From Chloroflexota bacterium (GTDB lineage Bacteria > Chloroflexota > Dormibacteria > CF-121): a DNA stretch of 64,000 bases. The stretch spans positions 2,229 to 66,228 of the forward strand of contig VBEW01000016.1 in assembly GCA_005889225.1 (NCBI GenBank). The letters run 5' to 3'. Below are positions 1 to 64,000 of the stretch, one piece after another. Position numbers and translations under genes: made by a program. Position 1 is the first letter of the stretch; the number at the start of each line of letters is the position of its first letter. The notes beneath the pieces were generated by a model. The model ran no database searches, was not told the DNA's origin, and saw only the letters and a list, made by a program, of their open reading frames with translations.

Positions 1-681
1 GTCGACGAGGCGTCGTTTCAGTACGCGCACATCCAGCCGAGCTTCACCCTGGATGCACAGCCGGTTAACAGTCGGAACCTGTCCTACATCGACTTCCTCG
101 TGCCCGGCGTCATCGCGATGTCGATCATGCAAACCGGCTTGTTCAGCGTTGCCTTCTCGTTCGTCGCCTATAAACAGCAGGGGATACTGCGACGGCTGAT
201 GGCCACGCCGATGCGCGTTCCGGACTTTCTCATGTCCCGGATCGTGACCTATCTGGTGATGGCGGTGGTGCAGATGGCGATCCTGATCGTGCTCGGCCTG
301 CTGCTCTACCACCTGCATTTCGTCGGCAACATTGCGTACCTGATCATCGTCGGCTTCATCGGCGCCGCCATCTTCATGGCGGTCGGCTTCACCATCTCGG
401 GGTTTGCCAGGGATGAAGGGGCCGTGGCGGCGATTGCCAACTTGATCTCGTTTCCGATGATGTTCCTCTCCGGAGTCTTCTTCTCCCTGTCCAATGAACC
501 CGGCTGGTTGCAGCCCATTACGAAGGTGCTGCCGCTGACCTTCCTGGCGAATGCCCTTCGAAGCATCAGCCTCGATGGCGCCAGCTTGTGGGCGGTGCGA
601 GGCGAGCTGCTCGGCCTGGCCGTCTGGTTGGTAATTGCCCTGGTCCTGGCCACCCGGTTGTTCAAGTGGGAGGTTGCGTGA
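1..681 (+). CDS. ABC-2 type transporter permease, 5'-partial (reading frame open from position 1)
   Basis: Polytopic hydrophobic protein with ABC-2/YadH-like profile; frame 1 is open back to window start; TGA stop at 679-681 overlapping next ATG. Confidence 0.7.
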   Translation, partial: VDEASFQYAHIQPSFTLDAQPVNSRNLSYIDFLVPGVIAMSIMQTGLFSVAFSFVAYKQQGILRRLMATPMRVPDFLMSRIVTYLVMAVVQMAILIVLGLLLYHLHFVGNIAYLIIVGFIGAAIFMAVGFTISGFARDEGAVAAIANLISFPMMFLSGVFFSLSNEPGWLQPITKVLPLTFLANALRSISLDGASLWAVRGELLGLAVWLVIALVLATRLFKWEVA

Positions 682-1085
682 TGGCGGTCGAACTCAGCCC
701 GAAGATGCAGGAATTCACCCAGGAGGTCTATCCGGCCATCATCGGGACAAACCGCAAGGACGGCAGCGTCCAGATCAATCCCGTCTGGTTCGAATTCCAG
801 GACGGGTCATTCTGGATCAACGGGGGCACGAACCGAGGGTGGTTCAAGCATTTGCAGCGCGACCCGCGCATCACCCTCCTGCTGATCGACCCGAAGAACA
901 TGTTTCGCTGGGCCCAGGTCCAGGGCCGCATGGTCGACTGGGCCGAAGATCCCGGTGGCGAGCACATCAATCATCTCTCCCATCGCTACACCGGCCGCGA
1001 CTACCAGAATCCGCGCACCGGCCGGATCAAGATCCAGATCGAGCCCGAGCGGGTGATGGGGTCCATCGATGGCTGGGGACGGTAA
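681..1085 (+). CDS. PPOX-class (pyridoxamine 5'-phosphate oxidase-like) probable F420/FMN-dependent protein
   Basis: ~134 aa; NPxWFEF...FWxNG...RDPR motifs typical of PPOX/Rv1155-like split-barrel family; ATG at 681 overlaps upstream stop (TGATG). Confidence 0.6.
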   Translation: MAVELSPKMQEFTQEVYPAIIGTNRKDGSVQINPVWFEFQDGSFWINGGTNRGWFKHLQRDPRITLLLIDPKNMFRWAQVQGRMVDWAEDPGGEHINHLSHRYTGRDYQNPRTGRIKIQIEPERVMGSIDGWGR

Positions 1086-1485
1086 AGCGGTCGCGGCCAT
1101 CAGCCCGGCCGTTCAGGCGCTCGTAGCGCAACCCATCCTGACGGTCGTCGGCACCAAACGCGCCGATGCAACGCTGCAGCTGAACCCGGCCTGGTTTGAG
1201 TTCACCGACGGCTACTTCTGGTTGAACAGCAACCGCTGGCGCACCTGGCCGAAAAACGTGCAGCGGGACCGTGATATCACGTTGAACTTCATCGATGCCA
1301 GCGAGCCGTTTCGGTGGGCCTCGATCCACGGCAGGCTGGCGGACGTGATCCCCGATCCAGACCACGAGTTCATCGATCGGCTGGCCCGGCGGTATTCCGG
1401 ACGGGTGTTTCGCGAGCTCCGCCCGGGCGAAGAGCGGATCACGCTCAAGATCGAACCGGTCAGCGTAACCGGCGAAATGATCTAG
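1069..1485 (+). CDS. PPOX-class F420/FMN-dependent protein, tandem paralog
   Basis: Same conserved blocks as upstream gene (NPAWFEF, GYFWLN, RDRDITL, RWASIHGR); tandem duplication. Confidence 0.6.
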   Translation: MAGDGKAVAAISPAVQALVAQPILTVVGTKRADATLQLNPAWFEFTDGYFWLNSNRWRTWPKNVQRDRDITLNFIDASEPFRWASIHGRLADVIPDPDHEFIDRLARRYSGRVFRELRPGEERITLKIEPVSVTGEMI

Positions 1486-1486
1486 A

Positions 1487-3793
1487 TCAATCTCCTCCCC
1501 CGCTCGCGGGGGAGGGCAGGGTGGGGGCTTTCCGAATCGCTTCCCAGATCCGACACGGCGTCAGCGGCATATCAAGCTCACGGATGCCCAATGGCCGCAG
1601 CGCGTCCATCACCGCGTTGACGACGGCCGGAGTCGATCCCGTCGTCCCACCTTCACCGATGCCCTTGACTCCCATCGGATTGTGCGGGGTGGGGGTTTCG
1701 GTGCGGTCGGTTTCGAACATGGGTAGATCGGCCGCGGTGGGGAGGAGGTAGGTGGTCAGGTTGCCGGTCAGCAATTGGCCGTCCGGGTCATAGACGACGC
1801 CTTCATAGAGCGCCTGGGCAAGACCCTGGGCGATAGCGCCGTGGAGCTGACCATCAACAATCATCGGATTGATCACCGGACCGCAGTCGTCCACCGCGAC
1901 GTACCGGAGGACTCTCACCGAGCCGGTCTCGGGGTCGACCTCGACGTAGGCGAGGTGCGCGCCAAAGGGGAAGACGGTATCCGGTGGATCGAAGCTCGCC
2001 TTCACAGCGAGCTCATCCGTTCGGCCCTCGCCGGCAGCCCAGCCGGCGATGTCCTTCAGCGTCATGAACCGGGTTGGAACGCCGCGGACGTGCACCCGCC
2101 CGTCGGTCACAACGACATCGGCAGTGGCCGCCTCGAACGCCGCCGCTGCCAGCGCTCGGACCTTTCGCTTGAGCCGGACCGCCCCCTCGTGGACCGCCGC
2201 TCCAGAGATGGCGGCGCTCCGGCTGCCGAACGTGCCGACGGCGTAGGCCGGTTGGTCCGTATCGCCATAGAGGACCCGGACCTTGTCGAACGGTAGGCCG
2301 AAGGCATCGGCGGCGAGCTGGGCCCAGGTGGTCTGGTGACCCTGGCCGTGCGGGGTCGACCCGGTGATCACGGTGATGGTCCCGTCGGGTTCGAGCTGGA
2401 CTGTAGCCCGATCCTCGGCAAATCCGGCGGCTTCCTCGACGTAGGTCGAGATCCCGATCCCCCGCAAGCGGCCGCCCTCGCGCGCGGTTTGCTGCGCGCG
2501 CCGTAGCCCCGAGTAGTCCGCGAGATCGATAAGCCGCTTCAGGCTCGCCTGGTAGTTGCCACTGTCGTAAGTACTGCCGGCGGCGTTGGTATAGGGGAAC
2601 TCCGAGGGCTGAACGAAATTGCGGAGCCGGACGTCGACCGGGTCCAGGTCGAGCTCGCCGGCGAGCCGGTCCATCATCCGCTCGATCAGAAAAGCGGCTT
2701 CGGGACGGCCGGCGCCGCGATACGGGCCGGTCGGAGTGGCGTTCGTATAAACCGCGCGCAGCGTGCTCTGCGAGGCAGGAATGCGGTAGCAGCCCGTCTG
2801 CAATTCCGCCACGACCGTGGGAACGAAGGCGCTGTAGGGCTCCAGGTGCGCGCCCATGTCGGCCAGGACTCGGGATCGAACCGCGAGCACCGTACCGTCG
2901 CGTTGCGCGGCCAGTTCGACGTCCTGCACCTGGCCCCGTCCGTGCCAGGTCCCGGCGCAATTTTCGGACCGCTCCTCGATCCACTTGACCGGGCGGCCGA
3001 GCCGCCGGGCGGCAGCGGCCACCGCGATCTCTTCGCCCACGCAGCCACCCTTGCTGCCGAATCCGCCACCGACGTCCTCGACGATAACCCGCACATCGGC
3101 CTCATCGATCTTGAGGCTGGCGGCGATGGCTTCGCGCACGCCGTACGCCGATTGCGAGGAGAGTTCGATGGTCAGCCGCCCGTCATCGATCCAGGCAAGC
3201 GCACCGCGCGGCTCGAGCGCACTCGGGATCAGCCGCTGGTTGACCAGCCGCTCCTTGACGATCACCGCGGCGCGGTCGAAGGCCCGCTTCACCTGTCCGT
3301 GCTTGGACTCTCGACCGAAGGCGAGGTTGGTGCCGAACTCCGGATAGATGAGTGCCGCGTTCTCCGCCAGGGCTCCCTCCATGTCCATGACGACGGCCAG
3401 CGGGTCGAGCTCGAGATCGATCCGCTCCAGCGCATCGACCGCCAGCTCGCGCGTCTCGGCAACGAGCATCGCGACGGCCTCGCCGACGTAGCGGGTGCGA
3501 CCCGCGGCGAGCACGGCCCGCTCCGGCAACGGCACGCCGTGGACCGGCGCCTCGATCTCCAGCGGCGCCAGGTCGTCAAAATCGGCGGCCGACCAGGCGG
3601 CCACGACTCCTGGCGTGTTCCTCGCCGCATCGAGGTTGAGGCCGGCAATCGTCGCGTGGGCCAGGTGGCTTCGCAGGAAGACGGCATGCAGGCAACCGGC
3701 GGGTTGGACGTCATCGACATAGCGTCCCGCGCCGCGGATCAGCCGCGGGTCCTCGACGCGCCGAACGGAGGCACCAAAGACGGGGGGCGTCAT
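1487..3793 (-). CDS. Xanthine dehydrogenase/CO dehydrogenase family molybdopterin-binding large subunit, form II CoxL-like
   Basis: VGGGFGSKG motif; AYRGAGRPE active-site loop (form II signature rather than AYXCSFR); ~770 aa; probable start at MTPPVFGASVRRVEDPRL (Met37 of the track ORF). Confidence 0.8.
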   Translation of the reverse strand: MTPPVFGASVRRVEDPRLIRGAGRYVDDVQPAGCLHAVFLRSHLAHATIAGLNLDAARNTPGVVAAWSAADFDDLAPLEIEAPVHGVPLPERAVLAAGRTRYVGEAVAMLVAETRELAVDALERIDLELDPLAVVMDMEGALAENAALIYPEFGTNLAFGRESKHGQVKRAFDRAAVIVKERLVNQRLIPSALEPRGALAWIDDGRLTIELSSQSAYGVREAIAASLKIDEADVRVIVEDVGGGFGSKGGCVGEEIAVAAAARRLGRPVKWIEERSENCAGTWHGRGQVQDVELAAQRDGTVLAVRSRVLADMGAHLEPYSAFVPTVVAELQTGCYRIPASQSTLRAVYTNATPTGPYRGAGRPEAAFLIERMMDRLAGELDLDPVDVRLRNFVQPSEFPYTNAAGSTYDSGNYQASLKRLIDLADYSGLRRAQQTAREGGRLRGIGISTYVEEAAGFAEDRATVQLEPDGTITVITGSTPHGQGHQTTWAQLAADAFGLPFDKVRVLYGDTDQPAYAVGTFGSRSAAISGAAVHEGAVRLKRKVRALAAAAFEAATADVVVTDGRVHVRGVPTRFMTLKDIAGWAAGEGRTDELAVKASFDPPDTVFPFGAHLAYVEVDPETGSVRVLRYVAVDDCGPVINPMIVDGQLHGAIAQGLAQALYEGVVYDPDGQLLTGNLTTYLLPTAADLPMFETDRTETPTPHNPMGVKGIGEGGTTGSTPAVVNAVMDALRPLGIRELDMPLTPCRIWEAIRKAPTLPSPASGGGD
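1491..1530 (+). repeat. G-rich palindromic repeat copy 1 (CCTCCCCCG-CTCG-CGGGGGAGGG + CAGGGTGGGGG)
   Basis: 10-bp GC stem plus downstream G-tracts, near identical to copies at 46459-46500 and 52307-52350; lies 6 nt after PPOX stop and encodes the last ~13 codons of the convergent CoxL-like gene. Confidence 0.6.
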
Positions 3794-3818
3794 TTCGACG
3801 AGTGTATCCTCGCCGTGA

Positions 3819-5378
3819 ATGGGCAACCCCGACGGTTCGATGCCCAGCCTCCTTCCCGAGAACAGCTGGCGTGGCGACCCGGCGCTCCGAGCAGTGCTCA
3901 CCTCCTGGTTGCGGCCGCAGACGCTCGCCTGGGCGGAGCCGGCGCTGATCGAGATGGGTCGCGCTGCGGCCGACGAGCTGCAGGACTGGGGCGATCTGTG
4001 CGAGCGACAGCCCGCGGTGCTGCAGCAATTCGATGGCTGGGGCGACCGCGTCGATGAGGTGCGCTACCCACCGGCCTGGCGCGAGATAGCGGCGGCGGCC
4101 GCCCGGGCGGGACTGGTGGCCGCTCCATACGAAACCGAGACGCTGGCCCGCGCCGGGGCCGAGGCGCGGCTAGTGCAGGCGGCGCTGTGTTACCTCTTCG
4201 CCCCGTCGACCGCAACCTATCTATGTCCGGTTGCAATGACCGATGGCGCCGCCCGGGTGCTCGTCGAGGACGGAGGCGCTCCAGCGGGGGACGACGCGTT
4301 GCGCCACCTCATCTCCCGCGATCCGGCTTCGGCATGGACTTCGGGACAGTGGATGACCGAGCGCCAGGGCGGGTCGGACGTGGGAATGAATGCCGTCGTT
4401 GCCAAACGCGATGGCGACGAGTGGCGCCTCTTCGGCCAGAAGTTCTTCTGTTCGAACATCGGCTGCGAGATGGCCCTCGCGCTCGCGCGTCCGGAGCATG
4501 CGCCGCCGGGGACCCCGGGGCTCGCGCTCTTCCTGGTGCCGCGTGACCGTCCCGACGGTCGCCGGAACAGCTACCGCATCGATCGATTGAAGGACAAACT
4601 GGGCACCCGTGCGATGGCGACCGGCGAGGTGACGCTCGACGGCGCGCATGCCGAACTGGTGGGCGAGGCGGAGCGCGGCTTTGCCCAGATGACCGCGATG
4701 TTGAACATCACCCGGCTGCACAACGCCATCACGGCCGCCGCCATCATGCGACGCGCCCTGATGCTGGCGTCGGCGTACGCCGCCCGACGGGAGGCCTTCG
4801 GCCGGAAGCTCGATGAGCATCCCTTGCACCAGGAGGTCCTGCGCGCGATGGCGGTCCAGGCCGATGGCGCGCTGCACCTCACGATGCGGATGGCACAGCT
4901 GCTGGGCCGGATCGAGACGAAGGAGGCGACCAGCGGCGAGGCGGCGCTCTTCCGGCTCGGGATCGCGCTGACCAAGCTCTATACGGCGAAGCAGGCCGTG
5001 GCGGTCGTGTCGGAGGCGCTCGAGTGCTTCGGGGGCCAGGGCTACGTGGAAGATACCGGCCTACCGAGGCTGCTCCGCGACGCGCAGGTGCTCCCCATCT
5101 GGGAGGGGACGACCAGTGTCCTGGCTCTCGACAGCCTGCGCGTCCTTCGCCGGGCCGAAACGCTGGACTGCCTCAGCGCGGAGCTGGAGCGGTTGGATGC
5201 GCCGGACGCGCGGCGCGCGCTCGACGAGGCCCATCTGGTGATCCGGGGGGACGCCGAATCGGCGGAGCGAGCGGCACGGCGGCTGGCGTTCCGGCTGGCG
5301 GAGTCCTGGATGACCGGTCTCCTACAGGCGTCGGAAACGCCCGTTACCCTGCCAGGTATCGGGCTGCGGCCGCGGTAA
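3819..5378 (+). CDS. Acyl-CoA dehydrogenase family protein (AidB-like, long form)
   Basis: C-terminal GGQGYVEDTGLPRLLRDAQVLPIWEGTTSV block typical of ACAD/AidB; ~520 aa; exact start uncertain. Confidence 0.75.
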   Translation: MGNPDGSMPSLLPENSWRGDPALRAVLTSWLRPQTLAWAEPALIEMGRAAADELQDWGDLCERQPAVLQQFDGWGDRVDEVRYPPAWREIAAAAARAGLVAAPYETETLARAGAEARLVQAALCYLFAPSTATYLCPVAMTDGAARVLVEDGGAPAGDDALRHLISRDPASAWTSGQWMTERQGGSDVGMNAVVAKRDGDEWRLFGQKFFCSNIGCEMALALARPEHAPPGTPGLALFLVPRDRPDGRRNSYRIDRLKDKLGTRAMATGEVTLDGAHAELVGEAERGFAQMTAMLNITRLHNAITAAAIMRRALMLASAYAARREAFGRKLDEHPLHQEVLRAMAVQADGALHLTMRMAQLLGRIETKEATSGEAALFRLGIALTKLYTAKQAVAVVSEALECFGGQGYVEDTGLPRLLRDAQVLPIWEGTTSVLALDSLRVLRRAETLDCLSAELERLDAPDARRALDEAHLVIRGDAESAERAARRLAFRLAESWMTGLLQASETPVTLPGIGLRPR

Positions 5379-6600
5379 CGACCCGCGCCGCCTGAACGAT
5401 CTCGTCCACGGCGATCCACTCATCGGTCGAGTGCGCCTGCCGGACATCGCCGGGGCCGTAGAGGATGGCCGGCGTTTCTGCCTCGTGCACCAGTAAGCGC
5501 ATGTCCGAGCCGTACGGCGCTCCCGCGAGTTCGGGGGCGATACCGAACTCATCGGCATGCGCCGCGCGGAGCGCCCGAAAGGCCGGAAGCTCCGGATCGA
5601 CTTCGACCGCATCGAACTGACCGCCGTACCACTCGATCTGCGGGGCATGCTCCGCCAGCCACGGGTCCCGCTGGGCGGCGTCGGCGATCGCCGCGGCGAA
5701 CATTCGCCGGACCTCGGATGAGGCCATGCCGACCGGGACTCCGACGCGACCCTCGCATTCGAGCTCGTCCGGCACCGTCGATGACCAACTGCCGGCGCGG
5801 ACCCGGCCAATGCTCAGCGCGTAAGCAATCGGGTACTGGCTGAACAGCGGATGAGCCTGCTGATTGAGGGAGCGCTCGAGCTGGCGAAGCCGTGCCTCGA
5901 TCAGCTGATATTTTTCGATGGCGCTGATGCCCTCATAGCGAACCGACGCGTGCGCGGAGCGCCCGCTGATGCGCAGGCGGAAGGTCAGCGCCCCGGCTTG
6001 GGCAGGGATGATCCGCAGCCGGGTGGGCTCGAGCACGAAGGCAGCGTCCGCTCGGTAGCCGCGCTGCGCCATCGCGAAGCTCCCGATGCCGCCGTCTTCT
6101 TCGCCCACCACGCTCTGCACCACCAGGCGCCCGCGAAGCTGGAGCCCGCTCTTCTTCAGCGCCGCGCCGGCGCTGATGGCGATGGCCAGCCCGGCCTTCA
6201 TGTCACATGCGCCGCGTCCATAGAGGCGGCCGGCATGGATATGGGCCGACCAGGGTGAGGCGTGCCAGGCCTGGCGGTCGCCTGCTGGCACGACGTCGAC
6301 GTGGCCATTGAGAATCAAGGACCGCTCGCCTTTGACGCCGAGCAACCCGGCGACCAGGATCGCCGCCGTGCGCTCGACCTCCATTCCGGGAAAGCGCGGA
6401 TGCTCCTTCAGCAGGGAGACGTCGGCCTCGAAGCGGTCGACCTCCAGGCCAGCTGCTTCGAGGGTGAGCGCAACCAGGTCCTGGGCATCGCGTTCGTCGC
6501 CGGTGACCGAGGGGACGCGGATCAGGTCCTGCGCCAGCCGGACGCACGCACCGGTGTCAAGCGCCTGGAGGGCTTTAGCCTCCGCCCGCTCTCCGATCAC
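5344..6600 (-). CDS. M20 family metallopeptidase (ArgE/DapE/succinyl-DAP desuccinylase-like)
   Basis: LIRVPSVTG, NGHVDVVP, GRGACDMKAG, VGEEDGG motifs; track ORF N-terminal 214 aa are a wrong-frame GC artefact; GTG start at 6600 (VIGERAEAKALQ...) inferred. Confidence 0.75.
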   Translation of the reverse strand: MIGERAEAKALQALDTGACVRLAQDLIRVPSVTGDERDAQDLVALTLEAAGLEVDRFEADVSLLKEHPRFPGMEVERTAAILVAGLLGVKGERSLILNGHVDVVPAGDRQAWHASPWSAHIHAGRLYGRGACDMKAGLAIAISAGAALKKSGLQLRGRLVVQSVVGEEDGGIGSFAMAQRGYRADAAFVLEPTRLRIIPAQAGALTFRLRISGRSAHASVRYEGISAIEKYQLIEARLRQLERSLNQQAHPLFSQYPIAYALSIGRVRAGSWSSTVPDELECEGRVGVPVGMASSEVRRMFAAAIADAAQRDPWLAEHAPQIEWYGGQFDAVEVDPELPAFRALRAAHADEFGIAPELAGAPYGSDMRLLVHEAETPAILYGPGDVRQAHSTDEWIAVDEIVQAARVVTAAAARYLAG

Positions 6601-6629
6601 CGGGTGAGTGTAATCGCGTGGCGCGGTTC

Positions 6630-7808
6630 CTACAGGTGTGGGAACTGCTGCTGGCCGAGGTAGACGAGGTAGTCCGGCACGTTCACCAGGTTGGTCAGGC
6701 TGTAGACGAAATTCCAGAAGGTTGCGCTGACCGGTCCGCCCTGCCAGAGCAGATAGAAGAGGAGCAGCAACGGCAGCATGCCGAGGCGACTGGCAAGGAT
6801 TCGCAGATCGATGGAGAGCCAGGGCGCGATGATCCCGAACCCGTCGAAGGGCGGGATCGGGATGAGGTTGAGCACCAGGGCGGTGAACTGCAAGAACACG
6901 AGGAAGGCGAGGGCGCCCCAGAAGTGGACGTCGCCGAAGGGTGGTTCCCCCTGGAAGGCAAGGAATGGCCAGCCGATCAAAATGGCGAAGACCAGATTCC
7001 CCAACGGGCCACCCGCCGAGGCGAAGCTGCGCCATCGATCGGTTCGGATCGCTCGCTCGTTCAGGTAGACGGCGCCGCCGGGCAGCCCGATCCCGCCGAT
7101 GAGAAGAAAGACGATCGGCAGCGCGATGCTCAAGACGGGATGCGTGTACTTCAGCGGATTGAGCGATAGGTAGCCGGCCGCCGCCACCGACCGGTCTCCG
7201 CCCAGGTAGGCGATGAGGGCATGTCCGAACTCGTGGATGCAAAGCGATGTGATCCAGCCGCCAACCACCAGCAGGACGCTCAGCAGCAGGGTCAGCCCCG
7301 GGGCGATGCCAAACCAGAGACCCAGGCCGCCGATGATCGCGGCGCCGACCGGGATCGCGAACACCGGGCTGACGCGGACCGCGCGGGCGAGCGACGGCAG
7401 CGGTCGACGGCGAGCGTCCTTCGGACCCGACCCTGGAGCGGTGAGGTATTGGCGGATGGCGTAGATCGAGATCCCGGCTGCCTCCAGCCGTTCGGCGGTG
7501 CGCGCGGAGTCCTTATAGAGAAGGGCTAAAAGCACGTGGGCGGGATCAACCTGGTAGTGGCCCATCTGCTCGGCCTCGCGGTGCGCATTGTTGAGGAGGT
7601 ATCGCGTCGCCGTTCCGATCGGGGCCGGCGCGGCCGGCAACATGGGATCGAGCTGCGGTGATTGGCTCAGGGCGCCGATGTTGGCGTTGAGCGCCGTCAG
7701 CGCCCGGTGGCCCGGGTTCTTGGGCAACAGCGCGATCGCTTCCAGCAGGTGGATCGGATCGGCCCGCGATACGCCGCGCATCGTGGCAACGCGCTGCCCC
7801 AGCTCCAC
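6630..7808 (-). CDS. Clp N-terminal repeat domain fused to site-2 protease (peptidase M50) membrane domain
   Basis: Two Clp_N repeats (HLLEAIALL; HVLLALLYKD) followed by TM region with HEFGHAL (HExxH) and LNLIPIPPFDG (LDG) motifs of M50/S2P. Confidence 0.7.
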   Translation of the reverse strand: MELGQRVATMRGVSRADPIHLLEAIALLPKNPGHRALTALNANIGALSQSPQLDPMLPAAPAPIGTATRYLLNNAHREAEQMGHYQVDPAHVLLALLYKDSARTAERLEAAGISIYAIRQYLTAPGSGPKDARRRPLPSLARAVRVSPVFAIPVGAAIIGGLGLWFGIAPGLTLLLSVLLVVGGWITSLCIHEFGHALIAYLGGDRSVAAAGYLSLNPLKYTHPVLSIALPIVFLLIGGIGLPGGAVYLNERAIRTDRWRSFASAGGPLGNLVFAILIGWPFLAFQGEPPFGDVHFWGALAFLVFLQFTALVLNLIPIPPFDGFGIIAPWLSIDLRILASRLGMLPLLLLFYLLWQGGPVSATFWNFVYSLTNLVNVPDYLVYLGQQQFPHL

Positions 7809-7909
7809 AACCTCGCGCGCTGACCCGGTCAGCGGGATCTCATGCGCGATTTGCTTGAGCGTCCAGCCCTCGGTGGCGCCTCCACCCGATTCAGCCGCCC
7901 CCGTTGACG

Positions 7910-8068
7910 TCAGGGCTTGACCGTTCCGATGCGCATCCGGAGGCGACCTTCGATCTGGCCGAGCAGCCAGGCGGCAAACTGCTCATGCGACGGGTGTTGT
8001 TCCTTGACCATTTCCAGCATCTCATCGTGGATGTGGGTCAGCAGCTTCAGGAACTCGCTGTCATCCAT
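7910..8068 (-). CDS. Small hypothetical protein (52 aa, helical)
   Basis: Perfect SD AGGAGGT 6 nt upstream of ATG (MDDSEFLKLL...); non-biased composition. Confidence 0.45.
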   Translation of the reverse strand: MDDSEFLKLLTHIHDEMLEMVKEQHPSHEQFAAWLLGQIEGRLRMRIGTVKP

Positions 8069-8136
8069 TCCCCACCTCCTGGTCGGGCGCATGATCGGAG
8101 CAGCCGGTGGGGAAAATTGTAAACGGCCCCGGGCAA

Positions 8137-8163
8137 CAAAAAAAGCGGCCGGCGGGCCGCTTT
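8137..8163 (-). terminator. Rho-independent terminator (AGCGGCC-GGCG-GGCCGCT followed by T7 on minus strand)
   Basis: 7-bp GC stem, 4-nt loop, A-tract upstream and T-tract on minus strand immediately 3' of the 8182-8400 minus-strand gene. Confidence 0.6.
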
Positions 8164-8181
8164 CCGGTCGTTATATCTCGC

Positions 8182-8400
8182 TCAGACGTCGTGGTGTTCG
8201 ACCTCGGTTGCGTCGGTGGTGTGATGGTGGTGCGTTCCGCCGTACATGCCGCCCGCCACCAGGTTATAGATGACGCCGGCGATGGCCAGCACCAGGAGCA
8301 GGAAGATCAGGGACCCGCCAACCTGGAACGACCAGCCGAGGAGCCACAGGACGACCAGGACGACAACCGCCAACCAGATCAGACTCGTCAAATTGTTCAC
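8182..8400 (-). CDS. Small two-TM membrane protein with His-rich C-terminus (GGTHHHHTTD)
   Basis: Two hydrophobic helices, GGAGGAGG upstream, followed by strong terminator; start codon choice (GTG/TTG) uncertain. Confidence 0.45.
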   Translation of the reverse strand: MNNLTSLIWLAVVVLVVLWLLGWSFQVGGSLIFLLLVLAIAGVIYNLVAGGMYGGTHHHHTTDATEVEHHDV

Positions 8401-8488
8401 CTCCTCCGAAGCCTGATGGCTTCCCCTTCAGGTTATATTAACGATATCATATCTAATGGGTCGACGATGACCAGGAATGGGGTGAGGA

Positions 8489-9535
8489 ATGGCGCCCGCG
8501 GTTGATCTGGTCGAGCCGATCGAATCGGCGCGCGCCGCGGGACTCCGCTACGTCTCGGATCTGAGTCCTGGGATCCGCCGGAAGCGCGCCGGGAAGGGCT
8601 TCATGTATCGCAACAGCGAGGGCCGCACCGTCGATGACCGGGATACGATCCGGCGGATCAAAGGCCTGGCCGTGCCGCCGGCCTGGACCGATGTCTGGAT
8701 CTGCCCCAACCCGCACGGCCATCTGCAAGCGACGGGGCGCGACGCCAGGGGGCGCAAACAGTACCGCTATCACTTGCGCTGGCGCGAGGTTCGCGATGCC
8801 GTCAAGTACGACCGGATGGTGGCCTTTGCCGCGGCCCTGCCAGAGATCCGCGAGCAGACCGACCGCGACCTGGAACGGCCCGGCATGCCGCGAGAGAAGG
8901 TGCTGGCGGCGATTGTCCGGCTGCTCGAGGAGACCCGAATCCGAGTTGGCAATGAGGAGTATCGAAAGGAGAACGGCTCCTTCGGCCTGACAACCCTGCG
9001 AAACCGACATGTTGAAGTGATCGGCTCGGACGTGCACTTTAGCTTTCGGGGCAAGAGCGGCAAGCTGCATCGCGTCGACCTCCAGGACCGGAGGCTGGCG
9101 CGCATCCTCAAGCGATTCCTCGAGATCCCGGGCCAGGAGCTCTTCCAGTTTCTGGACGAAAGCGGAGAGGCCAAGCCCATCGACTCGGCCGATGTCAATG
9201 CCTACCTGCGCGACATCAGCGGCGAGGACTTCACCGCGAAAGACTTCCGCACCTGGGCCGGTACAATCCTCGCCGCCCGATTCCTGTGCGAGACGATCAC
9301 CAGGCCGAACACCCGTGGTGCCAAGAAGCATCTCGTCCGCGCGATCGCGCGGGTGGCCGACGAGCTCGGCAACACCCCGGCCGTGTGCAAAAAAGGCTAC
9401 ATCCATCCCGCGGTCATCGCCGCCTACCTCGCCGGCGGCTTGAAGCCCGTCAACGAGAAAGATGACGTTGATCCCTACCAGCTCTCCGCCGAAGAGCGCA
9501 GCCTGTTGGCCCTGCTCAGCGCCGAGGCGTCGTAA
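8489..9535 (+). CDS. DNA topoisomerase IB (poxvirus/eukaryotic-type, bacterial TopIB)
   Basis: ~348 aa; FRGKSGK, RTWAGT and C-terminal KKGYIHP (catalytic Tyr context) resemble bacterial TopIB such as Deinococcus enzyme. Confidence 0.75.
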   Translation: MAPAVDLVEPIESARAAGLRYVSDLSPGIRRKRAGKGFMYRNSEGRTVDDRDTIRRIKGLAVPPAWTDVWICPNPHGHLQATGRDARGRKQYRYHLRWREVRDAVKYDRMVAFAAALPEIREQTDRDLERPGMPREKVLAAIVRLLEETRIRVGNEEYRKENGSFGLTTLRNRHVEVIGSDVHFSFRGKSGKLHRVDLQDRRLARILKRFLEIPGQELFQFLDESGEAKPIDSADVNAYLRDISGEDFTAKDFRTWAGTILAARFLCETITRPNTRGAKKHLVRAIARVADELGNTPAVCKKGYIHPAVIAAYLAGGLKPVNEKDDVDPYQLSAEERSLLALLSAEAS

Positions 9536-9537
9536 CC

Positions 9538-9651
9538 CTACTGGCTCAGCAGAAGGTAGGTCGCGATCGAGAGGGCGACGAAGAGTGCGATGATCCCAAC
9601 CGCTGCCAGGGCGGGAAGGGCCGCCGGCCCGCCATTATCGGGCGCCTCCAT
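9538..9651 (-). CDS. Possible 37-aa single-TM mini-protein
   Basis: ATG ORF MEAPDNGGPAALPALAAVGIIALFVALSIATYLLLSQ in intergenic space between convergent genes; no clear SD. Confidence 0.2.
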   Translation of the reverse strand: MEAPDNGGPAALPALAAVGIIALFVALSIATYLLLSQ

Positions 9652-9724
9652 GACAATCCATGGTGACCGGTTCCTCTGAAACGCGCGTGAGGAGACTGTA
9701 TGAATTCGCTAAGGGTTCTCGGCT

Positions 9725-10462
9725 CTAGTACCAGTAGTTCGAGCCTTCGGCCGAGCCCGCAGGGGGCGCGGAGTCGCGAAGCAGTCCCTTTGGCCCGGCC
9801 AGGGTGCGGACCACTTGCTCGACGCGGGCGATGAAGCTGTCGTAGTCCTCACCCGGTTGCGGAGTCAACGGATCGCCGAAGGTGATGCTGGCCGGATGCC
9901 GGCGGGGGATCCGGCGAAAACGCGGGAAGACCTCATAGAGGCCGTCGACATAGGCCGGTACGATCGGGACCCCGGCATCGATCGCCAGGATGGCGGCGCC
10001 TTTCTTGAAGGTGCCGATGTTGCCGGTGCGCGAGAGTGTCCCTTCGGGGAAGATCACGACCGACCAGCCGTGGCCGAGATGCTCCTTCAACCGGTCGAGC
10101 GCCGGCCGAGCGCCGCCAGCGCGCGGGATGGGGAAGGTGTTAATCAACAGCTCGGTCAGCATCGCCTCCCACTTCCGCTTGAAGATCGAGTCGGCGGCGG
10201 CCACGACAAACGCCCGGAAGCGGAACCGACTGGGCAGCGCCTGCAACATCACCACGGCGTCCAGGGCGCTGCTGTGGTTGGAAACGAAGATGGCGCCCCC
10301 CTTGATGGCTTTGACGCGATACCGGTCGATCACCGTCAGTGGCGAGAAGGCGCCCATCAACGGGAAGATGATGAAGGTCTGCAAGATGGCCCGGGCACCG
10401 CGCACGGTTCGGGCCCGCGGCCACGACGGAAGCTTGACCGGCGGCTGGCTGGTCGTTTCCAC
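9725..10462 (-). CDS. plsC: 1-acyl-sn-glycerol-3-phosphate acyltransferase (PlsC/LPLAT family)
   Basis: NHSSALD (HX4D) and FPEGTLSRTG motifs; GTG start at 10462 preceded by GGAGGGGAG; longer track ORF would overlap glpX upstream. Confidence 0.7.
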   Translation of the reverse strand: METTSQPPVKLPSWPRARTVRGARAILQTFIIFPLMGAFSPLTVIDRYRVKAIKGGAIFVSNHSSALDAVVMLQALPSRFRFRAFVVAAADSIFKRKWEAMLTELLINTFPIPRAGGARPALDRLKEHLGHGWSVVIFPEGTLSRTGNIGTFKKGAAILAIDAGVPIVPAYVDGLYEVFPRFRRIPRRHPASITFGDPLTPQPGEDYDSFIARVEQVVRTLAGPKGLLRDSAPPAGSAEGSNYWY

Positions 10463-10536
10463 CTTTCTCCCCTCCGGTGGGCCGCCCGCTAAAGTTAGGT
10501 TCGGGTGCCGATGCCGGAACATCGCAAGCGTATCTG

Positions 10537-11562
10537 ATGGCCCGACCACTCCGAGCGACGGAAAACGTCTCGGCGGAGATCAGTCGCAACCTGGCTCTCG
10601 AACTGGTCCGGGTGACCGAGGCGGGGGCGCTCGCCAGCGCCCGCTGGATGGGCCGCGGCGATAAGAACACTGCTGACGGTGCGGCCGTCGACGCCATGCG
10701 GCGGGCCCTCGGCATGATCCCGATGGACGGCGTGGTTGTCATCGGCGAGGGCGAGAAGGATGAGGCGCCCATGCTTTACATCGGTGAGAAGATCGGGACC
10801 GGCGACCCGCCCGAGGTTGACGTCGCCGTCGACCCGATCGACGGCACCACGCTACTGTCGAAGGGGCTTCCGAACGCGATCTCGGTGGTCGCCATGGCAG
10901 CCGGGCGAGGATCGCTCTACGACGCCAAGCACGTCGCCTACATGCACAAGATCGCGACCGGCGCCGACGCGTCCGGCACCCTGAACATCGAAGATCCTGT
11001 CGCCGCCAACCTGCAGCGGGTGGCCCGGGCCAAGCGGATGCGGGTCAGCAACCTGACCGTGGTTATCCTGGATCGGCCCCGGCATGAGGATCTGATCAAA
11101 GAAGTCCGCGAAACCGGGGCGCGCATCAAGTTGATCAGTGACGGCGATGTGGCCGGAGCCATGATGACGGCAATCGACGGTTCGGGACTCGACGTGCTGC
11201 TCGGGATCGGGGGCTCGCCCGAGGCGGTGCTGGCGGCGGCCGCGCTCAAATGCCTCGGCGGCGAGATTCAATGCAAGCTCTACGCCCGTAACCCTGAAGA
11301 GAAGGACAAGGCCGAGGCCGCCGGCGCCGACTTCGATCGGGTGCTGGGCATCGACGACCTGGTCCGCAGTGATGACGTCTTCTTCGCCGCGACCGGCGTT
11401 ACCGACGGCGAGGTCCTCCAGGGCGTGAAATATCACATGAACTGGGCGGAAACAGAATCGCTGGTCACACGTAGCCGTTCAGGCACCCTGCGGCGCATCT
11501 ACGCCCGCCACCACTGGGGATACAAACAGCGGGAGTGGCTCGGGCAGCCGGAGGAGGGCTAG
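10537..11562 (+). CDS. glpX: Fructose-1,6-bisphosphatase class II (GlpX)
   Basis: LALELVRVTEAGALASARWMGRGDKNTADGAAVDAMR and downstream GlpX blocks; ~342 aa. Confidence 0.85.
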   Translation: MARPLRATENVSAEISRNLALELVRVTEAGALASARWMGRGDKNTADGAAVDAMRRALGMIPMDGVVVIGEGEKDEAPMLYIGEKIGTGDPPEVDVAVDPIDGTTLLSKGLPNAISVVAMAAGRGSLYDAKHVAYMHKIATGADASGTLNIEDPVAANLQRVARAKRMRVSNLTVVILDRPRHEDLIKEVRETGARIKLISDGDVAGAMMTAIDGSGLDVLLGIGGSPEAVLAAAALKCLGGEIQCKLYARNPEEKDKAEAAGADFDRVLGIDDLVRSDDVFFAATGVTDGEVLQGVKYHMNWAETESLVTRSRSGTLRRIYARHHWGYKQREWLGQPEEG

Positions 11563-11573
11563 ACTGGCGAGCC

Positions 11574-13859
11574 CTAACTCTTTAGGGTCGTCTGCGCCGC
11601 ATTGAACGGAGAAACGACCGACTCGCCGCAGTGGAGGCAGTAGCGGGCGCCCTCGGGTAGCAGCCGGTGGCAGCGCGGGCAGAGATGCATGCCGCCATCG
11701 AGCGAAAACAGGAAGTCCGGCCAGGCATCGGCCGTCTCCGGCCCGACCAGCGTGACGGTGTCGAGCAGCTCATCGATCTCCTTGCCAACAAGTTCTTTCT
11801 TTTCGATCAAGACCCTCGCCAAGCGGTCGATGGCGTCCTTGTTCTTTACCATCAGACGCCAACAATCGACATAGGCGCTGCCCAGAATTTGCGCGACATC
11901 ACGCGCTTTTTCTCGATCCCGCAGAACGGTGGCGACGACGTTGGGATCACCCTGAGGCGCCTGCAAAGCGGCGGCCGCCGAAATCAGGCGATGGCCGATC
12001 ATTTCCGCGCGGAGGCTGTCCTCGTCATTTCGCCGGTCGGGACCCATCCCAAACACGCCCACCATGAGGGCGGCATCTCTCGTGGCAGACATGAGGTCGC
12101 CTGACACGCCCTGGCTGTTTTCGCCGTAGAAGACGCGCTCGACCGCGATACTTCCGATACCCCAGCGAAGATCCCCAGCCATTCGTGAGCGGAACTTGGA
12201 GAACGATTCTTCGGCGTCCACTGCCTGGTGGTGCCCAAGAGATCCTCCGCGTTTGCGGATCGATAGCCGGACCGATTTCATGTCGGGTATGAAGAAGCGA
12301 TTCGCCACGGCGTGACCCATCTCGTGCCGGGCAGTAGCCAGTGTTTCCCTCTCTGAGTATTGGATTGGCTCGGCGAGCCCTGCCTCGATATTCGCCATGG
12401 CCTCCCGAAGGTCTTCCCAAACAACGCCCTCGCGGCCGTGTTCGAAGGCGTACATCAGGCCGACGGAGAGTGCTTGCTGGATCATTGCTGGCGAGTAACC
12501 CTTCGTTATGCGAGCGAACTCGTCGCGCATGTCAGGTTCGTCGAGTCGCTTATCGTGGCGGACCCGGCTGAAGTAGAGGTCCGCGATGTCTTTGCGATCG
12601 TCGAAGTCCGGCATCTTGAATATGATCTGGCGTCCGAATCGGCCCGGACGGGTGACAGCCTCGTCAAGCACCTGCGGCCGATTGGTCGCCCCCATAAAGA
12701 AAATGTTGTAGCGGGGCGGTTTCAGCGGCGCCAAGCGCAGAGGAAGCGTGCGCTTGCCCAATCGGATCCGCTGCGGAATGATGAAGGTGGCGTCGAGAAG
12801 GGCGTTGACGGTCTTACGGATTGCCCGCCGGATGGCGCTCGGGTTATCGAGGCCATCCATGACGACGAGCAGCATGTTGAGCGCCATCATGCCGCCGCCG
12901 AACATGCCGCCCATCATCCCGCCGCCGCCCATCCCGGCGCGCCGGCTGCCGAGCGTGTCGAATTCGTCGATGAAGATGGCGCAGCCTCCCCACTTCTTCG
13001 CCCGCTTCTTTGCCATCCGGGACATCATCAGGACCTTGAGCACATCCATCCCGAGAAACATGCCGACAAAGGAGGCGCCCGAGGTGACCAGGATGGGCAG
13101 TTCCAGGGTGCTGGCGATCGCCTTGGCCAGCATGGTCTTCCCAGTCCCGGGCGGACCAACCATCAAGATGCCGCGCTCGCGCAGGCCGCCGGACTGAATG
13201 TACTTGTTCCCCTGCTCGATCAGGCGGAGGATTTTCTGCATTTCTTCGACGGCCGCCTTCTGGCCGCGGACATCCGACAGCCTGACCTGCCAGCTGGCGT
13301 CCCCCGGATCGCTGGGGTTCAGCCCCATGCGGGCATAGAGTAAGAACGGCCCGAAGAACAGCAGGAAGTTGGCGAGGAGAAGGGCGAGGACATAGATCAG
13401 CGACTGCAACATGCTGCCGATGAGGCCCGGCGCCGCCAGCAGCGCTGTTGTGGCGCTCAGATCGAGGACGACGACGTAGTAGCCCAGGTAGAGCGCCGTC
13501 AGCACGCTCAGCCAGAGGAGGCGGGTCCAGGTCGCGGCGCGGCCGACGTCGATGATGCGGCGCTCGCGCGAGGTGCGCTCGCGAATGATTTCGCGATTGA
13601 TCATGGCGCGCCGGAAGACCGTGAACAGGCCGCGCAGGTAGAGCATGGTGCCGGCCGCCAGCAGGAGGGACGTCACGATCGGGTAGCCGCGAATCAGCAG
13701 GAAGGTGAACATGCTGAGCCCGGTCCCCAGCCAGACTAGGGCGAGCAATGGGGTAAGGGCGCTGAAAGCTCGAGCGGTCACCGGCGGTTCGCTCGGCGGT
13801 AGTGCCGGCGGCGCGGGCGGGTCCGGCGGTTCGGGCGCGCGTAGGGTGGGATCTACCAT
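11574..13859 (-). CDS. Atypical FtsH-like membrane AAA+ / M41 zinc metalloprotease with C-terminal zinc ribbon
   Basis: 4-5 N-terminal TM helices without periplasmic domain; Walker A GPPGTGKT, Walker B IFIDEFD, Gly/Met-rich loop GMGGGGMMGGMFGGGMM, ~45-aa insertion before ATNRP, HEMGHAV zinc motif, C-terminal CPRCHRLL...CLHCG. Confidence 0.8.
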   Translation of the reverse strand: MVDPTLRAPEPPDPPAPPALPPSEPPVTARAFSALTPLLALVWLGTGLSMFTFLLIRGYPIVTSLLLAAGTMLYLRGLFTVFRRAMINREIIRERTSRERRIIDVGRAATWTRLLWLSVLTALYLGYYVVVLDLSATTALLAAPGLIGSMLQSLIYVLALLLANFLLFFGPFLLYARMGLNPSDPGDASWQVRLSDVRGQKAAVEEMQKILRLIEQGNKYIQSGGLRERGILMVGPPGTGKTMLAKAIASTLELPILVTSGASFVGMFLGMDVLKVLMMSRMAKKRAKKWGGCAIFIDEFDTLGSRRAGMGGGGMMGGMFGGGMMALNMLLVVMDGLDNPSAIRRAIRKTVNALLDATFIIPQRIRLGKRTLPLRLAPLKPPRYNIFFMGATNRPQVLDEAVTRPGRFGRQIIFKMPDFDDRKDIADLYFSRVRHDKRLDEPDMRDEFARITKGYSPAMIQQALSVGLMYAFEHGREGVVWEDLREAMANIEAGLAEPIQYSERETLATARHEMGHAVANRFFIPDMKSVRLSIRKRGGSLGHHQAVDAEESFSKFRSRMAGDLRWGIGSIAVERVFYGENSQGVSGDLMSATRDAALMVGVFGMGPDRRNDEDSLRAEMIGHRLISAAAALQAPQGDPNVVATVLRDREKARDVAQILGSAYVDCWRLMVKNKDAIDRLARVLIEKKELVGKEIDELLDTVTLVGPETADAWPDFLFSLDGGMHLCPRCHRLLPEGARYCLHCGESVVSPFNAAQTTLKS

Positions 13860-13866
13860 CGCTGGC

Positions 13867-14523
13867 TCATTTTCTCACCACTTCCGGGCTGATCTGTAAG
13901 CTCTGCCTTGCCAGACGCCAGCGGTAGATCACATAGGGACCAAGGCTGAGGAAGCCGCAGGTGATCGTGCCATGGACCAGCGTCACAGTCAGGAGAGAGG
14001 GTGGCTGCGGCTGCCAGAGATAGATCAGTCCGAGAGCCAGACCGGCGGCGGTCGCGCCAATGACGGGCCGCCAATCCCAGCGGTCCAGCAAGTGATACGC
14101 GCCAAAGACCGCCGTGGTCACCACGACCGCCGCGGCCGGCGCGTTCCACCACCGGCTCAGACCTCCCTGCATGAATCCCCGGAAGAACAACTCTTCAATC
14201 GGCGCGTTGAGGGCAAGATAGTAGACACTCTGGACGGCAAGGTCAGGACCGTCAGGCACGAACCAGTGCCGTCGACGCCGAGCGAGATATTCCGCGAACC
14301 AGGCAGCGATCACGAATCCGGCGAGCGCCAGGGGGATGCTGACGAGGAGATCGCGAATCGGATGGGCGAGCGTGACTCCAAGGGCGGTCACGGGGGTGCC
14401 GGTCAGCCGGATGAATATCAGGGGCACGATCGTCAGCGGGGCCAGCCGGATGAGAAGGTCGAGCCGCATCCATCGCCAGCTGTCGGCTACCGTCGTTCTA
14501 TACAGCACGCCCCGGGCGGCCAT
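13867..14523 (-). CDS. CPBP family intramembrane glutamic/metallo endopeptidase (CAAX protease / Abi family)
   Basis: EELFFRG and FGAYH motifs in polytopic membrane protein; 8-nt gap to FtsH-like gene. Confidence 0.75.
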   Translation of the reverse strand: MAARGVLYRTTVADSWRWMRLDLLIRLAPLTIVPLIFIRLTGTPVTALGVTLAHPIRDLLVSIPLALAGFVIAAWFAEYLARRRRHWFVPDGPDLAVQSVYYLALNAPIEELFFRGFMQGGLSRWWNAPAAAVVVTTAVFGAYHLLDRWDWRPVIGATAAGLALGLIYLWQPQPPSLLTVTLVHGTITCGFLSLGPYVIYRWRLARQSLQISPEVVRK

Positions 14524-15503
14524 TAGCTAACCGTCAGGTCGATACTGAGTGGTGGGCCGCCATTCGCCGCCGACATCGGTTCAGACGCCTCGCCTAGAAA
14601 GACCTGGACGGGAATTTGAAACCGTCCGGTCTCGCGAGGAAGGACGCCGATCAACAGGATCGTCTGGCCGCCAGGTGGCAGCGCGGTGGGGAATTCCAGG
14701 GTCTGGCCATCCGGGAGCACTCGTGCCTGACTCGACAGATAGCTGAACTCAAACGACGATTGGATCGCCGGGAAACGCAACCGGATGGCCTTGATCGCGA
14801 TTGGGCCGGTGTTGGCGACGTGGATCTGCCAGACGGCGACTTCGCTCATTGGAACCTGCGGCTCGTAGATCGCCGTCAAGCGCGCATCGGCGTCCGCATC
14901 GGTTGGCTCCCGGACTTTCGCCCCGAGGGCGAGCGTTGTCAGGATGCGGCCATCCGGTACCGCAACCCGGGCTGCCGTCGAGCCGCCATTCCTGGGCGTC
15001 AGTGTCAGGTCGATTTCTGAATCCATCGCCCTGGTCGGAACCAGGCTGACTGATAGCGTTTCAGTGCCTCCGGGAGGAATGACGCCGGCGAAGAAGATCG
15101 ACGTTCCGCTGATAGTGGCGGCCGATTCGGCCCCTGTGGCGCCCAGGACTCTCCAGCCCGGGTCCAGCCGACTGAAGCGCAACGTGAGTCCGTGCACCAC
15201 ACGTTGGTCTTGATTGTGGACGGTCAGGCTGAAGCTGAGCGGAACCCCGGAGATCTTTTGGTTGGATGACCAGATTGCGCTGGTCAGGGTGAGATCGTAA
15301 GGGGCGATTGTTGCTCCGGCACTGCGACCGAGTGACCGAATCGGGTTCCATAGGGCGACCGCGGCGCCGACCAGAATAACGAGAGCCGCCCCGAATGCGA
15401 CCCACGGCCAGGCGCGCGGCCGAGGCGCGTCGGTGAGCCCGCCGACGTACTCGACCGGCGGTTGGGTCGGCGGCTCAACTACCGGGTGGAGCGGCTCCTC
15501 CAT
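14523..15503 (-). CDS. Membrane-anchored protein with two tandem beta-sandwich (DUF11/CARDB-like) repeats
   Basis: N-terminal TM anchor; internal repeat LTLRFSRL...PPGGTETLSVSLVP / IRLRFPAI...PPGGQTILLIGVLP; overlaps CPBP gene start (operon). Confidence 0.55.
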   Translation of the reverse strand: MEEPLHPVVEPPTQPPVEYVGGLTDAPRPRAWPWVAFGAALVILVGAAVALWNPIRSLGRSAGATIAPYDLTLTSAIWSSNQKISGVPLSFSLTVHNQDQRVVHGLTLRFSRLDPGWRVLGATGAESAATISGTSIFFAGVIPPGGTETLSVSLVPTRAMDSEIDLTLTPRNGGSTAARVAVPDGRILTTLALGAKVREPTDADADARLTAIYEPQVPMSEVAVWQIHVANTGPIAIKAIRLRFPAIQSSFEFSYLSSQARVLPDGQTLEFPTALPPGGQTILLIGVLPRETGRFQIPVQVFLGEASEPMSAANGGPPLSIDLTVS

Positions 15504-15548
15504 GGCTACCTTCTACCATCTGCGGCGCCGGGTTGCGTCAGTCCGTCG

Positions 15549-15980
15549 CTACGACCTCGAGATCCCGGGCAGTACCGGCCGCTCGATCTCGATGGGAGCC
15601 GCATCGTCCACTGCCTCGATCTCCGCTTGCTCGATCCGGGCTTCGCGTCGCAGCAGACCCAGGAGGTCGTTCCACAGCCTCGTACCCAGCGCGATCAAAA
15701 CCGCGTCACCGGCCGCGTTGACGGCGTTGCGAGCCAGCGATGGCGGCCTGCCATCGACATCTGCCAGCAGGTGGGGGCGGTAGACGGCCGCGAGGACGAT
15801 CCCGACCGAGGTCTCCACGCATCGGCGGCAATGCACGAACTCATCGAGGCGCGGATGGACTGTGGAGAGCCGGCGGCGAGCTGGCTCGAAGATTCCGCCC
15901 TCCACGAAGGTGCAGCTGAGCTGGTGGCCGATCGCGGCGAGGAAAAAGAAACGCAGCATCGCCCGGCCGAGGCTCATCAT
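15549..15980 (-). CDS. Hypothetical protein translationally coupled to marR (ATGA overlap)
   Basis: ATG overlaps marR stop; Cys/His-containing N-terminus (SCTFVEGG...HCRRC); no family recognised. Confidence 0.4.
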   Translation of the reverse strand: MMSLGRAMLRFFFLAAIGHQLSCTFVEGGIFEPARRRLSTVHPRLDEFVHCRRCVETSVGIVLAAVYRPHLLADVDGRPPSLARNAVNAAGDAVLIALGTRLWNDLLGLLRREARIEQAEIEAVDDAAPIEIERPVLPGISRS

Positions 15981-16450
15981 TTCGAGCTTACCCGATCGCC
16001 GGTCAAGGGCTCGAGCGCGTCGGCGAGCTCGTCGAGCTGGGCGGGCGAAAGCCGCCGGGCGAAGTGCTGCCGGACGCCGCGCAGGTGTAAGGGTCGCGCC
16101 CGGCGGAGCCGCGCGGTGCCTTCCGTTGTCAGGATCGCCCAGGTCCCGCGACGGTCGGTGGCGCAGTTTCCCCGTTTGACCAGTCCGGCCCGAACCAGCC
16201 GGTCGACGAGCCGCGTGATCCCGCTGGGGCTCAGTCGAACGCGCTCGGACAGGTCACTCATGCGCAGCCGGCCATCCTCGGCGCGCCCGAGCTGCGCGAG
16301 GACGTCGAATTCGGCCAACGTCATCCCCTCGCCGGCGACCAACTCAGCCTCCAGGCGGCGCAACAGGGTCGCCTGGGCGTCCAGGAAGGCGCGCCAGGCC
16401 CGCAATTCAGCCGGTTTCAGTTCACTCCCCACGGGAATATATTGCCCCAT
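15977..16450 (-). CDS. MarR family transcriptional regulator
   Basis: wHTH block MTLAEFDVLAQLGRAEDGRLRMSDLSERVRLSPSGITRLVDRLVRAGLVKR; track ORF N-terminal extension is artefact; ATG at 16450. Confidence 0.8.
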   Translation of the reverse strand: MGQYIPVGSELKPAELRAWRAFLDAQATLLRRLEAELVAGEGMTLAEFDVLAQLGRAEDGRLRMSDLSERVRLSPSGITRLVDRLVRAGLVKRGNCATDRRGTWAILTTEGTARLRRARPLHLRGVRQHFARRLSPAQLDELADALEPLTGDRVSSK

Positions 16451-16454
16451 TAGT

Positions 16455-16487
16455 TTGTTGCTTTGAGTAATGTTGCTCACGCAACAA
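16455..16487. promoter_or_regulatory. Candidate MarR operator: palindrome TGTTGC-tcac-GCAACA (16471-16486) plus upstream half-site TTGTTGC (16455-16461)
   Basis: Perfect 6-4-6 inverted repeat in 60-bp divergent intergenic region between marR and yceI. Confidence 0.35.
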
Positions 16488-16510
16488 TCTAGAACCGGGA
16501 GGACTGAGGC

Positions 16511-17089
16511 ATGAAGTGGGCAATTGACGCCTATCACACGAGTGTCACGTTCACGATTCGACACATGATGTCGAGGGTGCGTGGCGAGATGAAACTCAAG
16601 GAGGGGTGGATCGACACCGACAGTGACAACCTGAGCAACGCCAGCGTGGAGGTCGTGCTCGATCCGGCGACCATCAACACCGGCGTGGAGATGCGGGACA
16701 ACCACCTGCGCAGCGCCGACGGTCACTTTGACGTGGCGAATTATCCGACGATTACGTTCAAAAGCACGCGAGTCGAAGGGACGGACCCCTCGCACTTCAA
16801 GGTCATCGGCGATCTGACGATTCACGGGCTTACCAGGGAAGTCACGCTCCACGCCGGTTTCACCGGTGAAGTCAAGGATCCCTGGGGTAACCGCCGCATC
16901 GGGTTTTCCGCCGAGACGAAGGTGTACCGCAAGGACTTCAATCTCACCTGGAACCAGGCGCTGGAAGCCGGCGGGTTCGTCGTCGGGGACGAGGTGAAGC
17001 TGGATATCGACGTCGAGGCGGTGCCGGCCAAGACCCCCGCCGAGGCCAAAGAAGAGATCGAAGCCGAGGCCGCGCTCGAGTCTCGCTAG
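16511..17089 (+). CDS. YceI family (polyisoprenoid-binding) protein
   Basis: YceI-like profile (WAIDAYHTSVTFTIRHMM..., GDLTIHG); SD GGGAGGA upstream. Confidence 0.8.
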   Translation: MKWAIDAYHTSVTFTIRHMMSRVRGEMKLKEGWIDTDSDNLSNASVEVVLDPATINTGVEMRDNHLRSADGHFDVANYPTITFKSTRVEGTDPSHFKVIGDLTIHGLTREVTLHAGFTGEVKDPWGNRRIGFSAETKVYRKDFNLTWNQALEAGGFVVGDEVKLDIDVEAVPAKTPAEAKEEIEAEAALESR

Positions 17090-17108
17090 ACGACTCCCCT
17101 TCATGCAC

Positions 17109-17139
17109 AGCCCGCCAGTACGATGGCGGGCTGTTTTTT
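17109..17139 (+). terminator. Rho-independent terminator (AGCCCGCCA-gtacga-TGGCGGGCT + TGTTTTTTG)
   Basis: 9-bp stem followed by T-tract directly after yceI stop. Confidence 0.65.
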
Positions 17140-17160
17140 GTCAGCCGATAGAGTAACCGC

Positions 17161-18531
17161 GTGATCGACGAGGCCTGGGCGCTGAAGCCGGCGCTCGAGC
17201 AAGCGCGGGCCATCGCAGCGAAGCAGCTGAAGCCCTCCGACCTGGTTGCGCTGTACTACGATCGCATCGCTCGCATCGATCCCGAGCTCAATTCCTACGT
17301 GCTGCTCACCCGTGAGCTCGCGGAAAGCCAGGCGACCGCCGCGGAAAAGCGGGTCGCGCGCGGCGAGCGGCTGGGCTTGCTGAACGGTGTGCCGATCTCG
17401 ATCAAGGAGACGTCGGCCCTCGCCGGCTATCGCAATAGCCTTGCCTCGCGCGTGTTCGAAAAATCCATCGCCCAGGTCGACGGCTTTGCCATCGGGCGCC
17501 TGAAGGAGGAGGGAGCGGTCATCCTCGGAAAGACGAATGCGTCGGAGTTCGGGACCCGCCCCGTCACCGAAGGGCCGATGTTTCCTCCAGCGCGCAACCC
17601 GGTTGACAAGAGCCGGACGGCGGGCGGCTCCAGTGGAGGCGCCGCCGCGGCGGTCGCCGCGGGACTTTGCGGCCTCGCCCAGGGCGGGGACGGCGGTGGA
17701 TCGATCCGGATCCCGGCCTCGTGCTGCGGCGTGGTTGGATTTAAGCCGGCGCGCGGCCGGATCTCCAGCGGCCCGCTGTTCGGCGAAGATTGGGCCGGTT
17801 TGTCCACCAACGGCGTGATCGCCCGAACGGTGGCGGATGCCGCTCTCGGCCTTGACGCCATGAGTGGTCACCTGTCGGGTGATCCCTACTGGGCCGACAT
17901 CGATCAACCGTTCCTTCCCGCGGCGCAACGTCAACCACCGACGCTACGCATTGGATGGACGGTGGATGCCCCCACCAGCGTTGACCCGGAGGTGGTGGCG
18001 GTGGTCGAATCAACCGCGAAGGCGCTCGCGCGTCTCGGTCATGCGGTGACCCGCGTCACGCCCGACCTCGCCCAGTTCCGCCCGCTGATCCAGACGCTCG
18101 CGGTTACTGCGGTCGGTTCCCTCCCCATCGAGCGGACCGAGCTGCTTGATCCGCTCAATCGACTGATGTTCGAAGCCGCATCATCGTCGACGGCGGTCGA
18201 CTACCTGCAGACGCTGACGCAGCTGCACCAGCAGGCCCGGAAATTGATCGCGACCTGGGACCGGATCGATGTGTTGCTGACGCCGACCCTGACCTACCCG
18301 GCGCCGAAAATCGGGACGCTCGGCCAGCACGTCGAGACCGCCTCGGCTGAGTTCCTGGACTGGTTGAGTTTCACGCACCCCTTCAACTGCACCGGGCAGC
18401 CGGCGATCAGTGTGCCGCTGGCGATGAGCAGAAGCGGACTGCCCATTGGAATCCAGCTGGTTGGCGGGCCGCGCGATGAATACACAATTCTTTCACTCGG
18501 CGCCCAGCTCGAAGCAACGGTCAGCAGTTAG
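17161..18531 (+). CDS. Amidase signature (AS) family enzyme (GatA-like amidase)
   Basis: GGSSGGAAAAVAAGL...GGDGGGSIRIPAS amidase signature; ~456 aa. Confidence 0.8.
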   Translation: MIDEAWALKPALEQARAIAAKQLKPSDLVALYYDRIARIDPELNSYVLLTRELAESQATAAEKRVARGERLGLLNGVPISIKETSALAGYRNSLASRVFEKSIAQVDGFAIGRLKEEGAVILGKTNASEFGTRPVTEGPMFPPARNPVDKSRTAGGSSGGAAAAVAAGLCGLAQGGDGGGSIRIPASCCGVVGFKPARGRISSGPLFGEDWAGLSTNGVIARTVADAALGLDAMSGHLSGDPYWADIDQPFLPAAQRQPPTLRIGWTVDAPTSVDPEVVAVVESTAKALARLGHAVTRVTPDLAQFRPLIQTLAVTAVGSLPIERTELLDPLNRLMFEAASSSTAVDYLQTLTQLHQQARKLIATWDRIDVLLTPTLTYPAPKIGTLGQHVETASAEFLDWLSFTHPFNCTGQPAISVPLAMSRSGLPIGIQLVGGPRDEYTILSLGAQLEATVSS

Positions 18532-18550
18532 TGGGATAGGATCCTTGGCG

Positions 18551-19438
18551 ATGGCTGCGGATTGGTTGCTGATCGATGGGTCGAGCGTAATGTTCCGCGC
18601 GTTCTTCGGCATCCCGGTGACGGCGTTCAAGGCGCCGGACGGCCAGCCGGTGAACGCCGTCCGCGGTTTCCTCGACATGCTCGCCCGCCTGGTGACAGAC
18701 CGTAAGCCGCGGGCCATCGTGGTGGCGACCGACGAGGATTGGCGCCCGAAATTTCGCGTCGACGTGATTCCCAGCTACAAGACCGCCCGCCTGGAGCGGG
18801 GCGCGATGCCGCCCGAGCTGGAGCCGCAGGAGCCGATCATCCGCGAAGTCCTGGCCGCCATCGGCGTGGAGGTGGTCGGCAGCGATGGTTTCGAGGCAGA
18901 GGACGTGATCGCCTCGTTATTGCTGAAGATCCGGGGCAAGGTCGAGATTGTGACCGGTGATCGCGATCTGTTTGCTCTGGTGCGCGATCCTGACGTGTGT
19001 GTCCTCTACACGCAGCAGGGAATCGGCCGGCTGCTGGTCGTCGATGAGGCCGAGGTGGAGCGCCGCTACGGGATTCCGGGGCGGTCGTACGGCGACTTTG
19101 CGGTGCTTCGTGGGGATCCGTCCGACGGACTTCCGGGGGTACCCGGCGTGGGGGAGAAGACGGCAGCCCAACTCGTCCGCCGCTACAAGAACCTGGACGG
19201 GATCATCGCCAGCGGCCGGCTTGGCGAAGCGGGCAACGCCTACGTCCAGCAGGCTCGCCGGGTGGGTGTGCCGGTCAGCATCGCACCCGTCGACACCCCG
19301 AAGGGGACGCGGCCGGCGAGGGCTCGTGACCCCCAGCGGCTCGCCGCCCTGAGCGAGAACTACGGCATCGCCGCTCCTGCGGAACGGCTGGTTCGCGCGC
19401 TGGCGGGACCTGCCCCAACCCCCGCCCCAATTGCCTAG
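18551..19438 (+). CDS. 5'-3' exonuclease (FEN/Pol I N-terminal domain family)
   Basis: LLIDGSSVMFRAFFG, VVATDEDWRPKFR, H3TH region GIPGVGEKTA; start at MAADWLL (18551) rather than track start. Confidence 0.75.
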   Translation: MAADWLLIDGSSVMFRAFFGIPVTAFKAPDGQPVNAVRGFLDMLARLVTDRKPRAIVVATDEDWRPKFRVDVIPSYKTARLERGAMPPELEPQEPIIREVLAAIGVEVVGSDGFEAEDVIASLLLKIRGKVEIVTGDRDLFALVRDPDVCVLYTQQGIGRLLVVDEAEVERRYGIPGRSYGDFAVLRGDPSDGLPGVPGVGEKTAAQLVRRYKNLDGIIASGRLGEAGNAYVQQARRVGVPVSIAPVDTPKGTRPARARDPQRLAALSENYGIAAPAERLVRALAGPAPTPAPIA

Positions 19439-19568
19439 CAGAAAGAGGCCGTAGAAGGCACCACGCGGGGAAAGCGGAGGGCGCCTCTACGGCGATGCCG
19501 GGAGATCGCGACCATCCGATAACGCGCAAGGGGCCTGGCGCGTTACGGCTTATATTGGCGGCTGCAGC

Positions 19569-19838
19569 ATGCTTGATCCGAAGCACCGCGTCATCATCGA
19601 GTTCTGCGTCCCTTGAAACTACCTGGACCAGGCGGTCGGCCTGGCGGCGGAGATCCTGGGAGCCTGGGCGCCCATCATGGTCGACGTTTCCCTGCGCTCC
19701 GGCAGTAAGGGTAGGTTCGAAGTGACCCTGGACGACCAGCTGATCTTCAGCAAGGTGACGCTGCGCCGGTTCCCGCGTCCGGGCGAAATCCTCAGACTCG
19801 CGGAGCCGACGCTTGGCCCCGCGCTCGACTGGCGTTAG
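19569..19838 (+). CDS. SelW/Rdx-family selenoprotein with in-frame UGA (Sec) in CxxU redox motif
   Basis: Translation MLDPKHRVIIEFCVP-U-NYLDQAVGLAAEILGAWAPIMVDVSLRSGSKGRFEVTLDDQLIFSKVTLRRFPRPGEILRLAEPTLGPALDWR with TGA at 19614-19616; flanks match Rdx CxxC/CxxU and G-FEV-FSK motifs; SECIS-like hairpin CCAGGC-GGUCG-GCCUGG at 19628-19644. Confidence 0.6.
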
Positions 19839-21027
19839 CACCCTGTTCCGGCGTCCGCTTCCCTTCCTGCTTGCGCTGGTGCTGGCGGTCGCCGGATTTC
19901 AGTACGCTCGCCCGCTGCCGGTGACCGCGGCGACGTCGATCGTTCCCGTGGCGCAGCGCATCGGCACGGCGCCCGCATTGCCCTGGCCCGCGCAGGGGGC
20001 GGCGGCCCTCGTCATCGATGGCCTCGGCCCCGTAGGAAGCTCGGGCGGTACCGCGCCACTGCCGATGGCCAGCACGGCGAAGATGATGACCGCCTTGATC
20101 GTGCTGGAGGACCATCCGCTCGCGCTCAATGATCCAGGCCCCCTGATCGTGGTGTCGCGGGCGGATGTTTCGACCTATGTCGCCGAGCAGAACCAGGGTA
20201 AGTCGGTGCTGCCGGTGGTGGCCGGTGAGCGGCTCACTGAATATCAGTTGCTGCAGGGGCTGCTGCTGCCCTCGGCCAGCAACTTCGCGGACATGTTGGC
20301 CACCTGGGATGTCGGCAGCGTGCCTGCCTTTGTCAATCGGATGAATGCCCGCGCAGCCTCGCTCGGAATGAGCGCGACCCACTACGCGGATGTGAGTGGG
20401 TTCTCCCCGCTCAGTGTCAGCATCCCGTCGGACCTCATCGTCCTGGCGCAGACCGCCATGCAACTGCCGGTCTTCGCCCAAATCGTCGCTCAGCCGCAGG
20501 CCACCCTGCCGGTCAACGGCGTCATCCGTAACCTCGATGCCTTGCTGGGCCAGGGCGGTATCGTGGGGATCAAGACGGGTCACACCGACCAGGCGGGCGG
20601 TTGCTTCGTGGTGGCGGCCGACCTGAGCATCGACGGTCAGCCGGCACGGGTGTATGGCGCGGTGATGGGCCAGCCTGGTGCGCTCCAAGGGGCGTTTGCC
20701 GCGACCACAACCCTGTTGCGGGCGCTGGCACCAGTGCTCCACCTTCGAACGGTCGTCCACCGCGACGACGTGATTGCACGCTATCAGACGCCCTGGGCCG
20801 AATCGGGGACGATCGTCGCCGCTCAATCCGTCGCCTGGGTATTGATTGATGGCACCACGCTCGCGGGCCGCGTCAAGCTCGACGACCTGCCCTCCACGCT
20901 GCCGGCGGCGACGCGCGTCGGCACGCTGTCCCTTGACGCGGGATTGCACCGAGCACAAGTGCCGTTGATATTGGCGTCGGCGGTGAATGGTCCGGATCTT
21001 GGCTGGCGCCTGACGCGAGGCTTCTGA
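19813..21027 (+). CDS. D-alanyl-D-alanine carboxypeptidase (peptidase S11, PBP5-like), secreted
   Basis: SXXK (STAK), SXN (SASN), KTG (KTGHT) motifs; N-terminal signal peptide; TTG start assumed, overlaps SelW-like gene by ~26 nt. Confidence 0.75.
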   Translation: MAPRSTGVSTLFRRPLPFLLALVLAVAGFQYARPLPVTAATSIVPVAQRIGTAPALPWPAQGAAALVIDGLGPVGSSGGTAPLPMASTAKMMTALIVLEDHPLALNDPGPLIVVSRADVSTYVAEQNQGKSVLPVVAGERLTEYQLLQGLLLPSASNFADMLATWDVGSVPAFVNRMNARAASLGMSATHYADVSGFSPLSVSIPSDLIVLAQTAMQLPVFAQIVAQPQATLPVNGVIRNLDALLGQGGIVGIKTGHTDQAGGCFVVAADLSIDGQPARVYGAVMGQPGALQGAFAATTTLLRALAPVLHLRTVVHRDDVIARYQTPWAESGTIVAAQSVAWVLIDGTTLAGRVKLDDLPSTLPAATRVGTLSLDAGLHRAQVPLILASAVNGPDLGWRLTRGF

Positions 21028-21126
21028 GCTTGCTAGCCGGTTCGGCGTTTGCCATAGCCGAGCCCGGGTATAAACCCGCTGACAGCATTTTGATGGGTCT
21101 CAGTTAGGAAGGGAGGATCGGATCCT

Positions 21127-22383
21127 GTGAGTGGAAATCTGCCGACGTCAGCTGTCGACACATCCGCTTCGGACAGCGCTCTGTTACTGGGCTCACCGCA
21201 GCCCGTGCCATCTTTGACTGATACGGATGCGCCGGCTGTTGTGAGGGTCGATCCGTCGATCGCGACCCGCATCGACGCCATCGTCAGCGACTACGTCAAG
21301 GGGTTGACCTCCCTTGACCCTAACTCGCCGGACTTCGCCGCGAAGGTCCGTGCGATTCACGCCATGGCCAGCGACGATATCCGCCAATCAGCGAGCGTCT
21401 CGAACCGCCTGCTGGATAAACCCATAAAAGCCATGGAATCAGGCCTGTTCAACCAGAGCACCGCCGTTTCGAAGTCGCTCGTGGAGCTTCGGCGGACGGT
21501 GGAAGACCTCGATCCTTCAGCCCATGACCTGCTCAATCCCAAGCGTCTCCTTGGGCTGGTACCCCTTGGCAAACGCCTGCGTGATTACTTCGGCCGATAT
21601 CAATCGGCGCAAGGTCATCTGAACGCGATCGTCCAGGCGCTCTATCGAGGCCAGGACGAGCTGCGCCAGGATAACGCGGCGATTGAACAAGAAAAGGTCA
21701 ACATCTGGTCGATCAAGGGCAGCCTGGAACAGTACATCTACATGGCCGGAAAGCTCGATGCGACGCTCGAGGCAGAAATTGACCAAATCGGCCAGACCGA
21801 TCCCGGGCGAGCGAAGCTGCTCCGCGAGGATCTGCTTTTCTACATCCGGCAGAAACGCCAGGACCTGCTCACCCAGCTGGCGGTCAACGCGCAGGGTTAT
21901 CTTGCGCTCGAGCTTGTGCGCAAGAGCAACCTGGAACTGATCAAGGGAGTCGATCGGGCGACGACCACCACCGTGTCCGCCCTTCGCACGGCCGTCATGG
22001 TGGCGCAAGCCCTCGTCAACCAGAAATTAGTCTTGAACCAGATCGCGGCGCTCACGACCACGACCGGGCATCTAATTGAGTCGACATCGGGGATGCTGCG
22101 TGATCAGACGGGTCAGGTGCACGACCTTGGGGCCGATGCGATCGTGGGTATCGAGAAGCTGCAGGCGGCCTTTGCCAACGTCTACGCCGCCCTGGATACC
22201 ATCGATGCCTACAAGCTTGAAGCGCTCGACAGCATGCGGAAGACGGTGGTCGCTCTTACGAGCGAGGTCACCAGGGCGCAGTCTTATCTGGAGCGTGCGC
22301 GAAATGCCCCCGCCACCAAGCGGATTGGGAGCGGCGGCCCGGCCGATCTTTCGCTGGAGGGACCTGCCGCCCCATCTAAATAG
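21127..22383 (+). CDS. TelA/YaaN family toxic anion resistance protein
   Basis: ~418 aa helical protein; conserved YFGRYQSAQGHLNAIVQALYRGQDELRQDNAAIEQEK block as in TelA/KlaA/YaaN. Confidence 0.7.
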   Translation: MSGNLPTSAVDTSASDSALLLGSPQPVPSLTDTDAPAVVRVDPSIATRIDAIVSDYVKGLTSLDPNSPDFAAKVRAIHAMASDDIRQSASVSNRLLDKPIKAMESGLFNQSTAVSKSLVELRRTVEDLDPSAHDLLNPKRLLGLVPLGKRLRDYFGRYQSAQGHLNAIVQALYRGQDELRQDNAAIEQEKVNIWSIKGSLEQYIYMAGKLDATLEAEIDQIGQTDPGRAKLLREDLLFYIRQKRQDLLTQLAVNAQGYLALELVRKSNLELIKGVDRATTTTVSALRTAVMVAQALVNQKLVLNQIAALTTTTGHLIESTSGMLRDQTGQVHDLGADAIVGIEKLQAAFANVYAALDTIDAYKLEALDSMRKTVVALTSEVTRAQSYLERARNAPATKRIGSGGPADLSLEGPAAPSK

Positions 22384-22434
22384 GCGCCTGCCATCCTTCA
22401 CGCCGTCAGTGCTACTGTGAAAACGAGGGCAGGC

Positions 22435-22566
22435 ATGGGATTCACGAGCAAGCCCGTCAGGGTGATCGAGATACCGGAACCAGCGTCGGAGCCACTGCTC
22501 GCTCCCGAGCGAGAGCCGGAGCCGAGCAGAAGGGAAGAAGAGGTTCCGGCGACCACGCCGGCATGA
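22435..22566 (+). CDS. Possible 43-aa Pro/Glu-rich mini-ORF coupled (ATGA) to downstream gene
   Basis: ATG with GAGGG SD; stop overlaps ATG of 22563 gene; not in ORF track (<60 aa). Confidence 0.25.
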   Translation: MGFTSKPVRVIEIPEPASEPLLAPEREPEPSRREEEVPATTPA

Positions 22567-23159
22567 TTCCCGCGGTCGGCTATCGCTTCTGGCGGGTCGA
22601 TCCCGATGACGCCTGGACCCGTGGCCGGCTGCAATCGCCGGTGGCCGAGACGTTGTGGCCGCCGCTGGAGAGCCTCAGTGCGGAATGCCAGACCCGCCCC
22701 GGTCTGCGTCTCGCTCGGGCCGGCCTGCACCGGACCGAGGAAGACCGGGTCTCGCCGGAGCCGGGCTGCAGCTGCGGCATCTATGCCTACCACGACATCG
22801 TGCCGATGACCCGCGCGCTCCGCGAGGAGCCCTTCATGTTCGGTGGGGCGGTCCTCTGCTGGGGTCGGGTGGTGATCCATCCGGAGGGGCTCAGGGCCCA
22901 ACACGTCCGCCCGCTCGCGCTCTGTCGCCCGGAGAGCCCGATCGTGCAGCAACGAACGGCCGTGCTGCTCGACGAGGTGACCAAGGAGTATGCGATCCCG
23001 CTGCTCGATCTCAAAGACCTGGTGGCCTACGCGAGCGAGTTCGGTGCGAGCTACAAGCCCGAGCCGTCCCAGCCGGCCCGCCGCGGACTGGACCGAGTGC
23101 GTGATGCACTCTCACTCCGCCGGATCGTTCGCCGGCTGGGCAAAGCGATCGGCGGTTAG
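22563..23159 (+). CDS. Hypothetical cytoplasmic protein with CSCG...H motif (possible papain-fold/NlpC-P60-like hydrolase)
   Basis: Non-biased composition; GCSCGIYAYH and GRVVIHPEG reminiscent of Cys/His hydrolase motifs; no confident family. Confidence 0.5.
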   Translation: MIPAVGYRFWRVDPDDAWTRGRLQSPVAETLWPPLESLSAECQTRPGLRLARAGLHRTEEDRVSPEPGCSCGIYAYHDIVPMTRALREEPFMFGGAVLCWGRVVIHPEGLRAQHVRPLALCRPESPIVQQRTAVLLDEVTKEYAIPLLDLKDLVAYASEFGASYKPEPSQPARRGLDRVRDALSLRRIVRRLGKAIGG

Positions 23160-23279
23160 CGCCCGATCCGTGCCCCGCGCTTAGGGTTCAGCCGGCACGA
23201 TGTCGAACACCGCGTGCATGTGCCGTCGTAAGATCGCGCTTCCGGCGGACCACAGCCGACCGCGCCGACAAGAACCGCG

Positions 23280-24944
23280 ATGAGGATGAATGACGGCGCG
23301 GATGTGATCGTGGTTGGCGGTGGCCTCGCTGGGCTGGTCGCCACCGCCGAGCTCGCCGACGCCGGGCGGCGGGTGATCCTCGTTGAACAGGAGCCAGAGC
23401 CGTGGTTGGGTGGGCAGGCGTTCTGGTCGTTCGGTGGCCTCTTCCTGGTGAACTCACCCGAGCAGCGGCGACTTGGGGTTCGCGACTCCCCTGAGTGCGC
23501 GCTGAAAGACTGGATGGCGACAGCCGGCTTCGACCGCCCCGAGGACCAGTGGCCGCGGAAGTGGGCGGAGGCGTACGTTGCCTTCGCCGCCGGTGAGAAG
23601 CGCGCCTGGCTGCATCAGCAGGGCATTCGCTTCTTCCCGATCGTCGGGTGGGCGGAGCGCGGCGGCTACGGACCGAGCGGCCCGGGCAACTCTGTTCCGC
23701 GCTTTCACATCACCTGGGGCACCGGCCCCGGCGTGGTGGCCCCATTCGAGCGGCGGGTGCGGCAGGCGGTGGCGAACCGTGTGGTCACGATGAAATTCCG
23801 GCACCGCGTCGATGGCCTTACTCGGGCGGACGGCGTTGTGGACGGCGTGCGCGGCGCGATCCTCGAGCCGAGCGCTGCGGCGCGCGGGACACCCAGCTCG
23901 AGAGTTCAGGTCGCCGAATTCGAGCTGCGCGCGCAGGCCGTGATCGTGACCGCGGGCGGCATCGGCGCCAACCATGAGCTGGTTCGGGCCAGCTGGCCGG
24001 CGCGGCTAGGGGCGGCGCCCCATCGGATGCTGAGCGGTGTCCCGGCTCATGTCGATGGCCGGATGCTCGCCATTGCCGAGGCGGCAGGCGGAACCGTTAT
24101 CAATCGGGATCGGATGTGGCACTACGTCGAAGGAATCCAGAACTGGAACCCCATCTGGCCCAACCATGGCATCCGGATCTTGCCGGGCCCGTCCTCGATT
24201 TGGCTCGACGCGCTGGGCCGTCGACTGCCGGCTCCGCTCTTCCCGGGCTTCGACACGCTCGGTACCCTCCAGCGCATCGCCAGGAGCGGATTCGACTACT
24301 CGTGGTTCGTCCTGAACCAGCGAATCATTCGGCGGGAGTTTGCGCTCTCGGGATCCGAACAGAATCCCGACTTGACGAACAAGGACATTCGGTTGCTGTT
24401 GCAACGCGTGGTCTCGAGGTCCGGTCCGGCGCCGGTCGAGGCGTTCAAGCAACGGGGAGCGGATTTCGTGGTGGCGAGCACGCTCGATGAACTGGTTCGA
24501 GGAATGAATGCCTTGACGGGCGAGCCGCGAATCGATTACGTCAAGCTCGAGGCGGAGATCACGGCTCGTGATCGCGATGTTGACAATCCATCTGCTGGCG
24601 ACGAGCAGGTGCGGGCGATTCGTGCGGCTCGCCGCTACCTCGGCGATCGGCTGATCCGTGTGGCGCGGCCGCACCGGCTCCTCGATCGGCCGGCGGGCCC
24701 CCTGATCGCGGTTCGCCTGCAGATACTGACCCGCAAGACGCTCGGCGGACTGCAAACCGATCTGTCGGCGCGGGTTCTTGGCGCTGACGGGACGCCCGTG
24801 CCTGGGCTCTATGCCGCCGGTGAAGTCGCCGGGTTCGGTGGTGGCGGGATGCATGGCTACCGCTCGCTTGAGGGGACGTTTCTTGGCGGCTGCCTGTTCT
24901 CCGGCCGCACTGCCGGGAGGGCGGTCGCGGCTGCTCTCTCGTAG
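23280..24944 (+). CDS. FAD-binding dehydrogenase (KsdD/fumarate reductase flavoprotein-like family)
   Basis: N-terminal DVIVVGGGLAGLVATAELADAGRRVILVEQE Rossmann FAD motif; C-terminal LYAAGEVAGFGGGGMHGY; ~554 aa. Confidence 0.75.
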   Translation: MRMNDGADVIVVGGGLAGLVATAELADAGRRVILVEQEPEPWLGGQAFWSFGGLFLVNSPEQRRLGVRDSPECALKDWMATAGFDRPEDQWPRKWAEAYVAFAAGEKRAWLHQQGIRFFPIVGWAERGGYGPSGPGNSVPRFHITWGTGPGVVAPFERRVRQAVANRVVTMKFRHRVDGLTRADGVVDGVRGAILEPSAAARGTPSSRVQVAEFELRAQAVIVTAGGIGANHELVRASWPARLGAAPHRMLSGVPAHVDGRMLAIAEAAGGTVINRDRMWHYVEGIQNWNPIWPNHGIRILPGPSSIWLDALGRRLPAPLFPGFDTLGTLQRIARSGFDYSWFVLNQRIIRREFALSGSEQNPDLTNKDIRLLLQRVVSRSGPAPVEAFKQRGADFVVASTLDELVRGMNALTGEPRIDYVKLEAEITARDRDVDNPSAGDEQVRAIRAARRYLGDRLIRVARPHRLLDRPAGPLIAVRLQILTRKTLGGLQTDLSARVLGADGTPVPGLYAAGEVAGFGGGGMHGYRSLEGTFLGGCLFSGRTAGRAVAAALS

Positions 24945-24965
24945 GGCCTCAGATAGGATTCCCCG

Positions 24966-25709
24966 GTGGCCTCCGAGATTTCCGCCTACCCGAAGGAAGG
25001 GGTCGAGCTGCGGCTGATCGAACGCTTCGTGAGTCTCCGCCGCAAGCGCGTTCTCGAGGTCGGCTGCGGCGACGGACGGCTGACGTTCCAGTATGCCCCC
25101 ATCGCGTCCTCGGTCCTGGCCATCGATCCCGATCGACTCAGCATCGACGAAGCCGCCGCGGAGCAACATCGCCGCCGGATCGCCAACATCGATTTCCAGG
25201 TTGGTTCGATCGAGCGCCTGGCCGCTCGCGGCGCCCCGTTTGATGTCGCCCTCTTCAGCTGGTCACTTTGATGAATCGCGCCCACGGGCATGGTCTATGC
25301 CCTCCGGCGAGCGGCAGGCCGGCTGCGTGCCGGCGGAAAGCTGATCAGCATCCGACCGCACCTGACCCGACGGCCAACGGTCGCAATCCTTGCCGGTGAG
25401 CGTCGGTTGCCGGTCGCGACACTGCTCGAAACGAACTTTGAACGCAACCTGGATGCCGCCGAGTCAGCCCTGCGCCGGGTTGTCGACGAAGGCCCGTTCA
25501 AGCCTGCCGGCCTCCGGTCCGCGCAGTTCCGCACGTACCTGGAGCGTCCGTCGCAGATGCGCACCTACCTCGAGCTGATCTACCCGCCTCGTCCGCGATT
25601 TCCTCCGGGTGGTCGCGCCAGGCTGTACGAAATGTGGGACGCGGCACCCCGGGGAGCGCGCATCGAAGTCACTGAATCGCTGATCCTGAACGCGCTGCGA
25701 CGCCGCTAA
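24966..25709 (+). pseudogene. Class I SAM-dependent methyltransferase interrupted by tandem in-frame TGA TGA (25269-25274)
   Basis: VLEVGCGDGRLT motif I upstream; ...FDVALFSWSL-*-*-IAPTGMVYALRRAAGRLRAGGKLISI downstream in the same frame; the two stops sit where LHH/LWW-type residues are expected. Confidence 0.55.
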
Positions 25710-25730
25710 CCCGAGCCGGCCTGGAAACCC

Positions 25731-27113
25731 TTAGAGCACCTCCTGCAGGAACTGCGCCGCGGTCACGCCGTAGAAAACCCGGTGATCGACGGACAGGGTG
25801 ACCCGCATCCGTTTGCCGGGGACGACCTGCCCATCCTTGACGACCGCCTTGTCCTCGATCGACCCGACCGCCAGGATGCCGGAATCGGGCGGGTTGATGA
25901 TCGCGGTGAACTGGTCGACGTCGTACATGCCAAGGTTCGAGATGCTGAAGGTGTTGCCGAGGTAGTCCTGAGCGGCGGCCTTGTTCGTGCGCGCCCGCTC
26001 GATGAGCTGCTTCGACTCACGGGCAATGTCCTGGAGCGACTTCTGGTCGGCGTTGCGCAGCACCGGCACGATCAGCCGATCCGGCAGGCCGACCGCGATG
26101 CCGATGTTGATGTCGCGCTTGCGCTCGATCCGGCCATCGGCCCAGGAGGCATTGACCTCCGGAAACTTCGTTAGGGCCAGCGCCACGGCCTTGACGATCA
26201 GGTCGTTGATGCTGATGGCTTCCGACCTGTCGACCGCCTCGTTGAACATCTGGCGGAGGCGCACCGCGTCGTCCATGGCAATCTCGGAGGTCACATAGAA
26301 GTGCGGCGCCGAGAATTTGCTCTGCGCCAGCCGCATGGCGATGGTGGTCTGCATCTTCGACAGCTCGACGACCTCGACGTCTTCCTTCGGGCGGGGCGTT
26401 GGCTGACGTTCCTCGCGAGCCGGGGCTGCGGTTGGCGCGCTGGCGGGCTGGCGCTCGACTCGCGCGGCCGCCGCCTCGACGTCCTCCTTCGTAATTCGCC
26501 CGCCCGGTCCGCTGCCCTGGATCTGGCGCAGGTCGACTCCGTGCTCTTCGGCCAGCCGCCTGGCCACTGGCGAGACTCGCTGGCGTTCCCCGTTTTCCGG
26601 AGCGGCCGGGCGCCGGATCGCGCTCAACGCCGCCTGCGCCGCCGCCCCGACTTCGGTTCGGTCGTCGGGACCGCCGTGGGGATATTGCTCACCGCCGCTG
26701 TCCGCGGCCTGCTGGGCAGTCGCCGCCATCGCCTTGTCGGCCTGCGCGACGTGCGCCTCCGGCCTGGCGGCCTGCGCCTTGGGCGCCTCGGCACTTACTG
26801 CTTTTGCCTTCGGCTCAGGCTCGGCTGCCGGTGCCTGTTCCCCGGGTCCGGCGGGTTTTTCTGTCCGCGGCGCGGCGCCGCCATCGCCGATCTCCGCGAT
26901 CACCGCCCCGATCGGGGCGCTCTCGCCCTCGGGGACGACGATCTTGTTCAGCTTGCCGGAGGCGTAGGCCTCAACCTCGATGTTGGCCTTATCGCTCTCG
27001 ATCTCGACCAGCGGCTCGCCTTTCTTAACCTCCTCGCCTTCCTTCTTCAACCAGCGCAGGACCTTGCCGGTTTCCATCGAATCCGACAGGCGGGGCATCT
27101 GGACGTCGGCCAT
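25731..27113 (-). CDS. 2-oxoacid dehydrogenase complex E2 component (dihydrolipoamide acyltransferase)
   Basis: Lipoyl domain with IESDKANIEV, peripheral subunit-binding domain (SPVARRLAEEHGVDL), catalytic domain ending LSVDHRVFYG. Confidence 0.85.
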   Translation of the reverse strand: MADVQMPRLSDSMETGKVLRWLKKEGEEVKKGEPLVEIESDKANIEVEAYASGKLNKIVVPEGESAPIGAVIAEIGDGGAAPRTEKPAGPGEQAPAAEPEPKAKAVSAEAPKAQAARPEAHVAQADKAMAATAQQAADSGGEQYPHGGPDDRTEVGAAAQAALSAIRRPAAPENGERQRVSPVARRLAEEHGVDLRQIQGSGPGGRITKEDVEAAAARVERQPASAPTAAPAREERQPTPRPKEDVEVVELSKMQTTIAMRLAQSKFSAPHFYVTSEIAMDDAVRLRQMFNEAVDRSEAISINDLIVKAVALALTKFPEVNASWADGRIERKRDINIGIAVGLPDRLIVPVLRNADQKSLQDIARESKQLIERARTNKAAAQDYLGNTFSISNLGMYDVDQFTAIINPPDSGILAVGSIEDKAVVKDGQVVPGKRMRVTLSVDHRVFYGVTAAQFLQEVL

Positions 27114-27122
27114 GGGTGCCTG

Positions 27123-28103
27123 CTAGTTCTTTCCGAGGAGGGCCTTCGCGGTCACGACCACGTCGGCCTTGCCGGGAAAGGCGATCTTCTCCAGCCGTTT
27201 GTTGTAGGGAGCCGGGACTTCGGCCGCTCCGATCCGGGCGACCGGCGCGTCCAGGTAGTCGAACGCCTCCTCGTAGACGCGGGAGGCGATCTCCGAGCCG
27301 ACGCCATAGGATCGCCAGCCTTCCTCGACGGTGATCAGCCGGCTGGTCTTCTTGACCGACTCGATGACTGGCGCCATGTCGAGCGGCCGCAGCGCCCGCA
27401 TGTCGACGATCTCGGCGCTGATGCCCTCCTTTTCGAGTTCGCTGGCGGCATCCATGGCGACGATCAGCATCCGCGAGTGGGCGCAGATCGTGATGTCGTC
27501 GCCGGCCCGCTTCACCTCGTTCTTGTCCAGCGGTACCAGGTGCTCGCCGTCCGGGACCTCGCCCTTGACGGCGTAGGTGCCCTCGTTCTCGATGAACATC
27601 ACCGGGTTGTCATCGCGGATGGCGGACTTGAGCATGCCTTTAGCGTCGGCCGGGGTCCCGGGGGCAACCACCTTCAGGCCAGGCACATGGGCGAACCAGT
27701 TCTCGTGGCTGTGTGAGTGCTGCGCTCCCAGCTGGTGGCCACCGCCGCCCGGCGTGCGAATCACGAGCGGGACCTTCGTCCCACCACCGAACATGTAGCG
27801 GATGTGGGCGGCCGCGTTCACCACCTGGTCCATGGCGACCATGATGAAGTTGACCGTCATCATCTCGGCAACCGGTCGAAGTCCGGACATGGCCGCCCCG
27901 ATGGCGGTGCCGATGATGATCTCTTCGGCGATCGGGGTGTCGAGCACCCGCTTCTCGCCGAACTCTTTCATCAATCCGCGTGTCACCTTGAAAGATCCGT
28001 CGTAGAGGCCGATGTCCTCGCCGAGCAGGAACACGCTCTCATCGCGCTTCATCTCTTCGCGCAGCGCCTGGTTGAGGGCGTCACGCATGGCAAGCACGGC
28101 CAT
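27123..28103 (-). CDS. 2-oxoacid dehydrogenase E1 component beta subunit (transketolase-like)
   Basis: MAVLAMRDALNQALREEMKRDESVFLLGEDIG... E1beta profile; start ATG at 28103 overlapping E1alpha stop; track N-terminal extension is artefact. Confidence 0.85.
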   Translation of the reverse strand: MAVLAMRDALNQALREEMKRDESVFLLGEDIGLYDGSFKVTRGLMKEFGEKRVLDTPIAEEIIIGTAIGAAMSGLRPVAEMMTVNFIMVAMDQVVNAAAHIRYMFGGGTKVPLVIRTPGGGGHQLGAQHSHSHENWFAHVPGLKVVAPGTPADAKGMLKSAIRDDNPVMFIENEGTYAVKGEVPDGEHLVPLDKNEVKRAGDDITICAHSRMLIVAMDAASELEKEGISAEIVDMRALRPLDMAPVIESVKKTSRLITVEEGWRSYGVGSEIASRVYEEAFDYLDAPVARIGAAEVPAPYNKRLEKIAFPGKADVVVTAKALLGKN

Positions 28104-29119
28104 CAGGCGGCGCCCTCCCCGGCATAGACGTCGCGGTAGAGGTCTTTGGGATCCGGTTCGGGGCTCTCCTCGGCGAACTTGACGGCGTCCTCCACCTGGG
28201 CGGTGATCTCCTCGTCGATCCGCTCGATCTCCTCGTTGGTCAGCATCTTCTGTTTCTTCATGTGCTCGCCCAGGCTGAGAATCGGATCTCGGGTCTGCCA
28301 CTCTTTGATCTCGTCCTTGCCCCGGTAGGTGTCCGGGTCGGACATCGAGTGGCCGCGATAGCGGTAGGTCACACACTCGAGCAGGCTCGGCTCGTGCTCC
28401 TCGCGCGCCTGCGCCACCAGCTGGTCGGTGATCCGGCGGACGGCCAGCACGTCCATGCCGTCCACCCGCTCGCTCGTCATGTCATAGGCGCAAGCCTTCT
28501 TCCAGATCTCGGTCACCGCCGACGCGCGGTTCACCGCGGTGCCCATCCCGTAGAGGTTGTTGACGCAGACGAACACGATCGGCAGGTGCCAGAGCTTGGC
28601 GACATTCAGCGATTCGTGGAAGGCGCCGATGTTGGTGGCGCCGTCACCGAAGCTGCTCATCACCACGTCGTCCGTCCCCTTGTAATTGATGGCATACGCG
28701 CTCCCGCACGCAATCGGCAGCGCCTGACCGACGATGGCATACCCGCCGTAGAAACGTCGGTCCGCACTGAACAGGTGCATCGATCCGCCGCGCCCGTGCG
28801 AGGTGCCCGTCTCCTTGCCGAAAAGCTCGGCCATCACCGCCCGGGGATCGATCCCCTTGGCGATCGCGTGCCCGTGCTCGCGGTAGGTGCTGTAGACGTA
28901 ATCCGTCGGCCGGAGCGCCGAGATGGTGCCGACGATGGTGGCCTCCTCCCCGATGTTGAGGTGGCAGAAGCCGCCGATCTTGGCCGCCTGGTACATCTCC
29001 GCGGTCTTCTCCTCGAATCGCCGAATGAGGAGCATCTCGCGGTAGAGGTTGAGCAGGCTGGCCTTGTCCGTGAACGCTTCCTTCGATTTGCTATCGGCCG
29101 GGCGCTGCTCGACTTTCAT
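28103..29119 (-). CDS. 2-oxoacid dehydrogenase E1 component alpha subunit (TPP-dependent)
   Basis: LYREMLLIRRFEEK, GFCHLNIGEEA, TPP-binding GDGATNIG...VCVNNLYGMGT; ATG at 29119 with AGGAGCGG SD. Confidence 0.85.
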   Translation of the reverse strand: MKVEQRPADSKSKEAFTDKASLLNLYREMLLIRRFEEKTAEMYQAAKIGGFCHLNIGEEATIVGTISALRPTDYVYSTYREHGHAIAKGIDPRAVMAELFGKETGTSHGRGGSMHLFSADRRFYGGYAIVGQALPIACGSAYAINYKGTDDVVMSSFGDGATNIGAFHESLNVAKLWHLPIVFVCVNNLYGMGTAVNRASAVTEIWKKACAYDMTSERVDGMDVLAVRRITDQLVAQAREEHEPSLLECVTYRYRGHSMSDPDTYRGKDEIKEWQTRDPILSLGEHMKKQKMLTNEEIERIDEEITAQVEDAVKFAEESPEPDPKDLYRDVYAGEGAA

Positions 29120-29175
29120 TGCCGCTCCTGGAACTGAGACTGCTGGATTAGTTGCAAAATCAGTTCTATTGTATT

Positions 29176-29210
29176 CATAGAGATCTTCTATGGATGCCCG
29201 CGCGGCCATA
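29176..29210. promoter_or_regulatory. AT-rich promoter region with overlapping palindromes CATAGA-gatct-TCTATG and CTATGG-n12-CCATAG upstream of E1alpha
   Basis: Perfect inverted repeats in the 126-nt low-GC intergenic region 60-90 nt upstream of the operon start codon. Confidence 0.3.
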
Positions 29211-29245
29211 GTTCCATCGCCCAAGCCGGTATACGCAGCGGAGCG

Positions 29246-30292
29246 TTAGCCGGCCTGATCCGCCGTCGCGACGTGGCAGGCGGCCGTGTGGTCGGGCCGT
29301 AGCTCTCGAAGACGCGGGGTGACCTGCGAACAGAGTTCGATCGCGTATGGGCAGCGTCCGCGGAACCGGCAACCCTCTCCCGGATCGACGACCCGGGGCG
29401 GCTCGCCGACATCGGCGGACGGCATGCTGCTGACGGGGGCGCGCGGATCGGGCACGGCCGAGAGGAGCAACTGCGTGTACGGATGCTTGGGGTGGGCAAG
29501 CACATCCTCGGAGGGGCCGCTTTCCACCACGTGGCCGGCGTACATGACCAGCAACCGATCGGCAACGTATCGGGCGCTGGCGATGTCGTGGGTGATGTAG
29601 AGAATCGAGATGCCGCGCTCCGCGCGCAACTGCGCCATCAGGTTGAGCACGCCGATTCGTACCGAGACGTCGAGCATGGACACAGGCTCGTCGGCAAGGA
29701 TCAACTCGGGTGATGAGGCCAGGGCCTGCGCAAATCCGATCCGCTGGCGCTGGCCGCCGCTCAGCTCGTGGGGATATTTCGCCAGGAAGCGCCCTGGCGG
29801 CGTCAACCCCACGGATTCGAGGACTCGCTCCGCTTCCGCCCGCCGGTCGCCCGGCCGCAGATCGGGCCGGTGCAATTTGAGGGCCCGCATGATGCCGTGG
29901 GACACTCGATACACCGGGTTGAGCGAGCTGTAGGGATCCTGGAAGACCATCGGCACCCGGCCGCGGTAATCGAGCACGTCGCGGCGAGCTCGCAGCGAGC
30001 TCAGCGGCCTGCCTTTGAAGCGGACCTCGCCGCGAGTCGGCCGATAGATCAGCGCCAGCAGCCGGGCCACCGTGCTCTTTCCGCTGCCACTTTCTCCGAC
30101 CAGCGCGACGATCTGTCGCTGCGCGATCGAGAGGTCGATATCGTCGGCCGCATGGAGAAAGCGCGGTGCGAAGAGTCCACCGACGCGAAAGTGCTTGGTC
30201 AGCCCTGAGGTCTCGATGACGCTGGTCAACGTGGCCGACTTAGGCTGCGCCCCCGCCTCGCTGGGCGCAGCACGGTCAATGATCGCGGCCAT
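29246..30292 (-). CDS. ABC transporter ATP-binding protein (OppF/DppF-like)
   Basis: Walker A GESGSGKST, signature LSGGQRQR, oligopeptide-type C-terminal extension. Confidence 0.8.
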   Translation of the reverse strand: MAAIIDRAAPSEAGAQPKSATLTSVIETSGLTKHFRVGGLFAPRFLHAADDIDLSIAQRQIVALVGESGSGKSTVARLLALIYRPTRGEVRFKGRPLSSLRARRDVLDYRGRVPMVFQDPYSSLNPVYRVSHGIMRALKLHRPDLRPGDRRAEAERVLESVGLTPPGRFLAKYPHELSGGQRQRIGFAQALASSPELILADEPVSMLDVSVRIGVLNLMAQLRAERGISILYITHDIASARYVADRLLVMYAGHVVESGPSEDVLAHPKHPYTQLLLSAVPDPRAPVSSMPSADVGEPPRVVDPGEGCRFRGRCPYAIELCSQVTPRLRELRPDHTAACHVATADQAG

Positions 30293-31247
30293 AACGGTGA
30301 CACCGAACCAGCGTGTTTCCGACTGTCGTAAGGGGCGGCTCTTCGATCCGGAAGCGCGGTTCCACCAGGGGACAGCGTGGATGAAAGCGGCAACCGGCCG
30401 GTGGATGGAGGAGATCCGGTGGGCTGCCGGGGATCCCCTGCAGCACCTCCTTCGGACCGGTGATCGAGGGAAACGAAGCCATCAGGGCGCTGGTGTAGGG
30501 ATGCTTCGGATCGCGAAACAGCTCGCGGGTGTCGCCCAGCTCCACGATCTGGCCCGCGTACATCACGGCGAGCCGATCGGAGAAGTGGCTGACGAGCGAC
30601 ATGTCGTGGGTCACGAACAAGGCGGCGAAGCCGATCTGGCGCTGCAGCTCCTTGATCTCGAGCATCAGGGATCGCTGGGCGACCACGTCGAGCGCCGAGG
30701 TCGGCTCGTCCATGATCACGAGGTCGGGCGTGAAGATCAGCGCCATTGCGATCATCGCCCGTTGCCGCATGCCGCCGCTGAGCTGGTGCGGGTAGCTCTT
30801 GAGATGGAGAGGATCGATCCCGACCAGGCGCAGCAGCGACGCGGACCGCTCCTGGGCTGAGCGCGCCGGCATCGACTCGTGGGCCGCGATGGTGTCCTCC
30901 AGCTGGGCACCAACCGTCAGCACCGGGTTGAGCGCGTTCATGGCGCTCTGCATCACCACCGAGTAGTCGCGCCAGCGGATCTCTCGGAGGGCCTCCTCAT
31001 CCATCCCCAGCAGGTCCCGTCCATGGAGACGGACGCTCCCGCCGACGACGTCGCATGAGGGACTGAGCAGGCGGGCGATGGCGAACAGGAGCGTCGATTT
31101 GCCGCAGCCCGACTCGCCCACGATGCCGACGAACTCCCCGGGCGTCAGATCCAGCGACACATGGTCGACGGCGCGCACCGGACCGGCGTCGGTGGCGTAC
31201 TCCACCGTCAGGTCCTCGACTTCGAGCAGCGGCTTTACAGAGATCAC
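30276..31247 (-). CDS. ABC transporter ATP-binding protein (OppD/DppD-like)
   Basis: GESGCGKST, LSGGMRQR, Walker B LVIMDEPTSALD. Confidence 0.8.
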   Translation of the reverse strand: MISVKPLLEVEDLTVEYATDAGPVRAVDHVSLDLTPGEFVGIVGESGCGKSTLLFAIARLLSPSCDVVGGSVRLHGRDLLGMDEEALREIRWRDYSVVMQSAMNALNPVLTVGAQLEDTIAAHESMPARSAQERSASLLRLVGIDPLHLKSYPHQLSGGMRQRAMIAMALIFTPDLVIMDEPTSALDVVAQRSLMLEIKELQRQIGFAALFVTHDMSLVSHFSDRLAVMYAGQIVELGDTRELFRDPKHPYTSALMASFPSITGPKEVLQGIPGSPPDLLHPPAGCRFHPRCPLVEPRFRIEEPPLTTVGNTLVRCHRYGRDH

Positions 31248-32170
31248 CGGCGACGCCGAACCGGCCGTAGCGCCGGATTGGTGATCTCGTCAAAGGCGTA
31301 GTTGAGCAGCGCAAAGGCGGCACCAAGCAGGCCGATGCAGAGCCCGGGCACGATCGCCCACAGCGGAGAGCCGGCGTTGAGCGCGCCGTTGTTCTGCGCC
31401 CAGAACAGCATGGTGCCCCAGCTCATGTCGCTGGGATTACCAAGCCCGATGAACTGCAAGCCGGCCGCCGCCAGCACCGCGTAGAGCGCCACGCCCAGGA
31501 AATTGGCCACGATCAGCGAGGTCATCGTCGGCAGGATTTCGAAGACGATCACGTACCCGCTCCGCTCCCCGCGAACCCGAGCGGCGTCGAGGAATTCGCG
31601 GTTGCGAAGCGAAAGCGCTTGCGAGCGTAACTGCCGTGCCCCGTACGACCAACCCGTGACTACGATCACCGAGATCAGCACCGCGAGCCCGCCATTTCTC
31701 GCATAGGCTGCCAGCACGATCATTAGCGGAAGAGTCGGGATCACCAGGAACACGTCGGTCACCAGCGAAAGGACGTGATCGCTCAGCCCGCCGAGATAGG
31801 CTGAGGACACGCCGATCAAGAGCGAGATGCCGGTCGCCAGCAAGCCGGCGATGATCGCGATGGCCAGCGACTCGCGCGTGCCCCAGATCAGCTGCGAGAA
31901 GATGTCCTGCCCATTACCAGTGGTCCCGAGCAGGTGCTCCCTGGAGGGACCCAGGGTCTGCGCGAAGATCTGGGCGTGCGGGTCGTAGGGGGCAAGCATC
32001 CCGGGGATGATCGCAAGCACCAGGAAGATGCCGAGGATGATGACGCCGGCCAGCGCCTTGCGGTTGCCGAGCAGGGCCCGGCCGACGATGTGCAGGCCGC
32101 CGGCCTCGGGGCGGGCGGCCTCGGCTTGAATCGCGCTCTGGTCGGCGACGAGCCGAACATCCAGCCCCAC
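31244..32170 (-). CDS. ABC transporter permease (OppC/DppC-like)
   Basis: BPD_transp_1 type permease with N-terminal OppC-like region. Confidence 0.8.
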   Translation of the reverse strand: MGLDVRLVADQSAIQAEAARPEAGGLHIVGRALLGNRKALAGVIILGIFLVLAIIPGMLAPYDPHAQIFAQTLGPSREHLLGTTGNGQDIFSQLIWGTRESLAIAIIAGLLATGISLLIGVSSAYLGGLSDHVLSLVTDVFLVIPTLPLMIVLAAYARNGGLAVLISVIVVTGWSYGARQLRSQALSLRNREFLDAARVRGERSGYVIVFEILPTMTSLIVANFLGVALYAVLAAAGLQFIGLGNPSDMSWGTMLFWAQNNGALNAGSPLWAIVPGLCIGLLGAAFALLNYAFDEITNPALRPVRRRR

Positions 32171-32180
32171 GGCTTGCTCC

Positions 32181-33164
32181 TTACCCCCGCTCCCGGGTCC
32201 GAGGATCGAGCCAGGCGGTCAGAAAGTCGGCGACCATCACCGCCAGCAAGACCGCCACGGTGATCAAGAGAAAGAGGGTTTGCATCAGCGAGAAGTCCTC
32301 GTTCTTCACGGCCTGCAGCAGGAAGGTGCCCAGCCCCGGGTAGTTGAAGACGATTTCGACGAGCAGGGCGCCGCTGATGACGAAGCCAAGCGACATCGCG
32401 AACCCCACCAGGTTGGGCAGGATCGCGTTCCGGGCCGCGTACTGGAACATGATTCGGGTCGGCGACAGCCCCTTCGCCCGGGCCATCTTGATGTAGTCCT
32501 CGGCCAGGGTGGTGATCATGTTGTTGCGCATCGTCAGGATCCAGCCGCCGATCGATGTCAGCACGATGGTGAACGCGGGCAGAATCGAATGCCAGAGCAC
32601 GTCCGAGATGAAGGTCCAGGACAACTCGCTGGTCACCTCGGAACTGTTGCCGAACGCCTGCGGGAACCAGCCCAGCGTGATGGCGAACACCAGGATGCAG
32701 ATCAGGCCGATCCAGAAGTAGGGAAACGCCGAAGTCACGACGAAGATGGGGGGCAGCACGCTGTCCAGGATGCCGCCCCGGCGCCAGGCGCCGAGGATCC
32801 CGATCAGCGTGCCCAGCAAAAAGGCAATCAAGGTCGCCGTGCCGACCAGCCCGAGGGTCCAGGGCAGGGCCAGCATGATCACGTGGCTGACGCGCTGTGG
32901 ATAGAAGCCCAGGGAGACGCCGAAATCGCCCCGCAGCATGTTCCCCATGTACGAGAGGTACTGCTGGATCGCGTTCTGGTCGTTGCGGATGCCCAGCGCC
33001 ACCTCCAGGCTCTTGATGGTGGCCGGCTGGATGCGGCCGTGGAAGCGGGTGAGCAAGGCCACCTCGGGGCCGCCCGGAAGCAACCGCGGCAGGATGAAGT
33101 TGAGGGTGAGTGCGGCCCACAGCGTCACCACGAAGAACTCGAGGCGCCGGACCAGGTACCGCAC
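32181..33164 (-). CDS. ABC transporter permease (OppB/DppB-like)
   Basis: Typical OppB N-terminus MRYLVRRLEFFVVTLWAALTLNFIL and permease core. Confidence 0.8.
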   Translation of the reverse strand: MRYLVRRLEFFVVTLWAALTLNFILPRLLPGGPEVALLTRFHGRIQPATIKSLEVALGIRNDQNAIQQYLSYMGNMLRGDFGVSLGFYPQRVSHVIMLALPWTLGLVGTATLIAFLLGTLIGILGAWRRGGILDSVLPPIFVVTSAFPYFWIGLICILVFAITLGWFPQAFGNSSEVTSELSWTFISDVLWHSILPAFTIVLTSIGGWILTMRNNMITTLAEDYIKMARAKGLSPTRIMFQYAARNAILPNLVGFAMSLGFVISGALLVEIVFNYPGLGTFLLQAVKNEDFSLMQTLFLLITVAVLLAVMVADFLTAWLDPRTRERG

Positions 33165-33177
33165 TCCCGCTACATCC

Positions 33178-34845
33178 TTACGACTTGTGCACCCTCAACA
33201 GCGTCTGCTCCCAATCGGGGATGTTCCAGGGCGCCGGGGCCGCGTAGGGATCGTCCTTGGTCGGCCAGCCGGCGAAGCCCTTCGTGCTGTACTGGTACCA
33301 GGCCACGCTCTCCGTCACCGGGATGACGGGCACCTGCTCCAGCATGATCCCCTGGATTTGCTTCATGATCCGATGCTGCTCGGCGCTGTCCGTGGTGCTG
33401 CCAAAATCCTCGATCAGCTTATCGGTCGTCGCGTCGGTCCAGCGCTGGTAGTCGCCGGATGCCGTTTCTCCGATGGCGGCCGAGGTCTTGCTGTACAGGG
33501 TGTTGCGCAGCTCGTAGTAGGGATTCGGCCCCGGCGAGGTTGACAGCGATCCATACGCCAGCTGGAACTGGCCGTTGAACAGCTTGTTGAAATAGTCGTC
33601 GTGCGACAGGTCCTGCTCCTTGATCTCGATGCCGATCTGCTTCAGGTTGTCCTGCACCACTTGCAGGGAGGCGGTCCAGTCGGTGTAGCCGGCGATGCTG
33701 AGCACCGTGAACGACAGCTTCTTGCCTGATGCATCCTTGAAGATCCCGTCACTGCCCTTGGTGAAGCCGGCGCCTTGCAAGAGCGACTGCGCCTTCGCCG
33801 GATCGAACTTGTAGTTGTACTTCGCCGCCTGGCTCGAGTCGTACCAGTCGTTGAATGTCGGGATCACGATCCCGGTCTGGCTCCCGGGCGGCTGGTAGCC
33901 GTATTCGCCGATCCTCGAGACCTTGGGGCGATCGATGCCGAAGGCGATTGCCTGGCGGACTTCCTTCTTGTTGAAGGGCGCCATGGTCAGGTTCATGAAG
34001 AGGTTGACGTTCTGAATTGGCGGGAACCAGTAATGGTGGTTAGCTTTGTCCTTGGCCACGTAGTACTGGTCGATGTTGGGGATGAACTGGCCGCCCCATT
34101 GCGCTTGCCCGCTGGCGAGGTACGCATTCGCCGGGTCGTTGTCGAGGAAGGCCGGGTAGTTGACCTTATCGAGGTAAGGCTTCCCGGACTGCCAGTAACT
34201 GGCGTTGCGGACGTACGGGATGTTCTGCGGTGTGCAATCGCCCATCGTGAACGGGCCGGTGCCGATTGGTTTCGGATTGTTATCGCTGACCGGGTCGGTG
34301 ATCTTCGACCAGATGTGCTCCGGGACGATCGGCTGCTGCCCGGCGATGTAATAGAAGTAGGGCACCGCGGCCGACTGAAATGTCATCACGACCTGGTCAG
34401 ACCCTTCCTGCTTGACGTCCGAAAGGACTGACCAGACCGATTGCAGATCGAGGGCATTGTTCGTCTTGATCAGGTTGAAGGTGTAAACGACGTCCTTGGC
34501 CGTGAACGGCTGGCCGTCACTCCACTTGACGCCGGAACGGACCGTGAAGGTCAGCGTCTTGCTGTCGCTGCTCCACTTGTAGGCGCTGGCCAGCATCGGC
34601 GTCGGCTTGCCGTTGAGCAGATTGACGTAGACCAGCGGCTCGTAGATGGGGCCAAAGGCCAGGAAGTTGACGTTGCCATTGAACGGGTTGAATCCGCAGG
34701 ACCATAGGGTCCCGCTTTCGTTGTCGATCGTGAGCGTCCCGCCCGTGGACGGCGTGGATGTCGTCGCCGACGGATTGCCGCAGGCGCCAACAAGCACTGC
34801 GAGTGCCGCCAGCATGCCGATGATCGCGTATCGTCGTCGTCCCAT
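33178..34845 (-). CDS. ABC transporter substrate-binding lipoprotein, family 5 (oligopeptide/oligosaccharide-type)
   Basis: SBP_bac_5 profile; lipobox LVGAC after signal peptide; ATG at 34845 with AGGAGGG SD (track start further upstream rejected). Confidence 0.8.
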   Translation of the reverse strand: MGRRRYAIIGMLAALAVLVGACGNPSATTSTPSTGGTLTIDNESGTLWSCGFNPFNGNVNFLAFGPIYEPLVYVNLLNGKPTPMLASAYKWSSDSKTLTFTVRSGVKWSDGQPFTAKDVVYTFNLIKTNNALDLQSVWSVLSDVKQEGSDQVVMTFQSAAVPYFYYIAGQQPIVPEHIWSKITDPVSDNNPKPIGTGPFTMGDCTPQNIPYVRNASYWQSGKPYLDKVNYPAFLDNDPANAYLASGQAQWGGQFIPNIDQYYVAKDKANHHYWFPPIQNVNLFMNLTMAPFNKKEVRQAIAFGIDRPKVSRIGEYGYQPPGSQTGIVIPTFNDWYDSSQAAKYNYKFDPAKAQSLLQGAGFTKGSDGIFKDASGKKLSFTVLSIAGYTDWTASLQVVQDNLKQIGIEIKEQDLSHDDYFNKLFNGQFQLAYGSLSTSPGPNPYYELRNTLYSKTSAAIGETASGDYQRWTDATTDKLIEDFGSTTDSAEQHRIMKQIQGIMLEQVPVIPVTESVAWYQYSTKGFAGWPTKDDPYAAPAPWNIPDWEQTLLRVHKS

Positions 34846-34879
34846 TCCTAACCCTCCTAGCTTGGCAATATCGTTGTCT

Positions 34880-36142
34880 TCACTCCGCCGCCTCGTGAAC
34901 CTGTCGTCCTGGTCGCCGTGCAAACACCCGCTCCCGTGCCGCTTCTAGAGCGATTGCCACCGCCCCTTGCAGGACCGCGTCGTCGCCGAGCGCGGACACC
35001 GCGACGCGCGGCTTGAACGGCATCAGCTGGCGCAACTCGCGCTCAATGGGTTCCAACAGCAGGTCGCCGTTGCGGCCGACGCCCCCGCCGAGAATGACGA
35101 TCTCGGGGTCGAGCACCGGGGTGATGGTGGCGATCGCCAGCGCCAGCCGGGCCGCCTCGGTCTGCACCACCTTCATGGCCGTGCGGTTCCCGCGGCGCGC
35201 GGCGCTAAAGATGGTTTCCGCGCTGAGGGGGCTACGCATTCCGAGCGCCTTCGCCTGGCGGACGATGCCGGCCGCCGCTGCGGTTTCCTCGAAGGCGCCG
35301 CGCCGCCGGTTCGCGGGGTCGCGGGGATCAGCCGGGCCGATCGGAAGATAGGCGATCTCGCCGGCGGCGCCGTGGGCGCCGCGCCGGAGTTGGCCGTCGA
35401 TCACCAACGCCAGGCCAATGCCGGTGCCCACCGACAGGAAGGCGAAGTTTGCCAGGTTGCGGCCGAGGCCGTGCGCGCGCTCGGCGAGCGCGGCCAGGTT
35501 GACATCGTTCTCGAACGTGACGTTCGTCCCCAATTGCTCGCGCACCGCCTCCACGAGGCCGTGCCGTCCCCAGCCGGGAAGATTGGGGGCCATGGCGACG
35601 TAGCCGTGGACCGGATCGAAGACGCCCGGGCTCCCGAGCGCCGCGTGCGTGACTTGCGACCACTCCACGCCGGCCTCACCGGCCAGCCGATGGGCGATCG
35701 ATCCGATTTGTCCGATCAGCGAGCGCGCGCTGGAGACTCGGGCTCGCTCGTCGCGACGGGCAACGACGCGGCCCGCGATGTCGGCGATGGCGGCCCGCAC
35801 CCAGTTGCGGCCGACGTCGATTCCCACCACCCAGCCGGCGGCCGGGTTCAGCTCGTAGAGCAGCGCGCTGGGGCCGCGATCACCGCGCGAACGGCCAACC
35901 TCACGCACCAGCCGGGCATCGAGCAACCCGGACAGGGCCAGAGAGACCGTGGGTTTGGAAAGGCCGCTGACTCGCGCCACCTGGGCGCGAGACAGGGGAC
36001 CGCGACGATGGATCAGCTCCAGCACGGAGCGCTCGTTGATGGCGCGCAGCAGGCTTGGTGTGCCGGCCGTGATGCTGACCTCACGCAGTCCACCTCCATC
36101 CACGGAGGGTCGCTCCAGCAAGCCTCTTGACAGCGCATCCAT
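34880..36142 (-). CDS. ROK family transcriptional regulator (NagC/XylR-like)
   Basis: N-terminal wHTH (LSRAQVARVSGLSKPTVSLALSGL) plus ROK sugar-kinase-like domain. Confidence 0.8.
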   Translation of the reverse strand: MDALSRGLLERPSVDGGGLREVSITAGTPSLLRAINERSVLELIHRRGPLSRAQVARVSGLSKPTVSLALSGLLDARLVREVGRSRGDRGPSALLYELNPAAGWVVGIDVGRNWVRAAIADIAGRVVARRDERARVSSARSLIGQIGSIAHRLAGEAGVEWSQVTHAALGSPGVFDPVHGYVAMAPNLPGWGRHGLVEAVREQLGTNVTFENDVNLAALAERAHGLGRNLANFAFLSVGTGIGLALVIDGQLRRGAHGAAGEIAYLPIGPADPRDPANRRRGAFEETAAAAGIVRQAKALGMRSPLSAETIFSAARRGNRTAMKVVQTEAARLALAIATITPVLDPEIVILGGGVGRNGDLLLEPIERELRQLMPFKPRVAVSALGDDAVLQGAVAIALEAARERVFARRPGRQVHEAAE

Positions 36143-36211
36143 AGTTAGGAAGAATTCCTTACGAAACGATAGACGTCGGTGGCGCCTTCGTCAAGAGGGA
36201 AAATGGCTCGA

Positions 36212-37492
36212 TCAGTCGGCGGGAAAGAAGCGGGGCAGATGCGAGCGGTTCGCCTCGAGGAGCGCGTGCAGGAGACCGTCGGCCGTGCTGTAGCCGGGGA
36301 CCAGCGGGTTGGCCAGCAGCGCCTTGAGGGCGGCGGCTCGATCGCCGTTGATCGCGGCTTTGACAGCCAGCCGCTCATAGGCCTTCACCTGCTGGACGAG
36401 GCCCGCCAACTCGGGCGCCAGCGAAGCGAGCGGCGCCGGATGAGCGCCCTGCCGATCGATGCGCGCCGGGATCTCGACGACGGCGTCGTCGGGAAGGTCG
36501 GGTATCGCCCCGGCGTTGCGCACGTCGACGGCCTGGAGATCGCCAGTGCCGGCGTAGAGGGAGGCGATCAGCTGGGCGGCAGCCTCGCTGTAGTAGGCGC
36601 CGCCGCGCTGCTCGAGCAGGGCTGGTTTCTCGTCGAGTGCCGGGTCCTCATACATCTGCAGCAGCGTTCGCTCGATCGCCATGACCTCCTCGGCTCGCGA
36701 TCGCTTGCCACCCGACAGCTGCTCGGCCAGGACCTCCCCGGTGCAGTAGTAGTACCGGAGGTAATAGGACGGAATCGCAGCCAGCAGTTGAATGAGGTCG
36801 ACTGGAATTTTGATCTCGGCCGCAATCTCGGCACCGGATCGATGGATCAGATCTGGCAGCCGATCCTTTCCCTCGACCACGGCGGCGCGCACCCACGTCA
36901 GGTGATTCAAGCCCACGTGCTCGAGTGCGACGTCGTTGGGTGCGACGCCCAGCAGGCGGGCGACCATGCGCTGAAACCCCATCGCCGAGTTGCAGAGCCC
37001 GATCGCCCGGTGGCCCTCGTCGAGCAGCGCCTGCATCACGATACCCACCGGGTTGGTGAAGTCGACGATCCAGGCGTGCTTCGCGGACCGGCGGCTCACC
37101 TCCTCGGCGATGTCGAGGACCACTGGCACGGTGCGCAGCGCCTTGGCGAAGCCGCCGGGGCCGGTGGTTTCCTGCCCGATGGTCGAGAATTCGAGTGGCA
37201 GGGTCTCATCGAGCAGGCGGGCCTGCTGGCCGCCCACGCGCAACTGGATGACGATGAAGTCGGCGCCCTCCAACGCCTGGTTCCGGTCAGCCGTCAGCGT
37301 CAGAACGCCCGGCCAGCCCCGCTTTGTCAGAATGCGGCGGGCAAACCCACCGACGACCTGGAGTCGCTGGGGATTCAGGTCCAGGAGGACCAGCTCGTCG
37401 ATCGGCAGGCGCCCGGCATGAGTGGCGAAGCCCTCGATCAGTTCCGGCGTGTAGGTGCTGCCCCCGCCGACGACCGCAATCTTGACGCCCAC
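36212..37492 (-). CDS. Glycoside hydrolase family 4 enzyme (NAD+/Mn2+-dependent 6-phospho-glycosidase/alpha- or beta-glycosidase)
   Basis: VKIAVVGGGSTYTPELI Rossmann start, GLCNSAMG and NHLTW GH4 blocks; GTG start inferred at 37492; rest of the 622-aa track ORF is artefact. Confidence 0.8.
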   Translation of the reverse strand: MGVKIAVVGGGSTYTPELIEGFATHAGRLPIDELVLLDLNPQRLQVVGGFARRILTKRGWPGVLTLTADRNQALEGADFIVIQLRVGGQQARLLDETLPLEFSTIGQETTGPGGFAKALRTVPVVLDIAEEVSRRSAKHAWIVDFTNPVGIVMQALLDEGHRAIGLCNSAMGFQRMVARLLGVAPNDVALEHVGLNHLTWVRAAVVEGKDRLPDLIHRSGAEIAAEIKIPVDLIQLLAAIPSYYLRYYYCTGEVLAEQLSGGKRSRAEEVMAIERTLLQMYEDPALDEKPALLEQRGGAYYSEAAAQLIASLYAGTGDLQAVDVRNAGAIPDLPDDAVVEIPARIDRQGAHPAPLASLAPELAGLVQQVKAYERLAVKAAINGDRAAALKALLANPLVPGYSTADGLLHALLEANRSHLPRFFPAD

Positions 37493-37578
37493 CTCGAGCG
37501 ATGTTACGCGAAAGAGTGAAAAATTGTTAGAGAAGTTTCCTGATCCAGGTACCGACGCGCGCGCTTCGAAGGTCACGC

Positions 37579-38613
37579 ATGAGTGAAACGGTGCGCGCCG
37601 CGGTCCTGGCGGTTGATGGCGGGGACTCCAAGACCGACGTCGTGCTGCTCGATCGGCGCGGCGGGATCCTGGGAGCGAGACGGAGGAAGAGCTCCGGTCA
37701 CGCCGGGCTCGGCCGGCTGGAGGCACTCGAGACGATCGATGGGGCCATCCGCTCGGTCTGTAATGAGATCGGCGCGGATCCGGATCGGCGGCCGGTCGCG
37801 GACGTCGGGGTCTACTGCCTCGCCGGAGCCGACCTGCCGCTCGATGACCGCCGTATCGGCCGCGATGTTTCCGGCCGCGGGTGGACCCGAAAGAATCTGG
37901 TGCGAAACGACACCTTTGCCGTGCTTCGTGCCGGCACCGACCGGGGCTGGGGCGTGGGGATCGTCTGCGGCGCCGGGATGAACTGCGCCGGTGTTGGCCC
38001 CGATGGGCGGGTCGTCCGCTTTCCCGCGCTCGGAGAAATCTCTGGTGACCTGGCGGCGGGAGGTGGATGGATCGGCACACAAGCGATCGCCCATGCGATG
38101 CGGGCTCAGGACGGCCGGGGACCGCGCACGGTGCTCGAAGAGCTGGTGCCCGCGCATTTCAAGCGCACCCGCCCCAGCGCCGTCGTGGAGGCGTTTTATG
38201 TTGGCCGGCTCGACCACCGGCGGGTCGCCGAGCTTCCACCGCTGGTTTTCTCGGCTGCCCGGCAGGGCGACGCCGTGGCGCAGCAGATCATCGATCGGGT
38301 CGCCGATGAGATTGTCGCGTTCGCGCTGGCCAGCATCCGGCGGCTGCGCCTGACGGCGCGCGATGTCGAAGTGATCCTGGGTGGCGGAATCTTTCGCACG
38401 GATGACCAGGGGTTTCTGAAGCGGATCGAGCGCGGAGTCCGCGAGGTGGCGCCACGCGCAGTGCTTCGCAGGCTTGAATCCCCGCCGGTGGTCGGCGCCG
38501 GGCTGATCGGCCTGGATGAGCTCGGGGTCGCGCGCGCCCGGGCGGCCGGGTTGCGCGCCGTCCTTACCGATGCACGGCTCACCAGCCCGAACAGCGGCCG
38601 ATCAGCGCCCTAG
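37579..38613 (+). CDS. BadF/BadG/BcrA/BcrD-type ATPase family sugar kinase (N-acetylglucosamine kinase-like)
   Basis: N-terminal AVLAVDGGDSKTDVVLLD (DGGxTKT-type) and ASKHA fold blocks; divergent from GH4 gene. Confidence 0.75.
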   Translation: MSETVRAAVLAVDGGDSKTDVVLLDRRGGILGARRRKSSGHAGLGRLEALETIDGAIRSVCNEIGADPDRRPVADVGVYCLAGADLPLDDRRIGRDVSGRGWTRKNLVRNDTFAVLRAGTDRGWGVGIVCGAGMNCAGVGPDGRVVRFPALGEISGDLAAGGGWIGTQAIAHAMRAQDGRGPRTVLEELVPAHFKRTRPSAVVEAFYVGRLDHRRVAELPPLVFSAARQGDAVAQQIIDRVADEIVAFALASIRRLRLTARDVEVILGGGIFRTDDQGFLKRIERGVREVAPRAVLRRLESPPVVGAGLIGLDELGVARARAAGLRAVLTDARLTSPNSGRSAP

Positions 38614-38726
38614 CCGGACTTGGTTCTGTGCCCTAACGCTGAGCCGGGTAGGAGAATTGGGAGGCAATCCACTGACCGGTCTAGTAGTCGATCGCTACCC
38701 ATTGGGACGTCGGGTCGCAGGATCCA

Positions 38727-39017
38727 TCAGCAGAGTAAGTGCCACTGGCCATTGAACGTAACGACCCATGCCCAGCGGTGCGTTGGTTGGTCCAAGCCGG
38801 TGTCGAAATTACGCTTGATTTCGGCCGACTTTACGCTAACGGCACCAGTTCCGGAAAGTCCCCATGCCAGCTGAATCGCATCCGACCGCGAGATACCGCT
38901 GCCTGGACTCTCGGCCTGCTGCAGTGCAAGAACCACAGCTGCGGTGATGACCACGGCGAGGCCACCTAGCAGGAGCAGGACCCGATGCCTGACGAACCTC
39001 CCCTTCCTAAAATGCAT
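38727..39017 (-). CDS. Hypothetical small membrane-anchored/secreted protein
   Basis: TM/signal segment VLLLLGGLAVVITAAVVLAL then ~60-aa domain; lower-GC region; weak SD; start uncertain. Confidence 0.35.
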   Translation of the reverse strand: MHFRKGRFVRHRVLLLLGGLAVVITAAVVLALQQAESPGSGISRSDAIQLAWGLSGTGAVSVKSAEIKRNFDTGLDQPTHRWAWVVTFNGQWHLLC

Positions 39018-39128
39018 TGTCAGACACATAACGCGAGGTAAAGGCCAGTCCAACGGCGCCGGCCGATGATTTCTCGGCAAAACCGTCGTCTAGATGACTG
39101 TGCAGGATCACCAAGGCAGGAGAGGAAC

Positions 39129-40265
39129 ATGAGCGAACTTCAGCAGCAGGTTCAGGCAGCGATCGACAAGCTCGTCGACTCAGGAGAGGAACGCGGTATC
39201 CAGGTCGCCGTCTTCCACCGCGGTCAACCAGTGGTCGAGGCAGTCGCCGGCGTCGCGGACGCGAGTACGGGGCGCCCGGTCGGCTCAGACACGCCGTTTT
39301 ACAACTACTCGATCGTCAAGGGTGCCGCGGCAACCATCGCCCACATCCTTGTCGATCGAGGTCTGTTCGGCTACGACACGCCGGTCGCCAAAATCTGGCC
39401 CGAGTTCGGCGCCCGCGGCAAGCAGACCGTGACGATTCGGCAGGTGCTGAATCATTCGGCCGGCGTGCCCCAGATTCCGCTGGACACGACCCCAGAGGAC
39501 CTCTGCAACTGGGACAAGATGTGCGCGGCCATCGCCGATCAGGAGCTGTGGTGGGAGCCGGGGACCAAGATCGGCTATCACGCCTACACTTTCGGCTACA
39601 TCGTGGGCGAGGTCGTTCGCCGCGCCACCGGGAAGCGGATCTCCCAGCTTCTGGCGGATGAGGTCGCTGGCCCGTTGGGCGTGGCTGATGAGATCTACTT
39701 CGGGATGCCCGCATCGCAGCAGCCCCGGCTGGCGCGATTGGAGGACGCGCCCCCCGATCCGCAGATGGCGGCCCAGATGGCAGCCATGCCGCCCGACCTG
39801 CCGATGTTCAAGGCTGCGCCGATGACCCTGATGCCGACGGCCCAGCTGGGCAATCGAAGCGACATCCTCGCCGCCGATATCCCGGCTGGAGGCAAGACGT
39901 CGGCACGGGCCATTGCCCGGATGTATGCGGCGTTGCTCGATCGAGTGGATGGGGTGCGGCTCATCTCGCCCGAGCGGCTGCGGGAGGCGACGGCGGTCTC
40001 GATGAGCGGCGCCGACCAGGTTTTTGGCATGCCGACCACCTGGGGGCTGGGGTACTCAATCGGTCGCTTAGGAGCAAGTCCGCAGGAGTCATCGACAGCG
40101 TTCGGCGTCGGTGGGGCTGGTGGCAGCTTCGCCTACGGCGACACCGCCAGCGGGATTGCATTCGGTCTGACCAAGAACCGGCTCAGCAACGACTTTGGCA
40201 CGGCCACCCAGATCGTCCAGCTGGTCAACGAACGGCTTGCGGTTGGGAGCGCGCCTAGTCGGTAG
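39129..40265 (+). CDS. Serine hydrolase, beta-lactamase/transpeptidase-like family (class C beta-lactamase/esterase-like)
   Basis: SIVKG (SxxK), YHAYTFG, LNHSAGV motifs; ATG at 39129 with AGGAGAGGAAC SD. Confidence 0.75.
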   Translation: MSELQQQVQAAIDKLVDSGEERGIQVAVFHRGQPVVEAVAGVADASTGRPVGSDTPFYNYSIVKGAAATIAHILVDRGLFGYDTPVAKIWPEFGARGKQTVTIRQVLNHSAGVPQIPLDTTPEDLCNWDKMCAAIADQELWWEPGTKIGYHAYTFGYIVGEVVRRATGKRISQLLADEVAGPLGVADEIYFGMPASQQPRLARLEDAPPDPQMAAQMAAMPPDLPMFKAAPMTLMPTAQLGNRSDILAADIPAGGKTSARAIARMYAALLDRVDGVRLISPERLREATAVSMSGADQVFGMPTTWGLGYSIGRLGASPQESSTAFGVGGAGGSFAYGDTASGIAFGLTKNRLSNDFGTATQIVQLVNERLAVGSAPSR

Positions 40266-40269
40266 TCGG

Positions 40270-40683
40270 TTAGTGCGGCTGGTCGTCGCGGCTCATGCCG
40301 TTCGGTGAATAGCCCTTCTGCGCGTGGCGCGCGGTGACGACCGTCTTGATGTTTCCGCGGACGTTGAAGTCACCGACCACTTCTATGAACCGAGGGTTGA
40401 CCAGGGCGACGAGGTCATCCAGGATGCGGTTGACGGCGGTCTCGTGGAACATTTCCTGGTCCCGGAACTTGTTGATGTAAAGCTTGAGTGACTTGAGCTC
40501 GACCAGCTTGTGGTCAGGGATGTAGTGAATCCGGATGGTGGCGAAGTCGGGGAAGTTCGACTGCGGACAGAGACAGGTGAACTCGGGAATCGTGAAGTCG
40601 ATTTCGTAGTCACGTTCCGGGTTGCCGTTCTCCACCGCCTGCAGCGTCGACTCCGCGATCATCTTCGCGCCGTATTTCATCAC
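40270..40683 (-). CDS. queF: NADPH-dependent 7-cyano-7-deazaguanine reductase QueF (type I, preQ0 reductase)
   Basis: EFTCLCPQSNFPDFATI catalytic-Cys motif and ELKSLKLY QueF motif; near full-length similarity to YkvM-type QueF. Confidence 0.85.
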   Translation of the reverse strand: MMKYGAKMIAESTLQAVENGNPERDYEIDFTIPEFTCLCPQSNFPDFATIRIHYIPDHKLVELKSLKLYINKFRDQEMFHETAVNRILDDLVALVNPRFIEVVGDFNVRGNIKTVVTARHAQKGYSPNGMSRDDQPH

Positions 40684-40695
40684 CCTATGCTACCG

Positions 40696-41388
40696 TCAGC
40701 CGGCCAGGCGAAATGGGTTGAAGTCGGTCCCGATGTCGAACGGATCCTGGTGCTCGCGCCGCTTGAGGACCCGCACCACCGCATAGGTCAGCGGGGTGGC
40801 GACGATTTCATAGGCGGTCTTGAACGCCCACTGGTAAAGGATGGTGCGCAGCAGCAGCGGGGCCGGGAGAACGCCGGCAAAGGCGCCAGTGATGAAAATC
40901 GCCGAGTCGATACCCTGCCCGATCAAGGTCGAGCTGATGGTCCGGGTCCACAACCAGCGGCCCTGGGTGGCGATCTTCAGTCGTGCCATCACGAATGAGT
41001 TGAGGAACTCACCAGCCAGATAGGCGACGAATGACGCCACCAGCAGGCGCGGCGTGAAGCCGAGGATGCGCCCAAACGCTGATTGGGCGTTCGCATCCCA
41101 GGCCCCCGGAGCGCCGGGCAGCGCACCGGCCGCCAGGATGAAGAGGACGAACACGAGGTTGCACCCAAAGCCCAACCAGATGACGCGGCGGGTGACGGCG
41201 TAGCCGTAGACCTCGGTCAGGACATCGCCAAATAGGTAGGAGAGGGGGAAGACGATGACCGCGGCCGGAAGGATCATGGGCCCGAAGGCAATCAGCTTGA
41301 CGGCGATCAGGTTTGATGTCAGCAAGACCGTGACGAAGAGCGCGCTGAGGGCGAGCAGCAGCGGTGAGGTCCGTGCGGTCGATCGCAC
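40696..41388 (-). CDS. Queuosine precursor transporter (YhhQ/DUF165 family)
   Basis: VKLIAFGPMILPAAVIVFPLSYLFGDVLTEVYGY block typical of YhhQ; 6 TM; adjacent to queF. Confidence 0.7.
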   Translation of the reverse strand: MRSTARTSPLLLALSALFVTVLLTSNLIAVKLIAFGPMILPAAVIVFPLSYLFGDVLTEVYGYAVTRRVIWLGFGCNLVFVLFILAAGALPGAPGAWDANAQSAFGRILGFTPRLLVASFVAYLAGEFLNSFVMARLKIATQGRWLWTRTISSTLIGQGIDSAIFITGAFAGVLPAPLLLRTILYQWAFKTAYEIVATPLTYAVVRVLKRREHQDPFDIGTDFNPFRLAG

Positions 41389-41418
41389 GGCGCTTAGTGT
41401 ACGGTCGCATCGCGACCG

Positions 41419-42477
41419 TCAGGGCGTGACGGTGAGCGCCGTGGCCGAACTGACGATCGTGCCGTCCCCGTTTGTCAGCTGGATCACGTAATCCTGGACC
41501 ACCTGCCCGGCTGGCACTTTGACGGTCAGCGTCGACGAACTGACCAGGGTCGGCGCCAGGCCGGTGAAGGCGCCGCTCGGGCTCGCAACTGGTACAAAGC
41601 GAATGCGAAGCGCCCGGCCCTCGATGAAGCCGGTGCCCTGGATGGTCACGACGGTGGCCTGCCCGGTCGAGACGCGCGAGGGGCTGACCGCCTGTACGGT
41701 CGGTCCGGAGCTGGGCGGCGGGCTGGCGGTGCCGTTCGTCCGAAGCACCAGGTATGCCGGAAACGGCGCCAGTGCTGCGGGTGTTCCGGGTTGACCGTGC
41801 CATTGGGCGATGTCGGGCTGTGCCAGGTTGATGGGAAGCGCGGTTCCGCTGGCGGTCAGTATCCCGAGCACTTTGCCGCCGGGTCCGACCACCGGCCCGC
41901 CGACATTACCCGGGAGGTCTTCCGCCTGCAGCCGCAATTGGGTATCCGTCGTGCTGCTGACGAACGCCGAGGTCGCGGCCGGGAGGTTTTCGATCCGCGG
42001 GTTCGACAGCAGGACGACTGGGTCGTTACGAAGCAAGACGGCCGGATTACCCAGCGGCATCGGTCGTCCCTGCGCGGTTACCCGCACCTGGGCGATCCCC
42101 AGGGCGGGGTCGATGCCCACCAGGTTAACCGTATGCATGCTGCCGCTGTTGTCCACCAGCCGGAGACTCTCGCCGCCGCTGACCAGGCGCGCCGCCGTGA
42201 GGAAATCGCCTTGCGGATCGATCAGAAATGCGGTCCCGAAGGTGTGGCTGTTGACGATCGTCACCACGCCCTCGAGGGCTCGATCGAGCTCGTCAGGTAG
42301 CAGCACCGAGGCCGGCGGCGCAGTTGGCGTCGGGGTCGGCGGCGGCGTTGCGCTGGGACGAAACGCCATCAGGCGCTGGGCCGCCGTGGGGATGAGGACG
42401 GCGGCCCCGACCAGGACCAGGCTGATGACGAGGGCGGCGAGCAGTTGCTCCAGCCGGCTCTTGGGCAGGCGGCTCAC
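41419..42477 (-). CDS. Membrane-anchored trypsin-like (HtrA/S1C-fold) pseudo-protease with C-terminal IPT/TIG domain
   Basis: S1C-like blocks GTAFLIDPQGDFLTAARLV (His replaced by Arg) and PGNVGGPVV (Ser replaced by Val); IPT-like C-terminus; track start 42540 also possible, GTG at 42477 preferred. Confidence 0.55.
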   Translation of the reverse strand: MSRLPKSRLEQLLAALVISLVLVGAAVLIPTAAQRLMAFRPSATPPPTPTPTAPPASVLLPDELDRALEGVVTIVNSHTFGTAFLIDPQGDFLTAARLVSGGESLRLVDNSGSMHTVNLVGIDPALGIAQVRVTAQGRPMPLGNPAVLLRNDPVVLLSNPRIENLPAATSAFVSSTTDTQLRLQAEDLPGNVGGPVVGPGGKVLGILTASGTALPINLAQPDIAQWHGQPGTPAALAPFPAYLVLRTNGTASPPPSSGPTVQAVSPSRVSTGQATVVTIQGTGFIEGRALRIRFVPVASPSGAFTGLAPTLVSSSTLTVKVPAGQVVQDYVIQLTNGDGTIVSSATALTVTP

Positions 42478-42541
42478 AGTGTTGAAACGAGGATGGCCGG
42501 GCTTTCTTGGAGTCGCGCCGGTTTCGTATACATTCATCACG

Positions 42542-43741
<1,200 letters not shown>

Positions 43742-43838
43742 TGGGGGAGGGAGATCACGATTTCCGGCGTATGCCTTCTAATACGTAGGCCGTCGGCCGG
43801 CTATTCGCTGCCGTCGTCGCGCCTGCGTGACGCCCCGC

Positions 43839-44267
43839 TTACGCGGTCTCGGTGATGCGGTGAACGCGTGGTAACCGCGGCGGCGGAAAGGGCGGCAGGT
43901 CGGTTGGGCCGCGTCGCTCGAGCAGCTCGCGCAGCGCGGCCGTCTCGACGACCAACCGCTCGACGTCGATCGTCATGCAGGCCGGTCGATAGGGCTCCAG
44001 CTTGGCCAGCCCGTGGCCGAGCTTCGCCACCGCGCCGCGCCAGTTGCCGCGGCGCCAGTGGTAGAAGCCAACGCCCACCTGCAGGATGCCCTGGTAGAGG
44101 TAGCGAACCGCGTCCGGCTCCTTGATCCAGATCCCTTCGAGCGTCTCATGCTGTTCAAAGAACTCCTGACGGTTGAACTCCTCGATGCCGCGCAGCAGCG
44201 CCGCCGGAGGTGGATCAGCACAGCGCCCGGTGCGGCGCGGTGCCGTCTTCTTGAACCGCAGGCTCAC
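43839..44267 (-). CDS. DUF309 domain protein
   Basis: EFNRQEFFEQHETLEGIW...YQGILQVGVGFYH block typical of DUF309; start uncertain. Confidence 0.55.
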   Translation of the reverse strand: MSLRFKKTAPRRTGRCADPPPAALLRGIEEFNRQEFFEQHETLEGIWIKEPDAVRYLYQGILQVGVGFYHWRRGNWRGAVAKLGHGLAKLEPYRPACMTIDVERLVVETAALRELLERRGPTDLPPFPPPRLPRVHRITETA

Positions 44268-45484
44268 GCCGTGGCGCCGGTTGCGGTCGACGCCCGGGCC
44301 GAGTCGCCGTCGGGCGACGCCGCGGGCAGCTCCAGATAGAAGGTTGTGCCTTTGCCTTCCAGGCTGTTGGCCCAGGCCCGTCCACCGTGCGCCTCCGCCA
44401 CCCGGCGAAGCAAATAGAGGCCGAGCCCCTGGCCGCGGGCGGGCTGATCTTCTGCCAACGGGCCGAAGAGGTCTTCGAGCCGATCGGCCGACATGCCCGG
44501 GCCGTCATCCTTGACGATCAGCTGGTAACGGTTGGCGCTCGCCTGCCGCAGCCGAAGCTGGACGACGGTCGCGCTGCGCGCGTGCCTGAAGACGTTATGC
44601 AACATCTCGTCAAGCGCCGCCTCCATCAGGGTGGCGTCGCCCCAAACATCGACCTCGGTATCGAGCTGCAGCCGTAGCTCCATGCCGGCGCGAGCCATCC
44701 GGTCGCGGACCCGCTGCGCCGCTGATTGCGCGATCGCTCCCAGCGAGACGCGGACGGTGAAGGCCAGCTCGAGCGGGAGTCGCGACAGGAGCAGGACCTG
44801 GTCGGCGACGCGCATCAGGGTCTCCGACTGGAGGGCGAGGCGCTCCGCCACTAGCGGCATCTGGTCCGCCGGAACCTCGTCGTTGGCGAGCATATCGGCG
44901 TAGTTACGCAGGATCGCCAGCGGTTCCTTGACCTCTTCCGATGCCAGCCGCACCACGGAGACTGGAGTGCGCGGCTGGCCGTTGGTCGACCGCGATTCCG
45001 AATGCAGGCGGGGCGCCAGCAATCCCGCCACGATCAACAGTAGGTCCTGGTCCATCTCGCTAAAGCTGCGCGGGCCCTTGCCGATGACTCCCAGGGTCCC
45101 GGTCACCTCTCCCCGCGCCGGGAAGGACGTTCCAAGGTAACTCACGATCCCCAATTGCTGCCGCATCGCCAGGCTTTTGAAAGGCTGGCGTTTGCTCGCG
45201 TCGCGAATATTGAGCACCCCGCCCTCCATCTCTTCGTCGACTGCCGCAAACGTATCCTCGAGCGCCATTCGAAGTCCGGGGTCGATGGGGGGCCCGCTCT
45301 GAACGGATGCGGCAATGATCTCGAACGAGTGGCCCTCGATCCTGGCGTAAAAGGCGGCTCGCGCATCGAGCGCCTGGTTAAGACAGGTCAGCGCCTGGTC
45401 GATCAGCTCGGGGAGCGGCCTGGCGAGATTGACGACCACCAGGTGGCGGACCAGGCTGAGGGGTGGCTGGCGGTCGGAGCTCAT
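44264..45484 (-). CDS. GAF domain sensor histidine-kinase-like protein lacking the phosphoacceptor His
   Basis: N-terminal GAF; DHp-like SEEVKEPLAILRNYADML (canonical SHELRTPL with His to Glu); HATPase_c N, G1 (DDGPGM), G2 (GLGL) boxes present. Confidence 0.7.
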   Translation of the reverse strand: MSSDRQPPLSLVRHLVVVNLARPLPELIDQALTCLNQALDARAAFYARIEGHSFEIIAASVQSGPPIDPGLRMALEDTFAAVDEEMEGGVLNIRDASKRQPFKSLAMRQQLGIVSYLGTSFPARGEVTGTLGVIGKGPRSFSEMDQDLLLIVAGLLAPRLHSESRSTNGQPRTPVSVVRLASEEVKEPLAILRNYADMLANDEVPADQMPLVAERLALQSETLMRVADQVLLLSRLPLELAFTVRVSLGAIAQSAAQRVRDRMARAGMELRLQLDTEVDVWGDATLMEAALDEMLHNVFRHARSATVVQLRLRQASANRYQLIVKDDGPGMSADRLEDLFGPLAEDQPARGQGLGLYLLRRVAEAHGGRAWANSLEGKGTTFYLELPAASPDGDSARASTATGATA

Positions 45485-45579
45485 GAGAGGGCGCCCACGG
45501 TTATATCACGCCGGCCCTGATTTCTCTCCGGAGGAAGGCAGGCCGGTGGCTGCCGGATACCACATAAAATGGGCGACCA

Positions 45580-46458
45580 TTGGCTGAGGTATCCAACGGT
45601 CGGGCGAACCTGCACCTGCACACGATATTTAGCGATGGGGAGCTGCCGCCGGCGGAGGTGGTCAAAGCGCACGCCGACGCCGGCTTTACGGTGATTGCCC
45701 TGACAGACCATGACACGCTGGCCGGCATCGATGCCATCGGTGGACTCGATGGGCAGGGCGTTCGGCTGATTGCCGGCGTCGAGTTGTCGATCGAGGACGA
45801 GCCACGCCGCGGCCTGGTTGACGCTCACCTCCTCGGCTACGGATTTGCCCTCAACCACCGCCGCCTCCGGAATCGCCTGCATCAGGCCAGCGAGGCCCGG
45901 GAGGCGCAGAAGCGGGAGACCGTGCGCCGGCTGGCGGCAGCCGGGTTTGACGTCGAGTGGGAAGCCGTGCGGTCCCGCGCTCGAGGCAACGTCGGCAAGC
46001 CCCATATCGTGGCGGCCATCGAGGCGGCGCAGCCAGGGGTGAAACGCGAGGAGCTCTACGCCGTCATGGGACCGGGCGGCGCGGCCTCCGTGGCCCGGGC
46101 GAAAGACCTGTCGCTCGAGGAGGCGGTGGATTTGATCACCGGCGCCGGCGGAGTCAGCGTGCTGGCGCACCCCGGTGTGTACACGCATGTCCCCGATCTC
46201 GAGCTGCTGTTCCGGACCTGTGCGGTCGCCGGTGTCCTGGGGCTGGAGGTCACCTATCCCCAGGCTCCCGACGATCCGTATGGACCGAAAAGCGCCGCGC
46301 TCATGGATCGGTTCGCAAAGACTGCTGCATCGTACGGCTGGGTCGCGAGCGGAGGCGATGATTTCCACGGGCCCACGGTGACACCGCTGATCCGGTTGGC
46401 GGCGTGGACAGCGACCCCGGCCAGTTGCGCCGACGAGCTGCTGGCGCGCCGCAGCTGA
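45580..46458 (+). CDS. PHP domain metal-dependent phosphoesterase (TrpH/YciV-like)
   Basis: ANLHLHTIFSDG and TDHDT PHP motifs; TTG start assumed. Confidence 0.7.
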   Translation: MAEVSNGRANLHLHTIFSDGELPPAEVVKAHADAGFTVIALTDHDTLAGIDAIGGLDGQGVRLIAGVELSIEDEPRRGLVDAHLLGYGFALNHRRLRNRLHQASEAREAQKRETVRRLAAAGFDVEWEAVRSRARGNVGKPHIVAAIEAAQPGVKREELYAVMGPGGAASVARAKDLSLEEAVDLITGAGGVSVLAHPGVYTHVPDLELLFRTCAVAGVLGLEVTYPQAPDDPYGPKSAALMDRFAKTAASYGWVASGGDDFHGPTVTPLIRLAAWTATPASCADELLARRS

Positions 46459-46500
46459 ATTTCTCCCTCCCCCCTTGCGGGGGAGGGTCGGGGTGGAGGG
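46459..46500 (+). repeat. G-rich palindromic repeat copy 2 (TCCCTCCCCCC-TTG-CGGGGGAGGG + TCGGGGTGGAGGG)
   Basis: Exactly fills the gap between convergent stop codons (46458 and 46501); near identical to copies 1 and 3. Confidence 0.65.
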
Positions 46501-47979
46501 TCAGCGGGTCGTCAAGAATCGCGTAATTGCTTCCACCAGGGCATCCGGCCGGTCGAGGGGAAGGAAGTGCCCTCCGGGATCGATGATCTCGACCGTTGTG
46601 TCGCGGAGTTTGTTCTTGAGCGTTTCGGCCCACTGCGGCTCGAGGAATTTGTCATTCGCGCCCCAGATGATCAGCGTGGGCGTTTCGATCTCCTCAATGT
46701 GCTTCGAGCGGCTGATCAGGTCGCGGTTGTTCAGGGATCGCGCGGCGCGCAGGTAAGCGCGCCGCCCGCCCAGATCCTGGAACGGACGGGTCCATTCGTC
46801 GACCAGCTCATCCGTTACGCGGCCCTCGGTCACGATCCCCGCCTCCAGCCCTTTGCGTAAGCCCTTTCGAAGGTCGATGTTGACGATGATCTGATCCCAG
46901 GCCGGCTCCTTCAGCCGCGCGATATCGGGAATGGGCCAGTTGTTGTCGACCACGCTGTCGATCAGGATCAGGCGGGCCACCCGCTGCGGTTCATCCGCCG
47001 CCATCAGCTGGGCGATGCCGCCGCCAATATCGTGACCAACGACCGCCACCTGGTGCACGCCGAGCGATTCCATCAACGCCACCATGTAGCGGGCCTGTGC
47101 CGCGATCGACAGCTCGGCGTCAAGGCGCTTGTCGGAATCGCCATAGCCGAGCAGGTCCGGAGCAAGCACATCGAAGGTTGCGGACAGCGGATCGATCACG
47201 TCGCGCCAGAGATACGAGGAGCTGGGAATGCCGTGCAGCAGGAGCAGGGCTGGTCCCTGACCCTGTCGCAGGTACGCGACGTCACCGCCGAAGGTGCGAA
47301 TTCTCTGCTTGGTGCGAGCAAGTGGGGCAGCATTGATGAGCTCGGTGATCATCGGCGGCGACACCGTCGGTGTCGGCGTTCGTTCGAGCGGCGATGGCGG
47401 TGCGCTGAAGCGCGGGGCCGGCTCGGGTGCCGCCACGGGCGCGAAGGGAACGCCACTCGGGATGGGTGGCGTCACCGTGGGCGGCCCGGCCGCCGCGATG
47501 CTGGGTTGCGGTGCCGGCGGCTGGACCGATCGGCGCTGCAGGATGACGTTGGTGGAGCTGGCCCGCGCGATCAGTTGATTCTGCTGGTCGAGCACCTCCG
47601 CTTCGGCGACCGCGAGTTGCTGGCCGCGGTGCACCACTCGGCCGATCGATCGCAGCATGCCGGAATCGGCGCTCACCGGCTTGAGGAAATTCAGATGGAG
47701 TTCAGCCGTGGTGAAATTCTCGCCGGGCGCGAGCGTGCTGAAGACCGCAAATCCCATCGCGCTGTCTGCGAGGGAGGCGAGCGCGCCGCCGTGAACCACA
47801 TTGTTCGGGTTGTAGAGATCGACGCTCGCCGGCATTTCGAAGGTCGCGCTGCCGTCGGACACCGCGATGAAACGCATATTGAGGAGGCGGACGTAGGGCG
47901 GTGGTGGGGCGGCGCCACGCAGCGCGGCCTCGAGCAAGTCACGACCCGACATCTCCGCCGGTTCGGACATCGCCCGCAT
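46501..47979 (-). CDS. Fusion protein: PaaI/hotdog-fold thioesterase domain, Pro-rich linker, alpha/beta-hydrolase domain
   Basis: N-terminal hotdog block (VVHGGALASLADSAMGF), ~70-aa Pro/Ala linker, C-terminal LLLHGIPSSSYLWRD...VVGHDIGGG alpha/beta hydrolase. Confidence 0.75.
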   Translation of the reverse strand: MRAMSEPAEMSGRDLLEAALRGAAPPPPYVRLLNMRFIAVSDGSATFEMPASVDLYNPNNVVHGGALASLADSAMGFAVFSTLAPGENFTTAELHLNFLKPVSADSGMLRSIGRVVHRGQQLAVAEAEVLDQQNQLIARASSTNVILQRRSVQPPAPQPSIAAAGPPTVTPPIPSGVPFAPVAAPEPAPRFSAPPSPLERTPTPTVSPPMITELINAAPLARTKQRIRTFGGDVAYLRQGQGPALLLLHGIPSSSYLWRDVIDPLSATFDVLAPDLLGYGDSDKRLDAELSIAAQARYMVALMESLGVHQVAVVGHDIGGGIAQLMAADEPQRVARLILIDSVVDNNWPIPDIARLKEPAWDQIIVNIDLRKGLRKGLEAGIVTEGRVTDELVDEWTRPFQDLGGRRAYLRAARSLNNRDLISRSKHIEEIETPTLIIWGANDKFLEPQWAETLKNKLRDTTVEIIDPGGHFLPLDRPDALVEAITRFLTTR

Positions 47980-48131
47980 TCTAAAGCCTGCTGAGGTTGC
48001 TTACCCAGGGACGTCATTGCCGGGATTAGTCCCTGGGTGACCGGGCTTTTGGTTACGCACCGCGCGTAACGGCTGCGTGACGACCGTGTGATAGCTCGTC
48101 GCGCCGATGCAAGCCATCGTTATGACAGCAG

Positions 48132-49151
48132 TTGGTCCTGTGTAGGCCGCAACTCGCGTGGCCAGTAGGAGGGGAAAAGGGGGACGACCGGCTGAAGTAC
48201 GCTGCGCCACGTTTTGCGACTCACTCGGCCGCGCTGCTGATGGCCGTGGCGATGCCCTGGCTGGCTTTCCACGTACCGGTTGGTGCAGCGCCCGCCATGG
48301 CCGGCGCCTCGAGCCCCGGGACAGCGCTCGCGCAGGCGCCGTTCGGCCGCGCGGTGGATGGGATCGGTTGGTCCATGAGCGGGACGCTCGTGGTCCCGGC
48401 GCTGCCGGTGACGCCGCCGGGCGAGAAACATCGCGACATCGTCCATTACCACGCCCTCGACGGCGACACGCTCCGGGCGCTGGCCGCGAAGTTCGGGCTG
48501 TCGGTTAATACTCTGCTCTGGTCAAACCCCAAGCTCGTCGACCGGCTGACGGCAGGTCAGGAAGTCTTGATTCCGCCGGTCGACGGTGTGCTGGTGAAAG
48601 TGGGCGCCGCAGACACCGTGGCATCGCTGGCGCAGAAATACCGCGCGGAGTCGGACGCGATCATCGAGTTCAACCTCTTGCGCCATCCGGAAACGTTGCC
48701 GGTCGACGACTACCTGATGGTGCCGTACGGCGTTGGGCCGGAGCCACCGTCGGCGCCGCAGTCGAACGCGCACACGGTCACGGTCGGAAAACGCTCCTGG
48801 TACGTCACGCCCGTGTGGTCGTCGGGCGGAGGGGTTTATCCGTTCGGGCAGTGCACCTGGTACGTGAACACTCGCCGGCCGGCGCCGTGGGGTGGTAATG
48901 CGTGGCAGTGGTTCTCGCGCGCCCGGGCCTACGGTCGGCCCGAGGGAGCGACCCCGCGCGTGGGCGCCATCATGGTCACCTGGGAGTCACCGTACTGGGG
49001 CCACGTCGCCTACGTCGAGCAGGTGTACACGGATGGGAGCTGGCTCGTCTCGGAGATGAACTACTACGGTTCGCCCGGCGGCGGTTGGGGCCGCGTCAGC
49101 TATCGCCACGTCGTCCCCGGAACCATCCCGCTGATCGGCTTTATCTACTAG
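48132..49151 (+). CDS. Secreted cell-wall hydrolase: two LysM domains plus CHAP amidase/peptidase domain
   Basis: LysM blocks (HYHALDGDTLRALAAKFGL; VGAADTVASLAQKY), CHAP motifs GQCTWYV (Cys) and GHVAYVE (His); start codon uncertain. Confidence 0.7.
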   Translation: MVLCRPQLAWPVGGEKGDDRLKYAAPRFATHSAALLMAVAMPWLAFHVPVGAAPAMAGASSPGTALAQAPFGRAVDGIGWSMSGTLVVPALPVTPPGEKHRDIVHYHALDGDTLRALAAKFGLSVNTLLWSNPKLVDRLTAGQEVLIPPVDGVLVKVGAADTVASLAQKYRAESDAIIEFNLLRHPETLPVDDYLMVPYGVGPEPPSAPQSNAHTVTVGKRSWYVTPVWSSGGGVYPFGQCTWYVNTRRPAPWGGNAWQWFSRARAYGRPEGATPRVGAIMVTWESPYWGHVAYVEQVYTDGSWLVSEMNYYGSPGGGWGRVSYRHVVPGTIPLIGFIY

Positions 49152-50490
49152 CCAGCGCTTCGATCAGCCTTCCAACCGCCAGCACCCGCGCCTCGTCGTT
49201 CCAGCGGCCGACCAGCTGCACTCCCACCGGTAACCCGCTCACCTCGCCGTAGGGGATGGATAGCGCGGGCACCCCCGTCAGGTTGAAGGGCGCGGTTAGC
49301 CGAACGAGCGCGCCGTCAACCGGCTCCACGCCAGTCCGCCAGGGCACGGTGCGCTCGCCAACGACGGGAGCGGTGATCGGCGTGGTGGGGAGCAGCAGAA
49401 GATCGATCTCATCAAAGATGCGGCGCAGCGCATTTGTGATCCTTGCTCGCATGCGCTGGGCCAGCACGTAGTCAGCGCCGGCAACGAGCGCGCCGAGCTG
49501 GAGCCGGACGCGCACGTCCGGACCGTAGGCGCGCGGGCGGGCTCGGATCCACCTGGCATGGGCCGCGCTGGCTTCAGCTCGCAGGGTGACCAGTTGTGTC
49601 ACCACGGTCCACGCCATTTCGGGAAGGTGAACATCGCGGACCCGAAGACCGCTCCGCCCGAGTGCCGCGGCTGCCTCCTGCAGCTGCCTGGACACGCCCG
49701 GCTGGAGCGGCTGCAGGATCGAGTCATGAAGGATGCCGACCCGAAGTCCGTGGGTGGTCACCCGCCCCGCCTGCTTCCAGGCTCGTCCGCCTGACAGTGC
49801 ATCGAGGAGAAGGCCGGCATCCTCGATCGTCCGCGTCAGGGGTCCGGCGTGATCCAATGACCACCCCAGCGGGATGGCGCCGTCGAGCGGCAGGAGCCCA
49901 TAGGTCGGCTTCAGCCCGACGCAGCCGCAGAGCGAGGCTGGGATCCGGATCGATCCGCCGGTGTCCGACCCCAGCGCCGCGGCAGACAGGCCGGCCACCA
50001 CCGCGATGGCCGATCCACCACTCGAGCCGCCCGGACTGCGGCGCACATCGCGGGGATTGCGCGCCACCCCCCACCAGGGATTCGCGTTCGTCACCCCGTA
50101 GGCAAACTCGTGCAGGTTGGTCTTGCCAAAGATGACGGCGCCAGCGGTCCGTAGCCGCGTTACGACTGCGGCGTCCCTCGACGGCACCCAGTCCCGAAGG
50201 ATGCGCGAGCCCGCCGTGGTCCGCAGCCCGCGGGTCGCAAACAGGTCCTTGACGGCGATCGGCACCCCGAGAAGCGCGCCCGACTCGCCCCGGGCCAGTT
50301 GCTGCTGCGCTCGCTGGGCCGCCCGCCGAGCCCGCTCGCCGGGAGGCGTGATGAACGCGCGCAGGTCGGCCGACCGCTCGATTCGTTGCTGGTACGCGTC
50401 CAGCAGCTCCAGCGGGGATATGGTCCGGCGCCGTAACGCCGTCGCGAGCTGGGCCAGCGGCGCCGTCGCCAGGCTCGGGGGCAGTACCAT
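49141..50490 (-). CDS. Amidase signature (AS) family enzyme
   Basis: GGSSGGSAIAVVAGLSAAALGSDTGGSIRIPAS signature; ~449 aa. Confidence 0.8.
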   Translation of the reverse strand: MVLPPSLATAPLAQLATALRRRTISPLELLDAYQQRIERSADLRAFITPPGERARRAAQRAQQQLARGESGALLGVPIAVKDLFATRGLRTTAGSRILRDWVPSRDAAVVTRLRTAGAVIFGKTNLHEFAYGVTNANPWWGVARNPRDVRRSPGGSSGGSAIAVVAGLSAAALGSDTGGSIRIPASLCGCVGLKPTYGLLPLDGAIPLGWSLDHAGPLTRTIEDAGLLLDALSGGRAWKQAGRVTTHGLRVGILHDSILQPLQPGVSRQLQEAAAALGRSGLRVRDVHLPEMAWTVVTQLVTLRAEASAAHARWIRARPRAYGPDVRVRLQLGALVAGADYVLAQRMRARITNALRRIFDEIDLLLLPTTPITAPVVGERTVPWRTGVEPVDGALVRLTAPFNLTGVPALSIPYGEVSGLPVGVQLVGRWNDEARVLAVGRLIEALASR

Positions 50491-50645
50491 CAGTCGTTCG
50501 AAGGCTCAGGCGCCAGCGCCGATCTCAATTCTTCGACCAGCGCCTGGTACCGCTTCCATGCCGGACCCAGCGCCTCCAGGTCCGCTGCGGTCAGCCGGAG
50601 CCCTGCCGTCCGTGCGGCGGCGGCCAACCGGTCCCTCTCCGTCAT
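50490..50645 (-). CDS. GatC-like / AtzG-like small protein (51 aa) translationally coupled to amidase
   Basis: MTERDRLAAAARTAGLRLTAADLEALGPAWKRYQALVEELRSAL resembles GatC N-terminus; stop overlaps amidase ATG (TGATG); absent from ORF track (<60 aa). Confidence 0.5.
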   Translation of the reverse strand: MTERDRLAAAARTAGLRLTAADLEALGPAWKRYQALVEELRSALAPEPSND

Positions 50646-50745
50646 CGGCACAGTATGCAATCCGTGACCGGCAGGGGTTTTGTCGTCGCTTTATGGGGGC
50701 GGGTCGGGTGCGGGGTCCCATCACCACTTGCGAGTGCGAAAAAGT

Positions 50746-50775
50746 TTGACAAGACCGCTGAGTCCGCCCTAAGCT
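50746..50775 (+). promoter_or_regulatory. Candidate sigma-70-type promoter (TTGACA - 18 nt - TAAGCT) for the 50864 gene
   Basis: Consensus -35 hexamer and TAnnnT -10 in a 370-nt intergenic region. Confidence 0.35.
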
Positions 50776-50863
50776 GCCGTTGCCGCCACCGGCTCTTGGG
50801 GAGGCGCAGGCTGGCGGTGCCGCTGCCGTTTACCTAATTTTCGTTGCTGAGGAGCCCGAAACA

Positions 50864-52282
50864 ATGCTGCTTGTGGAAGTCCGCCGCCTGGATATCGCGC
50901 CGTCCGCCGATCAGTTCTGGACGATCGTCTCCCGCGTCAACGGCCCGGAGTTCATGGGCGTTCTATACCGAGCCCGCGAAGCCATTTTCGACAGTGCCGG
51001 AATCGCCTTCACCATCGACCTGCTGAACAAGTTCCTGCAGTTTGACGTGACAAAGAGTTGGTCCGCCGCCGATGAGGGGGAGCTGTTCATGGGGTCGGCG
51101 CCGGTGGTCGGCTGGTTGCGCGTCCGCCGTCCGGGCTCGGCCACCCTGCGTGAGCTCCGATCGGACGACATTCATTTCATGGAGCTCGAGCACGCTGCCA
51201 AGCCGGCGTTCGTGGAAGTCGGTGTCGCCTATCGCGCCGGCACCGAGAAAGTGCGAACGGACTTCCTCAAGCGCATTCGGACCGCCGCCCAGGAGGCGCT
51301 TGGCCAGGAAGTGGGGACGCCGTCGTCCTGGCCGGTGCTCGCCCCCGTGGGCAGCCATAACTTCGATGCCATCCGCAAGTCCCGCCAGGCATCCTACGAA
51401 GCCAGCGCCGAAGAAAACCAGGCGATGGCCGCGTTTACCACCCCGGAGATTCGGGCACTCATCCGCGACCTCGAGCGAGTTGGCTCGCTGACGGTTTCCG
51501 ACCTCCCCAAAGTCCTGGGCGAGGCGCAGGGGACGGCGGTCGCCGGCAGGCTCGGTGAGCTGCGCAACCTTGGCCTGATCCAGTCCGAGTATGTGATCGT
51601 GTGCTCGCGCACCGGAAATGCCGTGCTCCGCACTGACGATCCGAACAAGCTGCAGAAGATGGCACCCGATTGGATGAAGTGCGCCTGTGGCCGGCCGCTG
51701 AATGAAGAGCGGGTTGACCAGGTGATCGTGCCGACCGACCGCGCCACCGCGCTCAACGACAAGGGTCGCTGGATGACGACGCTGGCGACGGCGATCCTCC
51801 CCAAGCTCGGCATTAGCCGTGAGCAGGTCATCATCGACGCCAGTCCCCAGGGCACGGACATCGTGCTCGACCTCAGCGGTGACCTCGTGCTGGTGGTCCT
51901 GAAAGATCACGAGTTCAACCTGGCCGATGCCTACGCCTTCAACGCCAAGGTCTCACGCATCAAGGCCGCAGAAGGCGTGATCGTCAGCAATGAGGGGCTC
52001 TCCGGCGATGCCAAGAAGCTGGTCCAGGATGAGCTCGGTCCGCAACGCGCCCGGATCACGGATCCGTTCCGGATCACCTTCGTGGAGGGCGTCCAGGCGT
52101 TTGAGCACGACCTCGGCCGGGTCGTGGAACGGCGGCGCCGCCAGTATTTCCTGCGGGCGCTCGGCGACCTGGCGACCATTCAGGGCCTCAACATCGGTCA
52201 GCTCGCGCTGGCGAAGGTCGAAGCGGGCGGCCGCGTCGGCAAAGAAGTCGTGGCGCCGGAGGCCGTTCCCGCCGAGGCGTAG
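50864..52282 (+). CDS. Multi-domain protein: unknown N-domain, wHTH-like segment, Cys-cluster zinc ribbon, C-terminal Mrr-like PD-(D/E)xK nuclease domain
   Basis: C-terminal GTDIVLDLSGDLVLVVLKDHEFNLADAYAFNAKVSRIKAAEGVIVSNEGLSGDAKKL aligns with Mrr_cat restriction-endonuclease core; CSRTGNAV...KCACGRP; start at MLLVEV with GAGGAG SD. Confidence 0.65.
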   Translation: MLLVEVRRLDIAPSADQFWTIVSRVNGPEFMGVLYRAREAIFDSAGIAFTIDLLNKFLQFDVTKSWSAADEGELFMGSAPVVGWLRVRRPGSATLRELRSDDIHFMELEHAAKPAFVEVGVAYRAGTEKVRTDFLKRIRTAAQEALGQEVGTPSSWPVLAPVGSHNFDAIRKSRQASYEASAEENQAMAAFTTPEIRALIRDLERVGSLTVSDLPKVLGEAQGTAVAGRLGELRNLGLIQSEYVIVCSRTGNAVLRTDDPNKLQKMAPDWMKCACGRPLNEERVDQVIVPTDRATALNDKGRWMTTLATAILPKLGISREQVIIDASPQGTDIVLDLSGDLVLVVLKDHEFNLADAYAFNAKVSRIKAAEGVIVSNEGLSGDAKKLVQDELGPQRARITDPFRITFVEGVQAFEHDLGRVVERRRRQYFLRALGDLATIQGLNIGQLALAKVEAGGRVGKEVVAPEAVPAEA

Positions 52283-52306
52283 CACCGAACCGACACCATT
52301 CGATCC

Positions 52307-52350
52307 ATCTCCCTCCCCCGTCGGCGGGGGAGGGTCGGGGTGGGGGGTTC
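52307..52350 (+). repeat. G-rich palindromic repeat copy 3 (TCCCTCCCCCG-TCGG-CGGGGGAGGG + TCGGGGTGGGGGG)
   Basis: 25 nt after the stop of the 50864-52282 gene; same element as copies 1 and 2; G5-A-G3-TC-G4-T-G6 fits a G-quadruplex pattern. Confidence 0.65.
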
Positions 52351-52405
52351 GATCAACACTCGATCGGAGTGGATCTGCGGAAACCCGCTCGCGTAGTGTA
52401 GGGCG

Positions 52406-52597
52406 GTGCGAATCGGGAGTCTTGTCGCCGGGGTCATCGCCATCCTGGTGGGCGCGGTCTGGATCCTGCAGGGCTCGGGCGTGCTCCCCGGGAGCTTCAT
52501 GACCGGCCAGACCATGTGGCTGGTCATTGGCATCGTGGTCGCGGGCCTGGGCCTGGGTCTGGCATTCAACGGACTTCGCCGCCCGGCCAAGCCGTAG
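52406..52597 (+). CDS. Possible small two-TM membrane protein (63 aa)
   Basis: Hydrophobic ORF immediately upstream of the molybdoenzyme gene; weak SD; GTG start. Confidence 0.3.
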   Translation: MRIGSLVAGVIAILVGAVWILQGSGVLPGSFMTGQTMWLVIGIVVAGLGLGLAFNGLRRPAKP

Positions 52598-52601
52598 CCG
52601 A

Positions 52602-54029
52602 TTGAGCCGCCATCGCGCGCTGGTCACCGGGCTGAGCGCGGGCACGCTCGCGCTGGGCGTCGACTACCTGGCCCACGCCTTCGTCAACGTGCCGCTCGCC
52701 CCGGAGCAGGCCGGTTATCTCTTGCTCAAGGTGCTCCCGCTGTCCACGTTCGCGGACTTGCTCAAGACGCTCGGGACGCTGGCCAGGCCGCTCCTGCTCA
52801 TGGGCGCGACCGTCGTGATCATCGCGGCTTATGGCGCGGCCGCCGCGGTGCTTGGGCGTCTGTTGCCCCACTGGACCATCGCGGCGATGACCGGGCTGGT
52901 AGCGCTGGTCGCCGGGGTGGTTGCCCTCATCGCGTTTTCGCCCGGCGACTCCGTGCTAGGCATCGTCGTCGAGGTCGTGCTGTTGGCGGGCATGGTCCCG
53001 CTGGTGGCCGCCGTCCTCACGCAGCTCACCTTGCCGGTCGGCGCCAACGAAGATCGACGGGTTTTGCTCCGCAACCTCTTTTACGGGGCGGTGGGCATCG
53101 CCCTGGTCGGCGTCGGCTACGCCAATGTTCGTCGGTTTGTCACGGCGCTCGCCACCACGGAGGGGAACCGCGCGGATCGCGAGGTGACCAGTGTCAGCGA
53201 CTTCTACGTTGTCTCGAAAAATCTCGGCGGCGACCCGGTCGTCGACGCATCCACCTGGCGCTTGAACCTGCCAACCCGATCCCTGACCTACGACGAATTG
53301 CTGACGCTGCCATCGGATGAGCTGGAGCTAACCCTGGAATGCATCAGCAACGAGGTTGGCGGGACGTTGATCAGCAACGGGATCTGGAAGGGGCCGCGGG
53401 TCAGCGACCTCCTGGCGCTGACGACCGTGCCATCCGACGCGGTCTGGATGCTGATCGAGAGCGCCGACGGCTACACGGAAAGCTTTCCGCTGCGTGACCT
53501 GACGCCGGATCACCGGCTTGTCACGCACCTCAACGGCGCTCCACTGACCTCGCAGCACGGCTTCCCAGCGCGCTTCATCTTTCCCGGCCATTACGGAATG
53601 AAGCAACCGAAATGGGTCACGCGCATCCACTTCTCGGCGACCGACCAGCCCGGCTACTGGGAAAACAACGGCTGGGACGAACGGGCAATCGTCAAGACGA
53701 TGTCGCGCATCGATCGACCGTTCGACGGCGCCGCGCTGGCCGCCGGTGCGGTTCCCATGCGCGGCATTGCGTTCGCCGGCGCCCGCCGGATCAGCGGCGT
53801 CGATGTCAGTTGGGATGGGGGGCGCGCCTGGCATTCGGTCCAGCTGCAACCCGAGTTCTCCGCCTATGCCTGGCGATTCTGGGAGCTGACGCCGACCCTG
53901 CCGGCCGGCCAGTACCGGATCCGGGTCCGGGCCCGGGACGGCGAGGGAACCTTACAGCCCTCCAGATCAACGGCGACGCTGCCGAACGGCGCCGACGGCT
54001 ACCACACGATCACGATCACGGTCGCCTAG
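52602..54029 (+). CDS. Sulfite oxidase-family molybdopterin oxidoreductase (YedY/MsrP-like catalytic domain) with N-terminal 5-TM anchor
   Basis: NGAPLTSQHGFPARFIFPGHYGMKQPKWVTRIHF Oxidored_molyb block plus C-terminal Mo-co dimerisation-like domain; ~5 TM helices N-terminal; TTG start inferred. Confidence 0.7.
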   Translation: MSRHRALVTGLSAGTLALGVDYLAHAFVNVPLAPEQAGYLLLKVLPLSTFADLLKTLGTLARPLLLMGATVVIIAAYGAAAAVLGRLLPHWTIAAMTGLVALVAGVVALIAFSPGDSVLGIVVEVVLLAGMVPLVAAVLTQLTLPVGANEDRRVLLRNLFYGAVGIALVGVGYANVRRFVTALATTEGNRADREVTSVSDFYVVSKNLGGDPVVDASTWRLNLPTRSLTYDELLTLPSDELELTLECISNEVGGTLISNGIWKGPRVSDLLALTTVPSDAVWMLIESADGYTESFPLRDLTPDHRLVTHLNGAPLTSQHGFPARFIFPGHYGMKQPKWVTRIHFSATDQPGYWENNGWDERAIVKTMSRIDRPFDGAALAAGAVPMRGIAFAGARRISGVDVSWDGGRAWHSVQLQPEFSAYAWRFWELTPTLPAGQYRIRVRARDGEGTLQPSRSTATLPNGADGYHTITITVA

Positions 54030-54143
54030 CGCTCTCAGCCACTTCTCAGCGATACGCCGGACACCGTATAACAATCCGCCCCTACCGTAAGGTTGGAGCT
54101 CGCTGGAAACCATGAACGGTCGCGTTGTACGGTCAGGGAGAGG

Positions 54144-54320
54144 AATATGTCCTCGAACGCGACGCTGAGGTGGGCGTCGGTGCTGGGCACGCTGTTGCTG
54201 GCCCTGCTCTTTGGTGGCGTCGTCGCCACGTCGCCCAAGCCTGACCAGGCCCCGCTCCACCCGGCGGTCACGGTGTTGCCGAACGATTCCACGGTGCAGA
54301 GTGAGAGCCATGTCTCCTGA
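54144..54320 (+). CDS. Small secreted protein (58 aa, signal peptide)
   Basis: GGGAGAGGAAT SD before ATG; signal peptide WASVLGTLLLALLFGGVVATS; overlaps apbE start by 11 nt. Confidence 0.45.
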   Translation, partial: NMSSNATLRWASVLGTLLLALLFGGVVATSPKPDQAPLHPAVTVLPNDSTVQSESHVS

Positions 54321-55176
54321 GCTCCAGAGCCGTCACTTCGACGCGCTCGGCTCCACCTGCGAGCTGCTCAGCCTCGGCAGCGGGCAGGCGGCGCTCGAAC
54401 GCTGCGAGCGATGGGTGCGCGACGCCGAGGCGCGCTTCACGCGTTTCCTTCCCGACAGTGAACTCGCGGGGCTGAATGCCGGCGGCGGCCGATATGTTCC
54501 AGTGAGCCCGGAGCTGTTTGCGATGCTCGAAGCTGCGCTCTGGGCATTTGAAGAGAGCAGTGGCCTGGTGAATGCGGCGGTGCTGCCGGCGCTGGTCGCC
54601 GCCGGTTATGACCGGCCATTTCGGCTGGGTCTGGCGGAGCCGGCGCACCTCAACCCACTGCCCATCCCGAGGCTGCCGGACGTGCTGATCCTGGATCAGG
54701 CGACTCGTTCAGCGGCGCTGGCTCCGGCAGCGGCGCTCGACCTTGGCGGAATCGTCAAGGGGGCCCTGGCCGACATCCTTATTGATGAGCTCGGTGAGAA
54801 CGCCGTCTGCAACCTGGGCGGCGACCTCCGCGTCCGCGGCGCCGGTCCCGACGGCGATGGCTGGCACATCGGCCTGTGCGACCACTCAGCGGTTGCGCTC
54901 ACGGACGGAGCGGTCTGCACCAGCGGCGTGACCCGGCGGCGCTGGGGCCAGTCCATGCATCACCTCATCGATCCAGGGACAGGGATGCCGGCCAGGACCG
55001 ACCTCGCCGAGGTCTCGGTGGTGACCGACAGCGCCCTGCGTGGCGAGGTCTACGCCAAGAGCGCCATGCTCCTGGGCGCCGCCGCAGGGATCGCCTTCCT
55101 CGAAGCCCGGGGCGTGCACTACGCCCTGGTGCCCGCCGTCGGCGCCGGAGATGGCATCCTTCCCGCGGCAGCGTGA
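54310..55176 (+). CDS. apbE: FAD:protein FMN transferase (ApbE family)
   Basis: ApbE profile (FDALGSTCEL..., GGIVKGALAD, MHHLIDPGTG); start at MSPELQSRHFDALG. Confidence 0.8.
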   Translation: MSPELQSRHFDALGSTCELLSLGSGQAALERCERWVRDAEARFTRFLPDSELAGLNAGGGRYVPVSPELFAMLEAALWAFEESSGLVNAAVLPALVAAGYDRPFRLGLAEPAHLNPLPIPRLPDVLILDQATRSAALAPAAALDLGGIVKGALADILIDELGENAVCNLGGDLRVRGAGPDGDGWHIGLCDHSAVALTDGAVCTSGVTRRRWGQSMHHLIDPGTGMPARTDLAEVSVVTDSALRGEVYAKSAMLLGAAAGIAFLEARGVHYALVPAVGAGDGILPAAA

Positions 55177-55718
55177 CCCTCGACCAGCTGCTCTGGCTCA
55201 CGTCGCGGGTGGCCGCGCTGACCGCCTTCTTTGTCCTGGCCGCCGCGCTGGTTACGGGCCAGGCGCTGCGAAGCGCGATGTTCGAAGGCGCCATGCGCAA
55301 TCGCGAGCTGTCCAGTCTCCACCGTTTCCTCACGATCTGCTGGGTACCGTTTGTCTTGCTCCACGTCGTGACAATCACCATCGACAGCGTGGCGCGAGTG
55401 AGCCCCATCGACCTCGTCATCCCGTTTCGGGTCGCATACGCCGCCCTGCCGGTCGGGCTGGGCGCCATCGGCTTCGACCTGCTGTTGATCGTCACCGTCA
55501 CCAGTTACCTGCGGCGCCGTCTCGACCCCACTACCTGGCGATGGCTACACCGGCTCTCTTATGTGATGTTCGGGGTATTTGCGTTTCATGCACTCCTGGC
55601 CGGATCAGATTTCGCGCGCCCACTCGTGCTGGCTCCGGCCGCCGGGGTCGTCGCCTTCATTGCGATCGTCAGCCTGGCCCGCCTCGCCTTCGGACGCTGG
55701 GAAACAACCGCCCATTAG
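55173..55718 (+). CDS. Ferric reductase-like transmembrane component (MsrQ/YedZ-like heme-binding membrane protein)
   Basis: ~181 aa, 5-6 TM with conserved His in TM helices (LHRFLTICW, LHVVTIT, FHALLAG); GTG overlapping apbE stop. Confidence 0.65.
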   Translation: MTLDQLLWLTSRVAALTAFFVLAAALVTGQALRSAMFEGAMRNRELSSLHRFLTICWVPFVLLHVVTITIDSVARVSPIDLVIPFRVAYAALPVGLGAIGFDLLLIVTVTSYLRRRLDPTTWRWLHRLSYVMFGVFAFHALLAGSDFARPLVLAPAAGVVAFIAIVSLARLAFGRWETTAH

Positions 55719-55758
55719 ACTCTCGGGGCAGGTAAGCGCGATTCTCAGGAGGACTGAC

Positions 55759-56097
55759 ATGCGCGTGATGGATGTCGTCAATGAAACGAAAGCGGCCATG
55801 CGGGCGAGTGAGGTTTTCGGGACTCCTTACGAGAAGAACGGGGTAACGATCATTCCTGCGGCCAGGATCGCCGGCGGCGCCGGTGGCGGCGGCGACCAGC
55901 AGGAGCCGCAGGCAGGCGGTGTGGGTTTCGGGGTGTCATCGCGTCCGGTCGGGGCCTTTGTGATCAAGGGCGGCGAGGTCAGCTGGCAGCCGTCCCTGGA
56001 TCTGAACCGAGTGATCTTGATGGGCCAGGTCGTGGCCATCGTGGCTCTGCTCACGGTGCGCGCGGCCATCAAGGCCTGGGCGAAACGGCGCGCGTGA
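55759..56097 (+). CDS. GerW/YtfJ family protein
   Basis: VFGTPYEKNGVTIIPAARIAGGAGGGG...GVGFGVSSRPVGAFVIKGGEVSWQP matches YtfJ/GerW; AGGAGG SD. Confidence 0.65.
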   Translation: MRVMDVVNETKAAMRASEVFGTPYEKNGVTIIPAARIAGGAGGGGDQQEPQAGGVGFGVSSRPVGAFVIKGGEVSWQPSLDLNRVILMGQVVAIVALLTVRAAIKAWAKRRA

Positions 56098-57341
56098 TCC
56101 CGGCGGCGATCGACCTCGACCTGCAGTCGGTCCGGCGGCAGTTTCCCGCGCTCGGGCTGCGGATCGACGGCCGGCCGGTCGTTTACCTGGACAATCCGGC
56201 CGGTACGCAGGTGCCCCAGCGGGTCATCGATCGGACCACCTCCTACTGGCAGACGATGAACGCCAACCAGGGCGGCGTGTTTGCTACCAGCGAGCGCTCG
56301 GACGCCCTGATGCTCGAAGTGCGCGCCGCCGCTGCGGCGTTCGTCAACGCCGATTCGCCGGAGGAGATCGTCTTCGGGCCGAACATGACCACGCTGACGT
56401 TCGCCGTCAGCCGCGCCATCGCGCGCGAACTGCGGGCGGGCGATGAGATCCTCGTCACCCGGCTCGAACACGACGGCAACGTGTCGCCCTGGCTGGCACT
56501 CCAGGAGCAGGGGATCATCGTCCGGTTCGCCGACATCAAGACGCCGGAGTGCACGCTCGACCTCGATGACCTCCGGCGGCAGCTGACGGCGCGGACCCGC
56601 CTGGTCGCCGTGACCCACGCGTCCAATGTGGTTGGGACGATCCCGGATCTTCCGGCGGTGGCGAGCGCCGCTCACGCGGTCGGGGCCTGGATGTGGGTGG
56701 ATGCCGTTCACTACGGTCCTCACGGGTCGATCGACGTGCAGGCGCTCGACTGCGACTTCCTGGTCTGCTCCAGCTACAAGTTCTACGGACCGCACCTCGG
56801 GATCCTCTACGGGCGTCGCGAACTGCTGGAGCGGCTGCGGCCCTACAAGGTCCGGCCGGCCAGCGACGAGCTGCCGAGCCGCTGGGAGACCGGCACCCAG
56901 AACCATGAGAGCCTCGCCGGCCTGCTCGGCGCCTTCGAGTACCTCGCCGGTCTTGGCGGGTCGAAGGTGGTCCGGCGGGAAGCGTTCGAGGCGGCCATGC
57001 AGCGAATCCAGGCGCACGAGCAGGCGCTGGCGGCGCGCCTGCTCGCCGGCCTCGAACTGATTCGAGGGATCCAGATTTTCGGGATCACGGCACCCGATCA
57101 GCTTCACCGCCGCGCCCCCACCGTCTCGCTCATCTGGCCGCCCCACCGGCCGCAGGCGCTCGCGCGCTGGCTGGCCGGCCAGCAAATCTTCACCTGGCAC
57201 GGTGACCACTACGCGCCCGAGCTGATCGCCAGGCTGGGTCTTAGCGATCGTGGCGGCACGCTTCGGATCGGCCCGGCTCACTACAACACCGCGAGCGAGG
57301 TGGATCTCGTTCTCGAAGTGCTGGCCGGTTTCAAAGGCTGA
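56094..57341 (+). CDS. Class V aminotransferase / cysteine desulfurase family PLP-dependent enzyme
   Basis: VVYLDNPAGTQVPQRVID, THASNVVGTIPDLP, PLP-lysine in SSYKFYGP; no SufS-type catalytic Cys near C-terminus. Confidence 0.75.
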   Translation: MIPAAIDLDLQSVRRQFPALGLRIDGRPVVYLDNPAGTQVPQRVIDRTTSYWQTMNANQGGVFATSERSDALMLEVRAAAAAFVNADSPEEIVFGPNMTTLTFAVSRAIARELRAGDEILVTRLEHDGNVSPWLALQEQGIIVRFADIKTPECTLDLDDLRRQLTARTRLVAVTHASNVVGTIPDLPAVASAAHAVGAWMWVDAVHYGPHGSIDVQALDCDFLVCSSYKFYGPHLGILYGRRELLERLRPYKVRPASDELPSRWETGTQNHESLAGLLGAFEYLAGLGGSKVVRREAFEAAMQRIQAHEQALAARLLAGLELIRGIQIFGITAPDQLHRRAPTVSLIWPPHRPQALARWLAGQQIFTWHGDHYAPELIARLGLSDRGGTLRIGPAHYNTASEVDLVLEVLAGFKG

Positions 57342-58305
57342 TCAACACCACGCCGGTGAGGGCCAGCCCGATCCCGGCCTGCTGCAGACGCGCCATGCGC
57401 TCATCCAACACGATCCGCGCCAGCACGACGGTGGCGACCGGGTACAGCGACGACAGGATCGAGACGACGCTCAAAAGGCCGGTGGTGGTGGCAAACGCAA
57501 AGAACACGTCGGCCCCGACGTCCAGCACCCCGACGGCAAACAGCGCTGGCAGGTCGGGCGGACGAGGCTTGATGCGCGATCGAAACGCCAGCCCAAGAAG
57601 CAGCAGCACGGAAACGCTGCCGGCCCGCGTGGCCAGCACTCCCCAGACCGCGTCGGGCCGGCTGGCAAAGCGAATCGCCACCAGGAAGAGCCCGAACGAG
57701 AGCGCGGCGATAAGGGCCAGGCCGGCGCCGGGAACGAGCCGCCGCCCGGGCTGCGCGGGGCGGCGATCGAACGCCAGCAGCGCGACCCCACCCAGGGTCA
57801 GCGCCATGCCGGCGAGCTGAAGCCCACCGGGTCGTTCACCGAGTGTCAGCCCGACGAGGACCGGAACCACCGGCCCGGTAGCGGCAATCGTCGAGACCAC
57901 GCTGACCACGCCGATGGCCATGCCGCGGTAGATCGCGGCCAATCCGACCAGACCGATCAGGCCGGCGAGAACGCCGGCCACCATCCAGGGCCCGGGGCGG
58001 AAGGGTACGCCGCGCACGATCACGACGGCGGCGATCATGGCCAGGGTCGGTGGCTGCGACAGGAAGAGCACCGCGAAGGTACCCAGGCGTCGAGTCTTGA
58101 AGCCGCCGATGAAATCGCCGACGCCCCAGCTCAGGCTGGCCGCGAGCGCGAGCAGAACCGCGGTCAGGTCGAGACCCGCCGGACCGTAGCCCTGACGGCA
58201 AGATCCCCGAGCCGCTGCCGGTGGCCGCGGCGAAGCAGGAGCACCGCGTCGATGGGCCAGAGGAAAACGAGCACGCCGATCGCGTTTCGCAGCGCCGCGC
58301 GCCAC
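57331..58305 (-). CDS. EamA/DMT superfamily transporter (start uncertain)
   Basis: 10-TM DMT profile (two EamA repeats); only in-frame start (58305) would overlap upstream DedA-RDD gene by 142 nt. Confidence 0.55.
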   Translation of the reverse strand: MARGAAKRDRRARFPLAHRRGAPASPRPPAAARGSCRQGYGPAGLDLTAVLLALAASLSWGVGDFIGGFKTRRLGTFAVLFLSQPPTLAMIAAVVIVRGVPFRPGPWMVAGVLAGLIGLVGLAAIYRGMAIGVVSVVSTIAATGPVVPVLVGLTLGERPGGLQLAGMALTLGGVALLAFDRRPAQPGRRLVPGAGLALIAALSFGLFLVAIRFASRPDAVWGVLATRAGSVSVLLLLGLAFRSRIKPRPPDLPALFAVGVLDVGADVFFAFATTTGLLSVVSILSSLYPVATVVLARIVLDERMARLQQAGIGLALTGVVLISL

Positions 58306-59222
58306 CAGCCTGGTACCCCACCCTCGGGACCGTACACGGAGATGCCCATCAGGAGCTTGCCAAGCGTCTGGCCGGTTCGGGCCTCGTAGGGCACCCGATA
58401 GAGCAAGGTCACGCCGGCAAGGAGCAGGAGACCTTCCGGGTCGAGCACAACCTCTGTTGTCTCGAGCCCGGATGCGGCGGTCAGAATGAGTACGGTGATC
58501 CCAAAGGTGAGGGTCAGGTCGACGATGGCGGCCCAGAGGCGGCGGATCAGCGGATAGTCCTGCCAGGTTCGGTCGTCCCGGTCACGAAAAAGTTTGGCTT
58601 CAATCGAGTCGGCCAGATTCCGCCGCACGGCGAAGACGATCGGCTCCAACGCGGTCAGCGCGCCGCGACGCGCCAGCCAGCGGATGGACAACACGACCGC
58701 CAGGGTGGCCAGCGTCGTGACCGCGATGACGAACAATCGGTGCTCGGCGCGGTGAAATAGCCGGACCGCTGGCTGGCCGACCAGCGCCCCCAGGCCGACG
58801 AAGAAGGCGATGTAGACCAGGACGGAGGGAATCAGGCCGGCCGCAAAGGTCAGGCGAGGCATGTTGCTGACGCCCGCCGCCTGGGTTGTATGAATTCGCA
58901 AGCCGGGTATCAGGCGACCGGCGAAGACGGCCGGCGCGCCGCCTCGGCGCAGCAGGTGGATCGCGCGTTCGAGCGCCGGCCGAAAGCGCAGCGTATCGGC
59001 AACCTTCATCACCGCAGGCTGACCCACCGTGGCGAAAATCTCGCGGCCGATCATGGCCCCGATCACCGTCGCCAGCAGCAAGGCGGCGACCATGGGGACC
59101 GGGTCTACGGTGCCACTGGCGATCGCGATGCCGGCGATCATCAACAAGAGGTCGCCGGGCGCGAACGGAACCGGGACCCCACTCTCCTCGATGAAGACCA
59201 GGCCCGCGATGACGGCAATCAA
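58164..59222 (-). CDS. DedA (SNARE-associated) domain fused to RDD family membrane domain
   Basis: N-terminal DedA blocks (VFIEESGVPVPFAPGDLLLMIAG; FAGRLIPGLRIHTTQAAG), C-terminal RDD blocks (LIRRLWAAIVDLTL; RQRLGDLAVRATVRRV). Confidence 0.7.
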   Translation of the reverse strand: MIAVIAGLVFIEESGVPVPFAPGDLLLMIAGIAIASGTVDPVPMVAALLLATVIGAMIGREIFATVGQPAVMKVADTLRFRPALERAIHLLRRGGAPAVFAGRLIPGLRIHTTQAAGVSNMPRLTFAAGLIPSVLVYIAFFVGLGALVGQPAVRLFHRAEHRLFVIAVTTLATLAVVLSIRWLARRGALTALEPIVFAVRRNLADSIEAKLFRDRDDRTWQDYPLIRRLWAAIVDLTLTFGITVLILTAASGLETTEVVLDPEGLLLLAGVTLLYRVPYEARTGQTLGKLLMGISVYGPEGGVPGWWRAALRNAIGVLVFLWPIDAVLLLRRGHRQRLGDLAVRATVRRVST

Positions 59223-59260
59223 GAGATCGCCGCTCAGGTTCGAGATCGAGCCGATCGGGT

Positions 59261-60850
59261 TCAGTTGATCAACTGCCGAATCAACGGGATGGGGAGATAC
59301 CCGCAGCCGAGAAAGGCGTCGTGGAAGCGCTTCAGGGAGTAATCCGGGCGGCCCTCCAGGTCGTTGCGCAGCTCGAGAATGAGCAGCTTGCCGAGTGTAT
59401 AGCTCAGATACAGCGGATCCCAGGCTCCCCGCATCGCCTCGCGCTTGGCCGGCAGTTCCGACAGGAATCCCATCGACATGAACAGTTGAATCGCTTCGGG
59501 CATCGGCATTGCCTGGCAGTGGAGACCGAGCGCAACGAGGAACCGGCAGTCGCGCAGGAGGGCGTCGCTCCGCTGCGCCAGTTGAAGTTTGGGATCCGTC
59601 GAGTAGCCGGCGTCGAGCATCATCTCCTCGACGTAATGCGCAAACCCCTCGACATTGGCATAGGACCAGAACAGCTGACGCGTCCTCGACCCAACTCGCC
59701 GCTCGTGCAGGGATTGCACGAAATGACCCGGGTAGGCTTCATGGATCGAGACGTTTTCGAGCATCGCGTAATTGAGGTGACGCAGCCACTGCTCGCGGCT
59801 GGTCTCGCTCCAGTCAGCGGCAGGCACCGTCACGTAGTAGTAGCTTTCGGTGGCGACGGTCTCGAGCGGCCCGGCGCTATCCATGGCGGCACTGATGTAG
59901 GACGCGTACGAGGGGGTCGGACGGACCAGGCAGCGCGCCTCCGAAGGGATCGAGACCAGGTCGCGCTCCAGGATGAAGCTGCGCAAGCCTTCCAGCGTGG
60001 CCCTGACGTCATCGATGATGGTCTCGGTCGTTGGATGATGCGCTTCCAGGTCGCGCAGCGCTGCGCTGACGCCGCCTCCGGGGCTGATGGCCTCAGCCGC
60101 GCGTTCCGCCTCCGCCATGTTGCGCTCGATGTCCGCCCGAACCAGGTGCTCGAGCTCGGCGACGTTCGCAGGAACGAGCTCGCGGGTTTGCAGTAGGCGC
60201 AAGAAGCGGTCTTCGCCCAGCGCGAAGTGGTCGTGAGCGTCACGCTGGCGTTGCTTGAGGAAGTCGACGGCTGCCCGGGTCTCCCGCACCGCCCGGTCGA
60301 TTGCCTGGAGCGTGTCAGCGTCGCCGGCGGCGGCCGTCCGCACCTCGCCGTCGAGATAGGCGGACTGTCCGGCGGCGGCTTCGATTGCGATCTGCAGGTT
60401 CGGTCGAGGGAGTGACGCCTCCAGGTTGTCGCGGGCGGCCTCCAGGTAACCGGAATAGCCGGCAAGGTGCCGCCGCAAGGCGGCCAACCGCTCGCCCAGC
60501 GGCGCGTACGGCCGCTTGAGATAAGAGCTCACGTCCAGCTCGCTGCCAGCACCCATATAGAACATCGGTTCCGTAAACGGCCGCCGCAACTCGGTCAGTT
60601 CGAGCCGGGCCGTCTTGAGCTGGATGAGCAGCCCTTGCCGGTCCACGTCCTGGTCCCGGCTCAGCCCCGCCAGCGGCTCCAGCACTCCAATCTGTCGGTC
60701 GATCTCGCCAATGCGGGCGTGGATGGTGGTCGCCGAGAGGTCGCCCACGACACCGTCGAAGTGGTGGTCGCCGCCGACGCGAGCGTGGTTGGGGGAGAAG
60801 CGAAAGAAGCCATCGATCACCTTGTGCTCGATCGCTGCCCAGTCCGCCAC
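59261..60850 (-). CDS. DUF885 family protein (putative metallopeptidase-like)
   Basis: ~529 aa; conserved HEAYPGHFVQ block of DUF885. Confidence 0.75.
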   Translation of the reverse strand: MADWAAIEHKVIDGFFRFSPNHARVGGDHHFDGVVGDLSATTIHARIGEIDRQIGVLEPLAGLSRDQDVDRQGLLIQLKTARLELTELRRPFTEPMFYMGAGSELDVSSYLKRPYAPLGERLAALRRHLAGYSGYLEAARDNLEASLPRPNLQIAIEAAAGQSAYLDGEVRTAAAGDADTLQAIDRAVRETRAAVDFLKQRQRDAHDHFALGEDRFLRLLQTRELVPANVAELEHLVRADIERNMAEAERAAEAISPGGGVSAALRDLEAHHPTTETIIDDVRATLEGLRSFILERDLVSIPSEARCLVRPTPSYASYISAAMDSAGPLETVATESYYYVTVPAADWSETSREQWLRHLNYAMLENVSIHEAYPGHFVQSLHERRVGSRTRQLFWSYANVEGFAHYVEEMMLDAGYSTDPKLQLAQRSDALLRDCRFLVALGLHCQAMPMPEAIQLFMSMGFLSELPAKREAMRGAWDPLYLSYTLGKLLILELRNDLEGRPDYSLKRFHDAFLGCGYLPIPLIRQLIN

Positions 60851-60938
60851 GGGGCTTGAGGCTAGCAGGTGGCGTATTTCGGGACGGATTTGTCACTGGG
60901 TCCGTAAGGTTGCGCTGTTACGTTGGCGTCACCGAATC

Positions 60939-62450
60939 ATGATCCAGCCATCACGGCCCCGTTTCCGGCTGTTACCAGTGCGCCACCTGGCCGTGGTGAT
61001 CGCCGCCACCAGCTTGGCGATGGCCGCCATGCCGGCCGTACCCGCCTGGGCGGCCTCCAATCGGGCACACCTTGACCGCCAGGTCCTCAAGGCCATGCAG
61101 CAGGGCCGGCGGTTGCCTGTCATTCTGGTCGCCCACGGCGAGCTCAATGTCCTCGAAGCCGACCTGCGACGGAGCGGCGTCAAGAACACCGTCCGTGTGC
61201 CGATCGGACATGGGATCGCCGCCGAGCTCAGCGCCCCACTGATCGCGCGCTTCAGTACCCGCTCAGATGTCGAGCGCATTATCTACGACGCCCCGGTCCA
61301 GCTGACCGATACGGCGTTCGATCCGTCCGCGCTTGCCACGGCCTACCCGGCTGTGGTCGATGCTGTGGCCGCCTGGAGCAGCGGGGTGGCTCCGCTGACT
61401 GGCCGGGGCGTCGGCATCGCCGTGATCGACAGCGGGATCAGCGCCCATCCGGACCTCGGCGATCGGGTGATCTTGAACCGCAATTTCAATGCCACCGTGA
61501 CCGGTACCGACGATGCCTACGGCCATGGCACCGCCGTTGCCGGGATCATCGCGGGCGATGGGACGGCAAGCACCGGTCGCTACATCGGCATCGCCCCCCA
61601 GGCAAACCTGATCAACCTTCGGGTCAATGATGGGACCGGCGCCGCGCCGACGTCGGCGATCATGAACGCCATCCTCTGGGCTGTCCTGAACAAAGACACC
61701 TTCGACATCCGCGTCATGAACCTCTCGCTCCTGGCCACCGTCCAGGAGAGCTACCAGACCAGCCCGATCGATGCCGCGGTCGAGTACGCCTGGCTGAAGG
61801 GCATCGTCGTGGTGGTCGCGGCGGGCAACACCGGTCCCAACAGTGCGCTCTACGCTCCCGCCAATGACCCCTACGTGATCACCGTGGGCGCGACCGACGA
61901 CCACGGTTCGGCGACGGCGGTCGACGACACGGTGGCCGGCTTTTCGGGCTACGGTCTGACGCAGGACGGCTTCAGCAAGCCAGACTTCGTCGCACCAGGC
62001 CGGCGCATCATCACCACCCTGGCGCCCAACAGCAATTTCGCCCTCAGCTATCCCGCGTATCTGGTCGGGAATCAGTACATCCAGCTGAGCGGGACATCGG
62101 TGGCCGCGCCCATCGTGAGCGGCGTGGCGGCCCTCTATGCGGAAAGCCGTCCGAACGTGCGCCCGGGCCAGTTGAAAGGCGTGCTCCTTGCCACAGCCAC
62201 GGGGCTTTCGCTCAGTGGGAGTGGGAATGGCTACCCGGACGCGGCCGCGGCCATCGCCTATATCGGGCTCGTCGGCAACGCGGACCGGGGGCTGGCTCCC
62301 AACAACTACTTGATGGTCCTCTACCTGGCGGCCCACAACCTGGCAACGCTGCCGGTGGTGTCGTGGGACACGGTGTCATGGGATAGCGTCTCCTGGAGCA
62401 GCGTCTCCTGGAGCAGTGTCTCCTGGAACGCCGTGAGCTGGAGCGATTAG
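60939..62450 (+). CDS. Secreted subtilisin-like serine protease (peptidase S8) with C-terminal VSWxx pentapeptide repeats
   Basis: Signal peptide; Asp (VIDSGI), His (HGTAVAG), Ser (GTSVAAP) triad; C-terminal VSWDTVSWDSVSWSSVSWSSVSWNAVSWSD. Confidence 0.8.
   Translation: MIQPSRPRFRLLPVRHLAVVIAATSLAMAAMPAVPAWAASNRAHLDRQVLKAMQQGRRLPVILVAHGELNVLEADLRRSGVKNTVRVPIGHGIAAELSAPLIARFSTRSDVERIIYDAPVQLTDTAFDPSALATAYPAVVDAVAAWSSGVAPLTGRGVGIAVIDSGISAHPDLGDRVILNRNFNATVTGTDDAYGHGTAVAGIIAGDGTASTGRYIGIAPQANLINLRVNDGTGAAPTSAIMNAILWAVLNKDTFDIRVMNLSLLATVQESYQTSPIDAAVEYAWLKGIVVVVAAGNTGPNSALYAPANDPYVITVGATDDHGSATAVDDTVAGFSGYGLTQDGFSKPDFVAPGRRIITTLAPNSNFALSYPAYLVGNQYIQLSGTSVAAPIVSGVAALYAESRPNVRPGQLKGVLLATATGLSLSGSGNGYPDAAAAIAYIGLVGNADRGLAPNNYLMVLYLAAHNLATLPVVSWDTVSWDSVSWSSVSWSSVSWNAVSWSD
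62386..62435 (+). repeat. 15-bp tandem DNA repeat (AGCGTCTCCTGGAGC x3-4) encoding the SVSWS peptide repeat
   Basis: Direct repeats visible at 62388-62435. Confidence 0.6.
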
Positions 62451-62452
62451 CC

Positions 62453-63166
62453 ATGAAGCGGGCGCGACGTTCCACGGCCGCGGTCGTCTACATCACGGGC
62501 CTGAGCGGCGCGGCCGTGATGGGCACCTTCGCGTTGAGCCGCGTCGGCGGATCAGGCGCGCTCCTGTGGACCTTTATCATCCTGACCGGCCTCGGCATGG
62601 TGGCGCACGCCTTCCCGATCCAGGGCAGCCGGCATCAGGCCTACCAGGTCACGCTTCCGTTCATCATTGCCGCCGCGGCCTTGTTTAGCGCCGCGCAGCT
62701 CGTCGCGTTCGTTGTCCTGATCCATCTGGCCGAGCAGGCGCGGCTTCGCCGGCCGCTTCACATCCAATGGTTCAACGTCTGCAACTACTTCCTGAGCGCG
62801 GCGGTGGCGGCAGCGTTCTTCAATCGCGCGATCGCCCTGCTCCCAGAAGGTGCGATCGGCCAGGTGGCCGCCGCGATGGCGGCCGGTTGTACGTTCATCG
62901 TGCTCAACCGACTCATCCTGGCCGGCGCGCTCTGGCTGGCCCGCGGACTCTCGCTCGCTGCCTCGGGGTTGCTCTTGCCCCGCCTGCTGGCCGCCGACCT
63001 GATCATCGCCTGGATGGCCGGCCCCATGCTGGTCCTCACGCTGCTGGCGGGACCCTGGATGGTGCTGGTCACGGCGGGCCCGCTGTTGCTGGCACGCACG
63101 GCTCTTTCGGTGCTCGTGCCGTCAGTCCCGCGCCGGGCGAAGCACGCGAGGGTGCGCGCCGCCTGA
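62453..63166 (+). CDS. Polytopic membrane protein, stand-alone paralog of the N-terminal membrane module of the downstream GGDEF protein
   Basis: 7-8 TM; shared blocks with next gene (HIQWFNVCNYFLSAAVAAAFF vs YIQAFNVANFVLCSLAAGALF). Confidence 0.55.
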   Translation: MKRARRSTAAVVYITGLSGAAVMGTFALSRVGGSGALLWTFIILTGLGMVAHAFPIQGSRHQAYQVTLPFIIAAAALFSAAQLVAFVVLIHLAEQARLRRPLHIQWFNVCNYFLSAAVAAAFFNRAIALLPEGAIGQVAAAMAAGCTFIVLNRLILAGALWLARGLSLAASGLLLPRLLAADLIIAWMAGPMLVLTLLAGPWMVLVTAGPLLLARTALSVLVPSVPRRAKHARVRAA

Positions 63167-63175
63167 CGGCAACCC

Positions 63176-64000
63176 ATGGCTGATCTGCCGCGCGCCGCTC
63201 GACTCTACCTGGGAGCGGTCCTGGTCACCGCATCGCTCGCCGCCGTCGTCGGCATCATCGTCGCCCCGGCTCGCCTCGCGCTGGCCCCGGTTGCACTGGT
63301 TCTGCTCGGCTGCGCGGCCGTTGCCCAGCAATTCAAGGTGCGAAGCCCCAAGCACCAGTCGTACTACACGACGACGATTTTCTTCTTCGCCGCGGCGCTG
63401 CTGCTGCATCCCGGATACGTGGTCGCGATCATCGTGGTGGCGCACGCCGTGGAGTTGTTGCGGGTCCGCTACCGCTGGTACATCCAGGCCTTCAACGTCG
63501 CGAATTTCGTCCTTTGCTCGCTGGCCGCGGGCGCCCTCTTCAGCGCCGGACTTCAGGGCCACGCAGCGGGAGACGCCCGGGCCCCGCTGTTCGCGCTGCT
63601 CGCGGGTCTGGTATTCGTCGGTCTCAATCACGTGCTCACCGCATTGGTGATCATGTGGGCGCGTGGCGTCCCAATCTCGCGCGCCGGGACGTTGGATTGG
63701 GACAACCTGGGCACCGACCTGGCGTTGATGTCCGTTGGTGCGCTCGGCTCCTTGCTGTGGCTCACCAACCCGTGGTTCGTCCCGCTTTGCCTTGGTCCGC
63801 TCTTCCTGATCTATCGATCGTTGCTGGTGCCCACGCTGAAGGAAGAGGCGCGGACCGACCCGAAGACCGAGCTGGCCAACATGAAGCACTGGAACGAGGT
63901 CGCTCAGGCCGAGGTGGAGCGGGCTCGTCGCTTCGGCCGCCCGTTGACCGTCGTCCTCGCCGACCTCGATCTGCTGCGCGAGATCAACAACCGGCACGGC
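63176..64000 (+). CDS. Membrane sensor module fused to GGDEF diguanylate cyclase domain, 3'-partial
   Basis: N-terminal 7-TM module then RFGRPLTVVLADLDLLREINNRHG (start of GGDEF domain) running off the window end. Confidence 0.6.
   Translation, partial: MADLPRAARLYLGAVLVTASLAAVVGIIVAPARLALAPVALVLLGCAAVAQQFKVRSPKHQSYYTTTIFFFAAALLLHPGYVVAIIVVAHAVELLRVRYRWYIQAFNVANFVLCSLAAGALFSAGLQGHAAGDARAPLFALLAGLVFVGLNHVLTALVIMWARGVPISRAGTLDWDNLGTDLALMSVGALGSLLWLTNPWFVPLCLGPLFLIYRSLLVPTLKEEARTDPKTELANMKHWNEVAQAEVERARRFGRPLTVVLADLDLLREINNRHG

Follow-up and report, generated by a model that had tools for sequence, protein, structure and literature searches.

Whether a stand-alone protein that carries a nuclease fold still cuts DNA, or has been kept for some other purpose, is the question raised by a gene in a 64,000-nt window (the whole stretch of DNA analysed) of a Chloroflexota bacterium. 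The original prediction had read its product as a single-gene nuclease, typical of nucleic-acid-targeting defence or repair proteins. The 472-aa ORF is a real, well-conserved bacterial gene, whose features are listed in Table 1. All 21 aligned orthologues open with MLLVEVRR or MLHVEVRR, and these shared first residues support translation from the ATG at 50864. As had been predicted, the gene stands alone among unrelated metabolic genes, with an amidase on one side and a Mo-oxidoreductase on the other; a CHAP protein gene is also among the neighbours in the window, and comparison of 70+ family loci revealed no conserved neighbour. Its close orthologues, referred to here as the window clade, come from Limnocylindria-like Chloroflexota and comprise 46 clusters with 76–95% identity.

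Table 1. Features of the gene, its flanks and its protein domains (positions in the window).
Feature	Position	Strand	Remarks
Coding sequence	50864..52282	+	472 aa plus stop
-35 hexamer TTGACA	50746..50751	+	GTTTGACAA invariant in the window and L001-L004; flanking intergenic DNA diverged
-10 hexamer TAAGCT	50770..50775	+	18 nt after -35; CCTAAGCTG in 5/5 upstream regions
Leader, about 80 nt	50776..50863	+	direct sequence reading
Shine-Dalgarno site GAGGAG	50849-50854	+	9 nt before ATG; region conserved across orthologous loci
N-terminal alpha/beta domain, aa 1-150, unassigned fold	50864..51313	+	pLDDT >90 except residues 62-67 and 94-108
Winged helix-turn-helix (wHTH), ArsR/MarR-like, aa 182-257	51407..51634	+	
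Three-cysteine knuckle C247...C273-x-C275-G-R...E282	51602..51709	+	joins wHTH wing to nuclease fold
PD-(D/E)xK (restriction-endonuclease-like) fold, Can2/VC1899-type, aa 283-408	51710..52087	+	
Degenerate active-site strands G330-T-D332 ... V345-L-K347-D348	51851..51907	+	family consensus E-x-D ... E-L-K-D
C-terminal helical pair, aa 410-457, RRRRQYFLRALGDLATIQGLNIGQLALAKVEAGG	52091..52234	+	helices 410-437 and 444-457 in model
GC-rich perfect hairpin, 10-bp stem, 4-nt loop	52311..52334	+	29 nt past stop codon

The domain architecture was examined in an AF2 model of the protein based on a 122-sequence alignment (pLDDT 87, pTM 0.85). With close orthologues only, the pLDDT of the N-domain was 67, and the larger alignment raised its quality. 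The architecture originally proposed, an unknown N-domain followed by a wHTH, a Cys cluster and a restriction-endonuclease-like fold, essentially held, with the exception of two labels, zinc ribbon and Mrr. The N-terminal ~170 aa had been described as lacking an obvious family, and indeed no match of the N-domain to PDB folds or Pfam was found; its extent is nearer to 150 aa, and these residues were modelled as a confident alpha/beta fold in the order beta-alpha-alpha-alpha-beta-beta-beta-alpha. Within it, residues ~89–112 form a clade-invariant segment of low model confidence. The segment that had looked like a winged helix consists of three helices and a beta-hairpin wing, confirming a wHTH of the ArsR/MarR type. 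The zinc ribbon, which takes four ligands on two CxxC knuckles, was not borne out, as C247, C273 and C275 are the sole cysteines of the window protein. C247, C275 and E282 are invariant in the 122 sequences and a single sequence lacks C273; no fourth ligand, whether Cys or His, is conserved in the family, and the segment resembles the Rad50 zinc hook only weakly, at the level of the motif. Position 333 was rejected as a further ligand: 75 of 112 relatives have Cys there, but the clade has I, L or V and other relatives have A, V or L, and we take C333 to be a buried core residue. The following domain has the alpha-beta-beta-beta-alpha-beta core of the PD-(D/E)xK superfamily, and the nearly clade-invariant helical pair at the C-terminus is likely an oligomerisation element.

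The residues of the active site were then compared across the family, whose canonical signature is E282...E330-x-D332...E345-x-K347-D348. This signature is intact in 102 of 122 members, and outside the window clade each position is close to invariant (E330 in 106, D332 in 111, E345 in 108, K347 in 107 and D348 in 110 of 112 sequences). The window clade reads EGDVKD at the same six positions, with G330 and V345 each in 9 of 10 sequences and the (D/E) position of the D...(D/E)-x-K triad being V or T in all 10. In the window itself, both codons were read directly (ggc, 51851–51853, for G330; gtc, 51896–51898, for V345). The predicted assignment of D332 and K347 to the catalytic pattern was therefore upheld, whereas the core is incomplete, the ExK glutamate being V345 and the ExD glutamate G330. 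Since E330->G and E345->V/T occur in every close orthologue, the outcome that had been named in advance as counting against the prediction, loss of the acidic residues in conserved homologues, is the one observed. On this alignment, the catalytic core of the window protein is degenerate, and so are those of all close orthologues. The active site is intact in the sister sequence P0053, which aligns over its full length, indicating that the loss of E330 and E345 is derived and took place on the stem of the window lineage. Cleavage activity has most likely been lost in the window protein. D332, K347, D348 and E282 remain in place, and the clade has more invariant acidic residues near these strands (D336, D340, E350 and D355, the last being N or H in most relatives). 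Because Cfr10I, NgoMIV and some other enzymes of the PD-(D/E)xK type take their second carboxylate from a neighbouring helix, a residual or altered catalysis is conceivable. The single weak Pfam match in the nuclease region was to NA-iREase1 ("NACHT-associated inactive REase"; E = 0.021, 15.3 bits vs a threshold of 27).

The gene is chromosomal and vertically inherited and, despite the replaced residues, under strong purifying selection. Its GC and GC3 are native to the genome, and it remains syntenic with the amidase and the Mo-oxidoreductase among the clade loci, in a shared block of six or more genes. Between genomes the protein is 77–83% identical, compared with 54–73% for the neighbouring genes, and the overall dN/dS was about 0.14 (0.13–0.16). 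Per-domain values are rough, as dS was 0.7–1.4 and near saturation, and on this scale the nuclease fold was the least constrained structured domain (0.20–0.30), while the N-domain, Cys knuckle and C-terminal helices fell within 0.03–0.13 (0.08–0.12, 0.03–0.11 and 0.08–0.13, respectively), the knuckle being lowest in the protein. Conservation across the family as a whole runs the opposite way; the N-domain, nearly invariant inside the clade, is the most variable part across the whole family.

The wider family is large and without a Pfam, NCBIfam or PADLOC model. At E <= 1e-3 it has 700 representatives (about 700 clusters at 50% identity), spread over Acidobacteriota, Actinomycetota including Streptomyces, Proteobacteria, Methylomirabilota, Chloroflexota and one Asgard archaeon; a word-indexed profile search brought in no further distant ones. 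For the window protein, Pfam, NCBIfam, PADLOC and PHROGs yielded sub-threshold matches at best, with none at E <= 10 in PADLOC-DB v2, which includes Shedu and mREase_IV. Likewise, none of 36 diverse family members scored above threshold in Pfam or PADLOC (best sub-threshold PADLOC match, 0.0016). All-vs-all ORF clustering of 18 genome loci and 59 metagenome loci revealed no conserved partner gene, and a literature search on the Streptomyces homologue SVEN_2491 / vnz_12205 retrieved nothing. In three lineages the family gene has a fixed place within or next to the gyrB-gyrA operon, and some catalytically intact distant relatives adjoin integrases, transposases, type I R-M, reverse transcriptases, a TIR effector, or Mrr, HNH or AAA_15 genes.

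These data bear directly on the proposal that the protein is an active stand-alone nuclease, directed to DNA by its wHTH and Cys knuckle and cleaving with its PD-(D/E)xK domain, in anti-phage or anti-plasmid defence or in DNA repair. The fold itself is confirmed, part of the catalytic set is kept with more acidic residues nearby, and the distant relatives with an intact site, some beside integrase, transposase, type I R-M or TIR effector genes, may fit such a role. For the window protein we consider it unlikely. Both glutamates are replaced throughout the close orthologues, PADLOC gave no match, and the domain that would do the cutting is the one under least constraint. Moreover, defence genes are typically patchy and fast-evolving, whereas this gene keeps its syntenic place among metabolic genes, matches its genome in composition and changes more slowly than the genes around it, and no relatives were found on 72,556 plasmids, 50,697 phage genomes or IMG/VR viral contigs. 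Of the nuclease and defence reading first put forward, the nuclease fold survives; no evidence for a defence-island gene was obtained.

The affinity of the nuclease domain was next considered against known systems. Among the closest are the CRISPR ancillary nucleases Can2, Card1, Cdn1 and VC1899, and the domain resembles the DUF1887-type module of Can2/Card1/VC1899 more than it does Mrr, so that the predicted PD-(D/E)xK core stands as a fold but not in its Mrr affinity. Can2 has an E-ExD-K site in which E341 and D343 ligate Mn2+ ions, and both the E341A and the E276A/D278A variants are inactive; an extra four-helix, two-strand motif lies ahead of its core, as described in the Can2 paper. The same extra motif precedes the core here, and the family layout E...ExD...K parallels E-ExD-K, with E330 equivalent to Can2 E341, which holds a catalytic Mn2+ and whose alanine variant is dead. 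The links in sequence are weak (PADLOC PD_DExK(1XMX) in 3 of 36 members; 8bao at E = 1.2), and identity is just 10–13%. Unlike Can2 and Card1, the protein lacks a CARF (Rossmann) sensor, the N-domain giving no CARF match, and neither the window gene nor the family loci are associated with type III CRISPR-Cas: no CRISPR-like array was found in the window and no recurrent cas neighbour in 70+ family loci. The Cys3 knuckle and C-terminal helices are additions here, and the E-ExD-...-K motif is broken in the window protein (G330, V345). In contrast to the type IV enzyme Mrr (Mrr_N wHTH plus Mrr_cat), neither Mrr_cat (PF04471) nor Mrr_N ever reached the Pfam gathering score; Mrr_cat had no match in the window protein and only sub-threshold ones in 2 of 36 members (E = 0.012). 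The extra 150-aa N-domain, Cys3 knuckle and C-terminal helical pair, and the lack of an intact catalytic site in the window copy, also set it apart from Mrr.

The top Foldseek matches were to NucS/EndoMS and AF1548-like archaeal PD-(D/E)xK proteins (2vld, 2.8e-4; 1y88, 5.9e-4). These are chromosomal nucleases that recognise DNA structure and combine a DNA-binding domain at the N-terminus with a RecB-like core at the C-terminus. However, the TM-scores were low (0.17–0.41) with no sequence similarity, and these proteins have neither a wHTH nor a Cys knuckle and are about 200 aa long vs 472 aa. The inactive restriction-endonuclease folds of Pfam NA-iREase1 are comparable in having a PD-(D/E)xK fold minus its catalytic carboxylates and a binding or scaffold role, but here there is no NACHT/STAND context, and the inactive form is a derived clade within an otherwise active-looking family.

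Taken together, we favor, with a probability of roughly 55%, the view that the window protein derives from a nuclease family and was exapted to bind DNA without cleaving it, because both metal-binding glutamates were replaced and yet strong purifying selection was kept. Its origin lies in the family of stand-alone proteins whose canonical members carry a full two-metal nuclease site (E...ExD...ExK-D), and it consists of five parts, namely an alpha/beta N-domain, an ArsR/MarR-type winged helix, a putative three-cysteine metal knuckle, a Can2/VC1899-type fold and the C-terminal helical pair. On the stem of the Limnocylindria-like lineage, E330 changed to G and E345 to V while the protein remained under selection. 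For the present-day protein we infer DNA binding, dimerisation and a sensor role of the N-domain. The winged helix and what remains of the nuclease cleft would contact DNA, in what is probably a dimer held together by the C-terminal helices, and the very conserved N-domain would bind a ligand or partner that controls DNA binding. The role would then be regulatory or chromosome-associated rather than in restriction or defence. More tentatively, the family as a whole might be an undescribed group of stand-alone sensor-coupled nucleases acting on chromosomal DNA, as their place at the gyrB-gyrA operon in three lineages would suggest, with a new non-CARF sensor at the N-terminus, a Can2-like effector made up of wHTH and PD-(D/E)xK domains, and the Cys3 knuckle. 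A dead copy would then have been exapted in Limnocylindria as a conserved, possibly essential chromosomal DNA-binding factor, its near-invariant N-domain reading a signal. If the favored view of the window protein is true, the locus would be a clean natural case of a nuclease becoming a non-cleaving DNA-binding protein within one bacterial class, with active, ancestor-like relatives still at hand for comparison. The family would also carry the effector module of a CRISPR ancillary nuclease without CARF or CRISPR, which bears on the origin of Can2-type effectors and on other signals controlling them. In practical terms the finding is of modest weight, and restriction-endonuclease folds that have become inactive are already well known.

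The upstream region bears on a further possibility, that the protein is a one-component transcription factor whose wHTH regulates either the divergent 51-aa ORF and amidase operon or its own promoter, with a metabolite acting on the N-domain and the dead nuclease as scaffold. The predicted promoter of the gene itself was well supported, as both hexamers (TTGACA-18-TAAGCT) were kept in all four orthologous loci while the nearby intergenic DNA had diverged. Only 3 of the 6 bases in the -10 hexamer agree with TATAAT, so a consensus scan missed it; the leader showed no family match in Rfam. The arrangement with the divergent mini-ORF and amidase, present in 5 of 5 clade loci, the ArsR/MarR-like wHTH and the lost catalytic residues all agree with a transcription factor. 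Nevertheless, we regard it as distinctly improbable: within the shared intergenic region, non-coding conservation is confined to the promoter hexamers and Shine-Dalgarno site, with no palindromic operator evident, the adjacency is not specific because the whole block of genes is syntenic, and canonical relatives have no such neighbour. That the gene is a functionless, decaying relic of a selfish or mobile nuclease, as the lost glutamates and a visibly disrupted relative beside a transposase (L020) might suggest, is very improbable and largely refuted by the selection data, namely the intact frame in 40+ orthologue clusters under the low dN/dS given above, a protein more conserved than the neighbouring enzymes, a conserved promoter and Shine-Dalgarno site, and orthologues too divergent in dS to be near-identical recent copies.

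The palindromic repeat noted after the gene was confirmed as a perfect 10-bp stem. It was rejected as a canonical intrinsic terminator, because it is not followed by a T-run and does not occur at the orthologous loci. A second copy of this hairpin lies at 1493–1516, and the two-copy repeat is specific to the source genome.

Searches of Pfam, NCBIfam, PADLOC and PHROGs with the window protein returned only sub-threshold matches, among them an ArsR-like HTH (residues ~173-241) and the Pfam entry "NACHT-associated inactive REase 1" (residues 340-390, E = 0.021). A first search recovered 46 clusters of proteins about 470 aa long, with identities of 76% or more; one of them bore the name Candidatus Limnocylindrales (Chloroflexota). 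An exhaustive profile search showed the family to be much larger. With clusters formed at 50% identity, it gathered 700 representatives at E <= 1e-3, of which 521 also passed E <= 1e-10; the majority are 440-490 aa long and match residues ~165-430. None of 36 diverse members exceeded any Pfam or PADLOC threshold, and the family is therefore unmodelled; three of the 36 showed a sub-threshold match to the PADLOC model "PD_DExK, same family as the one fused to CARF (1XMX)". A conserved Streptomyces member, SVEN_2491 (WP_145953703), is annotated as hypothetical, and no paper mentioning it was found in a literature search.

The AlphaFold model, built from a 122-sequence alignment, was confident (pLDDT 87.1, pTM 0.85), and its domains are listed in the table. 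The family profile matched Can2 (8bao) weakly (E = 1.2), and alignments of ~200 residues are accounted for by the Can2 paper. On these structural and weak sequence links, the winged helix and the PD-(D/E)xK fold of the original prediction, whose structural intuition was good overall, were called correctly; the proposed kinship with Mrr did not hold, the nearest structural kin being the Can2-type module. Neither the superfamily nor the fusion to a wHTH is new, and REase folds without activity are a known idea; what is new is a fairly large unmodelled family, found outside any CRISPR context, whose members join this effector module to a Cys3 knuckle and an N-domain that is not of the CARF type. 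Within the N-domain, residues ~89-112, a low-pLDDT loop that is length-variable elsewhere in the family, were invariant in the window clade, making them by inference a candidate clade-specific partner-binding/interaction or modification motif.

The Cys segment, previously taken for a zinc ribbon, contains the only three Cys residues of the protein (C247, C273 and C275). Among 122 relatives, C247 and C275 were invariant and C273 was missing from one only, alongside G276 and an invariant E282; CxxC replaces CxC in some of them, and the family alignment contained no conserved fourth Cys or His. A Cys3 knuckle is the most fitting description of the segment, which joins the wHTH wing to the beginning of the nuclease fold. 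A short motif-level likeness to the Rad50 zinc hook was also detected (E = 0.012).

Features of the gene, its product, its surroundings and the relatives' loci. Numbers without prefix are window nucleotides; residue counts refer to 112 non-clade and 10 window-clade sequences, and domain limits to the AlphaFold model.
Feature	Coordinates	Strand	Remarks
-35 TTGACA	50746-50751	+	18-nt spacer to -10
-10 TAAGCT	50770-50775	+	3/6 match to TATAAT
ORF	50864-52282	+	ATG to stop, 472 aa
Alpha/beta N-domain	residues 1-150
Clade-invariant segment	residues ~89-112; 51128-51199		RRPGSATLRELRSDDIHFMELEH
Linker helix	residues 164-173
Winged helix	residues 182-257
Alpha-beta-beta-beta-alpha-beta core	residues 283-408
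Two C-terminal helices	residues 410-437, 444-457
Position 282	residue 282		non-clade E invariant; clade E retained
Position 330	residue 330; 51851-51853		non-clade E 106/112; clade G 9/10, S 1/10; window codon ggc
Position 332	residue 332		non-clade D 111/112; clade D retained
Position 345	residue 345; 51896-51898		non-clade E 108/112; clade V 9/10, T 1/10; window codon gtc
Position 347	residue 347		non-clade K 107/112; clade K retained
Position 348	residue 348		non-clade D 110/112; clade D retained
Mini-ORF, 51-53 aa	50490-50645	-	MTERDRLAAAARTAGLRLTAADLEALGPAWKRYQALVEELRSAL...
Membrane ORF, 63 aa	52406-52597	+	two helices
Mo-oxidoreductase ORF, 479 aa	52590-54029	+	Oxidored_molyb/Mo-co_dimer, hydrophobic N-terminal region
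Hairpin	52311-52334		CCCTCCCCCG-TCGG-CGGGGGAGGG, perfect 10-bp stem
Hairpin, second copy	1493-1516
gyrB-X-gyrA	L015:185-7039; L066:56-5878		one lineage
gyrB-X-gyrA	L056:5547-12180		second lineage
gyrA-X	L062:18-4054		third lineage
Archaeal member	L009:6616-8945		3' of TIR effector gene
Split family gene	L020:6419-8733		ORFs 7686-8486 and 8440-8733

Family-wide, the central strands read ...GGD-E-x-D-C... and ...F-E-L-K-D..., which together with E282 give the signature E...ExD...ExK-D. The same layout, E-ExD-...-K, is found in Can2 (Glu304, Glu341, Asp343 and Lys369), where Glu341 and Asp343 coordinate two Mn2+ ions and neither E341A nor E276A/D278A retains catalytic activity (PMC7969007, PMC10783487). 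The window protein has lost catalytic acidic residues of this signature (E330 to G, E345 to V), which, by the test proposed with the original prediction, speaks against a nuclease in this protein though not in its distant relatives. By analogy with Can2, the change to G330 should by itself be enough to prevent two-metal catalysis, and V345 also takes away the canonical (D/E) of (D/E)xK. In a neighbour-joining tree, the window clade was nested in the family on a long stem (0.65) as sister to P0053, a sequence with an intact signature that aligned over its full length (29% identity, E = 1e-53), and the loss is therefore derived.

We therefore favour, with a probability of about 0.55, the view that the window protein is an exapted, non-cleaving derivative. 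It is unlikely that the protein is instead an active nuclease whose site has been rebuilt; the invariant acidic residues close by (D336, D340, E350 and D355) speak for this, and some PD-(D/E)xK enzymes take a carboxylate from a helix. In the exapted protein, DNA would be bound by the winged helix and by what remains of the nuclease cleft, with the near-invariant R197 and R256 of the wing as candidate contacts; the C-terminal helices may mediate dimerisation, as in the dimeric relatives Can2 and NucS, and the N-domain may bind a ligand or partner controlling DNA binding. A narrower form of this non-cleaving reading, in which the protein specifically controls the divergently transcribed amidase operon, seems rather improbable; no operator was found.

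The position of the gene was fixed within the clade, in the order thioesterase/hydrolase, LysM-CHAP, divergent amidase with a mini-ORF, the gene itself, a membrane ORF of 61-63 aa and a Mo-oxidoreductase. Its GC content was 0.652 (window, 0.660), and its GC3, 0.83, resembled that of the neighbours. The window protein shared 77-83% identity with its counterparts in three orthologous loci, compared with 54-73% for its syntenic neighbours. Taken together, synteny, composition and conservation identify the gene as vertically inherited and as serving a conserved role in the cell. Also new is a clade of this family whose protein, although it appears to have lost catalysis, is better conserved than the neighbouring ones. 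Nei-Gojobori dN/dS was 0.13-0.16 overall, 0.08-0.12 for the N-domain, 0.03-0.11 for the Cys segment, 0.08-0.13 for the C-terminal helices and 0.20-0.30 for the nuclease fold, ratios that are rough because dS was 0.7-1.4. Family-wide, in contrast, the nuclease core was best conserved and the N-domain most variable; such a reversal is what a functional shift away from catalysis would produce. These selection data leave the idea of a decaying relic hardly credible.

Every orthologous locus contains the mini-ORF, which runs into the 5' end of the amidase gene downstream of it and had no Pfam match; it could encode a small amidase partner subunit, GatC- or AtzG-like. On the 3' side, the membrane ORF overlaps the Mo-oxidoreductase ORF by 8 nt and is translationally coupled to it, and this pair was kept in three orthologous loci (L001, L003 and L004) and not in a fourth (L002).

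The predicted ORF was borne out by the N-terminus MLLVEVRR or MLHVEVRR in 21 of 21 aligned orthologues and by a Shine-Dalgarno sequence, GAGGAG, 9 nt 5' of its ATG; this evidence disfavoured a longer, mechanically listed version starting at a TTG at 50780. The proposed sigma-70-like promoter was missed by a consensus scan because of its poor -10 match. Despite this, GTTTGACAA and CCTAAGCTG were kept across the window and four orthologous loci in the upstream alignment, where the remaining intergenic DNA had diverged, and this phylogenetic footprint of the hexamers makes a real promoter likely. No Rfam family matched the leader of ~80 nt.

All-versus-all ORF clustering of 18 genome and 59 metagenome loci revealed no conserved partner gene of the relatives. 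Their neighbours included mobile or defence-type genes (integrases, transposases, type I R-M, reverse transcriptases, HNH, Mrr, AAA_15 and a CAP12/Pycsar TIR protein) and housekeeping genes (urocanase, CTP synthase, PolA, UvrB and PhoD), and no relatives were found on 72,556 plasmids, 50,697 phage genomes or IMG/VR viral contigs. Taken as a whole, the family therefore resembles an accessory nuclease that resides on chromosomes and is exchanged horizontally, with a role that may be in defence, in repair or linked to topology; for the window copy, the nuclease and defence label is unsupported. A placement that recurs in some relatives, and is new, is in or beside the gyrase operon, where catalytically intact members occurred in three distinct lineages, with family proteins 30-52% and GyrA 60-72% identical to each other. 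Judging by this placement, the family may have to do with replication or DNA topology rather than with defence. Of the neighbourhoods inspected individually, only that of the single archaeal member (a Promethearchaeota/Asgard MAG), which lies directly 3' of a CAP12/Pycsar-type TIR effector gene, is clearly defence-like. In an alphaproteobacterial MAG (L020), the family gene is split immediately 3' of a DDE transposase and is probably a pseudogene.

The G-rich palindromic repeat noted after the gene was confirmed as a hairpin, nested in a longer structure (-39.7 kcal/mol, z = -2.4). Each of its two copies lies a short way after a stop codon, and the GC-rich element has the form (C/T)CCTCCCCCG-N4-CGGGGGAGGG, then a GGG(T/C)..GGTGGGGG tail. 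It has no T-run on its 3' side and is absent from the orthologous loci; it therefore resembles a REP-like or terminator repeat specific to this genome and separate from the protein.

Follow-up and report, generated by a model that had tools for sequence, protein, structure and literature searches.

No function has been established for BoxC, PIT and triplex-motif (TM) elements in the roughly 30 years since they became known. BoxC dates from the 1990s (Bachellier et al.). Holder et al. (2015, PMC4666352) equated this repeat, and likewise the PIT element described by Hoyne, Edwards, Viari & Maher (2000), with TMECO, which they defined as CCCTCNCCC-N3-6-GGGNGAGGG-N3-GGGNGAGGG and of which they counted 3610 copies among 262 genomes of Proteobacteria. 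As an isolated oligonucleotide, the E. coli element gave the CD and NMR signature of a stable triplex and not of a G-quadruplex (G4), with 18 imino signals; in vivo DMS footprinting in E. coli gave no sign of the triplex, and as a double strand the element was an ordinary duplex (PMC4666352). In E. coli, TMECO is always intergenic, shows neither strand bias nor association with phages or plasmids, and is surrounded by an excess of small intergenic indels among strains (PMC4666352). PIT elements had no terminator or promoter activity and left RNA polymerase unaffected, according to Hoyne & Maher (2002) as cited in PMC4666352. A G4 search led to these very E. coli sequences as well, and a G4-hairpin-duplex switch was proposed from it (Kaplan et al. 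2016, PMC5100583). There, the CD spectra of the E. coli relatives were G4-like in a K+-dependent manner, Mg2+ gave another fold, and six copies were counted at convergent gene junctions but one at a divergent junction (PMC5100583).

The three repeats reported here belong to this already described kind of element: they are relatives of BoxC/PIT/TM. All three lie on the plus strand of a 64-kb stretch of DNA, hereafter called the window, where they and the adjoining genes are placed as follows.

1069-1485, plus strand: PNPOx-like ORF, stop codon at 1483-1485; the C-rich block of copy 1 begins at 1493
1487-3901, minus strand: CoxL/xanthine-dehydrogenase-family ORF with Pfam MoCoBD_1/2 and hammerhead domains
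1487-1528, minus strand: translation of the last ~13 codons and stop (TGA, 1487-1489) of this CoxL-like ORF
1491-1530, plus strand: copy 1, with Y block TCCTCCCCC (1493-1501), first loop GCTCGC (1502-1507, reduced to 4 nt by a G1502-C1507 pair), R block GGGGGAGGG (1508-1516), second loop CA (1517-1518) and mirror block GGGTGGGGG (1519-1527)
45580-46458, plus strand: PHP-domain ORF, stop codon at 46456-46458; the first block of copy 2 begins at 46465
46462-46500, plus strand: copy 2, with Y block CCCTCCCCC (46465-46473), first loop CTTGC (46474-46478), R block GGGGGAGGG (46479-46487), second loop TCG (46488-46490) and mirror block GGGTGGAGG (46491-46499)
46501-46503, minus strand: stop codon of a thioesterase/alpha-beta-hydrolase gene, convergent with the PHP gene
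50780-52282, plus strand: ORF before copy 3, stop codon at 52280-52282; the first block of copy 3 begins at 52311
52309-52348, plus strand: copy 3, the one flagged by the original prediction, with Y block CCCTCCCCC (52311-52319), first loop GTCGGC (52320-52325, whose outer G-C closes a 10-bp stem around the loop TCGG), R block GGGGGAGGG (52326-52334), second loop TCG (52335-52337) and mirror block GGGTGGGGG (52338-52346)
52406-52597, plus strand: conserved small membrane ORF, 3' of copy 3

On checking coordinates, strands and stop codons, we found three copies in the same orientation, each placed after the stop of a plus-strand gene, as originally predicted; the distance from stop codon to repeat start is 6-28 nt. 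The gene before copy 1 is PNPOx-like (named PPOX-2 in the prediction) and the one before copy 2 has a PHP domain, but the supposed Mrr-like nuclease gene was not borne out: ORF 50780-52282 matched no family above threshold, Mrr included, its best match being NA-iREase1 at E=0.023. Copy 3 sits inside the 123-nt spacer between this ORF and the small membrane ORF. Copies 1 and 2 also adjoin the ends of minus-strand genes, and copy 2 accounts for an exact fill of the 42 nt (46459-46500) between the convergent stops of the PHP (+) and thioesterase/alpha-beta-hydrolase (-) genes. The pattern CCTCCCCC-N6-GGGGGAGG, with up to two mismatches, occurs at exactly these 3 sites in the window against 0.10 expected, and none of 100 dinucleotide-preserving shuffles reached 3 sites, which rules out chance or low complexity as the origin of the copies. 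A tail common to the copies had been predicted as well, and the pattern GGGGGAGGGYNGGGGTGG indeed matches these three sites of the window and no other. Neither the whole window, searched against Rfam at gathering thresholds, nor the surroundings of copy 3, searched by E-value, yielded a family; the sole match, Pab91 at E=0.45, was taken as chance.

The unit, of about 38 nt, consists of a 9-nt C-rich block, (C/T)CCTCCCCC, a loop of 3-6 nt (4-6 in the window), the complementary block GGGGGAGGG, a second loop of 2-3 nt and a G-rich third block. The Y block is CCCTCCCCC in copies 2 and 3 and departs from it by one mismatch in copy 1 (TCCTCCCCC). A perfect 10-bp stem with a 3-4-nt loop had been attributed to all three copies; this holds for copy 3 (CCCTCCCCCG/CGGGGGAGGG), but in copy 1 the first base, a T, leaves a T-G mismatch at the stem end and shortens the stem to 9 bp (CCTCCCCCG/CGGGGGAGG), and copy 2 has 9 bp (CCCTCCCCC/GGGGGAGGG) and a loop of 5 nt. 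The third block repeats the second as a mirror image and not directly, the A of the second being replaced by T. Read from the sequence, this rule, which is also the class II purine-motif code for a third strand (G·G-C, and T or A opposite A-T), is followed at 9/9 positions in copy 1, 8/9 in copy 2 and 9/9 in copy 3. The mirror architecture of the third G block, an intrastrand-triplex motif, was absent from the original prediction. Folding with ViennaRNA, whose model does not include triplexes, gave -20.4 kcal/mol for the copy 1 hairpin as RNA and -11.2 kcal/mol as DNA; copy 3 with its flanks folded as RNA at -33.1 kcal/mol (z = -1.95), and its DNA hairpin at -14.0 kcal/mol (z = -3.0).

The likeness to BoxC/PIT/TMECO extends from the order of the parts (Y9, a loop of 3-6 nt, R9, a loop of about 3 nt, mirror R9), the class II purine motif for which E. 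coli BoxC/PIT/TMECO is known (Hoyne & Maher 2000; Holder et al. 2015), to their sequence. Blocks 1 and 2 of the window copies match TMECO exactly, save for the one mismatch in block 1 of copy 1, and are identical to it when N = C/G; T stands opposite the A-T pair. Both kinds of element have variable loops and conserved stems, measure about 37-40 nt, are multi-copy, dispersed and mostly intergenic with occasional inverted pairs, lie at convergent more often than at divergent junctions without strand bias, and show indel polymorphism between close relatives. The published regular expression nevertheless fails in block 3, where the literal GGGNGAGGG is replaced by GGGTGGGGG or GGGTGGAGG, with G for A at position 6. 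What differs between the window and E. coli is thus a C-G·G triplet in place of T-A·A, that is, a coordinated change on all three strands. The host differs too, being a member of the uncultured soil phylum Dormibacteraeota and not of the Proteobacteria. New points are the presence of the family in this phylum and its high frequency in soil metagenomes and in viral contigs, as well as the C-G·G variant, the reading of a copy as coding sequence and the comparative support for a triplet code that we describe below.

Every scan of a sequence collection with the motif returned at least 120 matches. The idea of a dispersed repeat family thus stood up well, and so did the element against the proposed refutation that it would occur in this window only, since it is common in the viral and metagenome collections. 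When viral contigs were scanned with the variable position of each block left degenerate, the bases of C arm, purine arm and third strand at that position were T-A-A in 93, C-G-G in 103 and G-A-A, the E. coli 'mismatch' type, in 23 cases, and each mixed combination was seen at most 3 times among the matches listed. These coordinated three-strand combinations make the window version a one-triplet change from the E. coli version. Opposite the fixed A-T pair, the same scan gave T as the base of the third strand in 173 cases, A in 52, C in 3 and G in 4, again among the matches listed. When the arm was asymmetric and different from the seed, a perfect third block was mirror-only in 86 cases and direct-only in 9, over 20 arm sequences (GGGGGAAGG followed by GGATGGGGG, AGGAGGGGA by AGGGGAGGT and GGAGAGGGG by GGGGTGAGG are examples of the mirror type); for the seed arm the counts were 269 and 3, all among the matches listed. 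All these loci were chosen because they carry the motif, and related copies do not count as independent events, a bias that the 20 distinct arm sequences mitigate and do not remove. In hairpins that were not so selected, a third block was present on at least one side in 43 of 87 distinct CCCTCCCCC/GGGGGAGGG hairpins; conversely, the C arm lay within 2-9 nt of an unselected G part in 58 of 89 cases, and most of the other G parts have this arm too, with a longer stem or loop (both among the matches listed). This comparative evidence suggests that natural variation obeys the purine-motif triplet code, so that the three-stranded fold, and not the hairpin or the G-tracts alone, would be under constraint. 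For a G4, neither the C arm nor a mirrored position of the non-G bases is required, and a plain hairpin can do without a third block.

We consider it probable that the three copies are intrastrand-triplex repeats of the BoxC/PIT/TM type, constrained by structure and tolerated at gene ends as indel-prone insertions. From the triplet rules and the published E. coli CD and NMR data, the first two blocks would pair as a hairpin when the G-rich strand is single-stranded DNA. The third block would then occupy the major groove, running antiparallel to the purine arm and held by G·G-C and T·A-T reverse-Hoogsteen triplets, and the resulting fold would be a class II purine-motif intrastrand triplex. Such an element may be no more than a tolerated or selfish structure-prone repeat, whose hairpin or triplex, as the E. 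coli literature suggests, could make polymerases stall and favour indels nearby. The plain and very stable stem-loop is all that would be expected to form in transcripts, where it may incidentally serve as a 3'-end stem-loop. That the Dormibacteraeota variant folds in cells is an unproven extension by analogy. Counting against this explanation are the in vivo DMS footprinting in E. coli, which was triplex-negative with an ordinary duplex (PMC4666352), and three departures in the window: one triplet mismatch in copy 2, the T-G mismatch at the stem end of copy 1 and the lack of a strict TMECO block 3.

We then considered where the family is found relative to genes. Units lie mainly just past stop codons, especially at convergent junctions, and in either orientation. 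Among the matches listed, intergenic non-palindromic copies at viral loci comprised 95 in sense and 98 in antisense between co-directional genes, 17 between convergent genes and 4 between divergent genes; at least 120 soil and other metagenome loci (210 copies listed) gave 24, 24, 25 and 4, respectively. The adjacent stop codon was at a median of 30-40 nt from the copy in either orientation, among the matches listed. Genes were called for these counts with a home-made program, whose only validation came from those genes of the window that have Pfam support. It over-extends 5' ends and so inflates the apparent 3'-end preference; its remaining errors limit the context statistics, especially for the classes inside ORFs. 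Random placement relative to gene ends, named in advance as a refutation, is not what we see, since 3' ends are favoured even if the preference is somewhat inflated by the gene caller, and the association with convergent pairs, proposed as a check, came out at 17 versus 4 and 25 versus 4. The balance of the co-directional counts shows, on the other hand, that the 3'-end preference has no orientation relative to transcription. The consistent sense orientation seen in the window thus does not carry over to the family; with three events, its p is 0.25. Nor is the family typical of high-GC genomes, as had been supposed: it was defined in E. coli, and both AT-rich and GC-rich flanks surround its copies. 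As to strand composition, repeat orientation was strongly biased with respect to GC skew at viral loci (271 versus 136, among the matches listed), unbiased at metagenome loci (56 versus 66, among the matches listed) and opposite in the window.

The predicted REP-like character is apt as a description of habit, the copies being intergenic, at gene 3' ends and at convergent more than at divergent junctions. Like REP/BIME sequences (Stern et al. 1984), they are short GC-rich palindromes that are dispersed and variable between strains; REPs, however, lack a third mirror block, carry a recognition head for RAYT and have a genome-specific sequence. Membership of the REP/REPIN class was rejected, as there is no head beyond TCT, no doublet in the window and no Y1 transposase in the annotated ORFs. 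Membership of the MITE class was rejected as well: MITEs usually exceed 50 bp and have terminal inverted repeats and a target-site duplication, whereas the unit measures about 38-40 nt, its termini and flanks are not conserved, and a comparison of filled with empty sites shows no evident duplication.

Orthologous sites in related genomes were informative on the history of the copies. A gene identical to the hydrolase gene of the window is present on ENA soil-metagenome scaffolds, and its relatives in GTDB genomes, at 67-93% amino-acid identity, belong to MAGs named 'Chloroflexi bacterium CF_xx' or Candidatus Dormiibacterota. The related MAG loci contain 10 copies in about 250 kb, and the density is about 1 per 20 kb there and in the window alike. 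Site 2 is filled in six genomes (the window, L133, L123, L124, L127 and L130) and not in at least five others; it is empty in L125, L126 and L128, where the convergent stops overlap (CTAG/CTAA), and unoccupied in L129 and L136, where they overlap or abut. Site 3 is filled in L124, L127 and L133, with two tandem copies in L133, and empty in L135; in L125, L126, L128 and L132, a conventional terminator-like hairpin (A-tract, GC stem, T-tract) takes the place of the repeat. L125, from which the copies of both sites are absent, has a private copy at 7804-7840 in a divergent spacer. Units are therefore gained or lost as discrete insertions or deletions of about 40 nt. This gain and loss at orthologous sites, sometimes exactly between overlapping convergent stops, is among the things that the window adds to what is known of the family, and it matches the TM-associated intergenic indels of E. 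coli. The earlier suggestion of possible mobility is accordingly a fair one, or the units are at the least indel-prone. The loops and flanks of orthologous copies differ between genomes of 81-93% protein identity, which indicates that the copies are old and not recent. In a neighbour-joining tree of the adjacent hydrolase only, in which internal branches are short and L133 is misplaced, the genomes with a filled site 2 are paraphyletic, a topology that does not separate one gain followed by loss from repeated gains. A position profile of the flanks shows conservation of TCT alone (about 3 nt), directly 5' of the unit, and no clear target-site duplication appeared in alignments of filled and empty sites, which are too diverged for exact junctions.

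The position of the copies invites a reading at the level of RNA, in which the stem-loop would be a U-tract-independent ('I-shaped') or bidirectional terminator, or a REP-like protector of mRNA 3' ends, and the G-rich tail incidental. The distances of 6-28 nt from the stop codon in the window and of 30-40 nt (median, among the matches listed) in the family suit this function, as does the preference for convergent junctions, and the conventional hairpins at site 3 of four relatives imply that the repeat occupies a 'terminator slot'. This alternation of repeat and terminator-like hairpin provides a concrete hypothesis for the function of the repeat. Moreover, a direct scan of the window for perfect hairpins of at least 9 bp at gene ends yielded six, three of which are the repeat copies and the remaining three canonical AAA-stem-TTT structures. 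Also in favour of this reading, consensus terminators were not enriched in a terminator/promoter scan of 44-64 kb (8 against 8.7 expected), and the RNA stems reach about -20 kcal/mol, a stability that fits. The same consensus scan called none of the three copies, though: unlike canonical intrinsic terminators, they have G-rich sequence after the stem on the plus strand, while on the minus strand the sequence that follows is A-rich or mixed, and a T-tract is absent from all three, as the original prediction had pointed out. E. coli PIT elements lacked terminator and promoter activity in the work of Hoyne & Maher (2002), as it is cited in PMC4666352. Copies also lie in a divergent spacer (L125, 7804-7840) and in frame inside phage genes, and the conservation of the third block and its covariation in mirror register are left unexplained by an RNA stem-loop. 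On balance, we find an RNA-level 3'-end role rather unlikely as the explanation of the element.

One could also imagine that termination takes place through the DNA. Here the units of Dormibacteraeota, and perhaps those of many soil bacteria and their phages, would be structure-defined insertions that home to gene 3' ends, overlapping convergent stops among them, and replace conventional intrinsic terminators by an orientation-independent block to polymerases, formed by an intrastrand DNA triplex or a triplex-stabilised R-loop in place of an RNA hairpin with a U-tract. Such a scenario appears quite improbable to us; if true, the mirror-register covariation would be the signature of a triplex DNA function in vivo.

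The triplex also has to be weighed against a G-quadruplex. According to this alternative, the run G5-A-G3-N2-3-G3-4-T-G5 folds into a parallel G4 in DNA or RNA, and the C arm competes with it through the hairpin. The G4 potential announced by the original prediction is real, in that all three copies satisfy the short-loop motif G3+N1-7 x4, and for the E. coli relative both this idea and the REP-like one have been put forward in print. Its companion claim of an i-motif in the C-rich arm failed: the arm has two C-tracts only, so that no intramolecular i-motif can come from it alone, and four tracts exist only in the complement of the whole G part. The HPG1/HPG2 motifs of PMC5100583 resemble the present repeat in their four G-tracts, conserved 1-3-1 loops, conserved 5' C-rich region and opposite-strand pairs, and the K+-dependent G4-like CD of the E. 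coli relatives, with another fold in Mg2+, speaks for a quadruplex (PMC5100583), as does the occasional G part without an adjacent C arm. Their authors read these features as G4 and not as triplex, whereas the covariation in mirror register seen here favours the triplex. The 18 imino signals obtained by NMR of the E. coli oligonucleotide are also those of a triplex and not of a G4 (PMC4666352). In addition, the single-base interruptions of the G part are T or A in 225 of 232 cases (among the matches listed), although G4 loops need no T or A. Through about 20 variants of the arm they follow the stem A in mirror register, even at terminal positions for which a G4 has no use, and in most cases the C arm accompanies the G part, where it would sequester two of the four tracts. 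We thus regard a G4/hairpin switch as an improbable account of these repeats.

Although the discrete presence/absence at orthologous sites, the tandem doublet of L133, the private copy of L125, the density of about 1 per 20 kb and the inverted palindromic pairs of the family would all suit a transposase-driven miniature element (a RAYT-mobilised REP/REPIN or a MITE) recently inserted at these sites, we hold this to be very unlikely, given that terminal inverted repeats beyond the stem, conserved flanks beyond TCT, a clear target-site duplication and a GTAG-type REP head are all lacking, that no transposase, Y1 included, is present among the annotated ORFs of the window (annotation covered part of the ORFs), that the orthologous copies have diverged in loops and flanks and are old, and that structural constraint accounts for near-identical blocks in unrelated taxa no less well than transfer does.

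Returning to the triplex-motif repeat as the preferred explanation, two further differences separate the present family from BoxC/PIT/TMECO. First, copies of it abound in viral contigs, while no link to phages or plasmids emerged in the study of Holder et al. (PMC4666352). Second, triplex-motif units can be read through as coding sequence, in contrast to the always intergenic copies of E. coli: here one copy encodes the C-terminal tail of a gene, and there are phage copies in frame within genes. The tail of the CoxL-like ORF, which ends in KAPTLPSPASGGGD followed by the stop, is the antisense reading of copy 1. When 138 residues of this ORF were used as query, homology to solved homologues ended at residues 122-129 (125-129 for the top three), and in the three best-matching chains it stopped 2-5 residues short of the chain end. 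It follows that the last ~10-12 residues and the stop of the CoxL-like ORF are supplied by the repeat. Rickettsia palindromic elements resemble copy 1 and the phage copies, as they are short palindromic repeats that can sit in frame in protein-coding genes; they differ in being AT-rich and about 100-150 bp long, and they are not known to have a triplex architecture. For the annotation of such genomes, this means that short Pro/Gly-rich C-terminal tails and 'hypothetical' mini-ORFs can be repeat-encoded. Among the matches listed, the family includes phage copies that are in frame inside genes as well as inverted palindromic pairs.

The triplex motif, the BoxC/PIT/TMECO-type repeat found on the plus strand of the window, was searched for in four scans of IMG/VR viral contigs. 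Each scan returned at least 120 matches, so copies of the family are common on contigs of phages or prophages. This differs from the E. coli motif, which was stated not to be associated with phages, plasmids or transposons (Holder et al. 2015, PMC4666352). Some of the IMG/VR contigs may be prophage calls that take in host DNA. Among the IMG/VR matches listed, the flanks of the copies ranged from AT-rich to GC-rich.

The motif has a preferred strand in these contigs. Across viral loci L003-L393, its G-rich strand was the one otherwise richer in C than in G in 271 instances versus 136 in the opposite sense, and the same bias held when counted by locus (143 versus 57), with no bias in orientation relative to gene direction. 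This skew may be linked to the replication or packaging strand. Metagenome loci showed no such bias (56 versus 66), and in the window the relation is reversed, the plus strand having a positive GC skew.

A conserved phage protein carries in-frame copies of the motif in viral contigs L066, L070, L079, L085 and L095, and in L208 (6569-12574), where three copies lie within one 2001-aa ORF. Homologues devoid of the motif read ...WGRTPQPF-AAADGATI-YPPAYQQVLKGLP, whereas those containing it read either ...WGRTPQPYW-DPLLSSPASGGGKGGGM-VYPPAYQ or ...WGRTPQPY-RNPNPPPLVGEGGEGEW-VFPPAYQ, the motif being translated in two different reading directions. The E. coli element, in contrast, is always intergenic as described (Holder et al. 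2015, PMC4666352).

Lineage-specific turnover was apparent when two related Dormibacteraeota loci were compared at the positions orthologous to the window copies after the PHP gene (site 2) and after ORF 50780-52282 (site 3). L125 lacks the motif at both sites and has a private copy at 7804-7840, upstream of its PHP gene in the divergent spacer. L133 carries a tandem doublet at site 3 (5665-5760), the third block of the first unit being degenerate.

The window ORFs and the other hairpins considered were as follows.

41810-43741, plus strand: class I CysRS-type ORF
50780-52282, plus strand: ORF of 500 aa
52406-52597, plus strand: small membrane ORF of 63 aa with two helices (…LVGAVWILQGSG…)
8142-8163: perfect GC-rich hairpin at a gene end, AAA...TTT flanks
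17107-17134: perfect GC-rich hairpin at a gene end
43708-43734: perfect GC-rich hairpin, AAA...TTT flanks, overlapping the stop of the CysRS-like ORF

The C-terminus of ORF 50780-52282 is 87-98% identical in relatives. The original prediction named it an Mrr-like nuclease; no Pfam family scored above threshold, and at most a sub-threshold NA-iREase1 match (E=0.023) lies behind that label. The small ORF, to which no Pfam family was assigned, lies directly upstream of a sulfite-oxidase-like molybdoenzyme ORF, overlapping its longest reading (52527-54029), and gave tblastn matches (64-94% identity) in all 11 related Dormibacteraeota loci covering the region. In the longest reading of the CysRS-type ORF the catalytic domain does not begin until residue ~263, which means that the start is called too far upstream or that the protein has an N-terminal extension; the product could be an MshC-like ligase instead of CysRS. 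The three additional hairpins, of 9-11 bp, stand at gene ends of the window, and two of them share the AAA...TTT flanking of canonical bidirectional terminators.

Follow-up and report, generated by a model that had tools for sequence, protein, structure and literature searches.

A sulfite-oxidase-fold molybdoenzyme with a clade-specific neighbour module of a predicted two-haem cytochrome and a signal-less ApbE in Dormibacterota

Five genes follow each other on the + strand of a soil Dormibacterota genome: those of a mini-protein (mini63), a molybdoenzyme (Mo475), a second mini-protein (mini57), an ApbE family protein and a membrane cytochrome, MsrQl (Table 1). Do they build a single electron-transfer system, and on which side of the membrane would a flavin enter it? 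A sequence-only reading of the window (the whole stretch of 64 kb analysed here) had taken them for a variant of MsrPQ, in which ApbE would serve an extracytoplasmic partner. The ORFs lie where that reading had placed them, and ORFs and Pfam matches agree with its gene identities, barring the MsrQ-type label. Of its two mini-proteins, the 63-aa one with two TM helices stands as described, whereas the other has 57 residues, not 58, and a single span. Dormibacterota are an uncultured phylum dominant in soil, so that any respiratory or repair module defined there is useful.

Table 1. Features of the locus, with positions in the 64-kb window
Feature	Position	Strand	Description
GC-rich 10-bp hairpin CCCUCCCCCG-UCGG-CGGGGGAGGG	52310..52335	+	from RNA fold and sequence; directly 3' of the upstream 500-aa ORF
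mini63	52406..52597	+	63 aa, two TM helices, predicted N-in/C-in
Mo475	52602..54029	+	475-aa polytopic molybdoenzyme, sulfite-oxidase fold
Twin-arginine pair R152-R153 of Mo475	53055-53060	+	between TM1-4 and TM5
Mo-ligand Cys247 of Mo475	53340-53342	+	invariant in 31 sequences
Conserved intergenic DNA	54030..54146	+	117 nt, block-conserved, 5' of mini57
TCTCAG-N5-TCTCAG block	54033-54049	+	in the intergenic DNA 5' of mini57
CTACCGTAAGGTT block	54082-54094	+	in the intergenic DNA 5' of mini57
mini57	54147..54320	+	57 aa, single-span, one hydrophobic segment
T6 codon of mini57	54162-54164	+	
ApbE	54310..55176	+	288 aa, PF02424 153 bits; ATG overlaps mini57 stop
E246 of ApbE	55045-55047	+	at the Mg2+-ligand Asp position (T. 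pallidum D284)
K250 of ApbE	55057-55059	+	at the Mg2+-ligand Thr position (T. pallidum T288)
MsrQl	55173..55718	+	181 aa, five-TM; GTG start overlaps ApbE stop (GTGA)
H50 of MsrQl	55320-55322	+	putative inner-haem ligand
H64 of MsrQl	55362-55364	+	putative outer-haem ligand
H126 of MsrQl	55548-55550	+	putative inner-haem ligand
H139 of MsrQl	55587-55589	+	putative outer-haem ligand

At least 17 species-level genomes, as well as many metagenome contigs, show the same five-gene order, and both mini-ORFs are conserved in length, with a dN/dS of about 0.2-0.25. Each of the five is a genuine, conserved gene, and the arrangement is beyond chance. We read the locus as two units. In unit A, mini63 stops 4 nt before Mo475 starts, and mini63 accompanies Mo475 at every orthologous locus (at least 22), including those devoid of ApbE. 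In unit B, start and stop codons overlap from mini57 through ApbE to MsrQl, and conserved DNA of its own lies upstream. Besides the two blocks of Table 1, this DNA displays a conserved CGTTGTA and a strong ribosome-binding site, AGGGAGAGGAA; it is a probable promoter/operator for unit B. Ahead of unit A, the hairpin likely marks a transcript boundary.

The true start of Mo475 is a TTG, which gives the same length as in two database proteins (P0001 and P0002). Mo475 scores above the Pfam thresholds for PF00174 (116 bits, cutoff 24) and for the dimerisation domain PF03404 (37 bits, cutoff 22.7) and has the Mo-ligand Cys, as members of the sulfite-oxidase superfamily do. Hydrophobicity and topology analysis place about five TM helices ahead of the Mo domain, and no column of the anchor alignment holds five or more His in 31 sequences, which suggests that the anchor carries no haem; an anchor of five helices without bis-His had rightly been described before. 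R152 is invariant and R153 at least 90% conserved in 31 diverse members of the family; no other helix has a mean Kyte-Doolittle hydropathy as low as that of TM5, and positive charges come directly after TM5, in NVRRF. The Sco3746 class, reported in Chloroflexi too, was described in similar terms: five TMDs, RR directly before a weakly hydrophobic TMD5, then positive charges, and a Tat-exported C-terminal MoCo domain (Tooke et al. 2017, PMC5449189). Compared through this published description, Mo475 shares the number of TMDs, the place of the RR, the low hydrophobicity of TMD5 and the charges after it, which puts it, as far as sequence can tell, in the Sec/Tat dual-inserted class of molybdoproteins. 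The invariant RR before TM5 and the experimental precedent for the class (PMC5449189) thus argue for a Mo domain facing outward and not the cytoplasm, in line with the periplasmic or surface enzyme imagined earlier. The Sco3746 homologs differ by conserved His in TMD2-4, predicted to hold two b haems in a fused MsrQ-like anchor, whereas no conserved anchor His occurs in the 31 sequences of the Mo475 family; nor could this family be related by similarity to MsrQ or MsrQl.

The best matches of the catalytic domain are SoxC, SorT, SorA and sulfite oxidase, not MsrP. The NCBIfam equivalog scores fall below the cutoffs for SoxC (93 vs 420), SorA (76 vs 600), SorT (88 vs 570) and MsrP (24.6 bits vs 207); by these scores Mo475 is not an equivalog of any of the four. 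For MsrP in particular, which shares 22% pairwise identity with Mo475 in its E. coli form, the low score, the polytopic form of Mo475 and its PF03404 domain do not support the assignment, nor the likeness to MsrPQ as far as the enzyme itself is concerned. The Mo475 family is large (886 clusters at 50% identity, E<1e-30); its members are predicted to be haem-less Sec/Tat molybdoenzymes, usually with no redox partner gene adjoining. At the present locus, no redox partner other than unit B is visible for the haem-less Mo475.

MsrQl matches PF01794 at 28.4 bits for a cutoff of 28, a borderline score, and many of its orthologs have a precomputed match to this family. The residues H50, H64, H126 and H139 never vary, and their spacings (14 and 13) match those of the pairs 101/115 and 209/222 of NOX2; the PF01794 match and the H-x13-H and H-x12-H motifs on two helices are those of the FRD superfamily. 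Both motifs are shared with NOX and with the four-His short bacterial FRE (Zhang et al. 2013), where the inner and outer haems pass electrons from a cytosolic flavin to an acceptor outside. Unlike these, MsrQl has five helices only and no fused FAD/NADPH dehydrogenase domain; any flavin would need to be supplied by another protein chain. The earlier label of MsrQ/YedZ-like could not be kept: His50 occupies the position of the signature Arg of MsrQ (Arg77) and of STEAP, and the comparison with MsrQ gives 16 bits with NCBIfam (cutoff 130), E=0.14 with BLAST and E=0.076 with hhalign. MsrQ also differs by its six TM helices and its single haem with a non-covalent FMN. The four NOX-type His, together with a His at the Arg position of MsrQ, thus point to a two-haem short FRD rather than to an MsrQ-type flavocytochrome.

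In its layout, the locus is nevertheless like E. coli MsrPQ (YedYZ), where a Mo enzyme of the sulfite-oxidase superfamily, dependent on Tat and facing the periplasm, stands beside an FRD membrane cytochrome, which brings electrons from the cytoplasmic side with a flavin at the inner face. The logic of a membrane cytochrome beside an outward Mo enzyme, put forward by the sequence-only reading, holds. The parts are different: MsrP is soluble and has no dimerisation domain, and MsrPQ comprises neither ApbE nor mini-proteins, whereas in the present locus the two genes of mini57 and ApbE lie between that of the Mo enzyme and that of the cytochrome.

Among the orthologs of ApbE, which number more than 120 and measure 286-292 aa, none has a signal peptide, a lipobox, a TM segment or a hydrophobic N-terminus, and in the alignment the lipoprotein signal of E. 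coli Ftp, of about 30 aa, is missing from ApbE. The protein is thus predicted to be cytoplasmic, contrary to the former view that its presence implies extracytoplasmic flavinylation; cytosolic ApbEs are known (PMC12052999). The PF02424 domain comes with the catalytic residues, kept and invariant: H218 and S205 align to H256 and S240 of T. pallidum, the catalytic His being H257 in V. cholerae. The Mg2+ ligands of ApbE/Ftp are changed: D...T is found in E. coli, T. pallidum and Listeria alike, and the present family has E246 and K250, both invariant; besides, R209 replaces E244. In the Ftp of T. pallidum the ligands D284 and T288 are essential and T288A abolishes the activity, so that the change of this Thr to Lys renders the transferase activity of ApbE uncertain.

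Which protein could receive the flavin? No Dxx[ST]GA[ST] motif occurs in the cluster, as already noticed from the sequence of the neighbours, and a scan of all ORFs of the 64-kb window returned chance-level matches only, in unrelated genes; as the data cover this window and 5-17 kb of each related locus, an acceptor may lie farther off. SFMTGQT in mini63, formerly pointed out as the nearest motif, was discarded: most orthologs have R, S, Q or H in place of its final T, and loci without ApbE encode mini63 too. The most likely candidate, to judge by its residues, would be Thr6 in the S-N-A-T tail of mini57. The N-terminal tail reads MSS[N/I][A/T]T-LRWAS, with S3 and T6 invariant in 18 sequences; as SNAT/SITT it is degenerate at the Gly position of the acceptor motif. 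Flavin tags of seven residues give the best results at the ends of a protein, a G to A change in the motif keeps about 50% of flavinylation and its Asp is dispensable. Such tolerance and terminal preference, the two invariant residues and the constant pairing of mini57 with ApbE, even where MsrQl is lost, make the tail a candidate acceptor. Conservation extends to the nucleotides at the 5' end of mini57, which can pair with its own Shine-Dalgarno, so that the conservation of the residues is possibly driven by the RNA. In addition, mini57 could be a signal peptide cleaved between VVA and T, the tail being thereby discarded. The outer segment of mini57 has a conserved APLHP motif.

Unit B is confined to the crown clade of Mo475 orthologs. 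It is missing at basal loci (L017, L018, L019 and L023) and at one locus nested in the crown clade (L020), while MsrQl alone is missing at L001. ApbE, MsrQl or a bis-haem motif was found within 8 kb at 0 of 60 paralog loci. Mo475 orthologs persist without unit B in other lineages, where the Mo enzyme clearly works without it, and no residue distinguishes the orthologs with unit B from those without. MsrQl homologs, for their part, lie directly downstream of Mo475 and on the same strand in each context examined. Unit B is a clade-specific add-on with its own upstream DNA; the locus is no single obligate system of five genes, and the functional link of unit B with Mo475 is plausible but optional.

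We tentatively favour, with slightly less than even confidence, a reading in which unit A is an outward Mo enzyme and unit B a two-haem cytochrome with a cytoplasmic ApbE, both plausibly coupled in the crown clade. By analogy with the Sco3746 class, Sec would insert TM1-4 of Mo475; Tat would recognise the internal twin-arginine motif and insert TM5 together with the pre-folded, Moco-loaded domain. Unit B would be a compact, translationally coupled module gained in one Dormibacterota clade, and its MsrQl a two-haem cytochrome able to carry electrons across the membrane and requiring, like the NOX core, a flavin at its cytoplasmic face. ApbE, devoid of a signal, would act in the cytoplasm and most likely put this flavin covalently on a partner, with Thr6 of mini57 as best candidate. 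Unit B would most plausibly connect a cytoplasmic reductant to the outward Mo475, after the logic of MsrPQ with different parts and as an optional partnership. The whole looks like a variant of known cross-membrane electron-transfer systems and not like periplasmic flavinylation; its parts are all from known families, and the coupling among them is unproven. Gene content, conserved residues, the missing export signal and the phylogenetic distribution are observed, while topology, haem and flavin content, the acceptor, the direction of electron flow and the coupling to Mo475 are inferred. A more precise version is decidedly unlikely in all its steps: ApbE would attach FMN to Thr6 of the cytoplasmic tail of mini57, which would dock on MsrQl, and a NOX-like conduit of three polypeptides (tethered flavin, inner haem, outer haem) would feed Mo475; Lys250 of ApbE may then stand in for the catalytic Lys that canonical substrates supply.

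Unit B might rather be independent of Mo475, as a stand-alone cross-membrane reductase (of ferric iron, for example, or of another extracellular acceptor) inserted downstream in one clade. This is somewhat unlikely in our opinion, though it would account for the upstream blocks and strong ribosome-binding site proper to unit B, for a presence that varies without any change in Mo475, and for its absence from all paralogs and basal orthologs. A role of this kind has been proposed for the MsrQ-like flavinylation clusters of actinobacteria, and Meheust et al. (PMC8238504) tie MsrQ-like clusters to iron reduction. On the other hand, in the contexts retrieved unit B is always directly downstream of Mo475 and on the same strand, no VIT1 iron transporter or other acceptor gene lies near it, and its independence would deprive the haem-less Mo475 of its only visible redox partner. 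Such adjacency, observed in a single clade, may itself be only vertical inheritance.

The role of ApbE can be disputed in two ways. It might be no flavin transferase but a cytoplasmic FAD/FMN-binding partner (flavin donor or chaperone, FAD pyrophosphatase, or a redox "dehydrogenase" face under the inner haem of MsrQl), without covalent flavinylation. The ligands essential in T. pallidum Ftp, invariantly E and K here, the loss of E244 and the lack of an above-chance acceptor motif in the genes of the cluster or of the window agree with this, and ApbE is described in the literature as binding FAD with the isoalloxazine ring exposed; but the proposed catalytic triad is retained (the pair S205-H218 with the acidic E246) and this reading gives no reason for the close association with mini57, so that we find it quite unlikely. 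Also counting against it, no member of the ApbE family is known as a redox protein. Alternatively ApbE would sit outside the membrane and flavinylate an extracytoplasmic partner, a loop of a mini-protein or the Mo protein, as electron-entry module of a periplasmic reductase. Most characterised ApbEs are indeed extracytoplasmic lipoproteins according to the literature, and mini57, which resembles a signal or anchor, is encoded immediately 5' of ApbE and overlaps it. However, the reading frame of mini57 differs from that of ApbE in every species, with no slippery site at the junction, and neither a signal peptide nor a lipobox nor a TM is displayed by any ApbE ortholog; SFMTGQT does not keep its final T, in a mini63 also found without ApbE, and no residue of Mo475 tracks the presence of ApbE. 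This makes an external ApbE highly improbable.

A cytoplasmic ApbE coupled to a two-haem cytochrome, as we favour, can be compared with two described systems. The MsrQ-like clusters of Meheust et al. 2021 (PMC8238504) have, no more than a few genes from apbE, a PF01794 membrane protein that is proposed to transfer electrons across the membrane; by definition ApbE, an FMN_bind or a DUF protein bears a signal peptide or lipidation site in these clusters, which typically include an FMN_bind gene and a NAD-binding domain fused to the cytochrome. Of this definition of a flavinylation system, the locus shows the first part but not the second, since its ApbE bears no export signal and genes for FMN_bind, DUF2271 or DUF3570 are missing from the cluster; unlike these clusters, the locus also lacks the NAD-binding domain and has a Mo enzyme adjoining. 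The cytoplasmic ApbE of Klebsiella pneumoniae likewise has no signal peptide and flavinylates a soluble fumarate reductase. That target has a canonical FMN_bind with Dxx[ST]GA[ST], whereas the present ApbE has changed metal ligands, membrane proteins as partners and no such target in its vicinity.

About 4% of ApbE-encoding genomes are without an identified substrate (PMC8238504), and large-scale surveys left out on purpose the ApbEs devoid of export signals. With three small genes, the cluster offers a compact test case for either a membrane-associated flavinylation on the cytoplasmic side or a non-transferase ApbE. If Thr6 of mini57 is flavinylated, mini57 would be the first ApbE substrate associated with the membrane on the cytoplasmic side, and also the first micro-protein to carry a flavin. 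In the Mo domain, the CAGNRR loop of chicken sulfite oxidase would read CISNEV in Mo475.

Five co-oriented genes lie at positions 52406–55718 of the window, as the sequence-only reading had it, and the mini-ORFs among them are constrained: mini63 and mini57 keep their length in all species with a dN/dS of about 0.2–0.25, so that both are genes. Mo475 is a membrane-tethered molybdoenzyme of the sulfite-oxidase fold (Oxidored_molyb 116 bits, Mo-co_dimer 37 bits) whose N-terminal part consists of about five hydrophobic segments. MsrQl, an MsrQ-like membrane protein with a ferric-reductase domain (FRD), scores 28.4 bits with the Ferric_reduct profile for a cutoff of 28; PF01794 matches are precomputed for many of its orthologs, which JGI names YedZ/MsrQ. 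By the names of homologs the window falls in Candidatus Dormibacterota, deposited as soil ‘Chloroflexi’ MAGs. Each part of the cluster belongs to a known family.

Genes and spacer of the molybdoenzyme region (window positions)
Feature	Position	Strand	Remarks
mini63	52406–52597	+	two TM helices
Mo475	most likely start TTG 52602	+	475 aa, length as in many database orthologs; start 4 nt past mini63 stop
Mo475–mini57 spacer	54030–54146	+	117 nt; blocks conserved across 13 species
mini57	54147–54320	+	57 aa, one hydrophobic span
ApbE	54310–55176	+	288 aa; PF02424, 153 bits; start within last mini57 codons
MsrQl	55173–55718	+	181 aa; GTG start overlapping ApbE stop

For synteny, 80 genome loci that came with the family alignment and further metagenome contigs were examined, six-frame ORFs being searched by phmmer and by HMMs; the sequence covered was the 64-kb window for the source genome and 5–17 kb per related locus. 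All Mo475 orthologs (62–100% identity) show the same order: an upstream 475-aa protein, mini63, Mo475. Among the loci examined, the mini57-ApbE-MsrQl block is found in the crown clade only. Locus L023 and the clade of L017, L018 and L019, both basal in a neighbour-joining tree, lack it; so does L020, nested beside the ApbE-positive L012, and in these block-negative loci the next backbone gene comes directly after Mo475. One further locus, L001, has lost MsrQl and kept mini57 and ApbE: at L001:10582–10697 the MsrQl gene is deleted, mini57 and an intact 290-aa ApbE are still there, and a sequence resembling the first ~20 MsrQl codons persists on the opposite strand, which suggests a remnant. At 60 loci of more distant Mo475 paralogs (35–50% identity) a targeted HMM and motif search detected no ApbE, MsrQl or bis-haem-motif ORF within 8 kb; clustering of the neighbours at these loci, in search of a usual redox partner, gave output dominated by spurious high-GC ORFs and by background synteny common to the loci. 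Because of this distribution, and of the conserved spacer ahead of mini57, we divide the region into two units, A (mini63 and Mo475) and B (mini57-ApbE-MsrQl), and regard unit B as an add-on that has a control region of its own. The combination of unit B with Mo475 is, as far as seen, confined to one Dormibacterota clade.

The spacer blocks comprise a direct repeat TCTCAG-N5-TCTCAG, a near-palindrome CTACCGTAAGGTT, the motif CGTTGTA and a strong AGGGAGAGGAA ribosome-binding site, each unique in the window; from these the spacer looks like a regulator binding site plus promoter. A riboswitch or other regulatory RNA was rejected: the Rfam search of the region gave no match at E<=1, and the spacer RNA has no stable fold, folding no better than shuffled sequence. 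The scan for sigma-70 promoters and terminators was uninformative in this high-GC organism. At 54136–54155 the Shine-Dalgarno GAGAGG is able to pair with mini57 codons 2–3 (UCCUC), and between species the first 11 mini57 codons hardly vary in nucleotide sequence, which suggests a translational control.

Mo475 belongs to a large, haem-less type predicted to be Sec/Tat-inserted: proteins of the same build form 886 clusters at 50% identity (exhaustive search, E<1e-30), most of them of 480–560 aa. Residue conservation was counted in an alignment of 31 diverse members. The Mo-ligand Cys247 and R152 are invariant, R153 is at least 90% conserved, and the Arg pair directly precedes the last TM helix, TM5, which is the least hydrophobic one and is followed by positive charges. 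In Sco3746, the prototype of Sec/Tat dual-inserted polytopic MoCo proteins, such features were found experimentally to direct the Sec insertion of TM1–4 and the Tat insertion of TM5 with the folded MoCo domain (Tooke et al., PMC5449189). From the Arg pair before TM5, the weak TM5 and the trailing positive charges that Mo475 shares with Sco3746, its Mo domain is predicted to be outward-facing, and not turned to the cytoplasm, the orientation that the sequence-only reading had named as fatal to its own proposal. Unlike Sco3746, however, the Mo475 anchor is devoid of haem-ligating His, as first noticed by eye of the model and now borne out by the alignment, where no anchor column holds at least five His in the 31 sequences. 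A reading of this anchor as a degenerate MsrQ was rejected: compared with MsrQl and MsrQ by hhalign, it showed no similarity. Mo475 has a catalytic domain of the sulfite-oxidase / SorA / SorT / SoxC type, dimerisation domain included, and approaches none of the NCBIfam equivalog cutoffs. Around residues ~300–306 (window 53500–53520) the window's orthogroup reads V-T-H-L-N-G versus A-Y-E-M-N-G in the wider family, whose Tyr aligns with Y322 of chicken sulfite oxidase; this variant points to a changed active site in the clade carrying mini63 and unit B.

In MsrQl, H50, H64, H126 and H139 are invariant and are spaced by 14 and 13, just like His101/115 and His209/222 of NOX2, which in the FRD superfamily are the canonical ligands of the inner and outer haem (PMC3591440). 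An Arg in place of the first His defines YedZ/MsrQ and STEAP, and in E. coli MsrQ the Arg77 site binds FMN instead of the inner haem (PMC12525009). His50 of MsrQl falls at this Arg77 position and R51 matches Arg78, the BLAST and hhalign registers being in agreement; the His pair of TM5 is also in register, despite a comparison which is not significant (hhalign E=0.076, BLAST E=0.14–0.44). Given the four NOX-spaced invariant His and the position of His50, MsrQl is a predicted four-His, two-haem ‘short bFRE’ and not an MsrQ-type flavocytochrome; the earlier MsrQ/YedZ-like assignment does not hold at the signature Arg. The positive-inside rule and the FRD core predict five helices with the N-terminus out and the C-terminus in. 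The AlphaFold2 model, built on an alignment of close orthologs only, has for that reason a mean pLDDT of 51, too low to be of use. For a protein of this type the flavin has to come from a separate donor at the cytoplasmic face.

No hydrophobic N-terminus was found in ApbE. The listed orthologs are 286–292 aa long, save one 270-aa fragment and one 302-aa record, and start with MS(P/R)E in 25 of the 25 aligned; the 30-residue lipoprotein signal of E. coli Ftp is missing in alignment with the MG1655 sequence, and the in-frame sequence upstream is Arg-rich and non-hydrophobic. On these features ApbE is predicted cytoplasmic. Cytoplasmic ApbEs are known, e.g. the Klebsiella enzyme serving a soluble fumarate reductase (PMC12052999). 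That mini57 and ApbE together make up one split or frameshifted protein with a signal anchor was rejected: the two run in separate frames in all species, and no slippery site occurs at their junction (TCC TGA).

What could ApbE flavinylate? The scan of the cluster for Dxx[ST]GA[ST] gave no match, in line with the earlier remark that the neighbours lack a canonical acceptor. Matches to [ST]GA[ST] in real window genes are few, about chance level: an FtsH-like protease, a trypsin-like protease and the C-terminal tail of a GAF histidine kinase. The latter (44264–45484, minus strand; GAF-HisKA-HATPase) ends in ...ASTATGATA, its TGAT one residue from the C-terminus; as about 3 such motifs are expected among window proteins (rough estimate from residue frequencies) it is probably a chance match, yet the protein is cytoplasmic and carries this ApbE-like motif at its end. 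The SFMTGQT of mini63, previously put forward as the closest acceptor, was discarded: most orthologs have R, S, Q or H in place of the final Thr, the loop carrying it is placed outside the membrane by prediction, and loci without ApbE can also have mini63. One Chloroflexota MAG has a mini63 homolog (L070:9579–9821, E=5e-13) ~800 nt downstream of its distant Mo475 paralog; mini63-like proteins may thus form a family that partners these molybdoenzymes more widely. Mo475 was rejected as the target, since no residue separates its ApbE-positive from its ApbE-negative orthologs. The N-terminal tail of mini57, M-S-S-[N/I]-[A/T]-T-L-R-W, with S3 and T6 invariant in 18 sequences, is the only feature fitting a cytoplasmic ApbE and a conceivable acceptor. 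According to published results seven-residue flavin tags are most effective at the ends of a protein, the motif does not require its Asp, and a Gly-to-Ala change keeps about half of the flavinylation, so that a degenerate terminal site on mini57 is conceivable; besides, the loss of MsrQl has left mini57 and ApbE together. It speaks against this acceptor that these codons hardly vary as nucleotides and can pair with the Shine-Dalgarno, and that mini57 might be a cleaved signal peptide.

We tentatively propose, at somewhat less than even chance, that unit B serves unit A. Unit A would be an outward-facing, Sec/Tat-assembled molybdoenzyme, and unit B a cross-membrane conduit built from the two-haem FRD of MsrQl, whose cytoplasmic flavin would be supplied via the signal-less ApbE, probably covalently attached to mini57; in the unit B clade this conduit would serve the Mo enzyme. 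Of the MsrPQ resemblance initially seen, this retains the logic, with different parts: the cluster does not match the MsrPQ signatures, and E. coli MsrP is 22% identical to Mo475 over 212 residues in direct comparison. Alternatively, unit B could be independent of Mo475, which we find rather unlikely. The best 120 matches listed in the ApbE and MsrQl protein searches are all same-clade orthologs, and every unit B context retrieved is the same Mo475 locus; this single-locus occurrence is consistent with a functional link and equally with simple vertical inheritance.

Another possibility is that the ApbE-like protein is a flavin-binding partner and not a transferase. Of the proposed catalytic triad, Ser (S205) and His (H218) are retained, but the two first-sphere Mg2+ ligand positions are invariantly E246 and K250 in the orthologs, versus D...T in the ApbEs of E. 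coli, T. pallidum and Listeria, and in T. pallidum Ftp both D284A and T288A abolish activity (PMC4436053). Transferase activity is thus plausible, not assured, and a purely binding role appears improbable. The AlphaFold2 model of ApbE (mean pLDDT 40) also derives from close orthologs only and is likewise unusable. Least probable is the extracytoplasmic flavinylation first envisaged: an outward Mo domain would suit it, but ApbE is predicted on the other side of the membrane with no Ftp-type signal. The cluster falls outside the operational definition of the MsrQ-like systems of Meheust, having neither export signal, FMN_bind domain nor NAD-binding domain.

Around the two units, a 500-aa ORF (50780–52282, plus strand; 473–475 aa in relatives) stands directly upstream of mini63-Mo475 in every orthologous locus; it has no Pfam or NCBIfam match and is followed by a perfect 10-bp GC hairpin at 52310–52335. 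Directly downstream of MsrQl come a YtfJ/GerW-like protein with a C-terminal TM helix (55759–56097, plus strand) and a VC1184-type cysteine-desulfurase-like protein (56094–57341, plus strand; TIGR01976, 477 bits), overlapping genes that are both part of the conserved backbone. In relatives a GNAT acetyltransferase, with or without a methyltransferase, is inserted between MsrQl and YtfJ.
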